Below, one piece after another: positions 1 to 64,000 of a stretch of DNA of 64,000 nt. The number at the start of each line of letters is the position of its first letter. Position 1 is the first letter of the stretch. The notes below the pieces were generated by a model. It saw only the letters and a list, made by a program, of their open reading frames with translations, had not been told where the DNA came from and searched no databases. Source of the stretch: Alphaproteobacteria bacterium. Lineage in GTDB: Bacteria; Pseudomonadota; Alphaproteobacteria; UBA828. The stretch is taken from assembly GCA_963422645.2 (NCBI GenBank), contig CAXXVO010000021.1, positions 1 through 64,000 on the forward strand, in the 5' to 3' direction. The position numbers were made by a program, and so were the translations under genes.

Positions 1-83
1 GGCTGCGTTGGAGGAGTTGGCGCACTTGTGAGCGCGGGTGAAGAGCGCCTCCCCGGGGGCTGGGCGTCCGCGCGGCAGCCGTG

Positions 84-992
84 TCAGTGGATCAGTTTTT
101 CCAGGTCGAAGTCGGGCGTTGAGGGCTCGGTCAACAGCTCGGCGTGGGCGGCGGGCCGCCGACCTCCCGGACCCCAGATTGCGTTCTCGCGGTAGGCCCG
201 GATCTCGTCGAGGTCGAAATCGCAGTAGTAGATTCCCGGCTCCTCGCCGGCCTCCAGAATCAATGTCTCTCGAGTCTCGCCCTGCCCGTTCTTCTCCCCG
301 CCCAGGCTGAAGGCCATCGGCACGACGCCGAGCGAGTGACCGTTGCCTTCGGGGTGAGACACCGGATAGTTGGTCATCGCGAGCGCGATCATGTTTTCGA
401 ACGCCCGGGTCTTCATCTGTGCGACCCGGTGCTCCTCGAAGAGGCACGCGTTGGGGACGAGCACCAACTCGGCCCCCTTGATGGCCAGGATGCGCGCGCT
501 CTCCGGATTCTCGCGGTCGTAACAAATCATCGCCCCGACCTCCAGCGGACCCTTGTCCGTCTCGAGGGTCGCAACGTCGAAACCCTTGCCCGGCGCGATC
601 AGACGCTCGTTGGTGAACGCGCAGGTGTGGACCTTCGCGTAGCGAAGCACGATCTCGCCCGAACCGTCGATCAGGGCGAGGAAGTTGCGCGGACCCGAAG
701 GGTGGGCCTCCAGGAAGGTCAGGCCGATCGCGAGACCGGTTTCGGCCGCAACGTCGCGGTAGGCGCGGACGAACTCGGAATCCTCGCTCAAGGCGGTCTG
801 GCGCCATGCCTCCGCAGCGCTGGCGTCGTCGGCGTTCGGGAGCGCATAGCCGTGGCTCCAGACCTCGGGAAGGAGGGCGATGTCGGCTCCCTTCGCGCGC
901 GCCTCGCGGCATGCCGCAAGGCCCGATCGAAGGTTCTCCCCGACGGAGGTGCTGGTACTGAGCTGCAACAGTGCGACGCGGATCACGCTCAT
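84..992 (-). CDS. Carbon-nitrogen hydrolase (nitrilase/amidase superfamily)
   Basis: Catalytic triad motifs LLPE, YAKVH and ICYDRENPE. Confidence 0.9.
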   Translation of the reverse strand: MSVIRVALLQLSTSTSVGENLRSGLAACREARAKGADIALLPEVWSHGYALPNADDASAAEAWRQTALSEDSEFVRAYRDVAAETGLAIGLTFLEAHPSGPRNFLALIDGSGEIVLRYAKVHTCAFTNERLIAPGKGFDVATLETDKGPLEVGAMICYDRENPESARILAIKGAELVLVPNACLFEEHRVAQMKTRAFENMIALAMTNYPVSHPEGNGHSLGVVPMAFSLGGEKNGQGETRETLILEAGEEPGIYYCDFDLDEIRAYRENAIWGPGGRRPAAHAELLTEPSTPDFDLEKLIH

Positions 993-1188
993 CGCTCCTC
1001 TCCAGCTTGCGAGATTAATCGGGCTCTATCATCTACCCCGAATTGCATCAGTTACAAATCGGGAACGATTCTTGACCCCCACGGGTTGTGGAGGGCGAGC
1101 GGCGCTTGCCTGCGCTTGTCTGCCGATAGCGCATGGTCAATTGTCCCGCCAACACGCCCGCTTGACGCACGAAGGGAGGACCGGACCC

Positions 1189-2286
1189 GTGCCCACAATC
1201 GACAAGCTGGAAATCGACCTGTTCCGTCTGCCGCTGCCGGTGGCGATGGGGGCCGCGGCTGCGGGTGTGATGACCGCCTTCGACATGGTCACGGCGCGGA
1301 TCACGGACAGCGACGGCGTCACCGGCGTGGGCTACACCGTGATGCACGAAGGGCAGGGCGGCCCCATCGCGGCACTATGCAACGGAACCTTCCGGTCGAG
1401 CGTCGAGGGCCGCGACCCGGACCTGATCGAGACCATCTGGCGCGACATCTACAAGCGCCACCACTATGCCGGCCGGGGCGGGCCCGTGGGCTTCGCGCTG
1501 GCGGCGGTGGATGTCGCGCTCTGGGACCTGAAGGGCAATCGGCTCGGTACGCCGCTCTGGCGGCTGCTGGGCGGCGCCAACCCGACGGTCAGGGCCTATG
1601 CCGGCAACATCGACCTGAACTACCCGGTGGACAGGCTGCTGGAAGGCGGCATGGCGAGCGTCGAGCAGGGCTTCCGGTCGGTCAAGATGCGGCTCGGCCG
1701 CCCGACCATCGCCGAGGACATCGCCCGCGTCGACGCGATGCGCAACCACCTGCCCGACGACATCGAGATGATGGCGGACGCGAACGAGGCCTGGCGAGTG
1801 GATCAGGCGGCGCGCGCCATGACTCTGCTCGAGCCCTTCGACCTCGTCTGGCTGGAGGAGCCCATCGCGCCCGACAATACCGCCGGCTACGCTCATCTGC
1901 GCTCGCTCGGCAAGGTGCCGCTGGCGGCGGGCGAGAACCACCACACGCTCGCGGAGTTCGCGGCGCTGATCGGAGCCGGCGGCGTCGACTTCCCGGAGCC
2001 CGACCTCACCACCTGCGGCGGCATCACGCCCTTCATGAAGATCGCGCATCTCGCCGAGGCGCACGGCCTGCCGGTGATGAGCCACGGCGCGCACGACCTG
2101 CACATCCAACTGCTGGCGGCGGCTCCGAACGCGGCCTACCTGGAGTGGCATGCCTTCGGCCTCGAGAGGTTCATGGAGGAGCCGCTGACCGTCCAAGACG
2201 GCTATGCGCGCGCGCCGGAGCGCCCTGGCCACGGCATCGTGTTCGACTGGCAGGCTCTCGCCGCCCACCGGCCGGTGCGCGCCTGA
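1189..2286 (+). CDS. Mandelate racemase/muconate lactonizing enzyme family (enolase superfamily)
   Basis: AVDVALWDL, VKMRLG, ADAN, WLEEP and AAGEN motifs; GTG at 1189 follows a GGGAGGA RBS. Confidence 0.9.
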   Translation: MPTIDKLEIDLFRLPLPVAMGAAAAGVMTAFDMVTARITDSDGVTGVGYTVMHEGQGGPIAALCNGTFRSSVEGRDPDLIETIWRDIYKRHHYAGRGGPVGFALAAVDVALWDLKGNRLGTPLWRLLGGANPTVRAYAGNIDLNYPVDRLLEGGMASVEQGFRSVKMRLGRPTIAEDIARVDAMRNHLPDDIEMMADANEAWRVDQAARAMTLLEPFDLVWLEEPIAPDNTAGYAHLRSLGKVPLAAGENHHTLAEFAALIGAGGVDFPEPDLTTCGGITPFMKIAHLAEAHGLPVMSHGAHDLHIQLLAAAPNAAYLEWHAFGLERFMEEPLTVQDGYARAPERPGHGIVFDWQALAAHRPVRA

Positions 2287-2372
2287 GTCCTTGAACGGGC
2301 GAGGCGCATCCCGGAATATCCCAGCATATCCCGGATTGGACCGTCTTTCGGGCGAGGAGAGGGAGGTGCGCG

Positions 2373-3089
2373 ATGGGTGACAGCCAAAGGGGCAACGTCA
2401 AGGAGGGGTGGAGCGCCTGGTGGAGCTTCGCGCGCATCCCCGAGTTCCCGGTGGAGGCGGACAAGACCGCGCTCATCGTGATCGACATGACCTACCAGCA
2501 GGCCCACCGCGACTACGGGCTCTGCAAGCGGATCATCGAGGCGGGGCTGGAGGACGACCTCTCCTACTACCTCGATCGGATCGACCGCGTTGTGGTGCCG
2601 AACCTGGAGCAGCTCATCGCGGCGTTCCGTGAGGTGGGCGCGCCGGTGATCTACACGCGCTGCGCCTCGCTGGTGGGCGACGGCTCGGACCAGACCTGGC
2701 GTCACCGCCACTTCGGCGTGGTCACGACGGAAGACTCGAAGGACGCGCAAATTCTCGCGCCGCTTGAGCCGGAGGAGGGCGACATCATGCTGACCAAGTC
2801 GGGCTCGGCGGTCTTCCCCTCGACCAACTGCGAGCATCTGCTGCGCGTGAAGGGGATCACCACCATCGTGGTGAGCGGCATCTTCACCAACAGCTGCGTC
2901 GAAGGCACGATCCGGCTCGCAGGCGATCTTGACTTCCGCTGCCTGATGCCCGAGGACGCCTGCGCCGCCATGTCGCCGAGCGGCCACGCCAACGCGGTCG
3001 AGTATCTCGACGGCAACTTCTGTCACGTGAAGCCCACGGCGGAGATCATCCGCCTGCTGGGCGCGGGAGCCGGCGCGGCCGCTGCCTAG
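2373..3089 (+). CDS. Isochorismatase-family cysteine hydrolase
   Basis: TALIVIDM, K..SAVF and GIFTNSCVEGT motifs; RBS GGAGG. Confidence 0.88.
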   Translation: MGDSQRGNVKEGWSAWWSFARIPEFPVEADKTALIVIDMTYQQAHRDYGLCKRIIEAGLEDDLSYYLDRIDRVVVPNLEQLIAAFREVGAPVIYTRCASLVGDGSDQTWRHRHFGVVTTEDSKDAQILAPLEPEEGDIMLTKSGSAVFPSTNCEHLLRVKGITTIVVSGIFTNSCVEGTIRLAGDLDFRCLMPEDACAAMSPSGHANAVEYLDGNFCHVKPTAEIIRLLGAGAGAAAA

Positions 3090-3393
3090 CCCGCCCGACT
3101 CTCCGCACCATGGTGCGGAGCAGGGAGCGCGCTGCCTGCGCCATGATCGGGCCATGACGTGCACCAACGAGCGCGGCGCGGCTAAGCGGATGAGCTGGCA
3201 ACGATGGGCCGGGCGGCGAGCACCGCTGAGCAGAAACGCCGGCCCCGTCGACATCCCCGGCGGCCGGCGCATGCCCCGTGAATTCCCGCTTGTCCCGGAT
3301 AATCCCGGCGAATCCCGCCAAAATTTTGTAGGTCGTGTCCCGCCCCCCGCGCGGGGCGCAGGACGCGACCCTGGTGAGACGTGCGGGTTAGCG

Positions 3394-4566
3394 CTACTCC
3401 GCCTGCCGGATAACGCCGTCGCGGACGAGTCCTGCGCAGGCGTCCTCGTCGTAGCCGATCTCGCGCAGGATTGCGGTGCTGTGCTGGCCGAGGGCGGGCA
3501 CGTCCGTCTCGATGCGCCCCGGCTCCTCCTGGAACTTGATCGGGATGCCGAGATGCGAGGCGCCGTCATCTGCCTGCATCACCATGTCCCGCGCGGCAAG
3601 GTGGGGGTCGTCGAAGGCTTCCTTGAGGTCGAGTACCGGCGCGAAGCAAATGTCGCGGCCGGCGAACCAGTCGACCCACTCGGCCTGGGTACGCGCGGCG
3701 AAGGTCTCTTCGAGAAAGGCGTGGAGCGGCGCCTGCGCGGGGCCTGCGGGCTCGCGGCCGAGGGGGATCAGGTCCGGCCGGCCCACCCCCTCCAGGAAGT
3801 TGACGACGAACTTCATCTCGCCGCCGCCGAGCGTGATGTAGCGGCCGTCCCTGGTGCGGTAGGGGCGGTAGAAGGCGGCGCCGCCCTGGGTGCGCTCGGC
3901 TGAGGGGTCCGGTGCGCGGCCGTCGGCGAACACGCGGCCGGCGACGTGCGAGGTCCAGGACACCACCGTGTCGAACATGCCGAGATCGAGGTAGTCGCCG
4001 CGCCCGGTGGTCTGGCGGCGCAGCAGGGCCATGAGGATGCCGGCGAGCGCCATGATCGAGCCTCCCATATCCGACGGCGGCAGGCAGGCCATGGCGGGCT
4101 TGCCGTCGCCATCGACGCTGAGGCTGGCGACTCCGGCGAGCGCGTTGACGCTCAGATCGTGGGCCGGGCGGTCGCGGTAGGGCCCTGACTGGCCGAAGGC
4201 GGAGATCGAGGCGTAGACCACCTGCGGCGCGCGCGCGCGCACGGCCTCGTAGCCGATCCCCAAGCGATCGACCACGCCGGGGCGGAAGGTCTCGAGCACC
4301 ACGTCGGCGGTCTCGGCGAGGCGCATGAAGGCCTCGCGCCCGGCGTCGCTCTTGAGATCGATCGCGAGGCTCCGCTTGCCCCGGTTCGCGTTGCGAAAAT
4401 AGACCGTGTGGCCGGCCTGCACCGGCCCGATGACGCGCGCGGGATCGCCGCTCTTCGGGTCCTCCACCTTGATCACGTCGGCGCCGTGGTCGGCCATCAT
4501 CATGGCGAGATGCGGGCCGGGCAGAAAGCGGGAGAGGTCCAACACCCTGATCCCTTCGAGCTTCAT
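3394..4566 (-). CDS. CaiB/BaiF class III CoA-transferase
   Basis: [25 protein letters not shown] and PAHD motifs; start at MKLEG with RBS GGAGG. Confidence 0.92.
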
Positions 4567-4751
4567 GGGTTGCCTCCATGTGCGGGTTCGCTCTCGGTTG
4601 GCGTCGACATAGCGCGTGATCGCCGCGCGCGCCATGGTGCCGAGGCCCGAGCCTGAGCGCTCGCGGCGAGGTGAGGGGAAGTCATTGGCCGGGCGGAGCA
4701 CGCGCCGCTACGGTCTGCCTCGATCGTGCACCGAGTCGCCAAAGGGACGCC

Positions 4752-6161
4752 GTGCAAGGACTCGCGGAATCGCTCGCCGTCTACTTCGAGCGGCGGATGG
4801 CCCGCATCCTCCTTCTCGGGATCATCAGCGGCTTTCCCTGGGTCCTCATCGGGAGCAGCCTGACCCTTTGGCTCACGGAGGACGGGCTTAGCCGCAGCAC
4901 CATCGGCTGGGCCGGCCTCATCTTCGGCGTCTACGCGTTCAACTTCCTCTGGGCGCCGATGATCGACCGGGTCCGGCTGCCGTGGCTCTCCCAGCGGCTC
5001 GGGCAGCGCCGCGCCTGGATCCTCGTCCTGCAGGCCGTGATCCTGGTGTGCCTCGTGCTCTGGAGCGCGCTGGACCCCTCGGAAAACCTGGGCTCCGTCG
5101 TCGCCATCGGCCTCGCCATCGCCGTCGCGTCCGCGACGCAGGACATCGCCGTCGACGCGCTCAGAATCGAGCAGATGGAGAAGACCGAGGGCGAGGCGAT
5201 GGCTGCCGGCGCGGCGGTCGCGGTGGTCGGCTGGTGGAGCGGATTCAAGCTCGGAGGCATCGTCGCGCTCGAAACCGCCGGGGCCTTCCAGACCGCGGGC
5301 ATCGAGAACTATTGGCAGGCGACCTTTCTCGTGCTCGGGATCGTGGTCGTCCTCTGCAATATCGGCCTCCTCTTCGTGCGCGAGGCCGCAGCGGCGGCGC
5401 GCATGGCCGCCCAGACCGAGGACGAGGAGCGGATTGCCGCGCGCCTGCGCATGTCCGGCCCGCTCGGGCGTGCCGCCGCCTGGCTGGCCGGCACCGTCGT
5501 CGGCCCGCTGATGCGCTTCTTCGTGAAGAACGGGATCGCGATCGCCGCCGCGGTGCTGGGTTTCGTCTTCCTGTTCAAGATCGGCGAAGCCTTCCTGGGG
5601 CGTATGTCGCTGGTCTTCTATACGGAGATCGGCTTCACCAAGTCCGACATCGCGCTTTATTCCAAGGGCCTGGGCTGGATCGTCACCGTGGGGTTCACGG
5701 TGCTGGGCGGCCTCGTCGCGATCCGTATCGGCCTGATCCGGGCCATGTTCGTATCCGGGATCGCCATGGCGCTCACGAACATGATGTTCGCGCTGCTGGC
5801 GTGGTCCGGGAAGTCGGAGGTGCTCTTCGCCGCCGCAGTCGTGATGGATGACCTCACGAGCGCATTCGCGACGGTCACCTTCGTCGCCTTCATCTCGATG
5901 TTGGTGGACCGGACCTATACCGCCACCCAATACGCCCTGTTGGCTTCGCTCGGCACGGCGGGCCGGACGTTGCTTGCCGCGTCGTCGGGCGAGCTGGTGG
6001 ACTGGCTGGAGGGGGACTGGGGCACCTTCTTCGTGATCACGACGCTGATGGTGCTGCCGTCGCTCGTGTGCCTCTGGGCGATCCGCGCGAAGCTGCGCGA
6101 CCTGCTGGCCGGCGCGCGGGTGCGGCTGATGGGGAAGGACGCGGAGGACGCCGTTGGTTAG
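4752..6161 (+). CDS. ampG: AmpG-family muropeptide MFS permease
   Basis: LGIISGFP, FLWAPMID, GQRRAW, SATQDIAVDA and YTATQYAL motifs. Confidence 0.88.
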   Translation: MQGLAESLAVYFERRMARILLLGIISGFPWVLIGSSLTLWLTEDGLSRSTIGWAGLIFGVYAFNFLWAPMIDRVRLPWLSQRLGQRRAWILVLQAVILVCLVLWSALDPSENLGSVVAIGLAIAVASATQDIAVDALRIEQMEKTEGEAMAAGAAVAVVGWWSGFKLGGIVALETAGAFQTAGIENYWQATFLVLGIVVVLCNIGLLFVREAAAAARMAAQTEDEERIAARLRMSGPLGRAAAWLAGTVVGPLMRFFVKNGIAIAAAVLGFVFLFKIGEAFLGRMSLVFYTEIGFTKSDIALYSKGLGWIVTVGFTVLGGLVAIRIGLIRAMFVSGIAMALTNMMFALLAWSGKSEVLFAAAVVMDDLTSAFATVTFVAFISMLVDRTYTATQYALLASLGTAGRTLLAASSGELVDWLEGDWGTFFVITTLMVLPSLVCLWAIRAKLRDLLAGARVRLMGKDAEDAVG

Positions 6162-6253
6162 GGCCGCGCCGTGGTAGCGTTGTTGTCCACGGCAGGGCTT
6201 TCGGGCAGATTTCGGTGCTTGAGGGGAGAGCTCCGATTTTCTGCCGTCGTCTC

Positions 6254-6895
6254 GTGAATCGCTGCGTACCGTTTCTTCTGGTGCTGCTGCTGGCTGCGTT
6301 GCCTGCGCACGCCGAGTCGCTGGTGCTGGTGTGGCCCTCGGCCGGCGACAGGGGCGACTGGGAGATCGAGGAGTTCGAGGGCGAGACCCGTTATCGGGTC
6401 GTCAAGATCGGCGGGCAGCGCGTGCTCGAGGCGAACAGCGATGCCACGGCGTCGAGCCTTTACCTGGAGCGGGAGATCGATATCGCGGCGACGCCGATCC
6501 TCGAATGGCGCTGGCGGATCGAGAAGCCGTTGGCGCTCGACGATGAGCGAATCAAGGCCGGCGACGATTACGCCGCGCGGGTCTATGTCGTCGCGCCCGG
6601 CGAGGGGATGTTCGGGCTGCCGCGGGCGATCAGTTACGTTTGGGCCAATCAAGCAGAAGTGGGCGAGAGCTGGCCCAACCCCTTCACCTCCAAGGTGATG
6701 ATGGTCGCGATGGATAGCGGGGATGCCGAGGCGGGCACCTGGCGCACCCATCGGCGGGACGTTCGGGCCGACTTCCTCCGCCTGTTCGAGATGGAGGTCG
6801 ATGAGCTCGAAGGCATCGCGGTCATGACCGACTCGGACAACAGCGGGAAGAGTGCCCGCGCCTGGTACGGCGAGTTGGCGTTCCACGCCGAGTAG
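6254..6895 (+). CDS. DUF3047-family exported protein
   Basis: Signal peptide ending AHA; LEWRW, GDDYAARVYV and IAVMTDSDN motifs; start approximate. Confidence 0.8.
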   Translation: MNRCVPFLLVLLLAALPAHAESLVLVWPSAGDRGDWEIEEFEGETRYRVVKIGGQRVLEANSDATASSLYLEREIDIAATPILEWRWRIEKPLALDDERIKAGDDYAARVYVVAPGEGMFGLPRAISYVWANQAEVGESWPNPFTSKVMMVAMDSGDAEAGTWRTHRRDVRADFLRLFEMEVDELEGIAVMTDSDNSGKSARAWYGELAFHAE

Positions 6896-6932
6896 GCTGC
6901 TCCTGCTCGGTCAGGCTTTGGGCGCGTGGCCG

Positions 6933-7508
6933 CTACCACCTGTGCTTGTGACCGTGACGATGCCGTTCAGGATGAACGTAGCGGGGCTGCACGTGGGCCC
7001 GCTGTTTGTGCAAATGGCGGTGCCGCTTCTGTTGAGGATGCACGTACCGAGGCTGCAGCTGTACCTGCGGGCCGTGCCACTGGCGATAGTGTTGCCGTGG
7101 AGGACGCACCTGCCAGGGCTGCGGGTGGAATCGCGGGGCGTTGTTCCACTGCCGACGGTGGTGGCGCTGAGGATGGACGTGCCAGGGTCCCTGATGATCC
7201 AGCCAGACGATCCACCCGCGTCGTTGGTGCCGCTGATGCTGATGCCATGCCCCGTGGTGTTGATGGACGATGAAGGGACCGTCGTGCGGATTTCCCAAAG
7301 TCACGCCGACGCTGACCCCGTCCCAGTGCCTGGAACGCTTGCCGGTCGTCGACCCGAGCAGTCCGCCGATGACGCCGCCGACAACCGCTCCTTCCCACGA
7401 CCATTCGTGATCCGCACGGGAGGGCGTCGTCGCCATGGTCGAGCCGAGCACGATGGCCGCTGTGAACGCGATGCCGCCAACGAGGCACTGTTTCCAGTTC
7501 TGCATCAT
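6933..7508 (-). CDS. Secreted His/Arg/Gln/Trp-rich low-complexity protein with glycine-zipper-like motif
   Basis: Signal peptide (MQNWKQCLVGGIAFTAAIVLG...SRA), GAVVGGVIGGLLG, repeated QPRYVHP; RBS GGAGAA. Confidence 0.65.
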   Translation of the reverse strand: MMQNWKQCLVGGIAFTAAIVLGSTMATTPSRADHEWSWEGAVVGGVIGGLLGSTTGKRSRHWDGVSVGVTLGNPHDGPFIVHQHHGAWHQHQRHQRRGWIVWLDHQGPWHVHPQRHHRRQWNNAPRFHPQPWQVRPPRQHYRQWHGPQVQLQPRYVHPQQKRHRHLHKQRAHVQPRYVHPERHRHGHKHRW

Positions 7509-7608
7509 CGCCATTCTCCGTTCTTGATCGGTAGCCTTTGACTGGGAATTCTTCTCGGATCGAGATTTGCAATCAAGGCATATTGAGTGTCGACAACGAA
7601 AAGAATTG

Positions 7609-9496
7609 GTAACTGCCCAGGTCGTCTGATTTGTCATTTTGGGCCAGTGGATTGAGGCGTTTCTCGTTCGGAGTTGGTGGAAAGGGCTTGACGGGAATTT
7701 CGGGAAATGACTCAACAACGACATGAGCAATCCCGAGTCGCCGCGCGGCCCTTCGACGGGAGCAGCGCCCGAAACGCCCGCGCAGAAGATCGCCCGCCTG
7801 GAGGAGGAGAACGCCCGGCTTCGGGAGGAAAATGCCTGGCTTCGGCAGCAGAACGCGCGGCTGGAAGAGCAAGTCGCGCGTCTCGTCGAGCGCATCGAGG
7901 AGTTGGAGCGCCGTCTCGGCCTCAACAGCGGCAACAGCGGCAAGCCGCCTTCGAGCGATGGGCTGAGGAAGCCGAATTCGAAGCGGCGAACCCGAAGCCT
8001 GCGCGGCAAATCGGGCCGCAAGCCCGGTGGCCAGCCCGGCCACAAGGGCAAGACGCTGCGCCGCGCCGATCACCCGGATCGGGTGAAGGATCACGTCCCG
8101 GCTTCCTGCAAGGGATGCGGTTCGCCGCTTTCGGACGCGGCCAGGGCGGGAACGCCCGTCGCCCGCCAGGTGTTCGATCTGCCCGAGCCGAGCCCCCTGG
8201 AGGTGACCGAGCACCGGGCGCATGCCAAGTGCTGCGGGCATTGCGGGACGGTGACCCGGGCGGCGTTCCCCGACGGGGTGTCGGCGCCGGTGCAGTACGG
8301 CCCGCGCATTGCCGGGGTGGCGGTCTACCTTCAGCACGCTCACTTCCTGCCGGAGGATCGGCTGTCGCAGGTGATGGCCGAGCTCTTCGGCGCGCCGGTG
8401 ACGGCTGCGACGTTGGCGACGATGAGCGAGAGGGCGGCCGAGCGGCTGCGGGACGCGGCCTTGCACATACAGGACCTGGCGGCGGGCACGGCGCGGGTGA
8501 AACACATGGACGAGACCGGCTTGCGGATCGGCGGTCAGACGCAGTGGCTTCATGTGATCTGCACGCCGCTGCTGGCGGCGTACCGGGTCAGCGGCAAGCG
8601 CGGCGCCCTGCTCTCGGGTGTCTCCGGCATCGTCGTGCACGATCACTGGAAGCCGTACTTCGCGATGGAAGGGGTGGAGCACGGCCTGTGCAACGCCCAT
8701 CACCTGCGGGAGTTGCAGGCGCTGGTGGACATCGAAGGGGAGGCTTGGGCCCGGCGGATGCAGCAGCTCCTGCGCCGAGCCAATCGCGCCGCCCGCATCG
8801 CGCTGGACAAGGATATCGCCGTTCCGGCGAGGCTTGTGGCGCTGATCGAGCGCCGATACGACGAGATCATCGCCGATGCGCTGGCCTTTCACGAGAGCCA
8901 ACCACCGTTCTCGCCTGGCAAGAGGAAGAAGCGCCGGAAGCGAAGGATCGGTCACAATCTGGCCTTGAGGCTGCGCGACCACAAATGCGCGGTGCTCCGG
9001 TTCCTGATCGACCTCGAGGTCGGGTTCACGAACAACGAGGCCGAGCGCGACCTTCGGATGATGAAGCTGCGCCAGAAGATCTCCGGGGGCTTCCGGTCCG
9101 CGCAGGGGGCCGAGAACTTCGCCATCCTGCGCAGCGTCATCACCACCGCCAGAAAGCAGGGCTGGAATATCATCGAAGCCCTGACCAGCCCATCGGATCG
9201 GCTCATCGCCACCGTCAAGTGCGCGTAAGCTCACCTGGCACGGGTTCTCCAACAGCGGAGCCATTCTCATAAACGATCATGGTCGACGCCGTGCTGGACC
9301 ACCCCATAGAATGAAAATCGGTGCCCGTCGCGCGGGCGGACTTCGGGCCACATCGGGGTAGCTTACCGGTCGCAGTCCGCAAGAGGGGCATCGTGAGCTG
9401 TGAAACCCGGCGACCCCAGAGGAGCACACGGGCGTCGCGTGGGTAGCGTTGTGCCGAATCCCAGAGAATTTTCACAGCAAGAACCTGGGCAGTTAC
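7609..9496 (+). mobile_element. IS66-family element A (single ORF, ISBst12-like), complete
   Basis: TIR GTAACTGCCCAGGT at both ends; 8-bp TSD AAGAATTG (7601-7608, 9497-9504). Confidence 0.95.
7723..9228 (+). CDS. IS66 transposase TnpC
   Basis: Coiled coil, NSGKPPSSD, GGQPGH, Zn finger, DETG, HDHW, CNAH and TNNEAERDLR motifs. Confidence 0.95.
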   Translation: MSNPESPRGPSTGAAPETPAQKIARLEEENARLREENAWLRQQNARLEEQVARLVERIEELERRLGLNSGNSGKPPSSDGLRKPNSKRRTRSLRGKSGRKPGGQPGHKGKTLRRADHPDRVKDHVPASCKGCGSPLSDAARAGTPVARQVFDLPEPSPLEVTEHRAHAKCCGHCGTVTRAAFPDGVSAPVQYGPRIAGVAVYLQHAHFLPEDRLSQVMAELFGAPVTAATLATMSERAAERLRDAALHIQDLAAGTARVKHMDETGLRIGGQTQWLHVICTPLLAAYRVSGKRGALLSGVSGIVVHDHWKPYFAMEGVEHGLCNAHHLRELQALVDIEGEAWARRMQQLLRRANRAARIALDKDIAVPARLVALIERRYDEIIADALAFHESQPPFSPGKRKKRRKRRIGHNLALRLRDHKCAVLRFLIDLEVGFTNNEAERDLRMMKLRQKISGGFRSAQGAENFAILRSVITTARKQGWNIIEALTSPSDRLIATVKCA

Positions 9497-9723
9497 AAGA
9501 ATTGTTAAGAAATGTGTTTTGTAGGGGATTTCCACTGCGCTTGGTTTTTCCACGACAACGATAGATGCAACTCTCGCGACACGGGGTACCCGGCGGCTGA
9601 GAGGCTGCGGATCGATTTGACTGGCGCGGGTCCGCGAGAGGATGCCGGCGCGTCCCTGCCGCCGTTGCTGGCTGCCTTGATCGGGACAGGGGGCTGTGGT
9701 TGTTTGGCCCGAGCCTCTTGAGA

Positions 9724-10614
9724 ATGCCCATGAATCTGCACCGCACCTATCTGTTCGCGCCCGGCAATCACCCGCGCAAGGTCGCCAAGGTCTTTGGCGC
9801 CGGCGCCGACGCGGTCGTGCTCGACCTCGAAGACGCCGTTGCCGCGGCGGAGAAGGAGGCCACGCGGGCCGTTGTCGTCGAGGCATTACAATTGCCGCGC
9901 CCGTGCCTCGGCTACGTGCGCGTGAACGGGCTCGACACCGACTATTGCTACGGCGACCTCCAGGCCGTCGTTGCGGCGGGCGTGGACGGCATCCTGCTGC
10001 CCAAGGTGGAGGCGCCCAGCCAGCTGGAGACGGTGGACTGGCTGCTCGGCCAGCTGGAGCGTGAGCGGGGGCTGGAGCAGGGCGCCATCGACCTGCTGCC
10101 GATCATCGAGACCGGCCAGGGCGTCGCCGCCGCCCAGGCGATTGCCGACGCGGAGACGCGGGTGCGGCGGCTCTCCTTCGGCGCCGGCGACTACACCCGC
10201 GACATGGGCATGGTCTGGACCGGGGCGGAGGCCGAGCTTGCGCACGCGCGCGCGTCCATCGTGCTCGCCTCCCGCGTCGGTGGGTTGGAGGCCCCGGTCG
10301 ATACGGTCTTCATCGACCTTGCCGACGCCGAGAACCTGGAGCGATCGGCCCAAACCGCACTCAGCTTCGGCTTTCAAGGCAAGCTCTGCATCCACCCCAA
10401 ACAGGTGGAGCCGGTGAACCAGGTATTCACGCCAAGCGCCGACGCCGTGGCCCAGGCGGAGAAGCATGTCGCCGCCTTCAAGGAGGCGGAGGCTGCGGGC
10501 TCAGCCTCCATCCAGGTGGACGGTTACTTCATCGACTACCCGATCTACGAGAAGGCCGAGCGGGTGCTGCGGATCGCAGAGGCGATCCGGCAGAGGGACG
10601 CGCAGGCCGGCTGA
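9724..10614 (+). CDS. CitE/HpcH-family CoA ester lyase
   Basis: RTYLFAPG, LDLEDAV, LPKVE, IIET and GKLCIHPKQV motifs. Confidence 0.9.
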   Translation: MPMNLHRTYLFAPGNHPRKVAKVFGAGADAVVLDLEDAVAAAEKEATRAVVVEALQLPRPCLGYVRVNGLDTDYCYGDLQAVVAAGVDGILLPKVEAPSQLETVDWLLGQLERERGLEQGAIDLLPIIETGQGVAAAQAIADAETRVRRLSFGAGDYTRDMGMVWTGAEAELAHARASIVLASRVGGLEAPVDTVFIDLADAENLERSAQTALSFGFQGKLCIHPKQVEPVNQVFTPSADAVAQAEKHVAAFKEAEAAGSASIQVDGYFIDYPIYEKAERVLRIAEAIRQRDAQAG

Positions 10615-10628
10615 AGGAGAGACGCGGG

Positions 10629-12176
10629 ATGTTGATGTCCGGCGAGGAGTACCGGGAGTCGCTCAGGCGGCTCACGCCCACGGTTTATGTCGATGGCGAT
10701 GAGGTCGCATCGGTCGCGGACGAGCCCCGCTTCGGGCCAGGAGTCGCAGCGCTGGGACTGGTGTACGATTTCGCGCGCGACGAGCGCCACCAGCACGTCA
10801 TGACGGCGGTGGAGGAGAGCACCGGCGCCGAGGTCCACCGCTTCCTCCACATCAACCGCTCGACCACCGACCAGCTACACAAGCTGGAGGCGGTGCGCCT
10901 CGTCTGCCAGTACACCGGCTGCGCCCAGCGCTATCTTACCCAGGACGGTCTCAACGCCATACACCAGACGACCTGGCTCATCGATCAGGAGACCGGCAGC
11001 GCGCTACACGAGCGCTTCCTCGCCTACCTCCATCGGGTACAGGCTGAAGACCTCACACTCGGCGTCGCCATGACCGACGGCAAGGGCGACCGCTCGCGCC
11101 GCCCCCATGCCCAGACCGTGCGCGATTCATACGTGCACATCACCCGGCGCCGGCCCGACGGCATCGTGATCCGGGGAGCGAAGGCGATCGTCACTGCCGC
11201 ACCCTACGTCCACGAGTATCTGGTCATGCCCTGCCGGAACATGACCGAGGACGACAGCGACTTCGCTGTGTGTTGCGCGGTTCCCGTGGATACCGACGGC
11301 GTCACCATCGTCGCGCGGCCGGCGGGCCGGCCGGGGGAGAAGGCGGCGACGTTCAGCGCCCGCTACGGCCAGTCGACCGGCGTGGTGATCTTCGATGACG
11401 TGTTCGTGCCCTGGGAGCGCGTGTTCCTCGCCGGCGAGTGGGAGCACTCGCAGTTCCTGACCCAGGCCTACGCGACCCATCACCGGCATTCGTGCATCGG
11501 CGCGCGCGCGGGCTTCGGCGACCTGCTGATCGGTGCCGGCGTGTTGATGGCCGAGGCCAACGGGCTCGAGGTCGAGCGCACGTCGCACCTGCGCGACCGC
11601 ATGGTGGAGCTGATCAAGATCGTCGAGGGTTTCTATGCCTGTGGCGTGGCGAGCTCGGTGTATGCGACGGCGGACGGCTCCGGCTGCGTGGAGCCGGACC
11701 GCGTGTTCGCCAACATCGGCAAGCTGCTGCTGTCGACGCAGATTTACGACATGCACCGCATCGCCCACGAGGTCTCGGGCGGGCTGGTGGTGGCCCTGCC
11801 GGGGCCGGACGAGGACCACAATCCGGCAACGGCGGGCACGCTCGGCGAGATGCTGAAGGGGAGGGAGGACCTGCCCTACGGCGAGCGCATGGAGGTCGCG
11901 CGCCTGATCGAGGACCTGACCGCTTCAGGCACCGCCGGCTGGTACTCGGTGATCAGCCTGCACGGCGGCGGCTCGCCGCAGGCGACGGGGCTCGAAATCT
12001 TCCGCAGCTATCCGATCGAGGACAAGGTGGCGCTGGTGGAGAAGCTGCTCGACCGGGGCGTGCTCGCCGACGAGAGCGGGACCGAGAGCCGCGACCGCCA
12101 GCCGGGGCGGTGCTGCCCCATCGGCTGCAAGGAGCCGGCGGAGGCACCGGCCCTGCCGAAACGCGCGCACAACTGA
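10629..12176 (+). CDS. 4-hydroxybutyryl-CoA dehydratase / HpaB-family flavoprotein
   Basis: AMTDGKGDRS, GIVIRGAK, FDDVFVPWERVFL and SLHGGGSP motifs. Confidence 0.85.
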   Translation: MLMSGEEYRESLRRLTPTVYVDGDEVASVADEPRFGPGVAALGLVYDFARDERHQHVMTAVEESTGAEVHRFLHINRSTTDQLHKLEAVRLVCQYTGCAQRYLTQDGLNAIHQTTWLIDQETGSALHERFLAYLHRVQAEDLTLGVAMTDGKGDRSRRPHAQTVRDSYVHITRRRPDGIVIRGAKAIVTAAPYVHEYLVMPCRNMTEDDSDFAVCCAVPVDTDGVTIVARPAGRPGEKAATFSARYGQSTGVVIFDDVFVPWERVFLAGEWEHSQFLTQAYATHHRHSCIGARAGFGDLLIGAGVLMAEANGLEVERTSHLRDRMVELIKIVEGFYACGVASSVYATADGSGCVEPDRVFANIGKLLLSTQIYDMHRIAHEVSGGLVVALPGPDEDHNPATAGTLGEMLKGREDLPYGERMEVARLIEDLTASGTAGWYSVISLHGGGSPQATGLEIFRSYPIEDKVALVEKLLDRGVLADESGTESRDRQPGRCCPIGCKEPAEAPALPKRAHN

Positions 12177-12211
12177 ACAAGTGACCTGAACAGCCAAGGG
12201 AAAAACAGACC

Positions 12212-12700
12212 ATGTCCATCGAACAACGCCTTCAGCGCCTGGAAGATATCGAGGCCATCAAGCAACTCATCGCCCGCTACATGACGGCGGCGGATAAGAA
12301 TGGCGATCCGGAGTTGATGGCGCCCTGCTTTACCGAGGACGCGGTCTGGAACTGCGAGGGGATCGGGCGTTGGGAAGGCCGAGACAGTATCGTCCAGGGA
12401 CTGCACGAGACCTCCACCAAGGTGCTTTCGTGGGCGCTGCACTACGCGACCCAGCCGATCATCGAGGTGGCCGACGATGGCCAGACGGCGACCGGCGAAT
12501 ACTACCTGTGGGAGCTCGCCAAGGCGGTGCAGGAGGACGGCAGCCCCGACCAGGACACCTGGGTCGGAGGCTGGTACGAGTCGAAGTTTCGCAAGGAAGG
12601 CGACGACTGGAAGTTCAGCTACATCGAGCTGATCCTCAAGTTGCTGAGCCCCGCCAACGCCTCTTCGTGGGAGACGCCGATCCCGCCCTGGAAGGGATAG
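12212..12700 (+). CDS. SnoaL-like / NTF2-fold protein (LinA/BaiE-like)
   Basis: RLEDIEAIKQLIARY, FTEDAVW, GWY and WKF motifs. Confidence 0.85.
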   Translation: MSIEQRLQRLEDIEAIKQLIARYMTAADKNGDPELMAPCFTEDAVWNCEGIGRWEGRDSIVQGLHETSTKVLSWALHYATQPIIEVADDGQTATGEYYLWELAKAVQEDGSPDQDTWVGGWYESKFRKEGDDWKFSYIELILKLLSPANASSWETPIPPWKG

Positions 12701-12719
12701 CCACGCGGGGGAGGTGCCC

Positions 12720-13397
12720 GTGAATATCGAAGAGCGGCTGGAGCGCCTGGAAGACATCGAGGCGATCAACCAGTTGATCGCGCGCTACGCCCAAGCGGTG
12801 GATCACAACGGCGACCCCGCGCTGGTCGCGCCGCTCTTCACCGAGGATGCGGAGTGGCATTGCGAAGGCATCGGTCATTGGGAGACGCGGGAGGGCATCA
12901 TCCGCGACATACGTCCCAACTGCACCACCTTCATGCCCTGGGCCATCCACTACATGACCCAGCCGAACGTCGAGGTGGGCGCGGGCGGCCTCAGCGCGAC
13001 CAGCAACCACTATCTGTGGGAGCTCGGCAAGGTAACGCCGGAGGCCGGCGGGGCGACCCGGGATACCTGGATCGGCGGCTGGTACGACTCGCAGTTGCGC
13101 AAGGAGGGCGGCGCCTGGAAGTTCGCCCGCATCGACCTCACGCTCAAGCTCTTCAGCCCGGCGGATAGTCCCTCGTGGGAGACCCGGATCGCGCCGTGTG
13201 TAGGGGGACGAAAGTCATTGCGAATCCGGAAGATGCCGGGAAGAAGGCGGAAGATGGCGGACGGTCAAGGGGTTGGCGGCGTTTCCGGGGTCTGGCGGGC
13301 CGGACGAAAGTCTTTGCGAATCCGGCCCGGAAAGGGCCGTGAATTGGCTGGAAGCGGGGATTTTCGGGGCGTTTCAGGGGTGCTGAAAGGCCTGTAA
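12720..13397 (+). CDS. SnoaL-like paralog; native C-terminus displaced by an insertion at 13199
   Basis: Tandem paralog of 12212-12700. Removing the insertion restores ...IAPWSSD* (stop 14107-14109). Codons after 13198 read into the element. Confidence 0.8.
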   Translation: MNIEERLERLEDIEAINQLIARYAQAVDHNGDPALVAPLFTEDAEWHCEGIGHWETREGIIRDIRPNCTTFMPWAIHYMTQPNVEVGAGGLSATSNHYLWELGKVTPEAGGATRDTWIGGWYDSQLRKEGGAWKFARIDLTLKLFSPADSPSWETRIAPCVGGRKSLRIRKMPGRRRKMADGQGVGGVSGVWRAGRKSLRIRPGKGRELAGSGDFRGVSGVLKGL

Positions 13398-14091
13398 ATC
13401 GGCGCGGTTCCGGGGGTGCGGATTCGCCGGCAAATCCCGGTGCGGCGCGGTGCTTCGCCTCGCCCGGTCTACGATGCCGGCGTTGTCCCCGCGCCGGCCT
13501 CCTTCCCTTCGAGATCGGCGCGCCGCGGGTCGCGTGCGATCTCCTCGTCGGAGAAGGGCTTTCGCCCGGGGTTCCCGACCTCCCAGCTTTCCATCCATGG
13601 CAGCGACTGGCATCCGCAGTTGATCGTCTCGGCGGCGGGTCCGGCGGGATCGCGGGGGTACATGAGCGTGGCGCCGCCGACGTCGAAGGGCCTGGCGGCT
13701 TCCCTGGTCTGTCCGTCGACGGCGTCGTTGAGCGCGCGCGACGCCCTCGAGCGACACCGCGGCGCAGGCCGGTGGTACGCCGACGCCGACCCCGGAAGAT
13801 GGACCGGTCACGACGGATACGACGCCGCAGAACGCGCCGTCGAAGACCCCGAATGGTGGAAGGCCGAACTCGAACGCCCGTGCCGCCCCGGCGCCCGCCC
13901 CGGTCCCGACCGCGCCTGAAACCCCCACGCACCGCCCGTGCACGGGCCCTGAACCCCCCGCGCAGCGCTCCTTCATGGCCCATGCACAGGCCGGTTTTTC
14001 CAGCCCGGTTCAGCCCCGAAAACCAGCCGATTTTCCAGGCCATTCGCAAAGACTTCCGGCCGCGATTCGCAAAGACTTCCGGCCGGCTACA
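13199..14091. mobile_element. Non-autonomous mini-element with Mu/Tn7-like ends
   Basis: TGTAG...CTACA termini; 5-bp TSD CCGTG (13194-13198, 14092-14096); repeated ATTCGCAAAGACTT sites at both ends; no transposase. Confidence 0.88.
13469..13728 (-). pseudogene. 3' fragment of phage head morphogenesis protein (MuF/SPP1 gp7 family)
   Basis: DAVDGQTREAARPFDVGGATLMYPRDPAGPAAETINCGC matches the family C-terminal motif. Confidence 0.75.
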
Positions 14092-14152
14092 CCGTGGTCC
14101 AGCGATTAGCTGACGGCTTCAGGGGCCGCCGGGTGTCGGACAGCGGCGCGTG

Positions 14153-14917
14153 CTACTTGGGCGCCATTCGAAGCGCGCCGTCGAAGCGGATCACCGAGCC
14201 GTTCATGAAGGTGTTCTGCGCTATGTGCACGGCGAGCGCGCCGTATTCTTCGGCAGAGCCGAGGCGCTTCGGATAAACCGTCGTCTCCAGCAGGGACTGC
14301 TTCACCGGCTCGGAGAGGCCCGCTATCATCGGCGTGTCCATCAGCCCCGGCGCGATGCAGTTTACGCGAATGCCGTCGCGGGCGAGCTCGCGCGCCATCG
14401 GGATCGTCATCGCCGCGACGCCGCCCTTCGAGGCCGCGTAGTCGAGCTGGCCGATCTGGCCTTCGAAAGCGGCGACCGAGGCGGTGGTGACGATGCAGCC
14501 GCGCTCGTTGTACTCCATCGGCTCCAACGCAGCCATGTCGGCGGCGGCAAGGCGGCAGGAGTTGATCGTGCCGATCAGGTTGACGTGGATTGCACGGGTG
14601 AGTTTTTCGAGCGGGCTTGCGTTGCCATCGCGGCCCACCAGCTTGGCGCCAGGCGCGATTCCGGCGCAGGCGACCATGATGCGTGCGGGCCCGAGCGCCT
14701 CGCGCACCGATGCCACGGCGGCTTCGTGACTGGCCGGGTCGACCACGTCGCATACCGCTGCCGCGCCACCGATTTCGGCCGCAACTTTCTGCGCCAGGCC
14801 CTCGTTCATGTCGAGGATGCCGACCTTGGCCCCGGCGGCCGCGAGCGCGCGCGCCGTCGCCTCGCCGAGCCCGGACGCGCCGCCGGTGACGATCGCCGTT
14901 TGCCCGCTGATGTTCAT
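14153..14917 (-). CDS. SDR, type II 3-hydroxyacyl-CoA dehydrogenase-like
   Basis: TGGASGLG, TASVAAFEGQIGQ, YAASKGG and DGALRM motifs. Confidence 0.92.
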   Translation of the reverse strand: MNISGQTAIVTGGASGLGEATARALAAAGAKVGILDMNEGLAQKVAAEIGGAAAVCDVVDPASHEAAVASVREALGPARIMVACAGIAPGAKLVGRDGNASPLEKLTRAIHVNLIGTINSCRLAAADMAALEPMEYNERGCIVTTASVAAFEGQIGQLDYAASKGGVAAMTIPMARELARDGIRVNCIAPGLMDTPMIAGLSEPVKQSLLETTVYPKRLGSAEEYGALAVHIAQNTFMNGSVIRFDGALRMAPK

Positions 14918-14994
14918 GCCTTACTCCTTCGCTGAAGTGCGCGCCTACATAGCAAACCGACGATGCATGCAAAAGTCGCAGGGCGGAGCGACGC

Positions 14995-15924
14995 CTACGG
15001 GACTATGGCGCCGGGGCGGCGCTTCCCGAGGAGCGCTTCGCGGCGGGCGATGTAGACGGCGCTGGCGACGATGAAGACCGCGCCGACCCAGGTCCACATG
15101 CCCGGAAACTCGCCGAACGCGAACCAGCCGATCGCCACCGCGAAGGGGAGGCGGGTGAAGTCCAGCGGCACGATCGCCGTCGCTTCCATGATGGAGAGCG
15201 CGCGCGCCATCGAGAAGTGCGCGACGGTGAGCACGCAGCCGATGCCGAGCAGCCAGCCAAGCTGCTCCATCGTCGGCATCTGCCACCACCAGAGCGCGGG
15301 GCCGAGCGAGATCGGGGTCATGATCAGGTTCATGTAGAACACGATGGCGAGCGGCGATTCGCTGCGCGCCAACAAGCGTACCAGGGCCATGGAGATGGCG
15401 AAGAGCAGCGCGGCGAAGATCGCGAGCAGGCCGCCGATCGAGATGGTATCCGCGCCCGGTTGCAGGACGATCAGGACGCCTGCGAAACCCACCACGGTGG
15501 CGATCCAGCGACGCGGGCCCACGCGTTCGCCCAGCATCAAGATGGCGACCGGGATCATCCAGAGCGAGACCGTGAAATTCAGCGTAATGGCTTCCGCGAG
15601 CGGCGTGATCTGCAGCGCCGAATACCAGGCCCACATGGCGAAGACGCCCATCCCGGCGCGGATGGCGAAGAGCTTGAAGCGGCCCAGGTCGAACGAGCCG
15701 AAGCCGATACGGACCATGAAGGGCACCAGGATCAGGGTACCGATGCCGTTGCGGATGAAGGCGATCTGAAACACCGATATTTCCGCCGAGATGTGGCGGA
15801 TCGCCGCCGACATGCCGGCGAAGCAGGCGCAGGTGAAGACCATCAGGAGCACCCCTTCCCAGGTGCGCCCGATGGCGCGGTCGCCCGCGTGTTTCGTCGA
15901 CTCCGTGCTCATGGCGGGCGGCAT
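14995..15924 (-). CDS. DMT/EamA family transporter
   Basis: About 10 hydrophobic helices; LGERVGPRRW and FGEFP motifs. Confidence 0.88.
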   Translation of the reverse strand: MPPAMSTESTKHAGDRAIGRTWEGVLLMVFTCACFAGMSAAIRHISAEISVFQIAFIRNGIGTLILVPFMVRIGFGSFDLGRFKLFAIRAGMGVFAMWAWYSALQITPLAEAITLNFTVSLWMIPVAILMLGERVGPRRWIATVVGFAGVLIVLQPGADTISIGGLLAIFAALLFAISMALVRLLARSESPLAIVFYMNLIMTPISLGPALWWWQMPTMEQLGWLLGIGCVLTVAHFSMARALSIMEATAIVPLDFTRLPFAVAIGWFAFGEFPGMWTWVGAVFIVASAVYIARREALLGKRRPGAIVP

Positions 15925-16052
15925 ACTCCCTTGCGCCGCCCGCCAGGCGTTCCTCTGTCAAGCGAGTGTCGGTGGGTTTCGGCGGCGGATGCGTTCGCGT
16001 TCCCACCATGCCACATGCGCCCGGCAGCCACAGCCCGGCCGGCGCGCGGGAG

Positions 16053-17153
16053 TCAGTCGGACTGCCGCGTTGAGCGAATTGTCAACGTCATCCCACCGTC
16101 CCGCTCCTCGACCAGGGATTCGAAGGGATAGCCGGCGGCCCATGTCGGCGTGTCGATCGTCCACAACAGGCGCCGGCCGCTTTCGGTGGGTTCGGAGACG
16201 ATGCGCCCGCTGGCGACCGCCTCGTCGGGATCCATCAGGATGGAGAAGCGGTTGGCCGAGGGCGGTGCCTGACCGGTGAGCGGCAGGGGATCGTCCAACG
16301 AGATGACTAGGCGGTGCGAGCCCATATCGTGGCGATATCGCTCCAGGGCGCCGACCGCATCCAACTCGATCGTGGTGCGGTTCTGATAACCGGGCAGGTC
16401 CGCGACGAGAGCGGTGCCCTCATTCTGTGTCTCCACGTTGAAGGAAAGACCCGCCACGTTGTCGCTGAGCCGCGCTTCGCTTGCCGAGAACGTCCACTGG
16501 CCGAAGGGAAAGACGACGATCTGGATACCCGCGCTGTACGCAGCGACGAAGCGGTGCTTGCCCTCGGGATCGTCTCCGGCGCGGAATGAGAAGTCCTGAC
16601 TATCGATCGTCACCCTGTTGCGCTCGGCCAGCGCATTGCGCTCCCGGTGAAAGAGCATGACCACCCTCTCGGCACCGTGGCCGGACTGATCCGTCAGGCC
16701 GGCACCCTTCGGTGTCAGCGGCATGCCCTCGGCATCGATTTCGACTTCGACGCGGGCGCTGTCGAGTCCGGTGAACGACACATGCACGCTTTGTCCTTCC
16801 CCAGCCTCGCCGGTGCGTCGATAGTCGATCTCCCGGTAGTGGAAGTCATCGGTGCTTTCGGCGATCAATGGATCGTCTATGAAGTGGTGCTGGCGCTTCT
16901 CTCCCTCGCGCTCGGTGAAAAAGACCCAGACGAGCCTGTACGGATTGGAGGGCGTGTCGATGGACATGACCTCAACGGCTTCGTATGTCGGATGGCGGGG
17001 AAGCCAGACATACCAATGATGGTCGAAGTAGTGGTGCTCGCTGATCAAAGGAACGGCGGGCGCAGCCTCGCCGCGGCCGCTGGTCGTGAAGGCCGCGCAG
17101 GCAAGGACCAGCGCTGCTCCGGTCAGCAGTCGTGGAAGGGTGTGAATGCTCAT
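16053..17153 (-). CDS. Hypothetical secreted protein
   Basis: 366-aa ORF with signal peptide; ATG lies 5 bp from an IS66 end. Confidence 0.7.
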   Translation of the reverse strand: MSIHTLPRLLTGAALVLACAAFTTSGRGEAAPAVPLISEHHYFDHHWYVWLPRHPTYEAVEVMSIDTPSNPYRLVWVFFTEREGEKRQHHFIDDPLIAESTDDFHYREIDYRRTGEAGEGQSVHVSFTGLDSARVEVEIDAEGMPLTPKGAGLTDQSGHGAERVVMLFHRERNALAERNRVTIDSQDFSFRAGDDPEGKHRFVAAYSAGIQIVVFPFGQWTFSASEARLSDNVAGLSFNVETQNEGTALVADLPGYQNRTTIELDAVGALERYRHDMGSHRLVISLDDPLPLTGQAPPSANRFSILMDPDEAVASGRIVSEPTESGRRLLWTIDTPTWAAGYPFESLVEERDGGMTLTIRSTRQSD

Positions 17154-17158
17154 TTTTC

Positions 17159-19420
17159 GTAACTACCCAGGTACCCCAATCCTGAGTTGAGGACGGTGAT
17201 TATGGCGGCGGCCGCGGCCTGGTTCTGCCACCGCGATTGGTTCTTGACCTCATAGAGTTGCGGGACTATGGACTGCTCTCTCGCGTGACGGGAGCGGTCC
17301 ATGGGGTATTTCGGCTCGAAGGCGACAGCAGGTCTGTGCCAAGCGCTGATTGCGCTGATGCCGCCGCACTCCGTCTACATCGAAAGCCACCTTGGGGGCG
17401 GGGCGCTGATGAAGCGCAAGCCGCCGGCCGTGCGTTCGATCGGCATCGACCGCGATGCGCAGGCGCTCGAGGCCTTCGTCTGCGACTACCCGGTCGATCT
17501 GGTTCACGGCTGTGCCCATGACTTCCTGGCCTCGTTCCCGTTCCTGGGCCCGGAGCTGGTTTACAGCGATCCGCCCTATCTGCACGCGACCCGCCGCTCG
17601 GCGCAGCGCTACCGCTTCGAGTACGAGGAGGCCGGCCACGTCGCGCTTCTCGCGCTGCTCAAGGCTCTGCCCTGCCAGGTCATGATCTCGGGCCATCCGT
17701 CGGCGCTCTATGACGAGGTGCTGGCGGGATGGCGCCGGCTGGCGCTGCAGGTCACGACCCAGGGTCTGGTGCGAACCGAGGTCGTCTGGTTCAACTACGC
17801 CCCCGACCGGATGCATTGGGCCAGCCACGCAGGCCGGAACTTCACCGACCGCCAGCGCATCAAGCGCAAGGCAGCCAACTGGGGCCGGCGCTACCAGGCC
17901 TTGCCGCCGGGCGAACGCCTCGCCGTGCTCGCCGCCATGATGGCCGTCGAGGCCGAAGACACGTGACGGTGTCGCACTGGCACGAAGACCTCGCCGCCCG
18001 TAACGAGGCCTTCTGCTGCCTGAAGGAGCTTCTCGAGCCATCATCCCTCGCAACCACTGTCGTCGTTGCCGTCCGGGAATGGGGGCAGGGGCTGCTGCGA
18101 TCAGCCACCGCGCTCGCCCGGGAAAATGCCGCACTCGAGCAGGAGAACGCGGCCCTGCGCGAGCGCATCGCCGAACTCGAGCGCAGCGCGGCCCTCAACA
18201 GCACCACAAGCAGCAAGCCCCCCGCCAGCGACGGGCTCAAGAAGAAAAGCGGAGCCCAGAGGCGCACCCAAAGCCAGCGCGGAAAGTCCGGCGGGCCCAG
18301 TGGCGGCCAGCCCGGCCACAAGGGAACCACCCTCGCGCGGAGCGACAGCCCGGACCGTGTCGTCGATCACCACCCCTCCACCTGTTCCGGCTGTGGCGTC
18401 GAGCTCTCGGACGCCGACCGGCAAGGCGCGCCCGCCTGTCGGCAGGTCTTCGACGTACCCGAGCCGCAGCCTCTCGAGGTCACCGAACACCGCGCCCATC
18501 GCTGCCTCTGCGGCGCATGCGGCACGCTGACACGAGCCGCCTTCCCGCCGGGCGTCACCGCCCCGGTCCAGTACGGCCCTCGCATCACCGCTTGGGTGAG
18601 TTACCTGCTGTACGCCCAGTTCGTGCCCGAGAAGCGTCTGGCCGAACTCATGAGCGACATCTTCGCGGTGTCCATCTCCACTGCCACGATCGCCGCCATG
18701 GGCCGGCGCACAGCGCAGCGCTTCGAGGGCTTCCTCGACCATGTCGCCGATCTGATCCGCACGCAGGCGCCGGTCAAGCACCTCGACGAGACCGGCCTGC
18801 GTATCGCCGCCCGTACCCGCTGGCTCCATGTGCTGTGCACCCCGTTGCTCACCGTCCTGCGCATCGGCGAGGGACGCGGCGATGTCGAAAAGAACCTGAA
18901 AGGCATCCTCGTCCACGACGACTTCGCCCCCTACTTCACCATCAAGGGCGTCCGCCACGGCGCCTGCAACGCACATCACCTGCGCGAACTCCAGGCCCTG
19001 ATCGACATCGAGAAGGAGGAATGGGCGGCGAGCATGCACCGCCTGCTTCAGCGCGCGCGCAGGGCCGCCCGCTTCGCCCGTGAGAAAGACCGTCAAGTCC
19101 CCGCCTCCCTGGTGGCCCGCATCTCAAGGGCATGGGACCGTATCCTCGAAGAAGCCATCGCCTTCCATGAGGCCCAACCGCCGCTCCAGATCGCAAAGCG
19201 AGGGCGAAAGAAACGCCGCATCGGCCACAACCTCGCGCGCCGCCTTCAAAAGCATAAGGAGGGCTGCCTGCGCTTCCTCACCGACCTGCGCACGCCGTTC
19301 ACGAATAACGAGGCGGAGCGTGACATCCGTATGAACAAAGTGCATGAGAAGATCTCAGGCGGCTTCCGCTCCCTGCAAGGCGCCTGCAACTTCGCCGGAA
19401 TGCGCAGCGTCATCGTCACC
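17159..19420 (+). mobile_element. IS66-family element B (methyltransferase-carrying), right end lost
   Basis: Left TIR GTAACTACCCAGGTACCCC; matches the inverted copy at 49977-53521 up to 19420. Confidence 0.9.
17301..17966 (+). CDS. DNA adenine methyltransferase (D12/Dam-like), IS passenger
   Basis: YFGSK, YIESHLGGGA (SAM-binding) and VYSDPPY (catalytic) motifs. Confidence 0.85.
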   Translation: MGYFGSKATAGLCQALIALMPPHSVYIESHLGGGALMKRKPPAVRSIGIDRDAQALEAFVCDYPVDLVHGCAHDFLASFPFLGPELVYSDPPYLHATRRSAQRYRFEYEEAGHVALLALLKALPCQVMISGHPSALYDEVLAGWRRLALQVTTQGLVRTEVVWFNYAPDRMHWASHAGRNFTDRQRIKRKAANWGRRYQALPPGERLAVLAAMMAVEAEDT

Positions 19421-19495
19421 AACGTCGCAGCCGTCACCGGCGCGCCGAAGAGCTCGGCCATCACCTGCGACAGCCGATCCTCCGGCAGGAAGTGA
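17963..19495 (+). pseudogene. IS66 TnpC with chimeric C-terminus
   Basis: GTG overlaps MTase TGA (GTGA); DETG, HDDF, CNAH and TNNEAERD motifs; fused to inverted element A at 19410-19420. Confidence 0.85.
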
Positions 19496-20226
19496 GCGTG
19501 CTGAAGGTAGACCGCCACCCCGGCAATGCGCGGGCCGTACTGCACCGGCGCCGACACCCCGTCGGGGAACGCCGCCCGGGTCACCGTCCCGCAATGCCCG
19601 CAGCACTTGGCATGCGCCCGGTGCTCGGTCACCTCCAGGGGGCTCGGCTCGGGCAGATCGAACACCTGGCGGGCGACGGGCGTTCCCGCCCTGGCCGCGT
19701 CCGAAAGCGGCGAACCGCATCCCTTGCAGGAAGCCGGGACGTGATCCTTCACCCGATCCGGGTGATCGGCGCGGCGCAGCGTCTTGCCCTTGTGGCCGGG
19801 CTGGCCACCGGGCTTGCGGCCCGATTTGCCGCGCAGGCTTCGGGTTCGCCGCTTCGAATTCGGCTTCCTCAGCCCATCGCTCGAAGGCGGCTTGCCGCTG
19901 TTGCCGCTGTTGAGGCCGAGACGGCGCTCCAACTCCTCGATGCGCTCGACGAGACGCGCGACTTGCTCTTCCAGCCGCGCGTTCTGCTGCCGAAGCCAGG
20001 CATTTTCCTCCCGAAGCCGGGCGTTCTCCTCCTCCAGGCGGGCGATCTTCTGCGCGGGCGTTTCGGGCGCTGCTCCCGTCGAAGGGCCGCGCGGCGACTC
20101 GGGATTGCTCATGTCGTTGTTGAGTCATTTCCCGAAATTCCCGTCAAGCCCTTTCCACCAACTCCGAACGAGAAACGCCTCAATCCACTGGCCCAAAATG
20201 ACAAATCAGACGACCTGGGCAGTTAC
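19421..20226 (-). mobile_element. 5' fragment of IS66 element A (left TIR plus N-terminal tnpC)
   Basis: Reverse complement of about 7609-8415. Confidence 0.92.
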
Positions 20227-20420
20227 GAACTATCTTGACGACTATATCGAAGCTGCAATCGAGCTTGCCGATGCCATTATTGACAAGGAATTGTACGGCA
20301 TGCGTGACACGTTGGTATTGCCAATTATGTACAACGCCAGACACGCCGTCGAGTTGACACTGAAATTTTCTACCGATCGTCTCATTCAATCTTGCGTGGT
20401 GAGGGACGAAGGGCGGAAAC
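20227..20420 (+). pseudogene. Low-GC fragment of a HEPN-like protein
   Basis: LVLPIMYNARHAVELTLK resembles the HEPN N-terminal helix; truncated by IS end. Confidence 0.45.
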
Positions 20421-20431
20421 TACCATCTTCT

Positions 20432-20725
20432 TCACTGGGCGTATCCGAGCCCATTGGCAAGAGAGCGTAGGAGTTGCGCGGAGCGCGCGGCAATGATGCT
20501 GCTTTCTCGAAAGGACGCTTCGTTGATGGCCCGGATGTCGCGATCATCCACCAATTCCACCAGCATTTCCGTTGCAGCGTGACCATACGGCTGCACGGCG
20601 ACATCGTGCGAGATCGGAAGCCAAAAGTGGTTCTCCCCTCGGTACTTCGCGAACGCAAGGGCATAGCTACCGATGACAAAACTCTTACGGGGCTTTGCGA
20701 TTCGGGCGATTCTGAGCCCCATGAC
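20432..20725 (-). pseudogene. 3' fragment of a DUF4238-like protein
   Basis: SFVIGS...WLPISHDVAV...IRAINE...SSIIAARS pattern; truncated by IS21. Confidence 0.4.
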
Positions 20726-20927
20726 TGTCAATCGGCTTTCAATACTGACCCCCGATCGGCGTGCAAAATTGACCCCCCTGAGTGGCACGGCGGAGGTTGT
20801 CCCGGTAGCCAATAGGGGGGACCCGCGCGGCTTCGTGTGGCGCCCTGCGCTACGCGGAGCGAAGCCGCGTGGGGGGTCCCTGTTGGCCCACCGGGGCAAC
20901 CGGGCCGCAAGGGAGGCCGGCGGCGGG

Positions 20928-21656
20928 TCAGGAGCGGTTCTTGAAGCGCCAGCTCTCGTTGCCGGTCTCGATGATCTCGCAATGATGGGTGAGGCGATCG
21001 AGCAGCGCTGTGGTCATCTTGGGGTCGCCGAAGACGGATGGCCATTCGCCGAAGGCGAGGTTTGTGGTGATGACGATCGAGGTGCGCTCGTAGAGCCGGC
21101 TCATCAGATGGAAGAGCAGCTGCCCACCGGCCTGGGCGAAGGGCAGGTAGCCGAGCTCGTCGAGGATGACGAAGTCGCGGCGGACGAGCTGGTCTGCAGT
21201 GCGGCCCTGGCGTCCGGCGCGAAGCTCGGCCTCGAGGAGGTTGACCAGGTCGACGACGTTGTAGCACCGGCCGCGCGCGCCCTTGCGGATGCAGGACCGC
21301 GCGATGGCGACGGCGAGATGGGTCTTGCCGGTACCGGTGCCGCCGACCAGCACGATGTTGCGTTTGCCCTCGAGGAAGCCGCCGCCGGCGAGCTCCTGGA
21401 TCAGGGGCTCGTTGACCGGCGAGGCGGCGAAGTCGAAGTCGGCCAGCTCCTTGACCGTCGGCAGCTTGGCGGAGGCCATCTGGTACTTGATCGAGCGGGC
21501 CCTCTTGTCGGCGATCTCGACCTGCAGCAGCGTACCGATGATCTGTTGCACCGGATGGCGGCGCTTGAGCCCGTCGGCAAGGATGTCGTCGTAAGCGGCG
21601 CGCATACCTGCGAGCTTCAGCTGGGTCATCATCTCCAGCACATCATGACGCTCCAT
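20928..21656 (-). CDS. istB: IS21 helper ATPase
   Basis: [25 protein letters not shown] and LLDRLTHH motifs. Confidence 0.95.
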
Positions 21657-23157
21657 GACCGGCCTCCCTCAGGCTGTCGTAGCGCTGACAGTCGGCTACC
21701 GGCTTGTGGCGAAGCTGCAGGCCCTCGGGCGTCGGGATGATTGCCGGCGGTGCCGGCTGGCGCTGCCGGGCGAGGATGTTGAGCACCACGTCGGCGCTGC
21801 AGGCACCGCAGTCGAGCGTCTCGGCACAGGCCGCCTCAACCGCCTCCAGTCCGTCCTCCAGCACCGCCGCGAGCACCTTGACGAACTGCCGGTCGCCGTC
21901 GTCGTGGCCCGCGAGCCGGGTTCGCAGGCGGCCGAGCGCGTTGGGCAACTGCCAGTCCTTGAAGGGCGCGCCATTGCGTAGCGCGCCGGGCTTCCGCGTC
22001 AGGATCGGCACGTAATGCCACGGATCGTAGACGAACCGGCCGCGCCCGAAGCTGCGGGGGTGCTCGGCAACGGTCTCGCCGTCCTGGCGGATGACGATCC
22101 GATCGGCATAGGCCCGCACGTCCACCGGCCGGCCGACGGCGCGGGCCGCGACGCTGTACTGGTTGTTGTCGAAGCGCACCAGACAGGTCTTCGAGACCGA
22201 CACCTCGCTGGCATGGAAGCCGTCGAAGGGGCCGCGATACGCCATCAGGAAGGGCTGCTCCTCCTCGAACACCTGCCACACCGTCTTGCCCGGGATTGTC
22301 GGATGCGGATGCTTCTTGGCGTCCTCGATGCACCGATCCATCAGCCACTCGTTGATCTCGGCGTAGGAGCGGCCCCGCGGGATGGGCACGAACAGGCGGC
22401 CGCGAAGGTCACCCACCTGCTTCTCGACCTGCCCCTTCTCCCAGCCAGCCCCTGGCGTGCACGCCACAGGCTCCACCAGATGGTGCGAGCACAGCTCCTG
22501 GAAGCGGCGGTTGTAGTCCCGCTTCTTGCCCACGAAGATCGTGCTCACCGCCGTCTTCATGTTGTCGTAGATGCCCCGCCGGCAGACCCCGCCGAAGAAG
22601 CGGAAGGCACGCTCGTGCGCCTCGAAGACCATCTCCTGGCTCTCGCGGGGAAAGATCTGGACCAGATACATCCGGCTGTGGCACAGCCGCATGTGCGCCG
22701 CCTTCACCCTGGTCGTCGCGCCCGACAGACGCGCGTACTCGTGGCTCCAGTCGAACTGGTAGGCCTCGCCGGGATCGAAGATCAGCGGCACATAGGCCTG
22801 CGCCGGCGACAACAGCCGCCACCGGCGCCGCCAGGCCCTGGCATAGCGGCGAACCGCGTCATAGCCGCCCTTGTAGCCCAGCGACACAAGGTCTTCATGA
22901 ATCCGCAGAAGAGACAGCCGATCCTTGCGTGCCTTCTTCTCGTTGGCCTTCAGCTGGCGCTCAAGCTCCTCCACCCACAGCCCAAGCTTCGGCATCGGCT
23001 GGATCTTGCGCTCGTAGCTGTGCGAGGTCGCATCGCCCCGCACCACCTTGCGTATCGTGTTCTTGGAAACCCTCAAATCCCGGGCGAGCTTCTTGATCGG
23101 AACGCCCTTCACCAGATGATCCCGACGGATCTTCGCGATCGTTTCCACAACCAGCAT
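21643..23157 (-). CDS. istA: IS21 transposase
   Basis: N-terminal HTH; [12 protein letters not shown] and EKGQVE DDE motifs. Confidence 0.95.
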
Positions 23158-23276
23158 CTCCCCCACCACCCCGTCCGTCCAAACGACGAGGTGTGTTCAT
23201 GGACACAAATCCAGGGGGGTCAATTTTGGACGCCGATCACCCCCAATAGGGGGTCACTTTTCCACGCTTAACAACA

Positions 23277-23463
23277 CAGCACCCCTGAAACGCCCCGAAA
23301 ATCACCGTTTCCAGCCAATTAACGGCCCTTTCCGGGCCGGATTCGCAAAGACTTTCGTCCGGCCCGCCAGACCCCGGAAACGCCGCCAACCCCTTGACCG
23401 TCCGCCCTCTTCCGCCTTCTTCCCGGCATCTTCCGGATTTGCAATGACTTTCGTCCCCCTACA
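23277..23463 (-). mobile_element. Orphan Mu/Tn7-like end, near-identical to 13199-13385
   Basis: Reverse-complement match ending GACTTTCGTCCCCCTACA; cut internally by IS21; abuts a MuF gene. Confidence 0.85.
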
Positions 23464-24363
23464 GTCCAGCTCGGCTCGGTCCGCCGCCTGCGCATAATCT
23501 TCGATACCAACATCCGCATGGCCTACGCCCGCGGCCGATGGGAGCGCATCGAGCGCCTCAGGGAGGCCATGCCCTGGCTCCGCTACGTCGCCGTCCAGGA
23601 CGCCCGCACCAGGCCCGACCACCTCGCATGGCACGGCACCATCCTTCCCGTCGATCACCCCTTCTGGAAGACCCACTACCCGCCCAACGGATGGAAGTGC
23701 CGCTGCATCGTCCAGCAGCTCTCCGAAGACGACCTGGAGCGCTACGGCTATAAAGTGTCGTCAGGCCCGCCGCCGCTCTCCGGGCGCACCCGGCCCTGGA
23801 CCAACCGCCGCACCGGCCGCGTCCACCAGGTCCCCGCCGGCATCGATCCCGGCTTCCAGCACAACGCCGGCCGCGCCCGGCCGGGCCGCGACAGCGCAAA
23901 CCGCCTGATCGAGAAGATCGACGACGCGCCCCCCGACCTCGCACGCGCCGCCATAGGCCAACCCTGGAACGGGGCGCTCTTCCGCCGCCACCTCGAAGGC
24001 CGGTCCGACGCCGACTGGCCCGCGGCCGTGCTCGAAGGCCCGGTCCGCGCCGCCATCGGCGCACGCTCCCGAACCGTCCGCCTCTCCGCAGAAACCGCCG
24101 CAAAGCAGGCCAGGAGACACCCCGATCTCGAACCCGCAGACTACGCCCGCGTCCAGCGCATCCTCGATGAGGGAGAGGTGTTCTCAGCCCCGCGGGGAAG
24201 AGCAATCGGCTTCCTCGAAGAAGAGGGCCGCCTGTGGCGCGCCGTCGTCAAGGCCACCGAAGACGGATCGGAGGCATATCTTGCAAGCCTGCACAAGGCG
24301 CAGCCCCATAACCTCGACGCCGCGCGCCGGCGCCTGAAGCGGGTTGTCGGGGAGGGAGGTTGA
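23464..24363 (+). pseudogene. 5'-truncated Mu gpF (MuF) head morphogenesis protein with C-terminal PBECR-like nuclease/toxin domain
   Basis: RRLRIIFDTN, YVAVQDARTRPDH, HPFW...PPNGWKCRC and GIDPGF motifs; C-terminal VRLS..T..KQ..RHPDL...DY domain (toxin call is inference). Confidence 0.8.
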
Positions 24364-24431
24364 CGCCGGGCGGGTCGTAAACCCCGCGCTCGCCCGAAGG
24401 CATGAGAGGAGTACGAATGCTTCCGGCGTCA
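24361..24431 (+). ncRNA. Candidate structured RNA (four-way junction, tRNA-sized)
   Basis: 9-bp closing stem TGACGCCGG/CCGGCGTCA enclosing three hairpins; folded by eye only. Confidence 0.4.
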
Positions 24432-24509
24432 CGCCCGACCCTACGCGCCGCCGCGCGCCACCTCAAGCCGATTCAGCGCCCCGGCGCGGGCCGCCGCCAG
24501 CCTCGCGGG

Positions 24510-24797
24510 ACGGGCGCCTCGCACCGCACCTCGCACCGGATTTTCCAGCCGAATCCGATACCCCGAAACCGACCCGATTTGCCGCCGTCGCAAGACCCCT
24601 GAAACGCCCCGAAAATTGCCGTTTCCAGCCAATTCACGGCCTCTGCACGGCCCGATTCGCAAAGACTTCCGTCCGCACGCCAGCCGCCGCACCGCCACCG
24701 TGCCGCCGCGCATCCCCTTGAGATTCCGCCACCTTCCGCCCGATTCCGCCTGATTCCACCCCTTGACCCGATTCACAACGACTTTCGTCCGTCTACA
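24510..24797 (-). mobile_element. Diverged Mu/Tn7-like end of the same family
   Basis: Ends GACTTTCGTCCGTCTACA; internal GATTCGCAAAGACTTCCGTCC; colinear with the reverse complement of 13199-13460. Confidence 0.8.
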
Positions 24798-24997
24798 GTC
24801 TCTTCGCAAATCGCCATGCCGCGTTGCAGCGCGTCCTCGTTGCCGGCGAAGCCTGCGAAGAAGAGCTCCCGGACCTTCTCGTCGAAGCGTTCCGGCTCTT
24901 GCGCTCCGACCGGGAGGCTGAGCACGAGCGCCGCCAGCAGTGCGATAAGGCCGAGGACGAGACTGCCCCGGCGCCGTCCCTTCGTCTTGATGTGCAT
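24798..24997 (-). pseudogene. Secreted protein truncated by the Mu-like end
   Basis: Signal peptide plus ERFDEKVRELFFAGFAG, then runs into TGTAGAC at 24797. Confidence 0.65.
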
Positions 24998-25015
24998 GTC
25001 ATCTCTCCCTATCGC

Positions 25016-25321
25016 TCAGGCGCCGGCGCCTGAGCCCTCCAGGATGTCGCGCAGGTAAGCGACATGGTTCTGGAAGGCTCGCCGCCCTGGCGCGGTGATG
25101 CGGACGCGTGTGCGAGGCCGCTTGCCCACAAAATCCTTCACGACGCTCACGTAGCCCGACTTCTCTAGAGTCGTGAGGTGCGACCCAAGGTTGCCGTCGG
25201 TAGCGCCGGTGATCGCCTTGAGCCGGACGAATTCCAGCATTTCCCGGCGTGGCAAGGCGTTCAGCGCCGACATGCTCTTGAGCCGCGTCGACTGGTGGAC
25301 GATCTCATCGGGTTGGCTCAT
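25016..25321 (-). CDS. Winged-helix transcriptional regulator (HTH_34/MarR-like)
   Basis: IVHQSTRL, TDGNLGSHL..LE..GY and KRPRT motifs; TGATG coupling to upstream gene. Confidence 0.85.
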   Translation of the reverse strand: MSQPDEIVHQSTRLKSMSALNALPRREMLEFVRLKAITGATDGNLGSHLTTLEKSGYVSVVKDFVGKRPRTRVRITAPGRRAFQNHVAYLRDILEGSGAGA

Positions 25322-25884
25322 CAGGCACGCCGTAGCCAGAGACCGCCGAGAATGAGAGCGCCGCCACCCGCGAAGGGAACGATCAGATGCAGGTATGCGG
25401 GCGCGAGGAGGAAGACCCCGACAGCGAGACCGCCCAATGCGATGCCAACGACCGCGTAGCGCAGGCCCGACCAGCATCCGCTGATGGTGAAGCCTGCGGC
25501 GACCAGCAGGGTGAAGAACATCAGGATCTCGATGCCCGTGAGCGGCGCCATGACCATGAGCGTCAGCCCGATGAAGGCCACCAGCACGGCAGCCGTCCCG
25601 AAGTAGCGAAGCAGGCGCACGCGCTCGCTGCGCTCTCCACAGCGCCGCGTTTGCCTAATCATCAGGAAGGCGTTGCCGACGAGGCCGACCATATCGACGG
25701 CGGACCAGCCGATGCCGGTATGTGCGGGCGACACTGCGCCGATGGTACCGGCGATCAGCCATAGCGCGCCCCACATCAGCAGGTAGGGGCTTGCCAAGCC
25801 GTAACCAAAGAGCAACCGGCTACGACGTTCCGTCTCCTCGATATCGTGCAGTGCCGACGAGGCGTCGTCCTTGCTCACGCTCAT
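25321..25884 (-). CDS. Multi-pass membrane protein
   Basis: About 6 hydrophobic segments; coupled to the regulator. Confidence 0.75.
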   Translation of the reverse strand: MSVSKDDASSALHDIEETERRSRLLFGYGLASPYLLMWGALWLIAGTIGAVSPAHTGIGWSAVDMVGLVGNAFLMIRQTRRCGERSERVRLLRYFGTAAVLVAFIGLTLMVMAPLTGIEILMFFTLLVAAGFTISGCWSGLRYAVVGIALGGLAVGVFLLAPAYLHLIVPFAGGGALILGGLWLRRA

Positions 25885-25971
25885 GGCACGCTCCGTGTTT
25901 CCGGACATGTGATGAAGGGCAGCATACCTGATTTCGCTCTGCATGACAGAGTAATCTGAATGCCAAAACGT

Positions 25972-26000
25972 CTTGATTCGGGTCAACGCGGTGCTCACAT
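25972..26000 (+). promoter_or_regulatory. Putative RpoH promoter
   Basis: CTTGAT-N16-CTCACAT upstream of a small heat-shock gene; resembles the alphaproteobacterial CTTG-N-CCTATAT consensus. Confidence 0.5.
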
Positions 26001-26112
26001 GGAGGAAGAGAAGCGGCCGGCCGCAGCAGGGCTACCGCGATCGATCGCTTCAGGGCGCACGCCGCTGCCGGGCGCACCCGGGGACACTCGCTCGACGGAG
26101 GGGGGCAAGGCG

Positions 26113-26541
26113 ATGACACGAGTTTCACCGTTCAACAGCCCTCTCCTACTCGGTTTCGGTCGCCTGGAAGAGGTGGTCGACCGGCTCACCCGGTCATCGA
26201 CCGAGGGCTATCCCCCCTACAATGTGGTCCACATGGGGGATGAGCGGCTGCGCATCAGCCTCGCCGTGGCGGGGTTCGACGAGGACGACCTCGACGTCAC
26301 GGTCGAGCGCAACGAGCTGCACATCAGGGGCCGGCAGGTGGAGGAGAACGGCGCCGTCTACCTGTACCAGGGTATCGCTGCACGCCAGTTCCACCGCACC
26401 TTCCTGCTTGCGGACGGGATCGAGATCGACGGCGCGCGCCTCGACAACGGCTTGCTTCACATCGAGCTGAAGCGCCCGACCATGTCCGAGATCGTGCGAA
26501 GCGTCGCGATCAAGAGCGGCGACGGGGCGGGCAATGACTAA
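26113..26541 (+). CDS. ibpA: Small heat shock protein Hsp20
   Basis: YPPYN, LAVAGF, YLYQGIAARQF and LDNGLL motifs. Confidence 0.9.
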   Translation: MTRVSPFNSPLLLGFGRLEEVVDRLTRSSTEGYPPYNVVHMGDERLRISLAVAGFDEDDLDVTVERNELHIRGRQVEENGAVYLYQGIAARQFHRTFLLADGIEIDGARLDNGLLHIELKRPTMSEIVRSVAIKSGDGAGND

Positions 26542-26615
26542 GGGAGGAGTATTGAATGTAGGCGGTGCGGCGGGCGCTGCTGCGGCTTCCGCGCCTTGGC
26601 TGGAGGAGGATGGTC

Positions 26616-26831
26616 ATGAATGATGGCGATCGGACGACTGCCGGCGAGCGGAAGGATTACGTCCACTTCCTCTCCGGCAACGAAGCCTACATCCGGGAAG
26701 TGTTGGTGGACGGCGCCGCCGTCTACGGCATCCACGCGCCGGACGGCCGTCTCCTCGGCGTCGCGCCAGACCGCGAGATCGCGTTCGCTGCAGCCCGCCA
26801 GCACCAGCTGGAGCCGCTCAGCGTCCACTAG
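26616..26831 (+). CDS. DUF1150-family small protein
   Basis: AYIRE, YGIHAPDG and PLSVH motifs; typical partner of this Hsp20; RBS GGAGGAGG. Confidence 0.8.
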   Translation: MNDGDRTTAGERKDYVHFLSGNEAYIREVLVDGAAVYGIHAPDGRLLGVAPDREIAFAAARQHQLEPLSVH

Positions 26832-27005
26832 AGCGCGTCCGTCTTTGACGGATGCGCGACAGGCCGCGACCGCGGCCCGCCGGCTAATGCGGCGCGCCCG
26901 CGCAGGCGCCCGGTCGCGCCGGCAGGCGCGCGTAATCCAATAAGTGCCGGCTGCCGTGAGCGACAAATAGCAAAAGCGTTTCCGTGAAAATCGGAAACGC
27001 TTTAG
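26828..27005 (+). repeat. CTAGAGCG-type palindromic MITE/REP, copy 1
   Basis: Terminal hairpins; colinear with the inverted copy at 59535-59684. Confidence 0.8.
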
Positions 27006-27014
27006 GTAGCGCGT

Positions 27015-28727
27015 TTAGCCTGAGTCAGCTGATCGCAGGGCGTCTGCGGCGGGAAGCTCGAGCCGGAAGCTCGCGCCAACGATGGCGCCCGCCCCGTCGC
27101 GCCGGTTGATGCAGCTCAGTCGGCCGCCGTGGGCCTCTGCGATCTGGCGCGAGATGCTGAGCCCGAGGCCGGAATGGGCGCCGAAGGGCTCGCCCTCCGG
27201 GCGGTCGGTATAGAAGCGCCGGAAGATCGCCTCCTCCATGCCGGCCGTCACGCCGGGGCCGTCATCGTGAACGCCGACCATGACCGCGGCGCCGTCCCGG
27301 CGCAGCCCGAGCGTAATCGTCCCGCCGGGCGGGCTGAACGAGCGGGCGTTGCTGATGAGGTTCTGGAGCACCTGGGCGAGGCGGTCTTCGACGCCGAGCA
27401 CCGTGAAAGGTCCGTCGCCCTCGATTTCGACACGGAGGGCCGTGGAGCCTTCGTCAATCTCGGCGGCGGCGGTGTGCATCTCAGCAAGCGTCGTCAGCAT
27501 GGCGCGAAGATCGACCGGCTCCAGCCGCGCGCGGAACAGCTCGGTATCGATCTTGGAGGCGTCGGCGATCTGGCTCAGTAGTCGGTCGAGCCGCTTCACA
27601 TCCTCGCCGACGAGCGCGAGCAGCTTCGCGCGCTGATCTTCGTCGTCGACGCGCCGGGCGGTGTCGACGGCGCTCAGCACGGAACTCAGCGGGTTCTTCA
27701 CCTCATGCGCCACGTCGGCGACGAAGCGCTCGATTGCATCCATGCGCACCCAGAGCGCCTCGGTCATGTCCCGCAGCGCGCCTGAGAGCCGGCCGATTTC
27801 GTCGTTGCGCCCCGTGAAGTCGGGGATCACCACCTTGCGCCCGCCGCCGGCGCGCACCCGCTCCGCCGCACGAGCAAGGCGGCGCACGGGCCGGGTGATC
27901 GTGCCTGCGAAGTAGAGGCTGAGCAGGATGGTGATTCCAAGCGCGATACTGAACGCCTGGAGAATGGTGAAGCGTGCATTGCGGACGCTCTCCAGCACGT
28001 CGTTTGCATCCGCGACCAAGAGCAGGGCGCCCTGCACCCGGCGGAAGGGCTGGATCGGCGCCGACACGACCGCAACCAGCCGGGCGTCCTGCGTTCTCTG
28101 CATGGCGCGCCCGGCGGTGCCTTGCAGTGCGCTCAGCACCTTCGGGTAGTCGGCCGCTTGCGGCTCGACCGGCTCGAGATAGAGAGGCACCGTGGTGCGT
28201 GGCGGCAGCCGTACGGTGATCCACTCGTATACCGCGTCCGCAGCCCGACCGAAGACGCCGCGGCCTTCCTCCGGGGGCGGTAATTCAGCCGTCTGCACCG
28301 GTGCCATCGGCAGCTGCCACGAATCGACGGCGAGGCTTCCGTCGGCGTTGAAGAGCAGCGCGCGTGTATCGACCGGCAGGTTCAGGCGGTGGATAAGGGT
28401 CGCCGCGGCGGTGGGGTCGAGGCCCGCCTCCGACGGGTTGGCGGTGTCCACCGCGCTTTCGCCGAGCGCAGCGGCCAGCAGGGTGGCTTCGCGCGCGATC
28501 GCGTCCAGCCTGCCCTCCATCAGGTCGCGCTGGAGCTGGTCGAGATAGAAGAAGCCCGCGACCAGCACCCCCAGCGCCATCACGTTGATGGCGAGGATGC
28601 GGGCCGTGAGCGGAAAGCCGATACGCGGCCGCCGGCCACGCCTGACCTTCGCCTGGGGAGCGGTCGGCGGCGCCTTCAGATCGTCTTCGGCCGAATCACG
28701 GCGTGTTGTATCGGTAGCCGACACCAT
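27015..28727 (-). CDS. chvG: Sensor histidine kinase ChvG/ExoS
   Basis: [13 protein letters not shown] domain, [15 protein letters not shown] and HSGLGLSI motifs; next to chvI. Confidence 0.92.
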
Positions 28728-29388
28728 AGAGCGTCTCGATCTGCGAAAAGGCCGGATCGATGGCCCTGAACTTCTTGCGGATGCGCTTGACGTGGCTGTC
28801 GATGGTGCGGTCCTCGACGTAGATCTGGTCGCCGTAGGCGGCATCCATCAACTGGTTCCGGCTCTTGACGTGGCCGGGCCGCTGGGCCACCGCCTTCAGG
28901 AGCAGGAATTCGGTCACCGTAAGGGAGAGCGCCTTGCCCTGCCAGGTGCAGAGATGACGGTCCTCGTCCAGCACCAGCGCGCCCCGCACCATGAGCGCGC
29001 GGGTCCCGTCGGCACTCTTGTCCGGCTCAGCACGCCGCAGGATCGCCCGGATGCGCCCGACCAGCAGGCGGATCGAGAAGGGCTTGGTGATGTAGTCGTC
29101 CGCGCCCTGGCTGAGCCCGTAGAGCTGGTCGTCCTCGGCGTCCTTCGAGGTCAGGAACACCACGGGGAGCGACGAATGTTCCCGCAGCTGGGCGAGCAGC
29201 TCCAGGCCGTCCATCTGCGGCATCTTGATGTCGAGCACCGCAAGGTCGACCGGCCGGCTCAGCAGGTCCTGCAGCGCCTTCACCGGGTCGCTGTGAGGGC
29301 GGACGACGAAGCCCTCCGCCTCCAGTGCCATGGTGACCGAGGTGAGCAGGTGCTGGTCGTCGTCGACGAGCGCGATGGTCGCGGGCAC
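28696..29388 (-). CDS. chvI: Response regulator ChvI
   Basis: [23 protein letters not shown] and IETLYGVGY motifs. Confidence 0.95.
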
Positions 29389-29467
29389 CGTGTCCTTCCT
29401 CCTCCTGCGGGCGCCCCAAGTATGGCCTCACTGTGGCGATTTTGGGGCGCCGGATCAGCCGGTGGCG

Positions 29468-30850
29468 TCAGTAGCGGGCGATCGGTCGCCGGGCGACGGC
29501 GAGGAAGCGGCCCGAGAGGAGCATGGCGGCGCTGAGCGCGCCCGCCAGAATGCCCCACATCAGGCCGTCGACGCCGATCCCGACCACAATGGCCAGCACG
29601 TAACCGATGGGCACCGTGATGCACCACCAGGAGATGAGTTGAAGACCTGGCGGCACCCACACGTCCGCGACGCCGCGCAGCGCGCCCATCAGCACCGCCT
29701 GCATGCCGTCGAACACCAGAATGATACCGCAAATGCCGATGAGCGACGCGGCGATCGGCAGCACTGCGGGATCGTCGGTGTAGAGCTTCGCCAATGGCAT
29801 GCCGAGGCCTAGGAAGGGGCCGGCGAAACAGGCCATAAGGAACGCGATGAGAAGGACGCCCGCCCAGCCGGCGCGCACGATATCGGTGGCGTTGCGCCGG
29901 CCGACCGCGTTCCCGACCCGGACCATGCTCGCCCCGGCGGTGCCGATGGCAACCATGAAGACGAGCCCGATCAGGTTGTATCCGATCTGATAGGCGGCGA
30001 GGGACACCGTGCCGAGGTGGCCGGCGAACATGACCAGCGCGCCGAACGCCGCGGTCTCGAACCCCCGTGCTGCGCCGAGCGGGTAGCCGATGCGCCTGAG
30101 CCGCTTCGAGATCGCCCAGAAGTCGGTGACGGGCCGGAGTATGCCGAGCGCGCTGGCGTCCGCCTGACGCAGCACGACGAGCAGCAGGGCCCCGAACATG
30201 ACCCAGCGCACGAGCGAGGTCGCGATGGCGGCGCCTTCCGCCCCCATCTCCGGGCCGCCCAGGTTGCCGAAAATGAAGATCCAGTTGAGCAGCGCGTTGA
30301 GCAGCACCGCGCCGAACATGACCAGCATGCCCGGTATCGGTCGGCTGAGACCCTCCAGAAAGTGCGTGCACACCACCCACAACATCAATGGCGGTGAGCC
30401 CCAGGCGATCATGTCGAGCACGCGGCCGCCGCCGATCACGACTTCGGGGTCCTGCCCGGTCGCTTCCAAGGTATAGCCGCCGAGCAGGCAGATGAGGCCC
30501 ATGACGACGCCGAGGAACGCGCCATGGACGAAGCTCACGCGCCAATAGGTGCCGCAGGCCGCGTGGTCGTGCGCGCCGTGCGCCTGGGAGACGAAGATCA
30601 CCGTGCCCTGCAGCAGCCCCACGCCGATCAGGATCATCACCACCTGTGCGGCATTCGCTGCCGCGTAGTAGGCAAGCGATGCGGTGCCGTAGTGGCCCAG
30701 CATGGCGGAATCGATCGCGACCATCACGAGCAAGCCTGCGCGCGCGAGGATCACCGGGCCGGCGAAGCGGGCGGTCCGAATCAGATGGCGCTCGAACGAC
30801 ATGGCCTGACTGGCCGGCCGCTCGGGCGCGACGGCGACTCCCTTGGTCAT
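29468..30850 (-). CDS. MATE efflux transporter
   Basis: About 12 TM segments; IDSAMLG, MGAEGAAIAT and VRVGNAVG motifs. Confidence 0.9.
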   Translation of the reverse strand: MTKGVAVAPERPASQAMSFERHLIRTARFAGPVILARAGLLVMVAIDSAMLGHYGTASLAYYAAANAAQVVMILIGVGLLQGTVIFVSQAHGAHDHAACGTYWRVSFVHGAFLGVVMGLICLLGGYTLEATGQDPEVVIGGGRVLDMIAWGSPPLMLWVVCTHFLEGLSRPIPGMLVMFGAVLLNALLNWIFIFGNLGGPEMGAEGAAIATSLVRWVMFGALLLVVLRQADASALGILRPVTDFWAISKRLRRIGYPLGAARGFETAAFGALVMFAGHLGTVSLAAYQIGYNLIGLVFMVAIGTAGASMVRVGNAVGRRNATDIVRAGWAGVLLIAFLMACFAGPFLGLGMPLAKLYTDDPAVLPIAASLIGICGIILVFDGMQAVLMGALRGVADVWVPPGLQLISWWCITVPIGYVLAIVVGIGVDGLMWGILAGALSAAMLLSGRFLAVARRPIARY

Positions 30851-31160
30851 GGCGCCGGAACCTAACCGATTTCTTGGGATCAGTAGACAGGATTGCGTGC
30901 CAAAGGCGACGGTTCGGTGCGCGCCAGAAGGGTCCAAGACGCAAAAGCGGGCCTCGCTTGACTCCCCTGGATGAGCGGGTCAAGTACTGGCAGCGAGGTG
31001 AGCGACGCGGCCGGCCGGCTGCGGACGAGGGAGGGATTGTGACTGACCGGTATCGGCCGGCGACGGTCGCGTCATCGGGCACGCGCCTACGACCCTGCGC
31101 GCTGGGCAGTGCCGAACCCAAGCCGGTCGTCCTGCGGACATCCGAAGCGGGTACTGACGC

Positions 31161-32192
31161 GTGGCCGTAAGCACGGGCGAGGGACCGACGCGGAGCGGCA
31201 GCGACTACACGGTGTCGGCCGCGACGATCCGTCATTGGCGGGACGACGAGCTTCCCGATTGGTTCAAGAATAAGCGCGGCAGCGCGCGCTCGCTGATCGT
31301 GAACCGCTGGGTCCCGCGGGTGATGGTCGGCGTGCCCATCGCGGTGCTTCTCTTCATCGTCGCCTATCCCACCGTGCAGATGGCGTATTACGCCTTTCAC
31401 GACATCAACATGGTGAGCCTGTTCAAGGGCGACTATGGGCTGGTCGGCTTTGCCAACTTCGAGCGGGTGCTGACCTCCGACCGCTTCCACGGCTCGGTGG
31501 TTCACCTGATCCAGTACCTGTTCTTCGGCGCCGTGCTTCAGGTGGTGATCGGCACCGCGCTCGCGCTCATCCTGCACCACTGCGTGCGCAACAACGCCGC
31601 AAGGCTGGTGATCCTGGTCATCCTCGTGATGCCCATGATGCTGCCGCCCTCGATCGTGGGCGTGCTGTGGCGCTTTCTCTTCAACCCGTCCAACGGCGCG
31701 ATCAATCAAGCACTGCTCGATATCGGCCTGATCCAGGCGCACATCGAGTGGTTCCAGATCGGAGTCTCGCTCTGGACCATCACCATCGCCGACATATGGG
31801 AATGGACCTCGCTGCCCTTCCTCATCGTCTTCAGCGGCCGAGTGGGCCTGCCGCCGTCGATCTACGAAGCGGCGCGGGTGGACGGGGCCTCGCCCTTCCT
31901 CACGCTCCGGCGCATCACGCTGCCGATGCTGAAGGAGGTCATCGCCATCGCCTTCATCATCCGCTTCATGGACGCGTATAAATTCGTCGACAAAGTCTAC
32001 GTCATGACCTCGGGCGGGCCGGCGCAGTCGTCGGAATTGCCGGCCTATATTGCCTATCAGCGGGGCGTGCGGGAGTTCGAGATCGGCGAGGCCGCAGCCT
32101 ACGCCTGGATCATCTTCCTCTTCGCCCTCATTCTGATCACGCTCTTCCTGCGCTACCTGAAGCGCGTGCTGCGCGCGCAGGCGATCGCCTGA
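31161..32192 (+). CDS. Carbohydrate ABC permease
   Basis: YEAARVDGAS EAA motif. Confidence 0.9.
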   Translation: MAVSTGEGPTRSGSDYTVSAATIRHWRDDELPDWFKNKRGSARSLIVNRWVPRVMVGVPIAVLLFIVAYPTVQMAYYAFHDINMVSLFKGDYGLVGFANFERVLTSDRFHGSVVHLIQYLFFGAVLQVVIGTALALILHHCVRNNAARLVILVILVMPMMLPPSIVGVLWRFLFNPSNGAINQALLDIGLIQAHIEWFQIGVSLWTITIADIWEWTSLPFLIVFSGRVGLPPSIYEAARVDGASPFLTLRRITLPMLKEVIAIAFIIRFMDAYKFVDKVYVMTSGGPAQSSELPAYIAYQRGVREFEIGEAAAYAWIIFLFALILITLFLRYLKRVLRAQAIA

Positions 32193-32234
32193 TGTCGGGT
32201 CGCGGAATCGAGCCCGAGATGGCCCACCTTCGGC

Positions 32235-32324
32235 CGTCATGCCCGGACTTGTTCCGGGCATCTCCTCGCCCTACGCGAAGCAGCGGTGCCCTCTTGGATG
32301 GCCGGCACAAGCCCGGCCATGACG
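32235..32324. repeat. CGTC-type alphaproteobacterial REP doublet
   Basis: CGTCATGCCCGGACTTGTTCCGGGCATC...GATGGCCGGCACAAGCCCGGCCATGACG. Confidence 0.75.
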
Positions 32325-32385
32325 AGGAGGGTGATGCCGAAATTGTTCATGCCAGTTTGCGGGTCGACGTCAGAGGCCGGCCGGC

Positions 32386-33225
32386 ATGAGTGCAAAGAAC
32401 TACAGGCTGGTCCGGCTGCTGCTGCTGATCTTCCTCGGCGTGTGGCTGGTGCTGATCATGTTTCCCTTCTACTTCCAGATCATCACCTCGCTGAAGGACG
32501 TGGCGGAGGTCAACCGGATCGCGCCGACGTTCTGGCCGGAAGTGTTCGTGTTCGAGAACTACGTGGCGATCTGGAACGAGCCGGGCAACTTCAAGTCGCT
32601 GATCGATAGCTTCATCATCGCGACCAGCAACACCATCTTGTCGCTCTTCTTCGGCACCTTGGCGGGCTACGCGCTGGCGCGCTTCCCGCGCCAGTCGGGC
32701 GGTGAGAACGTGGCGATGTGGATACTCTCCAACCGGATGTTCCCGCCGGTGGCGGTCCTGCTGCCGATGTTCTTCCTGTTCGAGGAGCTGTTCGGCACCA
32801 CCGACACGCACATGGCGCTGATCATCCTCTATCTGGTCTTCAACATGCCGCTCGCGGTGTGGCTGATGATGGTCTTCTTCCGCGACGTGCCGCGCGAGCT
32901 GGAAGAAGCGGCCTACGTGGACGGCCACAAGCCCTTCAAGGTGTTCTTCACGATCACGCTGCCGTTGGTCGGCCCCGGCATGATCGCAGTCGCCATGCTG
33001 TGCTGGATCTTCTCGTGGAACGAATATCTGTTCGCCAACATGTTCATCGGCACGGATGTGAAGACCTTCCCGGTGATCATCCCGAGCTTTACCAGCGGCA
33101 GCCAGACGCTGTGGAATCTGGTGATGGCTTTCAGCCTGGTCGCCATGATCCCGCCGGTGGTGCTGTTCATCATCCTGCGCCGCTACATGGTGCGCGGCCT
33201 CTCGCTCGGCGTGGTGAAGGGCTGA
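32386..33225 (+). CDS. Carbohydrate ABC permease
   Basis: ELEEAAYVDG and FSWNEY motifs. Confidence 0.9.
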   Translation: MSAKNYRLVRLLLLIFLGVWLVLIMFPFYFQIITSLKDVAEVNRIAPTFWPEVFVFENYVAIWNEPGNFKSLIDSFIIATSNTILSLFFGTLAGYALARFPRQSGGENVAMWILSNRMFPPVAVLLPMFFLFEELFGTTDTHMALIILYLVFNMPLAVWLMMVFFRDVPRELEEAAYVDGHKPFKVFFTITLPLVGPGMIAVAMLCWIFSWNEYLFANMFIGTDVKTFPVIIPSFTSGSQTLWNLVMAFSLVAMIPPVVLFIILRRYMVRGLSLGVVKG

Positions 33226-33226
33226 G

Positions 33227-34336
33227 ATGGCGCGGCTGGAGCTCCAGGGCATCTGCAAGGGGTGGGACTATCCGATCCTCGACGAGCTCGACCTGACCAT
33301 CGAGGAAGGCGAATTCTTTTGCATCCTGGGCCCGTCGGGCATCAGCAAGACGACGCTGCTGCGCATCGTGGCCGGGCTCGAATCGCCCGATGCCGGGCGG
33401 GTCGTCCTGAACGGCAAGGACATCACCGATGTGCCGCCCTATCACCGGCCAGTGGCACTGACCTTCGAGAGCTACGCGCTCTATCCGCACCGCAGCGTCT
33501 TCGACAACATCGCGAGCCCGCTCAGGGCGCAGAGGCTGCCGCGCAGCGAGATCGAGGCGCGCATCGACGAGGTGGCGCGGATCCTGCGGATCGAGGAGCT
33601 GCTGTCCCGCCGGCCGAACGAGGCCTCGGGCGGCCAGATGCAGCGCATCTCGCTGGCGCGCACCCTGGTCAAGCGGCCCGAGGTCTTCCTCCTCGACGAG
33701 CCGATCAGCCATCTGGACGCGCGGATTCGCTACGAGCTGCGCCAGCAGTTTCACCGCCTCGAGGCGCTTCGCGCGGTGGCGACGATCTACGTGACCCACG
33801 ATTACACCGAGGCGCTTTCGCTCGGCGACCGGGTGGGAATCATGGGGCGCGCGGGGTTGGTGCAGACCGGTCTGCCGCGGGACATCTTCGAACGGCCCAA
33901 CTCGCTCTTCGTCGCGCAGCACGTGGGCCAGCCGCCCATCAATCTGATCGACTGTGCGCTGCGACGCGTGGGCGGTGCGCTCAACGTGGAGAGCCCAGAG
34001 ACGCAGCTTTCTTTCCCGCTCGCCGCCGATCACGTCGCCGCCATGGAGGCGCGCAACGAGCCGAGACTGGTCGCCGGCATCAGGCCGCAGTATCTGGAAG
34101 CGCTGGCAGACGACGCCGATGCGGGTGGGCGGCATGTGATGGAGGGTCGCGCCGAGATTTACGAGGCGTTGGGCTCCATGGGCGTGCTCGTCGCCGATGT
34201 CGGCGGCGCGAAGCTCACGATGATCACGGCGCCCGACGCGAATTTCGAGCCGGGCCGGCCGCTCAGGATCGCGCTCAGGACCGAGCGCGTGCACTATTTC
34301 GACATGCAGAACGGCGTTTCGCTGCTCAACGGATAA
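33227..34336 (+). CDS. ABC ATPase (MalK-like), atypical Walker A
   Basis: GPSGISKTT, SGGQMQR and LLDEP motifs. Confidence 0.9.
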   Translation: MARLELQGICKGWDYPILDELDLTIEEGEFFCILGPSGISKTTLLRIVAGLESPDAGRVVLNGKDITDVPPYHRPVALTFESYALYPHRSVFDNIASPLRAQRLPRSEIEARIDEVARILRIEELLSRRPNEASGGQMQRISLARTLVKRPEVFLLDEPISHLDARIRYELRQQFHRLEALRAVATIYVTHDYTEALSLGDRVGIMGRAGLVQTGLPRDIFERPNSLFVAQHVGQPPINLIDCALRRVGGALNVESPETQLSFPLAADHVAAMEARNEPRLVAGIRPQYLEALADDADAGGRHVMEGRAEIYEALGSMGVLVADVGGAKLTMITAPDANFEPGRPLRIALRTERVHYFDMQNGVSLLNG

Positions 34337-34341
34337 CGGCG

Positions 34342-35442
34342 ATGGCGGAAGTCAGGCTGAGCGAGGTCAACAAGGTCTATCAGGGCCGCGGCCAGCAGGT
34401 TCACGCGGTCCGCGACCTCGACCTCGTGGTGGAGGACGGCGAGTTCGTCTCCATCGTGGGACCCTCGGGCTGCGGCAAGTCCACCACGTTGCGCATGATC
34501 GTGGGCCTGGAGAAGGCCACGTCAGGCCAGATCCTGTTCAACGGCGACATGGTCAACGACCTCGATCCGCAGGAGCGGAACGTCGCGATGGCGTTCGAGA
34601 ACTACGCGCTCTACCCCAACTTCAGCGCCGAGGAGAATATCGGCTTCCCGCTGGAGGCGCGGGGAATTCCGAAGCCGGAGCGCCGCCGCCGCGTCCGTGA
34701 GCTGGCCGGGCTGCTCCAAATCGAAAACATCCTGCATCAGCATCCCAACACGCTCTCCGGCGGCCAGAAGCAGCGGGTCTCGCTGGCACGCGCGCTGATC
34801 CGCGAGCCCGCGGCCTTCATCCTCGACGAGGTGCTGGGTCACGTGGACGGACACCTGCGCTTCCAGATGCTGTTCGACCTCAAGCGCCTGCACCAATCGC
34901 TCGACAGCACGATGATCTTCGTCACTCACGATCAGATGGAGGCAATCGCGCTCTCCGACCGGATTGCGGTGCTCCACCAGGGTCGACTCGTGCAAAGCGG
35001 TACGCGTGACGAGCTCTACGACACGCCTGCGACTCGGTTTGTCGCCGACTTCATCGGCGAGCCGCCGACCAACTTCTTCGACGCCCGATTCGTCGAGGAA
35101 GAGGGGGAGGGAATGCTGCAAGCGGACGATCTTGCGCTGCGGCCGACGGCCGAAACCGCAGCCCGTCTGCGCTCCCGCGACGACCAGCGCTATGTCGTTG
35201 GCATACGTCCGCAAAACCTGTTATGCACGCCGAGAGCGGGCACGATCAGTTTCGACGCCACGATCGACATTCATGAATATCTGGGGGAGCGTTCCATCCT
35301 CACCCTGCGCCGAGGCGGGCACAGAATCCAGGCCCTGGCGTCGGCCGAGGACTCGTGGGCGCCCGACGAGCCCATCACTCTCTACTACCGGCCCGAAGAC
35401 ATCATGGTGTTCGATGCGGAGTCGGAAGCTCTCATCGCCTGA
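34342..35442 (+). CDS. ABC ATPase (MalK-like)
   Basis: GPSGCGKST, LSGGQKQR and ILDE motifs. Confidence 0.9.
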   Translation: MAEVRLSEVNKVYQGRGQQVHAVRDLDLVVEDGEFVSIVGPSGCGKSTTLRMIVGLEKATSGQILFNGDMVNDLDPQERNVAMAFENYALYPNFSAEENIGFPLEARGIPKPERRRRVRELAGLLQIENILHQHPNTLSGGQKQRVSLARALIREPAAFILDEVLGHVDGHLRFQMLFDLKRLHQSLDSTMIFVTHDQMEAIALSDRIAVLHQGRLVQSGTRDELYDTPATRFVADFIGEPPTNFFDARFVEEEGEGMLQADDLALRPTAETAARLRSRDDQRYVVGIRPQNLLCTPRAGTISFDATIDIHEYLGERSILTLRRGGHRIQALASAEDSWAPDEPITLYYRPEDIMVFDAESEALIA

Positions 35443-35505
35443 ACGCGACCGGGCGTAGTACCGAGCGGCAATGTTTCTGAGTTCAAAGGACGAAGGAGAC
35501 ACGAA

Positions 35506-37053
35506 ATGGGTATGTTTAGCCACTTAACGCGGCGCAAGTTCCTCAAAGGCGCAGCGGCCGGTGCAGCAGCTCTCGGCGCCTCGGGCGTCGCGGCGCCACG
35601 GCTTGGTCGTGCAGCCCAGGCGGTACCGCCGGGCAAGAAGCTCTTCAACGATATCGAGCTGACCTACTTCCAGGATTCCAACTGGCTGCACGCGCCGCTC
35701 TGGCTCTCCGAGCATCTGATGGCGGAGGCCGGCGTCGGCATCAAGAGCCGGGAGCAGTACGACGGCGGCGATGCGGTCGCGAAGATTCTGCCTCAGCTCC
35801 TTTCCCGCAATCCGCGCTTCGACTGGGCTCAGTTCCCGAGCCTGTTCTTCGGTGCATTCGCGGAGACCGGCCAGCTCGAGCCGCTCGACCAGTACCTGGA
35901 GAAGTACGAAGGCACGTCCGAGTATCTGGACTGGGTCATGCCCGCCTACAGCGAGTTCTACACGAAGTGGGCCGGCCAGACCTACGGCATCATGCTCGAT
36001 GGCGACATCCATATCCTCCACTACCGCAAGTCCTTCTTCGAGCGGCCGGAGCTGCGGGACAGGTTCTCCAAACGCTTCCAGCGGGAGCTCTCCGTGCCGA
36101 AGACCTGGTTCGAGTTCCTCGATGCGACGCAGTTCTTCACCGAGGAGCTGTCGGAGTCCGAGGGCGTCTACGGCTCCTCCATGGTCATCAACCCGCCGAA
36201 CTTCGGCTGGGGCTTCTGGATGGACGTGGCCGCGGGCAACGGGGTCAACTATTTCGACGAGAACATGAACCCGACGATCAACACGGCCCAGGCCGTCGAG
36301 GCGCTGGATCTGTTCAAGGAGATTGTGCAGTTCGGCCCGCCCGGGAAGGAGTCCCTGGGTCTCTCCACCAGCATCCAGCGCTGGCAGTCGGGTGGCGACG
36401 TGATGTCGGTCTGGTGGATCGACCTCGCCGAGTTCACGGTGCAGCAGCAGGGCATGGAGCGTGCAGAGGATCAGCGCGGCGACATCGTTCCGGGCTGGCC
36501 GCAAGAGGACGGCTCCATCAACCACCGGGCGATCTCGCTGTGGTGCCGCACCGGTGCCATCCCGAAGAACGCGCCGGAGGACGTGAAGGAAGCTGCGTTC
36601 TACTTCCTCTATCGGATGTCGCACCCGGACTACTCGGACGACATCGTGGCGGACGAGTATTGCGGCTCCGATCCCTTCGGCCTGAGCCACTACACCGATG
36701 CCGCTGCGCAGAAGTACCTGGAGCCCAACCCGCAGCGCGGGACCAGCGACATCTGGCCCACGAACTCCGGCATTTTCCAGAACTTCGACACCTCGCGGAA
36801 CCATCTCGACGCAGGCCTGAAGAACGTCGAGGTCGGCTATCCTCAGTTCTTCTGGGAAGGCGCGTCCGAGTACGGCGACGCGCTCGGCCGGAACATCCAG
36901 AAGGCGATCGCCGGCAAGCTCACCAGCCAGCAGGCGCTCGACGAGGCGGCCGAGGAATGGGTCCAGATCGTGCAGAAGCTGGGCATCGATAGTCAGATGT
37001 CCCAGTACGCCAACTTCGTAAAGGGCGCGCGTTCGCTCGGCTACAAGATCTAA
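35506..37053 (+). CDS. ABC sugar-binding protein, Tat-exported
   Basis: TRRKFLKG Tat motif; SBP-like sequence. Confidence 0.88.
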   Translation: MGMFSHLTRRKFLKGAAAGAAALGASGVAAPRLGRAAQAVPPGKKLFNDIELTYFQDSNWLHAPLWLSEHLMAEAGVGIKSREQYDGGDAVAKILPQLLSRNPRFDWAQFPSLFFGAFAETGQLEPLDQYLEKYEGTSEYLDWVMPAYSEFYTKWAGQTYGIMLDGDIHILHYRKSFFERPELRDRFSKRFQRELSVPKTWFEFLDATQFFTEELSESEGVYGSSMVINPPNFGWGFWMDVAAGNGVNYFDENMNPTINTAQAVEALDLFKEIVQFGPPGKESLGLSTSIQRWQSGGDVMSVWWIDLAEFTVQQQGMERAEDQRGDIVPGWPQEDGSINHRAISLWCRTGAIPKNAPEDVKEAAFYFLYRMSHPDYSDDIVADEYCGSDPFGLSHYTDAAAQKYLEPNPQRGTSDIWPTNSGIFQNFDTSRNHLDAGLKNVEVGYPQFFWEGASEYGDALGRNIQKAIAGKLTSQQALDEAAEEWVQIVQKLGIDSQMSQYANFVKGARSLGYKI

Positions 37054-37178
37054 GCGTATCGTTGAGGGGTCGCGGCGCCGTGCCCGAGAGGCGCGAGCCC
37101 GCGGCCCTACTTTCCTCGCACGTGGCGAGCCAGCGGAAGAACAATAGCGGGGCGAAGGGCCCGTTTCCCCTGCCAAAG

Positions 37179-37554
37179 AGAAAGCGATGAGTCAGCGAGG
37201 ACCCCACATCAGCCGCCACGGGATGGAACGTCTCGGCTTCGGCAACATCGCCGCTGCCCACTGGAACTATCGACGGCCCGCCCTTTACGAAGAGGCCGTG
37301 CGCCGAGGCGAGGCGCAGATCGCCGAGGGCGGCGCCCTGATCGCGATGACCGGCGCCCACACCGGGCGCTCGCCCAACGACAAGTACATCGTGCGCGAGC
37401 CATCCTCCGAGCACGACATCTGGTGGGGCGACGTCAACCGGCCGATCTCCAGGGACGCCTTCAACGACATTCACGGCCGGGTCGCGGCGTACCTTCAAGG
37501 CAAGGAGGTGTTCGTTCAGGACTGCCACGTCGGCGCCGATTCGGACTACCGGCT
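37179..37554 (+). repeat. 376-bp direct repeat (5' end of pckA), long target-site duplication
   Basis: Matches 39478-39853; both copies abut IS1634 termini. Confidence 0.92.
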
Positions 37555-39477
37555 CCTGACTTCGACGGTTGGGCCGGATTTTGGCTGATCTCCCGTCTGG
37601 AGTTTTCTGCAAAGACAATGACTTAGAAGTTGCGGTGCGGTCAAGCCGCTTTGTAGTGCCTAGTAGGTATATGTGGTTGTCGATACCCCCGCCGCGCGCT
37701 ACACTTTCCCCGTGTTCGTTCGCATCAAGACCACGCCCAACAGCCCGCGACGCTCGGTCCAGCTCGTCGAGGCCGTGCGCGACGGCGGCAAGGTCCGACA
37801 GCGCATCGTTCGCCACATCGGCGTGGCCATGGACGAGGACGAGCTCGAGCGCCTGAGGCAGCTCGGCGAGTACGTCAAGGCGAAGCTGGAGGACCAGCGC
37901 CAGCCTTTGCTGTTTGCGCCCGAGAAGATCGCAGACCAGGTGATCCGCGTCGGACGCCAGGGCGACGGCAAGCAGGAACTCCCGGTCGATCTCAAGCAAC
38001 TCGAAGAGGAGCAGCGCCTGATCACTGGCGTCCACGAGGTCTACGGCGAGATGTACCGCCTGCTGGGCCTCGATGCGCTGCTGCCGCGATCGCGCTACCG
38101 GGCCTCGCACGACGCGCTGTTCCACGTGGTGATGGCACGCATCGCCAACCCCGACAGCAAGCGGGGCAGCGTGCGCCGGCTCGAGGAGGACTTCGGCGTG
38201 AGCCTTCCCCTTGAGAAGGTCTACCGCATGATGGACCAACTCGGCGCGACCGTGATCGAGCGTCTGCGCACGCAGGTGGGCGAGGCGAGCCGATCGCTGC
38301 TGCCGGAGCCGGTCGCGCTCCTCTTCTTCGATTGCACCACGCTCTACTTCGAGACCGCGGTTGAGGACGAGCTTCGCCAGCACGGCTTCAGCAAGGACGG
38401 CAAGCACAAGGACTCGCAGGTCCTGCTGGCATTGATGGTGACGCGCGAAGGGCTGCCGATCGGCTACGAGGTCTTTCCCGGCGCCACCTACGAGGGGCAC
38501 AGCCTGGTCCCGGTCTTGCAGGACATGCAGCGCCGCCACCAGGTGGAGCGCACGGTGTGCGTGGCCGACCGGGGCATGCTGAGCGCCGACAACCTCGACG
38601 CCATGGACACGATCGGCGGCGAGTACGTCGTCGGCGCGCGGCTGCGCAAGCTGCCGCTCGCGCTGCGGAAGCAGATTCTCGACCCGGGCACCTATGCCCC
38701 GCTGGAGGGCCCGGAGAAGCGCCGGGTCGGCGAATGGGAGCACAAGGGCCGGCGCCTGATCGTCGTCTTCTGCCCCGTGCGCGCGCGCACGGACGCACAC
38801 GAGCGCCGCAAGCAGGTGGAGCGCCTGCTCGACAGGCTGGCCCGCAGCGACAATCCGAAGGAGCTGCTCTCCAATCACGGGGCGAAGCGCTTCATCGCCG
38901 TCGAGGGCGAAGCCCGGCTCACGGTGAACCCGGAGAAGATCGCCGAGGCCGAGCGATGGGACGGGCTCGCCGGCGTCATCACCAATCTGCGCGACGCCAG
39001 CGTCACCGAAGTGATGTCTCACTACCACGGGCTCTGGCAGGTCGAGGAGAGCTTCCGGATCACCAAGCACGACCTGCGGGTGCGCCCCATCTGGCACTGG
39101 AACCCGGACCGGATCCGCGCCCACATCGCCATCGCCTTCATGGCCTTCGCCTGCGTCCGCCACCTCGCCTACCGCGTCGCCATCCAGAAGCGGCGGATGT
39201 CCCCGGAAGTCATCCGCTCCGCCCTCGTCCACCGCCAATGCTCGGTCCTGCGCTGCCGCCAATCAGGCAACCGCTACGTCATCCCCTCCAAGCCGACACC
39301 GGCGGCGGAACAGATCTATGCGACCATGGGGCTGCCCCTGACGATCACCCCGTACCAGCTCGACTGACCGCCGACGAAACCCGGCCCGGTCTCGCAGCGC
39401 CGCCGGATGTAGTGCCTGGCCGGAAATGAGAACCGGCCAATTTCAAATACTTACGCGAATCAACCGTCGAAGTCAGG
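37555..39477 (+). mobile_element. IS1634-family element
   Basis: TIR CCTGACTTCGACGGTTG / CAACCGTCGAAGTCAGG. Confidence 0.92.
37673..39367 (+). CDS. IS1634 transposase
   Basis: [33 protein letters not shown] and RIRAH motifs; true start may be GTG near 37712. Confidence 0.93.
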
Positions 39478-39485
39478 AGAAAGCG

Positions 39486-41093
<1,608 letters not shown>

Positions 41094-41230
41094 TGCCGCC
41101 AATGTTGGCAGTCGTGCAGGCAGCCGTGCGCCGGTGGGCTTGCCTCCCTTCACCTGACACACCACGTTAGCTACAAGGTACTCGCGCAGGCTGCGCAGCG
41201 GGCGCAGGTATCGGCAGGATGGATAACCCC

Positions 41231-42733
41231 ATGAAGATTGCATTTTCCAAGATTTCGACACCGGACAAGGGCGTCATCGCCGTCGGCGTGACTGAGGACG
41301 GCGTGATGGGTGCCACCGCGCGGGCACTGGACGAGGAGTCAGGCGGCGCGCTCACCCGCGCGCTCGGCGCGGGCCGCTTCAAGGGCAAGCGGGGGACGTC
41401 TACCACCCTCGTCGCGCCGCACGGGCTCGCCCTCGATGCCGTGATCCTGATGGGGCTCGGCCAGCCGGGAAAGATCGACGGCCGCGGGCTGCGGGCGCTC
41501 GGCGGCAGCGTCGTTCGCAAGATGAACGCCGCCGGCGCGAAGACCGGCGCCATCGCCGTGGATGCGGTGGATGGCGCGAGCGTTGAGCCGCCCGCGATGG
41601 CGGCGGACATCGCCTTGGGCGCGCGCCTCGGCAGCTACAGCTTCGACAAGTATCACACCAAGAAGAAGGCCGAGGACAAGAAGAGCCTGGGCGAGTTCAC
41701 GGTGATGCTCGATGAGCCTTCCGCGGCGGAGGACGCATTCGAGGCGAACGCGAGCCTTGCCGATGGTATCTTCGCCGCGCGCGACCTCGTCTCCGAGCCG
41801 AGCAACGTCAAGTATCCGAAGACCATAGCGGAAGACATCGAGGCGCTGACCGAGGACGGGATCGAGGTCGTGCTGCTGGACCGCGACAAGATGGCCTCGC
41901 TCGGCATGGGCTCGCTGCTCGGCGTTGCCCAGGGCAGCGACCACGAGCCCTATCTTGCGGTCATGCGCTGGAACGGGGCGCCCGAAGACGCCGACCAGCA
42001 GCCCGTAGCCTTCATCGGCAAGGGCGTGACCTTCGACACCGGCGGCATCTCCATCAAGCCGAGCCAGGGCATGGAGGAGATGAAGTACGACATGGCCGGC
42101 TCGGCGGCGGTGGTCGGGCTAATGAAATGCCTGGCCGGCCGCAAGGCGCGGGTCAACGCGATCGGCATGGTCGGCCTGGTGGAGAACATGCCCGACGGCA
42201 AGGCGCAGCGGCCCGGCGACGTCGTCACCTCCATGTCGGGCCAGACCATCGAGGTCATCAACACCGACGCCGAGGGCCGCCTCGTGCTTGCCGACGTTCT
42301 CTGGTACGCCCAGGCGACCTACAAGCCGCGCTTCATGGTCGACCTCGCCACGCTGACCGGCGCGATCATCGTCAGCCTCGGCACCTACAAGGCCGGGCTC
42401 TTCAGCAACGACGACGAGCTGTCGGAGCGGCTGATCGCGGCGGGCAAGGAGAGCGGCGAGGAGCTCTGGCGCATGCCGCTCGGCGAGCGCTACAACAAGG
42501 ATATCAATTCCGCCATCGCCGACATGAAGAACGTGGGCAAGGGGCGGGAGGCCGGCAGCGTCGCCGGCGCGGTCTTCCTCGAGCGTTTCGTCAACGGCGT
42601 GCCGTGGGCCCATCTCGACATCGCGGGCATGGCCTGGATGAAGGGCAGCCACGACCCGACCGTGCCCAAGGGCGCGTCGGGCTTCGGCGTCCGGCTCCTC
42701 GACCAGCTGGTGCGCGCGCACTACGAGGCCTGA
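41231..42733 (+). CDS. pepA: Leucyl aminopeptidase
   Basis: GKGVTFDTGG, MKYDM, NTDAEGRL and WAHLDIAG motifs. Confidence 0.96.
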   Translation: MKIAFSKISTPDKGVIAVGVTEDGVMGATARALDEESGGALTRALGAGRFKGKRGTSTTLVAPHGLALDAVILMGLGQPGKIDGRGLRALGGSVVRKMNAAGAKTGAIAVDAVDGASVEPPAMAADIALGARLGSYSFDKYHTKKKAEDKKSLGEFTVMLDEPSAAEDAFEANASLADGIFAARDLVSEPSNVKYPKTIAEDIEALTEDGIEVVLLDRDKMASLGMGSLLGVAQGSDHEPYLAVMRWNGAPEDADQQPVAFIGKGVTFDTGGISIKPSQGMEEMKYDMAGSAAVVGLMKCLAGRKARVNAIGMVGLVENMPDGKAQRPGDVVTSMSGQTIEVINTDAEGRLVLADVLWYAQATYKPRFMVDLATLTGAIIVSLGTYKAGLFSNDDELSERLIAAGKESGEELWRMPLGERYNKDINSAIADMKNVGKGREAGSVAGAVFLERFVNGVPWAHLDIAGMAWMKGSHDPTVPKGASGFGVRLLDQLVRAHYEA

Positions 42734-42743
42734 CGCCCGAGCG

Positions 42744-43193
42744 ATGGTCGAGATCGCCTTCTACCAGCTTCGCCGCACGCCGCTGGAGAAGGCGCTTCCC
42801 AAGCTATTGGAGAAGGTGCTGGAGAGCGGGCGCCGCGCCGTGGTGCTGGCCGGCTCGGAAGAGCGCGCGGAGGCGCTGAACGCGGCGCTCTGGACCTACG
42901 ATCAGGGCTCGTTTCTGCCTCACGGCATGGCGCGGGACGGCCGGCCGGAGCGCCAGCCGATCTTTCTTGCAACTGACGACACCAATCCCAACGGCGCTCA
43001 GATCGCCGTCATGGTCGATGGTGTTGCCCCTGCCGATCCCGGCCGCTTCGAACGCTGCCTCGACATGTTCGACGGCACCGATCCGGCGGCGCTGCAGGCG
43101 GCGCGTGGCCGCTGGCGGGCTCACAAGGAGCAGGGCAACACAGTCACCTATTGGGAGCAGACGCAAGGTGGGTCGTGGGAACAAAGAGCGTAG
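42744..43193 (+). CDS. holC: DNA polymerase III chi subunit
   Basis: FYQL, LPKLLEK and LWTY..GSFLPHG motifs; follows pepA. Confidence 0.93.
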   Translation: MVEIAFYQLRRTPLEKALPKLLEKVLESGRRAVVLAGSEERAEALNAALWTYDQGSFLPHGMARDGRPERQPIFLATDDTNPNGAQIAVMVDGVAPADPGRFERCLDMFDGTDPAALQAARGRWRAHKEQGNTVTYWEQTQGGSWEQRA

Positions 43194-44584
43194 TCGGGTC
43201 GAAGACCGTCGGAGACAGGATCCGGGCCGATCTCTGCGTGATCGGTGCCGGTTCGGCGGGGCTCTCGCTCGCCGCAGGCGCGGTCCAGATGGGCGCCTCG
43301 GTGATCCTGATCGAGCAGTCCCGGATGGGCGGAGAATGCCTGAACACGGGCTGCGTGCCCTCCAAGGCGCTGCTGGCCGCCGCGGCGCGGGGCGACGACT
43401 TCGCCGCCGCTTACGAGCACATGCGGGGCGCCATCGCGGCCATCGAGCCGCACGATTCGGTCGAGCGCTTTAGCGGCCTCGGCGTCCACGTGGAGCTCGG
43501 CAAGGCCAAGTTCGTCGCGCCCCGATTCCTGGAGGTGGGCAGCACCAGCGTCACGGCGCGGCGCTTCATCATCGCCACCGGGTCCGCGCCTCTCGTCCCG
43601 CCGATCCCGGGCCTCGACACGGTGCCCTATCTCACCAACGAGACCCTCTTCGATTCGGCGCCGGAGCCGAGCCATCTGCTGGTGCTGGGCGGCGGTCCCA
43701 TCGGGGCCGAGATGGCGCAGGCCTTCCGCCGGCTCGGGGCCGAGGTCACGCTCTTCGAATCGAAGCGGCTGCTCGGGCGCGACGATCCCGAGCTTGCGGC
43801 CATCGTGCGCGCGCAGCTGATCGAAGAGGGCGTGACGGTCCATGAGGAGAACCGGGTCACGGCGGTCGAGGCCGGTGCCGACGGCGGCGTCACCATCACC
43901 TGCGGCGAGGGCGACGCGAGCCGGCGGATCAGCGGCTCGCACCTTCTGGTGGCGGCGGGGCGTCGGCCGAAGATCGACGGTCTCGGCCTGGAGAACGCGA
44001 AGGTCGCGATCAACGACGGCGAGCCGCTGGTGGATGCGCGCCTGCGCACGACCAACAAGCGCATCTTCGCGGCGGGCGACGTGGTGGGGCCCTACCGCTT
44101 CACCCACACGGCGAGCTATCAGTCGCGCATCATCATCACCAACGCGCTCTTCCGCCTCCCGGCGAAGGCTCGCTACAACGCGGTGCCCTGGGTCACCTAT
44201 ACCGACCCCGAGCTCGCCCACGTCGGCATGAGCGAGGCGGAGGCGCGCGCCAAGGGCCACGAGCTGCGCATCCTGCGCTTCCCCTTCGAGGAGAACGACC
44301 GCGCCATCGCCGAAGGCGCCACGGCCGGGTTGGTCAAGGTGGTCGCGACGAAGCGGGGCCGGGTGCTGGGCGCCTCCATCGTCGGCAAGCACGCGGGCGA
44401 GCTGATCCTGCCCTGGGTGCTCGCGGTGCAGTACCGGATCGGCGTCAGCAAGCTGGCGCAGGCGATCGTGCCCTATCCGACCATGAGCGAGGCGAGCGCG
44501 AGAGCCGCCGGCAGCTTCCACGCGCCGATGCTCTTCGGCCCGCGCACACGCCGCCTAGTCAGGCTACTCGCCCGATTAGGCTAG
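43151..44584 (+). CDS. Dihydrolipoamide dehydrogenase/mercuric reductase-like flavoprotein
   Basis: IGAGSAG, GGECLNTGCVPSK, GGGPIG and YPTMSE motifs; start uncertain. Confidence 0.88.
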   Translation: MGADARWVVGTKSVVGSKTVGDRIRADLCVIGAGSAGLSLAAGAVQMGASVILIEQSRMGGECLNTGCVPSKALLAAAARGDDFAAAYEHMRGAIAAIEPHDSVERFSGLGVHVELGKAKFVAPRFLEVGSTSVTARRFIIATGSAPLVPPIPGLDTVPYLTNETLFDSAPEPSHLLVLGGGPIGAEMAQAFRRLGAEVTLFESKRLLGRDDPELAAIVRAQLIEEGVTVHEENRVTAVEAGADGGVTITCGEGDASRRISGSHLLVAAGRRPKIDGLGLENAKVAINDGEPLVDARLRTTNKRIFAAGDVVGPYRFTHTASYQSRIIITNALFRLPAKARYNAVPWVTYTDPELAHVGMSEAEARAKGHELRILRFPFEENDRAIAEGATAGLVKVVATKRGRVLGASIVGKHAGELILPWVLAVQYRIGVSKLAQAIVPYPTMSEASARAAGSFHAPMLFGPRTRRLVRLLARLG

Positions 44585-44649
44585 GCGGGCGCCACTTGCG
44601 GCCTCTATAGTCGGGGCGGCGAAGCAACAGGCGATCGCTCCGGGACGCT

Positions 44650-46093
44650 TTGGCTGGGTTTTCCCTTTCGGTGGTGTCGCGAGCGGCCCGCGGCCTCTCG
44701 GCGCGGCTGCTGGTGCTCACGATATTCTTCGTCCTCCTGGGCGAGGTCTTCATCTACGTCCCCTCGATTGCGCGCCACCGCCTGGTCTTCCTCGAAGAGC
44801 GGATCGAAGCCGCGCGGATCGCGGCGCTGGCGGTGGAGGCGTCGCCCGACGGGATGGTGACCGAGGAGCTTCGCGCTTCCCTGCTGGAGCGCGCGGGAGT
44901 CTCAGCGGTCTCCATCAAGCGGCCGGGCTCGCGGCGGCTAGTGCTCGCCGCCAACATGCCCCTCACGGTCGACGCGAGCTTCGACCTGCGCGAGGCGACG
45001 CCGATGGGCCTGATCGGGCACGCGGCCGATGCGCTGCAGAAGGGCGGCGAGCGCACGATCCGCGTCATGGGCACCGCCCCCGGCGATCCGGCCGACACGG
45101 TGGTCGATGTCGTGCTGCCGGAAGCCCCCTTGTTCGCCTCGATGCTCGACTATTCGGGGCGAATTCTGTGGCTCTCGATCATTCTCGCATTCGTCGTCGC
45201 CGGCCTGGTCTATCTCTCGCTGCACTGGCTCATGGTGCTGCCGCTCGGCCGCATGACCGACAGCCTGGTCTCGTTCCGCCGCGCGCCGGAGGATACCGCT
45301 GCGACCGTCAAGGTGAGCGGCAGGCGTGACGAAATCGGCCTCGCCCAGCGGGAACTGCAAGTCATGCAGCGGCGCGTGCGGGCGGCGCTCCGCCAGCGGG
45401 CGCGGCTCGCCGCGCTCGGCGCCGGCGTGGCCAAGATCAACCACGACCTCCGCAACATGCTGGCCACCGCCGCCGTGCTGACCGACCGCCTGGCAATGGC
45501 ACGCGACCCGGAGGTGCAAAAGCTCTCGCTGCCGCTGGTCGCCGCCATCGACCGGGCCATCGCGCTCTGCACGCAAACGCTGAGCTTTGCGACGGGCCGC
45601 CTGCCGGCGCCGCGCCGCGCGGCGTTCGCGTTGGCGCCGCTGGTCGATGAGGTGCGGGCGGCGCTCCCCGTCGACGAGGATTCGGTCGACTGGCGCAACG
45701 AGGTGCCGCCGGAGCTGAGCGTGAGCGCCGACCGTGACCAACTCTATCGGGTCCATCAGCAACCTGACCCAGAACGCGGTGCAGGCGCTGGCCTGCCGCG
45801 ACGGGGGCGGGACGGTGCGGATCGGCGCCTGGCGTGACGCGGGCGAAACCCTTGTCGAGATCGCGGATAGCGGGCCCGGCATTCCCGCTCCGGTGCGCGA
45901 CCACCTGTTCGAGGCCTTTGCGGGCGACGGCAAGAGCGACGGCACCGGCCTCGGCCTCGCCATTGCCCGTGACCTCGTGCGCAACCACGGCGGTGACATC
46001 AGTCTTGAGCGGTCCGACTCGGCTGGCACTGTCTTCAGGCTGCGCTTGCCTGATCCTTCCGAGCAGGGAGACGCCGGCAGGCAGGAGGCGTAA
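44650..46093 (+). pseudogene. Sensor histidine kinase split by a +1 frameshift near 45754
   Basis: KINHDLRN H-box in one frame; SNLTQNA, DSGPGI and GTGLGLAI in the next; junction CGGGTCCATCAGCAAC. Confidence 0.8.
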
Positions 46094-46112
46094 TCGGGGC
46101 GGGGGCCTCGGC

Positions 46113-47855
46113 TCAGTGGCCGAGGGCGATGCCTTCGCGGCGCGGGTCGGCGCCGCCCTCGAGCACGCCGTCGCCCCGGCGAATGGCGTGCAGGCCGCTC
46201 ACCAGGGGCCGGATGCGCACGTCGTGGCCGAGCGCCTCAAGCGCGGGTGCGAGTCGTTCGAGATCGGTGCCCGCCTCCAGCTCGGTCGCGCCGTTCCGGT
46301 TGACGTGGCGGGGCAGGCTGAGCGCGGCCTGGGCATCGAGGCCCCAGTCGAGCAGGGCGACCACCGACTGGGCGACGAAGCCGATGATGCGCGACCCACC
46401 GGGCGAGCCGAGCGTGGCGATGAGCCGGCCCGCCTCGTCGAAGATCAGCGTCGGCGCCATGGACGAGCGCGGGCGCTTGCCCGGCTGCACGCGGTTCGCG
46501 ACCGGCCCGTGTTCGCCGGTGGGCGCGAACGAGAAGTCGGTGAGCTGGTTGTTGAGCAGAAACCCGGCCGCCATCAGGCGCGAGCCGAAGGCGCGCTCCA
46601 CGCTGGTGGTGAAGGAGAGGGCGTTGCCGCGCGAATCGACGACCGAGAGATGGCTGGTGGAGGCGAACTCCGGGGCCGCGGCATCGGCCCGCGCGAACCC
46701 TTCGGAGCCGGGCGGCGCGCCTGCTGCGGCCTCGCCCATCGCGCGATCGGGGTCGATCAGGAGGGAGCGCCGGCGCAGGTAGCCGGGATCGAGCAGGCCC
46801 GCCACCGGGACCGGCACGAAGTCCGAATCTGCCAGGTAGCGATTGCGGTCGGCGAAGGCGAGGCGGCTCGCCTCGCTGATCAGGTGGACGGACTTCACCG
46901 AGCCGGGCGCAAGTGCGGCAAGGTCGAAGCGCACCAGCAGCCTGAGGATTTGCAGCAATGTGACGCCGCCGGAGCTCGGCGGCCCCATGCTGCAGACCCG
47001 GTGGCGCCGGTAGTTGCCGCACACCGGCGGCCTCTCCTTGGCGCGGTAGCCGGCGAGGTCGGTGAGCGCGAGCGAGCCCGGATTCACAAGATCGTCCTGC
47101 ACGGCGGTGACGATCTGCGCCGCGATCGGCCCTTCGTGCAGCGCGTCTGCCCCTTCCTGCGCGATGGCGCGCATGGTCTTGGCATAGGCCGGGTTGACCA
47201 GCGTCTCGCCTGCGCGCCTCGGCTTCCCGTCTGGGTGGAAGAAGTAGGCGCGCGCGTTTCGAAAGCGCGCGAGATCGGGGTTATTTTCGATCATGTGTGC
47301 AAGCCGGGGCGAGATGGCGAAGCCGCGCTCGGCGAGGGCCTCGGCAGGCTCGAAGAGCTGCGCCCAGGGCGTTCGCCCATGGGCGCGGTGCGCTATCGCG
47401 AGCATCCGGACGACGCCCGGCACGCCGACCGACAGGCCTCCGACGGCGGCCTCCGGCCACGGGCGCGGCGTGCCGTCCGCAGCCAGGAACAGGGTATCGT
47501 CGACGGTGGCCGGCGCGGTCTCGCGCCCGTCGTAGCTTTCCACGGTCTCTCGCGCCGCGTCGTAATGGAGCAGGAATCCGCCGCCGCCAATGCCCGATGA
47601 TTGCGGCTCGACCAGGCCGAGCACCATTTGCGCCGCGATGGCCGCATCGATGGCAGCGCCGCCTGCGGCCAGGATGCGGGCGCCGGCCTCCGCCGCAGCC
47701 GGGTGCGCCGCCGCGATCATCGCGTTGCTTGCGCGGACCGGGGCGTCGGCTGCGTTGGCGCCGGAGGGCAGCGCCAAAACCGCCATCGCGAGAAGAAGCA
47801 GCGCGGAGGCTCTGGCCCATATCGCGCGCGGTCGACTGACCCGTTCTGCGCGCAT
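46113..47855 (-). CDS. ggt: Gamma-glutamyltransferase
   Basis: PQSSGIGGG, DGRETAP, TSHLSVVD, PGKRPRSSM and GSPGG motifs. Confidence 0.95.
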   Translation of the reverse strand: MRAERVSRPRAIWARASALLLLAMAVLALPSGANAADAPVRASNAMIAAAHPAAAEAGARILAAGGAAIDAAIAAQMVLGLVEPQSSGIGGGGFLLHYDAARETVESYDGRETAPATVDDTLFLAADGTPRPWPEAAVGGLSVGVPGVVRMLAIAHRAHGRTPWAQLFEPAEALAERGFAISPRLAHMIENNPDLARFRNARAYFFHPDGKPRRAGETLVNPAYAKTMRAIAQEGADALHEGPIAAQIVTAVQDDLVNPGSLALTDLAGYRAKERPPVCGNYRRHRVCSMGPPSSGGVTLLQILRLLVRFDLAALAPGSVKSVHLISEASRLAFADRNRYLADSDFVPVPVAGLLDPGYLRRRSLLIDPDRAMGEAAAGAPPGSEGFARADAAAPEFASTSHLSVVDSRGNALSFTTSVERAFGSRLMAAGFLLNNQLTDFSFAPTGEHGPVANRVQPGKRPRSSMAPTLIFDEAGRLIATLGSPGGSRIIGFVAQSVVALLDWGLDAQAALSLPRHVNRNGATELEAGTDLERLAPALEALGHDVRIRPLVSGLHAIRRGDGVLEGGADPRREGIALGH

Positions 47856-47908
47856 GGTTTCTGGCCGCTTGACGCGGCCCCGGCGCTTCACTAAGTGAAG
47901 CTGGCGGC

Positions 47909-47986
<78 letters not shown>

Positions 47987-48225
47987 CGCGCCTTCATGAA
48001 AGCGTACTCTGCCCCAGCCGGAGCGGTCCAAGGACCGCCACCTGAGCGGCGCGATCGAGCCACCACCTCCGAGTGTGCAATCGTCGAGAGCCATTAGTGA
48101 GCAATATTGTGGTAACTGCCCAGGTCGTCTGATTTGTCATTTTGGGCCAGTGGATTGAGGCGTTTCTCGTTCGGAGTTGGTGGAAAGGGCTTGACGGGAA
48201 TTTCGGGAAATGACTCAACAACGAC

Positions 48226-49731
48226 ATGAGCAATCCCGAGTCGCCGCGCGGCCCTTCGACGGGAGCAGCGCCCGAAACGCCCGCGCAGAAGATCGCCCGC
48301 CTGGAGGAGGAGAACGCCCGGCTTCGGGAGGAAAATGCCTGGCTTCGGCAGCAGAACGCGCGGCTGGAAGAGCAAGTCGCGCGTCTCGTCGAGCGCATCG
48401 AGGAGTTGGAGCGCCGTCTCGGCCTCAACAGCGGCAACAGCGGCAAGCCGCCTTCGAGCGATGGGCTGAGGAAGCCGAATTCGAAGCGGCGAACCCGAAG
48501 CCTGCGCGGCAAATCGGGCCGCAAGCCCGGTGGCCAGCCCGGCCACAAGGGCAAGACGCTGCGCCGCGCCGATCACCCGGATCGGGTGAAGGATCACGTC
48601 CCGGCTTCCTGCAAGGGATGCGGTTCGCCGCTTTCGGACGCGGCCAGGGCGGGAACGCCCGTCGCCCGCCAGGTGTTCGATCTGCCCGAGCCGAGCCCCC
48701 TGGAGGTGACCGAGCACCGGGCGCATGCCAAGTGCTGCGGGCATTGCGGGACGGTGACCCGGGCGGCGTTCCCCGACGGGGTGTCGGCGCCGGTGCAGTA
48801 CGGCCCGCGCATTGCCGGGGTGGCGGTCTACCTTCAGCACGCTCACTTCCTGCCGGAGGATCGGCTGTCGCAGGTGATGGCCGAGCTCTTCGGCGCGCCG
48901 GTGACGGCTGCGACGTTGGCGACGATGAGCGAGAGGGCGGCCGAGCGGCTGCGGGACGCGGCCTTGCACATACAGGACCTGGCGGCGGGCACGGCGCGGG
49001 TGAAACACATGGACGAGACCGGCTTGCGGATCGGCGGTCAGACGCAGTGGCTTCATGTGATCTGCACGCCGCTGCTGGCGGCGTACCGGGTCAGCGGCAA
49101 GCGCGGCGCCCTGCTCTCGGGTGTCTCCGGCATCGTCGTGCACGATCACTGGAAGCCGTACTTCGCGATGGAAGGGGTGGAGCACGGCCTGTGCAACGCC
49201 CATCACCTGCGGGAGTTGCAGGCGCTGGTGGACATCGAAGGGGAGGCTTGGGCCCGGCGGATGCAGCAGCTCCTGCGCCGAGCCAATCGCGCCGCCCGCA
49301 TCGCGCTGGACAAGGATATCGCCGTTCCGGCGAGGCTTGTGGCGCTGATCGAGCGCCGATACGACGAGATCATCGCCGATGCGCTGGCCTTTCACGAGAG
49401 CCAACCACCGTTCTCGCCTGGCAAGAGGAAGAAGCGCCGGAAGCGAAGGATCGGTCACAATCCGGCCTTGAGGCTGCGCGACCACAAATGCGCGGTGCTC
49501 CGGTTCCTGATCGACCTCGAGGTCGGGTTCACGAACAACGAGGCCGAGCGCGACCTTCGGATGATGAAGCTGCGCCAGAAGATCTCCGGGGGCTTCCGGT
49601 CCGCGCAGGGGGCCGAGAACTTCGCCATCCTGCGCAGCGTCATCACCACCGCCAGAAAGCAGGGCTGGAATATCATCGAAGCCCTGACCAGCCCATCGGA
49701 TCGGCTCATCGCCACCGTCAAGTGCGCGTAA
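48226..49731 (+). CDS. IS66 transposase TnpC
   Basis: Protein identical to 7723-9228 except one L>P (nt 49463). Confidence 0.95.
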   Translation: MSNPESPRGPSTGAAPETPAQKIARLEEENARLREENAWLRQQNARLEEQVARLVERIEELERRLGLNSGNSGKPPSSDGLRKPNSKRRTRSLRGKSGRKPGGQPGHKGKTLRRADHPDRVKDHVPASCKGCGSPLSDAARAGTPVARQVFDLPEPSPLEVTEHRAHAKCCGHCGTVTRAAFPDGVSAPVQYGPRIAGVAVYLQHAHFLPEDRLSQVMAELFGAPVTAATLATMSERAAERLRDAALHIQDLAAGTARVKHMDETGLRIGGQTQWLHVICTPLLAAYRVSGKRGALLSGVSGIVVHDHWKPYFAMEGVEHGLCNAHHLRELQALVDIEGEAWARRMQQLLRRANRAARIALDKDIAVPARLVALIERRYDEIIADALAFHESQPPFSPGKRKKRRKRRIGHNPALRLRDHKCAVLRFLIDLEVGFTNNEAERDLRMMKLRQKISGGFRSAQGAENFAILRSVITTARKQGWNIIEALTSPSDRLIATVKCA

Positions 49732-50394
49732 GCTCACCTGGCACGGGTTCTCCAACAGCGGAGCCATTCTCATAAACGATCATGGTCGACGCCGTGCTGG
49801 ACCACCCCATAGAATGAAAATCGGTGCCCGTCGCGCGGGCGGACTTCGGGCCACATCGGGGTAGCTTACCGGTCGCAGTCCGCAAGAGGGGCATCGTGAG
49901 CTGTGAAACCCGGCGACCCCAGAGGAGCACACGGGCGTCGCGTGGGTAGCGTTGTGCCGAATCCCAGAGAATTTTCGTAACTGCCCAGGTACCCCCTCTC
50001 TCTTATGGAACAAGCCAGTTCCTTTTGCGTCAACGCCCCCACGCCGCGGGGGTGCCTACTCTCTTGAGCGCGAGAGGATGATGAACGCCGCGTCGCGAAC
50101 AAGATGAGAGGACAGCGATACTCAGGATGAGCCGGAGAAGTTCAGGAGCGCAGTATAGGGATCAGCTGCATCGGTTCCGGGTGCGCCAGGATTTGCAGGA
50201 TGTTCCAGCCTTGCTTTCGAGCGGTGACGATGACGCTGCGCATTCCGGCGAAGTTGCAGGCGCCTTGCAGGGAGCGGAAGCCGCCTGAGATCTTCTCATG
50301 CACTTTGTTCATACGGATGTCACGCTCCGCCTCGTTATTCGTGAACGGCGTGCGCAGGTCGGTGAGGAAGCGCAGGCAGCCCTCCTTATGCTTT

Positions 50395-51423
50395 GGCTCA
50401 ATTCGTGAATCGTATGCATTGTGATAGAATCTTTCCCGGTTCGCCTTGGAGGTCAGGCAGATGGATCACGAGCGGTTTCGGGACTGGTTCTCGCGTGTCG
50501 ATGAGTTGACGGCGGCGCAGCGCAAGGAGGTCGGGGCGGTGCTGTCGGAGCCTCCGGAGGGCGCGGCCTCGCTGGCGGCGATCGAGCTGGGCGTGGATGA
50601 CGAGCGGCGCTGTCCGCATTGCGGCGCAGGCGGGGCGGTGTCGCGGGGCAAGGCGCGAGGTCTTCGCCGCTTCCGGTGCAAGGACTGCGGGAAGACCTTC
50701 GGTGCACTCACGGGCACGGCGCTGTCAGGGCTGCACCACAAGGAGCGCTGGCTGGCCTTCGGCGCCTCGCTTGCCGAGGGCGAGACGATCAAGGAGTCCG
50801 CCGAGCGCTGCGGGATTGCGCCGAGCACGGCGCATCGCTGGCGCCACCGCTTCCTGGCGGCGGTTCGGCAAGCGCCGGACCGGCTTGCCGGGATTGTCGA
50901 GGCCGACGAGACCTTCGTTCTCGAGAGCCGCAAGGGGGAGCGGAAGCTGGATCGCAAGCCGCGCCGTCGCGGCGGCAAGGCCCGCAAACGCGGCCTCTCG
51001 CGCGAGCAGGTGCCGATCCTGGTCGCCGCCGACCGTGCGGGCGAGACCCTCAGCCATAGCCTGCCCGCCCTCAACGCAAAGAGCGTGAAGGAGGTGCTGG
51101 AGCCGGTCGTCGCAGCGGATGCGCTGCTCGTCTCCGACGCCAAGCGCTGCTATCCGCCCGTCGCGGCGGCGCTCGACATCCCTCACGAGAGCATCAACGC
51201 TTCTGCTGACGAGCGGGTCCGGGGCGCGCTGCACATCCAGACGGTCAATAGCCGCCACAGCCAGATTAAGGGCTTTCTGCGCAGGCGGCGCGGCATCGCC
51301 ACCAAGTACCTGGACAGCTATCTGAGGTGGTTCCATCTCATCGAACTCGGCGGTCAGCCATCGCCCAGAGCGTGCCTCGAGGCGGCGATGGCCAGACCGC
51401 GCCTACGCTTTGCGAATTGAGCC
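50395..51423 (+). mobile_element. IS1595-family element
   Basis: TIR GGCTCAATTCG; TSD TATGCTTT (50387-50394, 51424-51431). Confidence 0.95.
50461..51420 (+). CDS. IS1595 transposase
   Basis: CPHC/CKDC Zn ribbon, VEADET, HIQTVNSRHS and GIATKYLDSYL motifs. Confidence 0.93.
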   Translation: MDHERFRDWFSRVDELTAAQRKEVGAVLSEPPEGAASLAAIELGVDDERRCPHCGAGGAVSRGKARGLRRFRCKDCGKTFGALTGTALSGLHHKERWLAFGASLAEGETIKESAERCGIAPSTAHRWRHRFLAAVRQAPDRLAGIVEADETFVLESRKGERKLDRKPRRRGGKARKRGLSREQVPILVAADRAGETLSHSLPALNAKSVKEVLEPVVAADALLVSDAKRCYPPVAAALDIPHESINASADERVRGALHIQTVNSRHSQIKGFLRRRRGIATKYLDSYLRWFHLIELGGQPSPRACLEAAMARPRLRFAN

Positions 51424-52713
51424 TATGCTTTTGAAGGCGGCGCGCGAGGTTGTGGCCGATGCGGCGTTTCTTTCGCCCTCGCTTTGCGATCTGGAGCGGC
51501 GGTTGGGCCTCATGGAAGGCGATGGCTTCTTCGAGGATACGGTCCCATGCCCTTGAGATGCGGGCCACCAGGGAGGCGGGGACTTGACGGTCTTTCTCAC
51601 GGGCGAAGCGGGCGGCCCTGCGCGCGCGCTGAAGCAGGCGGTGCATGCTCGCCGCCCATTCCTCCTTCTCGATGTCGATCAGGGCCTGGAGTTCGCGCAG
51701 GTGATGTGCGTTGCAGGCGCCGTGGCGGACGCCCTTGATGGTGAAGTAGGGGGCGAAGTCGTCGTGGACGAGGATGCCTTTCAGGTTCTTTTCGACATCG
51801 CCGCGTCCCTCGCCGATGCGCAGGACGGTGAGCAACGGGGTGCACAGCACATGGAGCCAGCGGGTACGGGCGGCGATACGCAGGCCGGTCTCGTCGAGGT
51901 GCTTGACCGGCGCCTGCGTGCGGATCAGATCGGCGACATGGTCGAGGAAGCCCTCGAAGCGCTGCGCTGTGCGCCGGCCCATGGCGGCGATCGTGGCAGT
52001 GGAGATGGACACCGCGAAGATGTCGCTCATGAGTTCGGCCAGACGCTTCTCGGGCACGAACTGGGCGTACAGCAGGTAACTCACCCAAGCGGTGATGCGA
52101 GGGCCGTACTGGACCGGGGCGGTGACGCCCGGCGGGAAGGCGGCTCGTGTCAGCGTGCCGCATGCGCCGCAGAGGCAGCGATGGGCGCGGTGTTCGGTGA
52201 CCTCGAGAGGCTGCGGCTCGGGTACGTCGAAGACCTGCCGACAGGCGGGCGCGCCTTGCCGGTCGGCGTCCGAGAGCTCGACGCCACAGCCGGAACAGGT
52301 GGAGGGGTGGTGATCGACGACACGGTCCGGGCTGTCGCTCCGCGCGAGGGTGGTTCCCTTGTGGCCGGGCTGGCCGCCACTGGGCCCGCCGGACTTTCCG
52401 CGCTGGCTTTGGGTGCGCCTCTGGGCTCCGCTTTTCTTCTTGAGCCCGTCGCTGGCGGGGGGCTTGCTGCTTGTGGTGCTGTTGAGGGCCGCGCTGCGCT
52501 CGAGTTCGGCGATGCGCTCGCGCAGGGCCGCGTTCTCCTGCTCGAGTGCGGCATTTTCCCGGGCGAGCGCGGTGGCTGATCGCAGCAGCCCCTGCCCCCA
52601 TTCCCGGACGGCAACGACGACAGTGGTTGCGAGGGATGATGGCTCGAGAAGCTCCTTCAGGCAGCAGAAGGCCTCGTTACGGGCGGCGAGGTCTTCGTGC
52701 CAGTGCGACACCG

Positions 52714-53379
52714 TCACGTGTCTTCGGCCTCGACGGCCATCATGGCGGCGAGCACGGCGAGGCGTTCGCCCGGCGGCAAGGCCTGGTAGCGCCGGCCCCA
52801 GTTGGCTGCCTTGCGCTTGATGCGCTGGCGGTCGGTGAAGTTCCGGCCTGCGTGGCTGGCCCAATGCATCCGGTCGGGGGCGTAGTTGAACCAGACGACC
52901 TCGGTTCGCACCAGACCCTGGGTCGTGACCTGCAGCGCCAGCCGGCGCCATCCCGCCAGCACCTCGTCATAGAGCGCCGACGGATGGCCCGAGATCATGA
53001 CCTGGCAGGGCAGAGCCTTGAGCAGCGCGAGAAGCGCGACGTGGCCGGCCTCCTCGTACTCGAAGCGGTAGCGCTGCGCCGAGCGGCGGGTCGCGTGCAG
53101 ATAGGGCGGATCGCTGTAAACCAGCTCCGGGCCCAGGAACGGGAACGAGGCCAGGAAGTCATGGGCACAGCCGTGAACCAGATCGACCGGGTAGTCGCAG
53201 ACGAAGGCCTCGAGCGCCTGCGCATCGCGGTCGATGCCGATCGAACGCACGGCCGGCGGCTTGCGCTTCATCAGCGCCCCGCCCCCAAGGTGGCTTTCGA
53301 TGTAGACGGAGTGCGGCGGCATCAGCGCAATCAGCGCTTGGCACAGACCTGCTGTCGCCTTCGAGCCGAAATACCCCAT
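52714..53379 (-). CDS. DNA adenine methyltransferase, second identical copy
   Basis: Same 221-aa protein as 17301-17966; DPPY motif. Confidence 0.85.
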   Translation of the reverse strand: MGYFGSKATAGLCQALIALMPPHSVYIESHLGGGALMKRKPPAVRSIGIDRDAQALEAFVCDYPVDLVHGCAHDFLASFPFLGPELVYSDPPYLHATRRSAQRYRFEYEEAGHVALLALLKALPCQVMISGHPSALYDEVLAGWRRLALQVTTQGLVRTEVVWFNYAPDRMHWASHAGRNFTDRQRIKRKAANWGRRYQALPPGERLAVLAAMMAVEAEDT

Positions 53380-53748
53380 GGACCGCTCCCGTCACGCGAG
53401 AGAGCAGTCCATAGTCCCGCAACTCTATGAGGTCAAGAACCAATCGCGGTGGCAGAACCAGGCCGCGGCCGCCGCCATAATCACCGTCCTCAACTCAGGA
53501 TTGGGGTACCTGGGTAGTTACGAATTTTCACAGCAAGAACCTGGGCAGTTACATATTGTGTTGCCGATGTGGCTTGCCAATCGACCGCTCGTATAGCAGC
53601 GTTGCCGTGACGGCCGTTGACGCAATCGAGCCTCATGTTCCGAGACTGGGCGCCAGGCGAGCCGCGACAGAGGAGGACCGCGTGGGAAGGGCACCGGCCG
53701 ACGCGACATCACAGCCCGCGCGATCCCATACCGAGCGAGGACCGAAGA

Positions 53749-54171
53749 GTGAGCGCGAATCTCACACTCAATATGGAGGCGCAGCTCAACGAGATCGAGC
53801 GTATTCAGGCGGCGGTCAATATCTTGTCGCAAGCCGAGAACTGGCCTCCCGAGCTTCTGTATCAAATCGAGCTCGTGCTCGAAGAGATCGGCACCAATAT
53901 CATTAAGTACGGTCAGGACGGCGAGCGGGAGACGGAGATCCAGATTACTCTGACCTCCGACAGCAAGTCTCTCACCATGGAAATCGTCGACACCGGCAAG
54001 CCCTTCGATCCCTTCGCCGAAGCGCCGCCGCCGGATCTCGAGTCGGACATCCCGGAACGCCCGATCGGCGGGCTCGGCGTCTATCTCGTGCACCAGCTCA
54101 TGGACGAGGCCAGCTATCGGCGCGAAGACGGCATGAACAAGGTGACTCTCGTCAAGCACAAGTCGTTATGA
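53749..54171 (+). CDS. RsbW-like anti-sigma factor / ATP-binding protein
   Basis: EEIGTNIIKYG, DTGKPFDP and IGGLGVYLV motifs. Confidence 0.88.
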   Translation: MSANLTLNMEAQLNEIERIQAAVNILSQAENWPPELLYQIELVLEEIGTNIIKYGQDGERETEIQITLTSDSKSLTMEIVDTGKPFDPFAEAPPPDLESDIPERPIGGLGVYLVHQLMDEASYRREDGMNKVTLVKHKSL

Positions 54172-54272
54172 CGCGCCCGCCTTGCGCCCCCGGGACTCCG
54201 CCGATCGCGGTTGCTGCCGTGCGGGCTTCAGTGCTCTGAATCTGCGCCGGGGGCGGCGTGTGGTCCCCGTTC

Positions 54273-55436
54273 ATGGATAGTGTGGCGATGCTCTGGAGCG
54301 GGCTCGCGGCGGCGGGCGCGGCTCTCTGGCTCTGCATCCTGGTGCTGCCCTGGCAGCCCTGGCGCGTCCGCGAGCGGCTCGAGCCGGAGCCCGCTGAGAA
54401 TGGCGCGGATGTCAGCCTGGATGATGTCACGGTCCTGATCCCGGCCCGCGACGAGGCGGCGGTCATCGGCGACACGCTCGCGGCGCTCGGCCATCAGGGG
54501 CGAAGCCTGCGCGTGGTCCTGGTCGACGACCGCTCCGGCGACGATACGGCGGAGATCGCGCGACAGGCAGCGCCCGAGGCGATCACTCTCGACGTTCACG
54601 CCGGCGCGCCGCTCTCCGAGGGCTGGACCGGCAAGCTCTGGGCCCTGGAACAGGGGCGGCGTCGGATCGAGACCCCGCTGACCCTCTTGCTCGATGCTGA
54701 CATCACGCTGCGGCCGGGAATGATCCAGGCGCTGCTCGCCAGGAAGGAGAAGAGCGGCGCGGCTCTCGTCTCGGTCATGGCGGCGCTCAGGATGCGGGGA
54801 GGCTGGGAGAAACTCCTGCTGCCCGCCTTCATCTTCTTCTTCCGCCTGCTTTATCCCTTCCACCTGTCGAACGGGCCCGGCCGGCGGGTCGCCGCCGCGG
54901 CCGGCGGCTGCGTCCTGATCGAGACCTCGGTGTTGGCCCAGATCGGCGGCTTCGAAGCGATTCGAGCTGCGCTCATCGACGACTGTGCGCTGGCGCGGGC
55001 GGTCAAGGATGCCGGCCACCGGACCTGGATCGGAGTGAGTCGCGGGGCGGAAAGCCACCGGACTTATCCGACCCTCGGAGCCGTGTGGCGCATGGTCGCC
55101 CGCACCGCCTACACCCAGCTCCGCTATTCGCCAGCGTTGCTGCTGATCTGCACGCTGCTCATGGCGCTCATGTTCTGGGCACCGATTGCGGGCCTTGGCG
55201 GGCCGCTCGCAGCGCAAGTCGCCGGAGGCGTCGGGCTCGTCGGGATGGCGATCTGCTACCTGCCGACGGTCCGCTACTACCGTCTCTTCTCCGCTTGGGC
55301 GTTGACGATGCCGCTCATCGGCACGTTGTTTCTCGCCATGACCTGGCATTCGGCGCTGCGCGACTGGGGCGGCCGACGGAGCGAGTGGAAGGGCCGGGTC
55401 TACGGGCGGGAGCCTGAAGGCGACCGGGTGGCGTAA
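54273..55436 (+). CDS. hpnB: Hopanoid-associated GT2 glycosyltransferase
   Basis: IPARDE, GWTGKLWAL, DADI, AAAGGCVL and LIDDCALA motifs. Confidence 0.82.
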   Translation: MDSVAMLWSGLAAAGAALWLCILVLPWQPWRVRERLEPEPAENGADVSLDDVTVLIPARDEAAVIGDTLAALGHQGRSLRVVLVDDRSGDDTAEIARQAAPEAITLDVHAGAPLSEGWTGKLWALEQGRRRIETPLTLLLDADITLRPGMIQALLARKEKSGAALVSVMAALRMRGGWEKLLLPAFIFFFRLLYPFHLSNGPGRRVAAAAGGCVLIETSVLAQIGGFEAIRAALIDDCALARAVKDAGHRTWIGVSRGAESHRTYPTLGAVWRMVARTAYTQLRYSPALLLICTLLMALMFWAPIAGLGGPLAAQVAGGVGLVGMAICYLPTVRYYRLFSAWALTMPLIGTLFLAMTWHSALRDWGGRRSEWKGRVYGREPEGDRVA

Positions 55437-55495
55437 GGGGGCGTCAGCGTGCGGCTTGCTTGACGCGTTCAGGCGGGCGTGTCAGCACGGGGCCC

Positions 55496-55813
55496 ATGTC
55501 GCAAGGAGCGGAGCAACAAGGCGCAGGCTGCCGCCTCGTGCGCGTGGCGGAGAGCGACCGGCCGGGCGTCACGATCTTTCACGACGGCCGACCGCTCGCC
55601 GCGCTCGCCGGCGACACGCTCTTGACCGCGCTGCTCTGCAACGGCGTCGCGCTGCGCCGGAACGAGTTCGACGGGGGCCTGCGAACGGGATTCTGCAACA
55701 TGGGCGCGTGCCAGGACTGCTGGGTCGTGCTCGAGAAGGGGAGCCGCATCCGCGCCTGCACGACCGAGGTGCAGGAGGGCATGCGCGTTTGCGCGCCAGA
55801 GAGCGTCACTTGA
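55496..55813 (+). CDS. 2Fe-2S subunit, opine oxidase/HcnA-like
   Basis: GFCNMGACQDCWV...RAC motif. Confidence 0.88.
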   Translation: MSQGAEQQGAGCRLVRVAESDRPGVTIFHDGRPLAALAGDTLLTALLCNGVALRRNEFDGGLRTGFCNMGACQDCWVVLEKGSRIRACTTEVQEGMRVCAPESVT

Positions 55814-57213
55814 CCGACGGCAAGCCCACGGTGCTCGTCGTCGGCGCAGGCCCCGCGGGAACGCGGGCGGCGGAGACGCTGGTCGCGCATGGCGTCGCAC
55901 CCATCGTAGTCGACGAAGGCGCACGCAGCGGCGGCCAGATCTATCGCCGGCCGCCGGAGGGTTTCAAGCGACCGGCCGCCGCGCTCTACGGCTTCGAGGC
56001 GCGCAAGGCGCAGGCCGTGCACGCGGCGCTCGACGGCCTGCGGGAGCGGATCGACTATCGCCCGGGCACCCTGATCTGGAACGTCGGGGGCGGCGTCGCC
56101 CAGGCGCTCGGGCCGGAGGGTATCGAGCGCATCAGATTCGACGCGCTCATCCTCGCCACCGGCGCCATGGATCGGGTGATTCCCTTTCCGGGCTGGACGC
56201 TCCCTGGCGTGTTCACCATGGGCGGATCGCAAGTTGCGCTGAAGGCGCAGGGCTGCGCCATCGGCGATCCGGTGGTCTTCATGGGCACCGGGCCGCTGCT
56301 CTACCTCGTCGCCTACCAGTACGTTCACGCAGGCGCGCGCGTGGCGGCGGTGCTGGACACGTCCCAATTGTCCCAGGCGATCCCAGTACTTCCCGGCTTG
56401 CTTTTGGGCGGGCGGACCTTGGCCAAGGGCCTCTGGTACATGACCTGGCTCAGGGCGGCGGGGGTCCCGGTGCGGGCCGGCGTCACGCCGGTCGCGGCCG
56501 AAGGCGGCGCGACCCTGGAGGCCGTGCGCTATCGCGACCGGCGCGGTCGCGAGCACCGGATCGCCTGCACCGGCCTCGGCATCGGCTACAGCGTCAAGTC
56601 CGAGGTGCAGCTTGCCGAGCTCGCCGGTTGCGAGATGGTGTTCGATCCGCTCGCTCAGCAATGGTTGCCGCAGGCCGACGAGGACGGCCGCGCGCTCACG
56701 GGCTCGGTCTACCTCGCGGGCGACGGGGCCGGCGTGGCCGGCGCCGATGCGGCGGAGGTGCGCGGCCGGCTGGCGGCGCTCGCCCTGCTCGCCGACAAGG
56801 GCATCGCGGCGGACCGCGCGCTGCAAGCGAGGCTGAGGGCGAAGCTCCGGCGCATCATGCGCTTTCGCAACGCGCTGGAGCGGGCGCTGCCGGCGCCCTT
56901 CCATCTGGCGCGGACGCTTCCAGACGAGACCGTGATCTGCCGCTGCGAGGCAATCACCGCCGGCGATATTCGCCAGGGACGCGCCCTCGACCCGGCGGAG
57001 ATGAACCGGGCCAAGGCCTTCACCCGCGTCGGCATGGGCCGCTGCCAGGGTCGCGTGTGCGGCCCCGCTGCCGCCCAGATTCTCGCCGCCGCGCGCGGGT
57101 GCAAGGTGGAGGAGGTGGGACGCCTTCGCGGTCAGGCGCCAGTCAAGCCGCTCGTCATCCGCGCGGGCGCCGAAGCGGCGGTCGAGGACCGATCGAGGGC
57201 CGCCTCGATATGA
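55810..57213 (+). CDS. FAD oxidoreductase, OoxA/HcnB-like
   Basis: GAGPAG, GGQIYR, ICRCE and GMGRCQGRVC motifs. Confidence 0.88.
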   Translation: MTDGKPTVLVVGAGPAGTRAAETLVAHGVAPIVVDEGARSGGQIYRRPPEGFKRPAAALYGFEARKAQAVHAALDGLRERIDYRPGTLIWNVGGGVAQALGPEGIERIRFDALILATGAMDRVIPFPGWTLPGVFTMGGSQVALKAQGCAIGDPVVFMGTGPLLYLVAYQYVHAGARVAAVLDTSQLSQAIPVLPGLLLGGRTLAKGLWYMTWLRAAGVPVRAGVTPVAAEGGATLEAVRYRDRRGREHRIACTGLGIGYSVKSEVQLAELAGCEMVFDPLAQQWLPQADEDGRALTGSVYLAGDGAGVAGADAAEVRGRLAALALLADKGIAADRALQARLRAKLRRIMRFRNALERALPAPFHLARTLPDETVICRCEAITAGDIRQGRALDPAEMNRAKAFTRVGMGRCQGRVCGPAAAQILAAARGCKVEEVGRLRGQAPVKPLVIRAGAEAAVEDRSRAASI

Positions 57214-58343
57214 GCGCGTTGCAGGCCGATGTGATCATCGTCGGCGGCGGCCTGGTGGGCTGCGCCGCGGCGCTGCATCTGCGCGGGCGCGGCGCAAGCG
57301 TCGCGGTGGTGGAGAAGAACCAGCTCGGGGCGGCGGCGAGCGGCGTCAATTTCGGCGGGGTCCGGCGCAACGGCCGCAAGCTCGCCGAGCTTCCCATCGC
57401 GACCCGCGCGCTCGCCGTCTGGAAGCGCCTGCCGGAGCTGGTGGGCAGCGACTGCGAGTACGAGATCACCGGCAACATCAAGGTCGCGCGCAACGAGGAG
57501 GATTTGGACCAGATTGCGGCCCACGCCGAGGCGCAGGCCGAGTACGGGATCGAGGTCCAGATCCTGGGCCGCAACACGCTGCGCGACCGCTACCCCTGGC
57601 TCGGCCCGAGCGCCGCGGGCGCCGCCTACTGCGCGAGCGACGGGCAGGCCAACCCGAGGCTGGTCGGCCCGGCTTTCGCGCGGGCGGCCCGGGCGGCGGG
57701 TGCGGAGCTGATCGAGCTCGACGGCGCAAAGCACGTGGAGCGCGACGGCAGCGGCTTCGTGGTCGAGACCGAGTCCGGGCGCACGCTGCGCGGGAGCGCG
57801 CTGATCAACAGCTCCGGCGCCTGGGGCGCGCGGCTCGCGGCGCGCTTCGGCGAGCAGGTCGAGATCTGGCCGATGGAGCCGCAGATGATTGTCACCGAGC
57901 CAGCGCCCTACTTCATGGTGCCCGTGCTCGCGGTGATGGGCGGCGACGTCTACGCGCGCCAGATCCCGCGCGGCAACGTCATCTTCGGCGGGCGCAGCGG
58001 CACTGCCGATCTCGATGTCGGCTTCGCCAAGGTCAACGCGGAGGAGAGCCTGACCACGCTGGCGCGAACCATCGATATCATCCCCCGCGTCGCCGAGCTC
58101 TCCGTGATCCGCTTCTGGAGCGGGGTCGAAGGCTGCACGCCCGACCACCTGCCCTTGCTCTGCCCGAGCCGGACCACGCCCGGCCTGGTGCATGCCTTCG
58201 GCTTCAGCGGCCATGGTTTCTGCCTGGGCCCGGCCTCGGGCGCGGTGGCAGCGGAATTGGCTCTCGACGGCCGCACCGAGACGCCGATCGAGGGCTTCGA
58301 TATCGGCCGCTTCGCGGAGGCGCAGCCGGAGACTGCGTCTTAG
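57210..58343 (+). CDS. DAO-family FAD oxidoreductase, OoxB/HcnC-like
   Basis: GGGLVG, ASGVNFGGVR and GFSGHGF motifs. Confidence 0.88.
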   Translation: MSALQADVIIVGGGLVGCAAALHLRGRGASVAVVEKNQLGAAASGVNFGGVRRNGRKLAELPIATRALAVWKRLPELVGSDCEYEITGNIKVARNEEDLDQIAAHAEAQAEYGIEVQILGRNTLRDRYPWLGPSAAGAAYCASDGQANPRLVGPAFARAARAAGAELIELDGAKHVERDGSGFVVETESGRTLRGSALINSSGAWGARLAARFGEQVEIWPMEPQMIVTEPAPYFMVPVLAVMGGDVYARQIPRGNVIFGGRSGTADLDVGFAKVNAEESLTTLARTIDIIPRVAELSVIRFWSGVEGCTPDHLPLLCPSRTTPGLVHAFGFSGHGFCLGPASGAVAAELALDGRTETPIEGFDIGRFAEAQPETAS

Positions 58344-58348
58344 CGCAC

Positions 58349-59584
58349 CTACCGCTGGCTCGCGACGAGACGATCGCCGAGCGCGGCCATGGCGTCGCCG
58401 TCGATGTTGGCGAGGGCGAAGCGCAGATAGTCGTCCTGGTCGGGGCCGAAGGCGCTGCCGGGCAGGCAGAGCACGTTCTCTTCCCGGATGAGCCTGCGGG
58501 CGACAACGACGGCAGGGGCGCCGGCGAAGGGATGGCGCACGTAGGCGAAGAAGGCGCCGGCGCAGATCAGCTCGTAGGCCAGGTCCTGGCGCTCAAAGAC
58601 GGCGCGGAATTGGTCGACGCGCTCCAGCACGAGGCGCCGCTTGTCGGCGCGAAAGTCCGCGAGGTGGCGGAGGCCGTAGAGCGCCGCCTCCTGCGCGATG
58701 GCGGGCGCGCAGATCGCGACGCAATCGGCGGCCTTGGCGACCTCGGCGAGCAGACCGCTACCAGCGACCAGCGCGCCAACCCGGTATCCGGTGAGGCTGT
58801 AGACCTTGGAGAAGCTGTAGAGGTGGACCAGCGTCTCGTCCCAGTCCGGGCGCGCGAACAGGCCGTGGGGCGGCGCGTCAGCGGGGAGAAAGTCGCGGTA
58901 GGTCTCGTCCAGCACCAGCGCGAGGCCGGCTTCGCGTGCGAGGCGATGGAACCCCTCGATGGCCTCCTGCGGATAGATGGCGCCCGTCGGGTTGTTGGGC
59001 GTCACCAGCACGATGGCGCGGGTGCGGGGGGTGATTCGCGCCGCCGCGTCGGCCGGGTCCGGCACGCCGCCGCGCTCGGGCCGGAAGGGCAGGTAGACGG
59101 GCGCGATGCCCAGAATCTCCAGCCACATCTGGTAGTTGAAGTAGGAGGGCGCGGCCAGGATCGCCTCATCGCCCGGCCCCGCGAGCGCCATCAGCGCGAG
59201 GCAGAAGGCCTGGTTGCAGCCGGCGGTGATCGCGACCTGATCGCGCGTGACCCGGCCGCCGTAGCTCTCCGAAAGGGCCGCTGCGAGGGCATTCCGTAGA
59301 TCGTCCCGGCCGACGATCGGGGTGTAGCGCGCCATCTCCGGCCGGCGCACCGCGTCAGCAAGATGGGCGGTCAGCGCCTCCGCCGGGGGGTAGGCCGGCA
59401 CCGCCTGAGCGAGATCGAGCAGCGGCTTCTCGGGCGGATACTCGCGCCCCGCAGCGAGCTTCGCGATTTCGGCGATGGGCGGCGGGATGACGGCGCTAAG
59501 CGCCGGGTTGATGCGATAGGCGAGGCCGCCGGCGCTAGAGCGTATCCGTTTCACACGGAAACGCTCTGATTCTTTGTCGCTCAC
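58349..59584 (-). CDS. Class I/II PLP aminotransferase
   Basis: VTPNNPTG, DETY and SFSKVY..GYRVG motifs; start codon lies within a MITE. Confidence 0.88.
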   Translation of the reverse strand: MSDKESERFRVKRIRSSAGGLAYRINPALSAVIPPPIAEIAKLAAGREYPPEKPLLDLAQAVPAYPPAEALTAHLADAVRRPEMARYTPIVGRDDLRNALAAALSESYGGRVTRDQVAITAGCNQAFCLALMALAGPGDEAILAAPSYFNYQMWLEILGIAPVYLPFRPERGGVPDPADAAARITPRTRAIVLVTPNNPTGAIYPQEAIEGFHRLAREAGLALVLDETYRDFLPADAPPHGLFARPDWDETLVHLYSFSKVYSLTGYRVGALVAGSGLLAEVAKAADCVAICAPAIAQEAALYGLRHLADFRADKRRLVLERVDQFRAVFERQDLAYELICAGAFFAYVRHPFAGAPAVVVARRLIREENVLCLPGSAFGPDQDDYLRFALANIDGDAMAALGDRLVASQR

Positions 59585-59684
59585 GGCAGCCGGCCTGCGG
59601 CCGGCGCCTGCGCGGGCGCGCCGCGTTCGCGGCGGGCCGCGGTCGCAGCCTGTCGCGCGTCCGTCAAAGTCGGACGCGCTCTAA
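59535..59684 (-). repeat. CTAGAGCG-type palindromic MITE/REP, copy 2
   Basis: Shares TAGAGCGCGTCCG.CTTTGACGGA.GCGCGACAGG and GCCGGCTGCCGTGAGCGACAAA with 26828-27005. Confidence 0.8.
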
Positions 59685-61042
59685 TAGGCGTATTCCTCGA
59701 AGAGCGGCTTGATGCTGCGGCCCCAGCGGCCCTCGTAGGCCTCCAGCATGTCGTCGGCGGCGGTGCGTCCGCTCTCGGCGATCTGGCGCAAGTAGGTGAG
59801 GTAGGAGCGCTCGTCGGAGTCGAGATTGCCGGAGACGGCACGGCGCTTGAGGCCGCCGGCCGCGATCTCGACCGTGTCGCGGGCGACCTCCTGGACCGTC
59901 CGTCCGCCAACCGTGGCGCGCAGTGCTTCCCGCGGCACGGCGCGGAGCATGGCTGCAACGTCGTCGGCGGACCAATCGGCGACCAGCGCCTCGGCCTCGT
60001 TCAATGCGGTCGAATCGTAGAGCAGACCGACCCAGAGGGCGGGCAGTGCGCAGACCTTGCCCCAGGGCCCGCTATCCGCACCGCGCATCTCGATGAAGGT
60101 CTTGAGCCGGACCTCGGGGAAGACGGTGGTGAGGTGATCCTCCCAGTCCTTGAGGGTCGGCCGCTCGCCGGGGAGCTGCGGCAGGGCGCCCTCGAGGAAG
60201 TCGCGGAAGGATTCGCCGGCCACATCCACGTAGCCGCCGTCCCGCCCGACGAAATACATGGGTGCGTCCAGCACGTAGTCGGCGTAGCGCTCGAACCCCA
60301 TGCCGGGCTCGAAGACGAAGTCGAGCAGGCCGCAGCGATCGGGGTCGGTGTCGGTCCAGACATGGCTGCGATAGCTGCGGAAGCCGCTCGGCTTGCCCTC
60401 GACGAAGGGCGAGATGGCGAAAAGCGCGGTGGCGATCGGCTGCAGGGCCATGGCGACGCGGAACTTGCGCACCATGTCGGCTTCCGAGTCGAAGTCGAGA
60501 TTGACCTGGACGGTGCAGGTGCGGGTCATCATGTCGAGGCCGAGGCTGCCCCGCGTCGGCATGTAGCGGCGCATGATCGCGTAGCGGCCCTTGGGCATCC
60601 ACGGGATCGCCTCGCGCGTCGCGTCGGGCCGGAAGCCTACGCCGTAGAAGCCGATGCCGAGCTCCCCGGAGACCGTCCGCACCTGATCCAGGTGGGCGTG
60701 CACTTCGTCGCAGGTGCGGTGCAGGTTGTGCAGCGGGGCGCCCGAAAGCTCGAGCTGGCCGCCCGGCTCCAGCGTCACGGACTGGCCGTCCTTGAGCAGG
60801 GCGATGGGATTGCCCTTCTCCAGGTAGGGGGTCCAGCCGAAGCGCTGAAGTCCCTCCAGGAGCGCGCGGATGCCCCACGGCCCCTCGTAGGGGAGCGGCG
60901 CGTGGTCCGCGAGGCGATGGCCGAACTTCTCGTGTTCCGTGCCGATGCGCCACGCCAAGCGCGGCTTGCAGCCGGATTCGAGATAGGCGATCAGGTCGCG
61001 GCGGGTGAGCGCCTCGCCTTGCTTGGTGGCGCTGTGGTTCAC
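59681..61042 (-). CDS. gshA: Glutamate-cysteine ligase
   Basis: IGTEHEKF, LEPGGQLELSG, MPKGRY and IEMRGADSGP motifs. Confidence 0.95.
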   Translation of the reverse strand: MNHSATKQGEALTRRDLIAYLESGCKPRLAWRIGTEHEKFGHRLADHAPLPYEGPWGIRALLEGLQRFGWTPYLEKGNPIALLKDGQSVTLEPGGQLELSGAPLHNLHRTCDEVHAHLDQVRTVSGELGIGFYGVGFRPDATREAIPWMPKGRYAIMRRYMPTRGSLGLDMMTRTCTVQVNLDFDSEADMVRKFRVAMALQPIATALFAISPFVEGKPSGFRSYRSHVWTDTDPDRCGLLDFVFEPGMGFERYADYVLDAPMYFVGRDGGYVDVAGESFRDFLEGALPQLPGERPTLKDWEDHLTTVFPEVRLKTFIEMRGADSGPWGKVCALPALWVGLLYDSTALNEAEALVADWSADDVAAMLRAVPREALRATVGGRTVQEVARDTVEIAAGGLKRRAVSGNLDSDERSYLTYLRQIAESGRTAADDMLEAYEGRWGRSIKPLFEEYAY

Positions 61043-61160
61043 GCTCTTTCCCTTCGGTCGCGTCGAAGCTGTGCGGGGTTTCCCCTATTCGGGCGCCGCT
61101 GTCCAGCCTATCGAAGCGCGAACTCCGACATGGCAGGGCTGTGTCGGGCGCAGCGCGGCC

Positions 61161-61958
61161 TCACCGCCAGTCGCCGGCGAGGGACTGCCAGCAGGCCAGA
61201 GCGGCCGCGACTGCGGTCTCGGCGCGCAGGACGCGGGGGCCGAGCCGGGCGAGCACGGCTGCCGAGTGATCGGCGAGCAGGCGCCACTCGGCAGGTGCGA
61301 AGCCGCCCTCGGGCCCGATCAGGATGGCCCAGGATGATCCGGAGTCGCCGTCCACCGCCCCGGCCATCGTCGAGCGGGCCCCGGGGGCACAGACCAGCAG
61401 CCGGCGATCCGGCGGCCAGTCCCTGAGCGCGTCAGGGAGGGGGCAGGGGGGGGCGACCTGTGGCACCTCCAGGCGGCCGCACTGTTCAGCCGCCTCGATG
61501 GCGTGGGCGCGGAGTCGCTCGAGGTTGACGCGCCTGGTCTGGCCGTAGCGGGTGAGGACCGGGTGGATGGCGCCGACGCCGAGCTCGGTCGCCTTCTCGA
61601 CCACGAAGCGGGTGCGTTCGGACTTGAGGGGCGCGAACAAGAGCCGCAAATTCGGTGCCGGAGTCTGCGCCGCAAGCCTCGCGACCGGCCGGACTATGGC
61701 GCGGTTAGGGGCCAGGGTCTCGATCGCGCCCTCCCACTCGCCGTCGCGCCCGTTGAACAGGCGAATCCGGCTCCCCGGCGCCTGGCGCATCACGTTTCGG
61801 AGGTAGTGGGCCTGGCCGGAGGCCAGCGCGACCGCAGAACCCGCTTCGAGCGAAGCCTCGACGAAGAGGCGGGTCGCGCTCCGGCCGTCTTCACGCTCGC
61901 GCCCCGACCCTGCCACGGGCGGCTCTCCGCTTGTCACTGCCAGGGCGCCACGATACAC
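61161..61958 (-). CDS. rsmE: 16S rRNA m3U1498 methyltransferase
   Basis: HYLRNVMR, EKATELG, IGPEGGF and LRAETA motifs; start uncertain. Confidence 0.93.
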   Translation of the reverse strand: MYRGALAVTSGEPPVAGSGREREDGRSATRLFVEASLEAGSAVALASGQAHYLRNVMRQAPGSRIRLFNGRDGEWEGAIETLAPNRAIVRPVARLAAQTPAPNLRLLFAPLKSERTRFVVEKATELGVGAIHPVLTRYGQTRRVNLERLRAHAIEAAEQCGRLEVPQVAPPCPLPDALRDWPPDRRLLVCAPGARSTMAGAVDGDSGSSWAILIGPEGGFAPAEWRLLADHSAAVLARLGPRVLRAETAVAAALACWQSLAGDWR

Positions 61959-62049
61959 CAGCAGCCATGGCCGAGCGCCTGCATAACGTGGCCGGAGCGC
62001 CGGCCGGGCGGGGGCCTAGCCCGCACTTCTCACCAGGGTCATGGTCTGC

Positions 62050-62147
62050 GCGGCGCTGTCCGGCCGACAGGGTAGGAGCGGCGCGCAGCGCGATGCGGGG
62101 ACATCGGGCAAGCGCCGTGACGCACGCTGTCGGCCGGACAGCGCCGC
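62050..62147. repeat. Perfect 21-bp inverted repeat
   Basis: GCGGCGCTGTCCGGCCGACAG (62050-62070) and its reverse complement (62127-62147). Confidence 0.7.
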
Positions 62148-62467
62148 CCTTCGGGTCGCGCCCAGGCGCCCGACCACGGCGTCGCGGGCCTCAACCGTAT
62201 TCCCCGATACGCTTTTCGTCCCGCTCCTTGTGGATCGAACGCCTGGGTGCGACGCAGGCCGTGACCGTGGTGAGAAACAACAGTTACGTCTTGTTCCTGC
62301 TGATGCTCGTACTTGCTTAGGAGTACTCGGATACCGCTGTAACATTGGGTTTTGGCCGATATCCGACGATCCTGAAAGGCCAGGAGAGGTCAGGAACACC
62401 CCTGAAGTTACTCTCATGTGTTGTGGTTGGTGTTGATTGCGATCCCAAGCCATGCCATCATGCCCGC

Positions 62468-63736
62468 ATGCCAAATTCCGGGAAGCGCGTCGCGCGCGTC
62501 AAGCTCACCATCGCCAAGCGCGCCATCGACAGCCTCGAGCCCGCCAACAAGCCATGGATCGCCTGGGATGACAAGCTGACAGGCTATGGCGTCCTCGTGC
62601 ACCCCTCGGGCGTCAAGTCCTACATCGTCAACTACCGCCTGGGCGCGGGCGGCAGGACGGCGCCCAACAAGCGCCTCGTCATCGGACGCTGTGACAGGAT
62701 GGCGGCCGAGCAGGCGCGGCGCGAGGCCCACAGGCTGCTCGGCATGGTCGCCATGGGCGAGGACCCGGCGGCCGAGCGCGCGAGGAGCCGGCGCATGCCC
62801 CCGCTCAGGCAGGCCTTCGAGCAGTACATGAGGGCCAATCCCAAGCGCAAGGCGAGCACCAACGAGTCCTACCGCGACCGCTTCGAGCGGCCGCTCGCCG
62901 ACTGGCTTGCCCGTCCCCTCGACGCCATTACCCGGAGCGACGTGGAGGACCGTTTCAACCGCATCACCGAGAAGCATGGCTGGGCGACGGCCAACCAGTG
63001 CATCTCGCTCTTGCGCTCGGTCTATCGCCGGCCCTGCGTGGACATCGAGGGACTGGCCAATCCGGTCGACCTCTGGCTCGCAGGCGGCGGGAGGTTCCAT
63101 CCCAAGCCGCGCCGCAAGATCCCGCCACCGGCGGAGGTCCTTCCGTGCTGGCGGAAGGGGATCGAGGCCGTAGTGAGCAACCCCGCCCTTCGCGACGTGT
63201 TCTGGTTCGGCATGTACACCGGCATGCGGCTCGGCGAGGTGCTGCCGCTCCGATGGGAGCGTGTGGACAGGGAGGCGCTCGTCTTCCGCGTGGATGAGAC
63301 CAAGACGGGCGCGCCGCTGGAGCTGCCCATCACCCGGCAGCTGGCAGCCATTCTCGATCGCCGGTGGGCCGAGAGCGGCCACCTGCCGGGCGGTTGGGTG
63401 TTTTCCTCTGCCTCCAGCCGCACGGGCTATTTCGTGAAGTTGACCTATTTCCATCGCCGCATCAGCGAGGCAGGTGGCGCAAAATTCTGGTTCCACGGGC
63501 TGCGCAACTGCTTCATCACGGTGGCCGAGCGCGAGTTGATGCTCCCGCACGCCCTGACCAAGCGGCTGGTCAACCACGCGCCGCCCAACGACGTTACCGA
63601 GGGGTACGCCGCCGACTGGACGATCGGGCAGCTGCGCGGGCCGGCTCAGCGCATAGCGGATTGCATCGAGGCCTTAATGATAAGTGCAGACTCCGAGCGT
63701 ATCTGCGGCGAATGGGCGGCGGTCGGGTCCTCATAA
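62468..63736 (+). CDS. Tyrosine integrase with N-terminal arm-binding domain (P4-like)
   Basis: AWDDKLTGYGV arm domain; GMRLGE, K, HGLR, VNH and EGY catalytic residues. Confidence 0.92.
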   Translation: MPNSGKRVARVKLTIAKRAIDSLEPANKPWIAWDDKLTGYGVLVHPSGVKSYIVNYRLGAGGRTAPNKRLVIGRCDRMAAEQARREAHRLLGMVAMGEDPAAERARSRRMPPLRQAFEQYMRANPKRKASTNESYRDRFERPLADWLARPLDAITRSDVEDRFNRITEKHGWATANQCISLLRSVYRRPCVDIEGLANPVDLWLAGGGRFHPKPRRKIPPPAEVLPCWRKGIEAVVSNPALRDVFWFGMYTGMRLGEVLPLRWERVDREALVFRVDETKTGAPLELPITRQLAAILDRRWAESGHLPGGWVFSSASSRTGYFVKLTYFHRRISEAGGAKFWFHGLRNCFITVAERELMLPHALTKRLVNHAPPNDVTEGYAADWTIGQLRGPAQRIADCIEALMISADSERICGEWAAVGSS

Positions 63737-63754
63737 CCTGAAGGTCGTAGGTTC
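63730..63754 (+). other. tRNA-Met(CAT) fragment, probable att site
   Basis: CTCATAACCTGAAGGTCGTAGGTTC matches the anticodon loop to T-arm of initiator tRNA. Confidence 0.7.
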
Positions 63755-64000
63755 TGTCGGTGACGGTCTAAGAGTGCACTTATTTGCTGCATTCGGCAGG
63801 TGAGCGCAGCGAGCCCATAGCCGTCGGGTTGGTGGCTGGAGGCGTTTCTCGTCGGAGCGGTGGGTAAGTAGTCCGCCGCAGCGGCCGCCAAGAGTCTGGC
63901 GGCGGCGGGCTACTTATCCACCGCGGGCGGGCGTCTCGATTCCTGTTTTGGCGAGCTGGCTGGCGGCGGTTCCGCGGACCTGACAAGGGGAGCCGCGGGA

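Follow-up and report, generated by a model that had tools for sequence, protein, structure and literature searches.

The 64,000-nucleotide stretch of DNA analysed here (the window; C22:1-64000 in an assembly of 5.9 Mb and 23 contigs, for which markers put the contamination at 8.5%) carries a short element with the ends of a transposable phage, and the question raised by this locus is whether it is a small element mobilised by a transposase supplied from elsewhere or a prophage that lost its interior in place. The element lies at 13199-14091 on the forward strand and is 893 bp long; its tips are TGTAG (13199-13203) and CTACA (14087-14091), and its limits follow from the sequence itself and from matches elsewhere in the genome. 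Copies of CCGTG flank it on the left (13194-13198) and on the right (14092-14096). At one end, designated the MuF-side or L end after the adjoining gene fragment, an outer repeat (13206-13229, plus strand), which is the presumed first transposase site, and an inner repeat (13302-13325, plus strand) are spaced 96 bp apart and are 96% alike according to the repeat finder. A possible degenerate third copy at this end (approximately 13326-13348) appears solely when this end is aligned with the tandem pair at the opposite end. At the tail-side or R end, an inner (14039-14061) and an outer repeat (14062-14084) stand in tandem on the minus strand and are also 96% alike, and a terminal inverted repeat of 29 nt (13198-13226 with 14064-14092, 83% complementary) was returned by the same program. 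With up to three mismatches, a 17-nt core motif of these repeats has eight matches in the 64-kb window against 0.06 expected, a count reached in none of 100 shuffles; four of the eight lie inside the 893-bp element and four in two further ends, at 23277-23463 and 24481-24797. Multiple end repeats per end, arranged differently at the two ends, are therefore present, and a role in transposase binding is predicted for them from their sequence and arrangement. The first-pass annotation, made by a model from the letters of the window, had described an 893-bp element with TGTAG...CTACA termini, a CCGTG duplication, a spaced pair of sites at one end and a tandem pair at the other; the sequence and the repeat finder confirm this description in full.

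The interior of the element consists of two outward-pointing 3′ gene stubs, and the remnant encodes nothing. The first stub (13469-13728, minus strand) comprises approximately the last 86 codons of a MuF-type head morphogenesis gene, with its stop codon at 13469-13471. The full gene, annotated in longer copies, encodes 312 aa and matches PHROG 2468 "head morphogenesis" at 6.7e-30, and its score against Pfam Phage_Mu_F (26.6 bits) is under the family cut-off of 29.6; the original reading of this fragment as a MuF stub is thus borne out. The second stub (13739-13919, plus strand), which had been left as an unknown gene, comprises approximately 59 codons and the stop of a 298-aa gene, now identified as the final gene ahead of the tail-side phage end. 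Its full-length protein has no Pfam or NCBIfam match; a weak match to PHROG 1550 "QueC-like" (E 7.3e-5) covers residues 8-69, in the N-terminal PP-loop region, and its language-model neighbours are viral QueC-type clusters (Atlas feature scores 0.97 and 0.95), so that a QueC-like PP-loop function may be taken as a lead only. Copies elsewhere in the genome match element positions 1-530 and 541-893 separately, and the two parts are joined only in the window, which places the junction at 13728/13739 with 10 other bases between the stubs. The stubs and their junction are accordingly real, and the earlier position of the joint, "near 13728", was imprecise.

The insertion site could be reconstructed from related genomes. 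The interrupted host gene (12714-13198, plus strand) is a paralogue of the gene at 12212-12700, and its last codons and stop lie past the insert at 14092-14112. An orthologue is present in 19 of 20 genomes of the same genus, and in all seven congener orthologues inspected the site is uninterrupted: the reading frame runs straight through ...ETRIAPWS.D to the stop, with a single CCCTG or CCTTG where the genome studied here has CCGTG on both sides of the insert. This uninterrupted site in 7/7 orthologues establishes CCGTG as a true target duplication produced by one insertion event. In contigs assembled from public runs (Logan), three runs under one organism label, which may include the source of the assembly, bridge both junctions between host and element without differences. 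No empty-site joint was seen at the locus in the Logan contigs of four runs, and in these four the internal junction of the element is unbridged, the contigs breaking in repeats. In the run that bears a second organism label, ends of the family are present next to other flanks, and the flanks beside the insert are without cover.

The ends of the element recur throughout the genome. The L end has 24 terminal copies, and a variant L end, approximately 73% identical over 300 bp, has about 20 more, giving approximately 44 for both types together. The R end has 41 copies, since one of 42 first listed was an offset match within the tandem site, and TG...CA tips of the family occur at 51 places. When each L end was paired with the next facing R end on the same contig, 21 pairs spanning 0.9 to 22.7 kb were obtained; 20 of them have identical 5-bp flanks, every pair lying at a different site with a different 5 bp, and the chance of such identity is 0.0017 per pair. 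All 20 duplications have G or C at the centre base (genome G+C 0.67, p about 4e-4), 15 of them a pyrimidine at position 2 and 13 a purine at position 4. The target preference of Mu is N-Y-S-R-N, and the base preference of these duplications leans towards it. About 42 insertions of this phage family are estimated for the one genome, the copy in the window being one of them. The two left-end and two right-end subtypes also occur in mixed pairs that carry perfect duplications, indicating that the transposase tolerated varied partners. In searches beyond this genome, the end motif was found in none of 60 relatives and in none of the viral contigs searched, and one metagenome contig holds a related end that is cut by the contig edge.

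The window contains further members of the family. An L end running from 23463 down to 23277 is cut by an IS21-type element and abuts residues ~104-252 of a variant-type MuF gene (23464-23925), which has its own variant L end at 24797; from this contact, one phage remnant was apparently inserted in the MuF gene of another. Elsewhere, two R ends with unlike flanks form an R-R arrangement (G000:C5:244783-252171), and several L and R ends on different contigs have matching 5-bp flanks (e.g., C13:47701 and C17:4848). These two observations fit rearrangements between copies or elements split by the assembly. The same observations lend some credit to an origin of the 893-bp element from two nearby insertions, the ends of which were joined by deletion or recombination and never belonged to one element: many ends lack a partner, or their flanks recur at ends on other contigs, and the R-R arrangement points to common rearrangement between copies. 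Such an origin is nevertheless highly improbable, because the identical CCGTG on both sides, together with the exact closure of the orthologue over one copy in 7/7 congeners, shows that both ends entered in one event.

The gene content of the longer copies reveals what the two ends once enclosed. In the L arm every gene points to the L end, the order from the end inward being MuF, portal, large terminase, Mu gp27 and a small gene, followed further inward by lysis genes with an SLT transglycosylase, a Mor-like HTH protein and GemA. The genes of the R arm point to the R end; starting there with the 298-aa gene, they continue inward with a pair of glycine-rich fibre genes and a gene for a J-like central fibre. 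In a second type of R arm, the place at the end is taken by genes for a 2OG-Fe(II) oxygenase and a 146-aa protein; its terminus had been considered as a "variant right end" deriving from an IS21-type element of ~2.5 kb, a candidate that was rejected because the end belongs to this second phage arm. Mu-type virion and regulatory genes (GemA, gp27, TerL, portal and MuF) are thus present in longer copies that share the ends, and the copy in the window retains the MuF stub only.

The phages closest by TerL (50-59% identity) are Mu-like siphophages of marine Alphaproteobacteria, namely Alteromonadaceae phage B23, Rhodovulum phage vB_RhkS_P1 and the Thiobacimonas and Pelagibaca phages. The genome of vB_RhkS_P1 is annotated with a transposase and a transposition ATPase in the usual collinear arrangement of Mu, which leaves unexplained why MuF adjoins an end in the family described here. 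A scan by MuF alignment, with one genome per species, yielded 114 relatives, of which 80 were kept; among the first 40 of these 80, which were tabulated, most have the collinear order. In the two closest MuF relatives the prophage stops just after MuF. A Thalassobaculaceae MAG has a MuF 72% identical and an L-end-like sequence downstream of it, and in an alphaproteobacterial MAG, designated G068, MuF is 65% identical and host genes start ~0.7 kb after it. In a genome of a neighbouring family of the same order (G040), an L-like end also lies just downstream of MuF. A search of IMG/VR with MuF gave two weak matches only.

The prophage of G068 (G068:C1:546001-603000) is ~41 kb long, apparently intact, with its MuF-side end located, and is organised in two divergent arms. 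The rightward arm reads GcrA/HTH regulator, MuA, MuB, early genes, GemA, lysis genes, TerS, TerL, portal, MuF and end, and one site related to the end repeats lies after MuF at the expected distance from a TG tip. The leftward arm contains the capsid gene (Phage_capsid_4, E 4e-47), tail tube, tape measure, J-like fibre and fibre genes. MuA, identified by rve at 8.7e-10 and Mu-transpos_C at 2.5e-14, and MuB, identified by AAA_22 at 1e-14 with a weak Phage-MuB_C match, are central and adjoin the point of divergence. This layout, shown in a relative, fits all copies in the genome studied here and explains every one of them, in that the outer arms survive and the centre with MuA, MuB, capsid and tape measure is always missing. 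The parent that the first-pass annotation proposed to look for, a full element with MuA/MuB or TnsB/TnsC genes, is represented by a related ~41-kb prophage with MuA and MuB in another genome; a parent with identical ends was not found among the 60 relatives and the viral and metagenome contigs searched.

The ends alone allow another assignment. Relatives of Tn7 and Tn5053 would also account for the TG...CA tips, the 5-bp duplication and the several subterminal repeats, and the genome is full of transposons with rve and AAA genes, so that a remnant of a Tn7-like, Tn5053-like or IS21-like transposon might be considered in place of a phage. The resident rve and AAA transposons, however, have unrelated termini, all longer copies carry phage genes without Tn7-type genes, and the related intact element combines MuA and MuB with a full set of virion genes in place of a Tn7-type gene set; a non-phage origin is therefore very hard to credit. 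Since the longer copies carry Mu-type genes and the intact relative has MuA/MuB, the element is of Mu type and not of Tn7 type. The earlier label "Mu/Tn7-type ends" stands in its first half and falls in its second, and the description as an internally deleted transposable prophage is supported by the same phage genes in longer copies and by the MuA and MuB of G068.

Regarding the supply of transposase, profiles for Mu-transpos_C (PF09299) and DDE_2 (PF02914) had no match in the genome, and control genomes were equally silent with these profiles, which gives the two results little weight on their own. A scan with rve gave 114 matches. By open-frame length and score, most of these are the IS21-type transposase (517-aa frames) or that of a resident transposon termed IS-B here (536-aa frames); the inspected matches outside these two groups are IS-type transposases, and the highest-scoring group is taken for IS3/IS481-type from score and length. 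Searches by tblastn with MuA and MuB of vB_RhkS_P1 returned no match in the genome. With the G068 proteins, MuA matched over residues ~150-359 of its 696-residue open frame at three loci, which are cut by insertion sequences, and MuB over residues 242-310 only, at one locus. The absence of any cognate DDE transposase bounded by these ends, which the first-pass annotation had named as an observation that would speak against a mobile element, is what the assembly presents, with fragments of the MuA N-terminal and MuB C-terminal parts only. The family is non-autonomous in this genome, as far as a 23-contig assembly, in which an intact copy could be unassembled, can show. As the remnant has no genes and the assembly no cognate transposase, it is most likely immobile now. 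IS-B was considered as the cognate transposase and rejected, for it has its own unrelated termini and stands alone at many sites; contig C1, considered as a phage contig, was rejected on inspection. Two IS21-type copies at G000:C16:152000-175000 enclose part of the centre of a related prophage; this part lacks MuF and extends from an N-terminal MuA fragment to capsid-side genes, the tail tube and the first ~140 residues of the tape measure, and it is partly duplicated in a 22.7-kb mosaic at C8:85071-107742.

How the interior was lost is indicated by the 10-nt filler at the junction (13729-13738, plus strand), which has the same sequence as the outermost 10 nt of IS-B at its left terminus; counting 2 nt that also belong to the right arm lengthens the match to 12 nt. 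The scar is GC-rich and 10-12 nt long, and the match was noticed after IS-B had already been seen. The 10-mer has 150 occurrences in 11.8 million positions, which corresponds to a chance of ~1e-5 per position for one terminus, to be multiplied by the number of recognisable IS termini. IS-B is a 5.2-kb transposon with TGAGCG... termini and approximately 25 copies that are 99.5-100% alike (e.g., G000:C8:804291-814915). Its five genes encode an HTH protein, an rve transposase of 523 aa, AAA_22, a RepA/DnaB-like AAA_25 protein and a DUF3991+Toprim protein; the primase- and helicase-like genes are an unusual set for a transposon. In 6 of the 21 paired elements, the central junction is occupied exactly by IS-B, whole or in part, and in one of these six a complete copy lies between phage sequences that are not adjacent in the phage. 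Pairwise comparison of the phage arms, 16 of the L and 23 of the R type, gives a median identity of 98.3% (range 94-100%) versus 99.5-100% for IS-B, from which the activity of IS-B is judged to be younger than the phage family. The IS-B scar at the junction points to decay in place.

The comparison of the copies likewise favours loss in place. The 530/541 junction has no second copy in the genome, mutual coverage stays at or below 0.85 for every pair among the 21 elements, and, when mapped onto arm and IS references, none of the 21 has a structure or central junction in common with another. The first-pass annotation had proposed that the element was possibly mobilised in trans like a MITE and that, if no other copy shared its junction, it was a relic of deletion in situ; the count of copies favours the relic, and the MITE-like mobilisation is not supported. 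A break at L position 198, which three elements have in common, was examined as a common junction and rejected as an insertion hot spot of the IS21-type element. Four IS21-type insertions lie at L positions 187-198 (G000:C9:570772, C19:136610, C10:36829 and C22:23463), three of them at 198 and one at 187, and the use of position 198 in both orientations argues for a hot spot and not for common descent. This element (~2.5 kb, IstA 508 aa, IstB 242 aa, ~70 copies) also inserts near the R tip elsewhere, which suggests that it prefers phage subterminal sequence as a target. The IS load of the 5.9-Mb genome is very high, with repeat depths of ~110 for IS66-type, 70 for IS21-type, 48 for IS110-type, 25 for IS-B and 14 for IS4-type elements.

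Taken together, a probable history of the locus can be proposed, in which the 893-bp element is a gutted remnant of a Mu-like prophage that inserted as a full phage and then lost its interior in place in connection with IS-B. A Mu-like transposable siphophage integrated by DDE transposition of the MuA/MuB type into the last codons of the host gene and duplicated CCGTG; this insertion is demonstrated, and the loss of the interior and the order of events are inferred. One arm of this phage would have carried early, lysis and packaging genes out to one end with MuF last, and the other arm, leading to the opposite end, genes for capsid, tail and fibres with the 298-aa gene last, MuA and MuB being central. 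IS-B would later have inserted in MuF at element position 530, and a deletion at a CG microhomology would have removed nearly all of IS-B together with the interior, stopping 353 bp short of the opposite end. Left behind would be the two tips and their repeat arrays, the two outward-pointing stubs and the 10-12-nt scar of IS-B.

The main alternative to this history is a natural mini-Mu, deleted before it arrived and mobilised in trans by, or co-infected with, a MuA/MuB helper that has since been lost, in the manner of a MITE. Both tips and all four end repeats of the 893-bp element are intact, the family was clearly mobile at ~42 sites, the perfect duplications of mixed end subtypes testify to a tolerant transposase, and, within the window, a variant-type element harbours one of this type in its MuF gene. 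The amount of DNA is a further argument against full-length origins, as ~42 insertions of ~40 kb each would amount to about 1.7 Mb inserted and nearly all lost. On the other side, the junction is single in the genome and is marked by the scar of a transposon whose burst postdates the phage family, 0/21 elements have a common structure or central junction, the one recurrent break at 198 is a hot spot used in both orientations, and no intact MuA/MuB was found in the 23-contig assembly. Arrival in an already deleted form is therefore regarded as unlikely. The broader proposal, in which a divergent-arm Mu-type lineage proliferated like an IS to ~42 insertions, its defective genomes being re-mobilised by a lost helper and the 893-bp element being a still-competent mini-Mu, is similarly doubtful.

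On the history of full-length insertion and loss in place, what remains at this locus is a commonplace final stage of prophage decay. The approximately forty target-duplicated remnants, all gutted from the middle and often with a resident transposon at the junction, form a clear natural record of how Mu-type prophages get dismantled, and they also show that phage ends survive as potential substrates for recombination and mobilisation. The divergent-arm layout with a terminal MuF is unusual, and the intact relative in G068 is available for its study. It is this layout and the genome-wide picture that are the parts worth keeping.

In comparison with known systems, the 893-bp element resembles MITEs in being short, in keeping both ends without the transposase and in being flanked by a target duplication. 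MITE families, however, are made up of many copies of one deleted form, whereas the present element is unique and its 21 relatives all differ. The likeness to Mu and Mu-like phages lies in ends that function, or did so once, as a pair of Mu ends does. In addition to TG...CA tips and the 5-bp target duplication, Mu has attL and attR sites with terminal and spaced inner sites at one end and tandem terminal sites at the other, which is the arrangement seen here; the longer copies carry GemA, gp27, TerL, portal and MuF; G068 encodes MuA with Mu-transpos_C and a MuB-type ATPase; and the G/C target centre in 20/20 duplications fits N-Y-S-R-N. The differences are that the window copy has no complete gene, that MuA and MuB are absent between the ends, as they must be in any gutted copy, and that this lineage has two divergent arms with a terminal MuF (G068, G040 and the Thalassobaculaceae MAG), in contrast to the collinear vB_RhkS_P1. 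Mu-like prophages usually number one to a few per genome, in contrast to the ~42 remnants in this host, and full-text word searches brought up no publication that describes natural families of mini-Mu or a genome with Mu-like remnants by the tens. TG-CA ends are given as conserved in Mu and B3-like phages in one report, which also presents mini-Mu elements as engineered tools (PMC8705779). Like engineered mini-Mu and mini-D3112 (PMC8705779), the 893-bp element consists of two phage ends with repeat arrays and without a transposase; unlike engineered mini-Mu, it is natural, carries no cargo and shows no sign of ever having moved in this form, and the genome contains no helper. By analogy with these constructs, it could in principle serve as a substrate for MuA and MuB supplied in trans.
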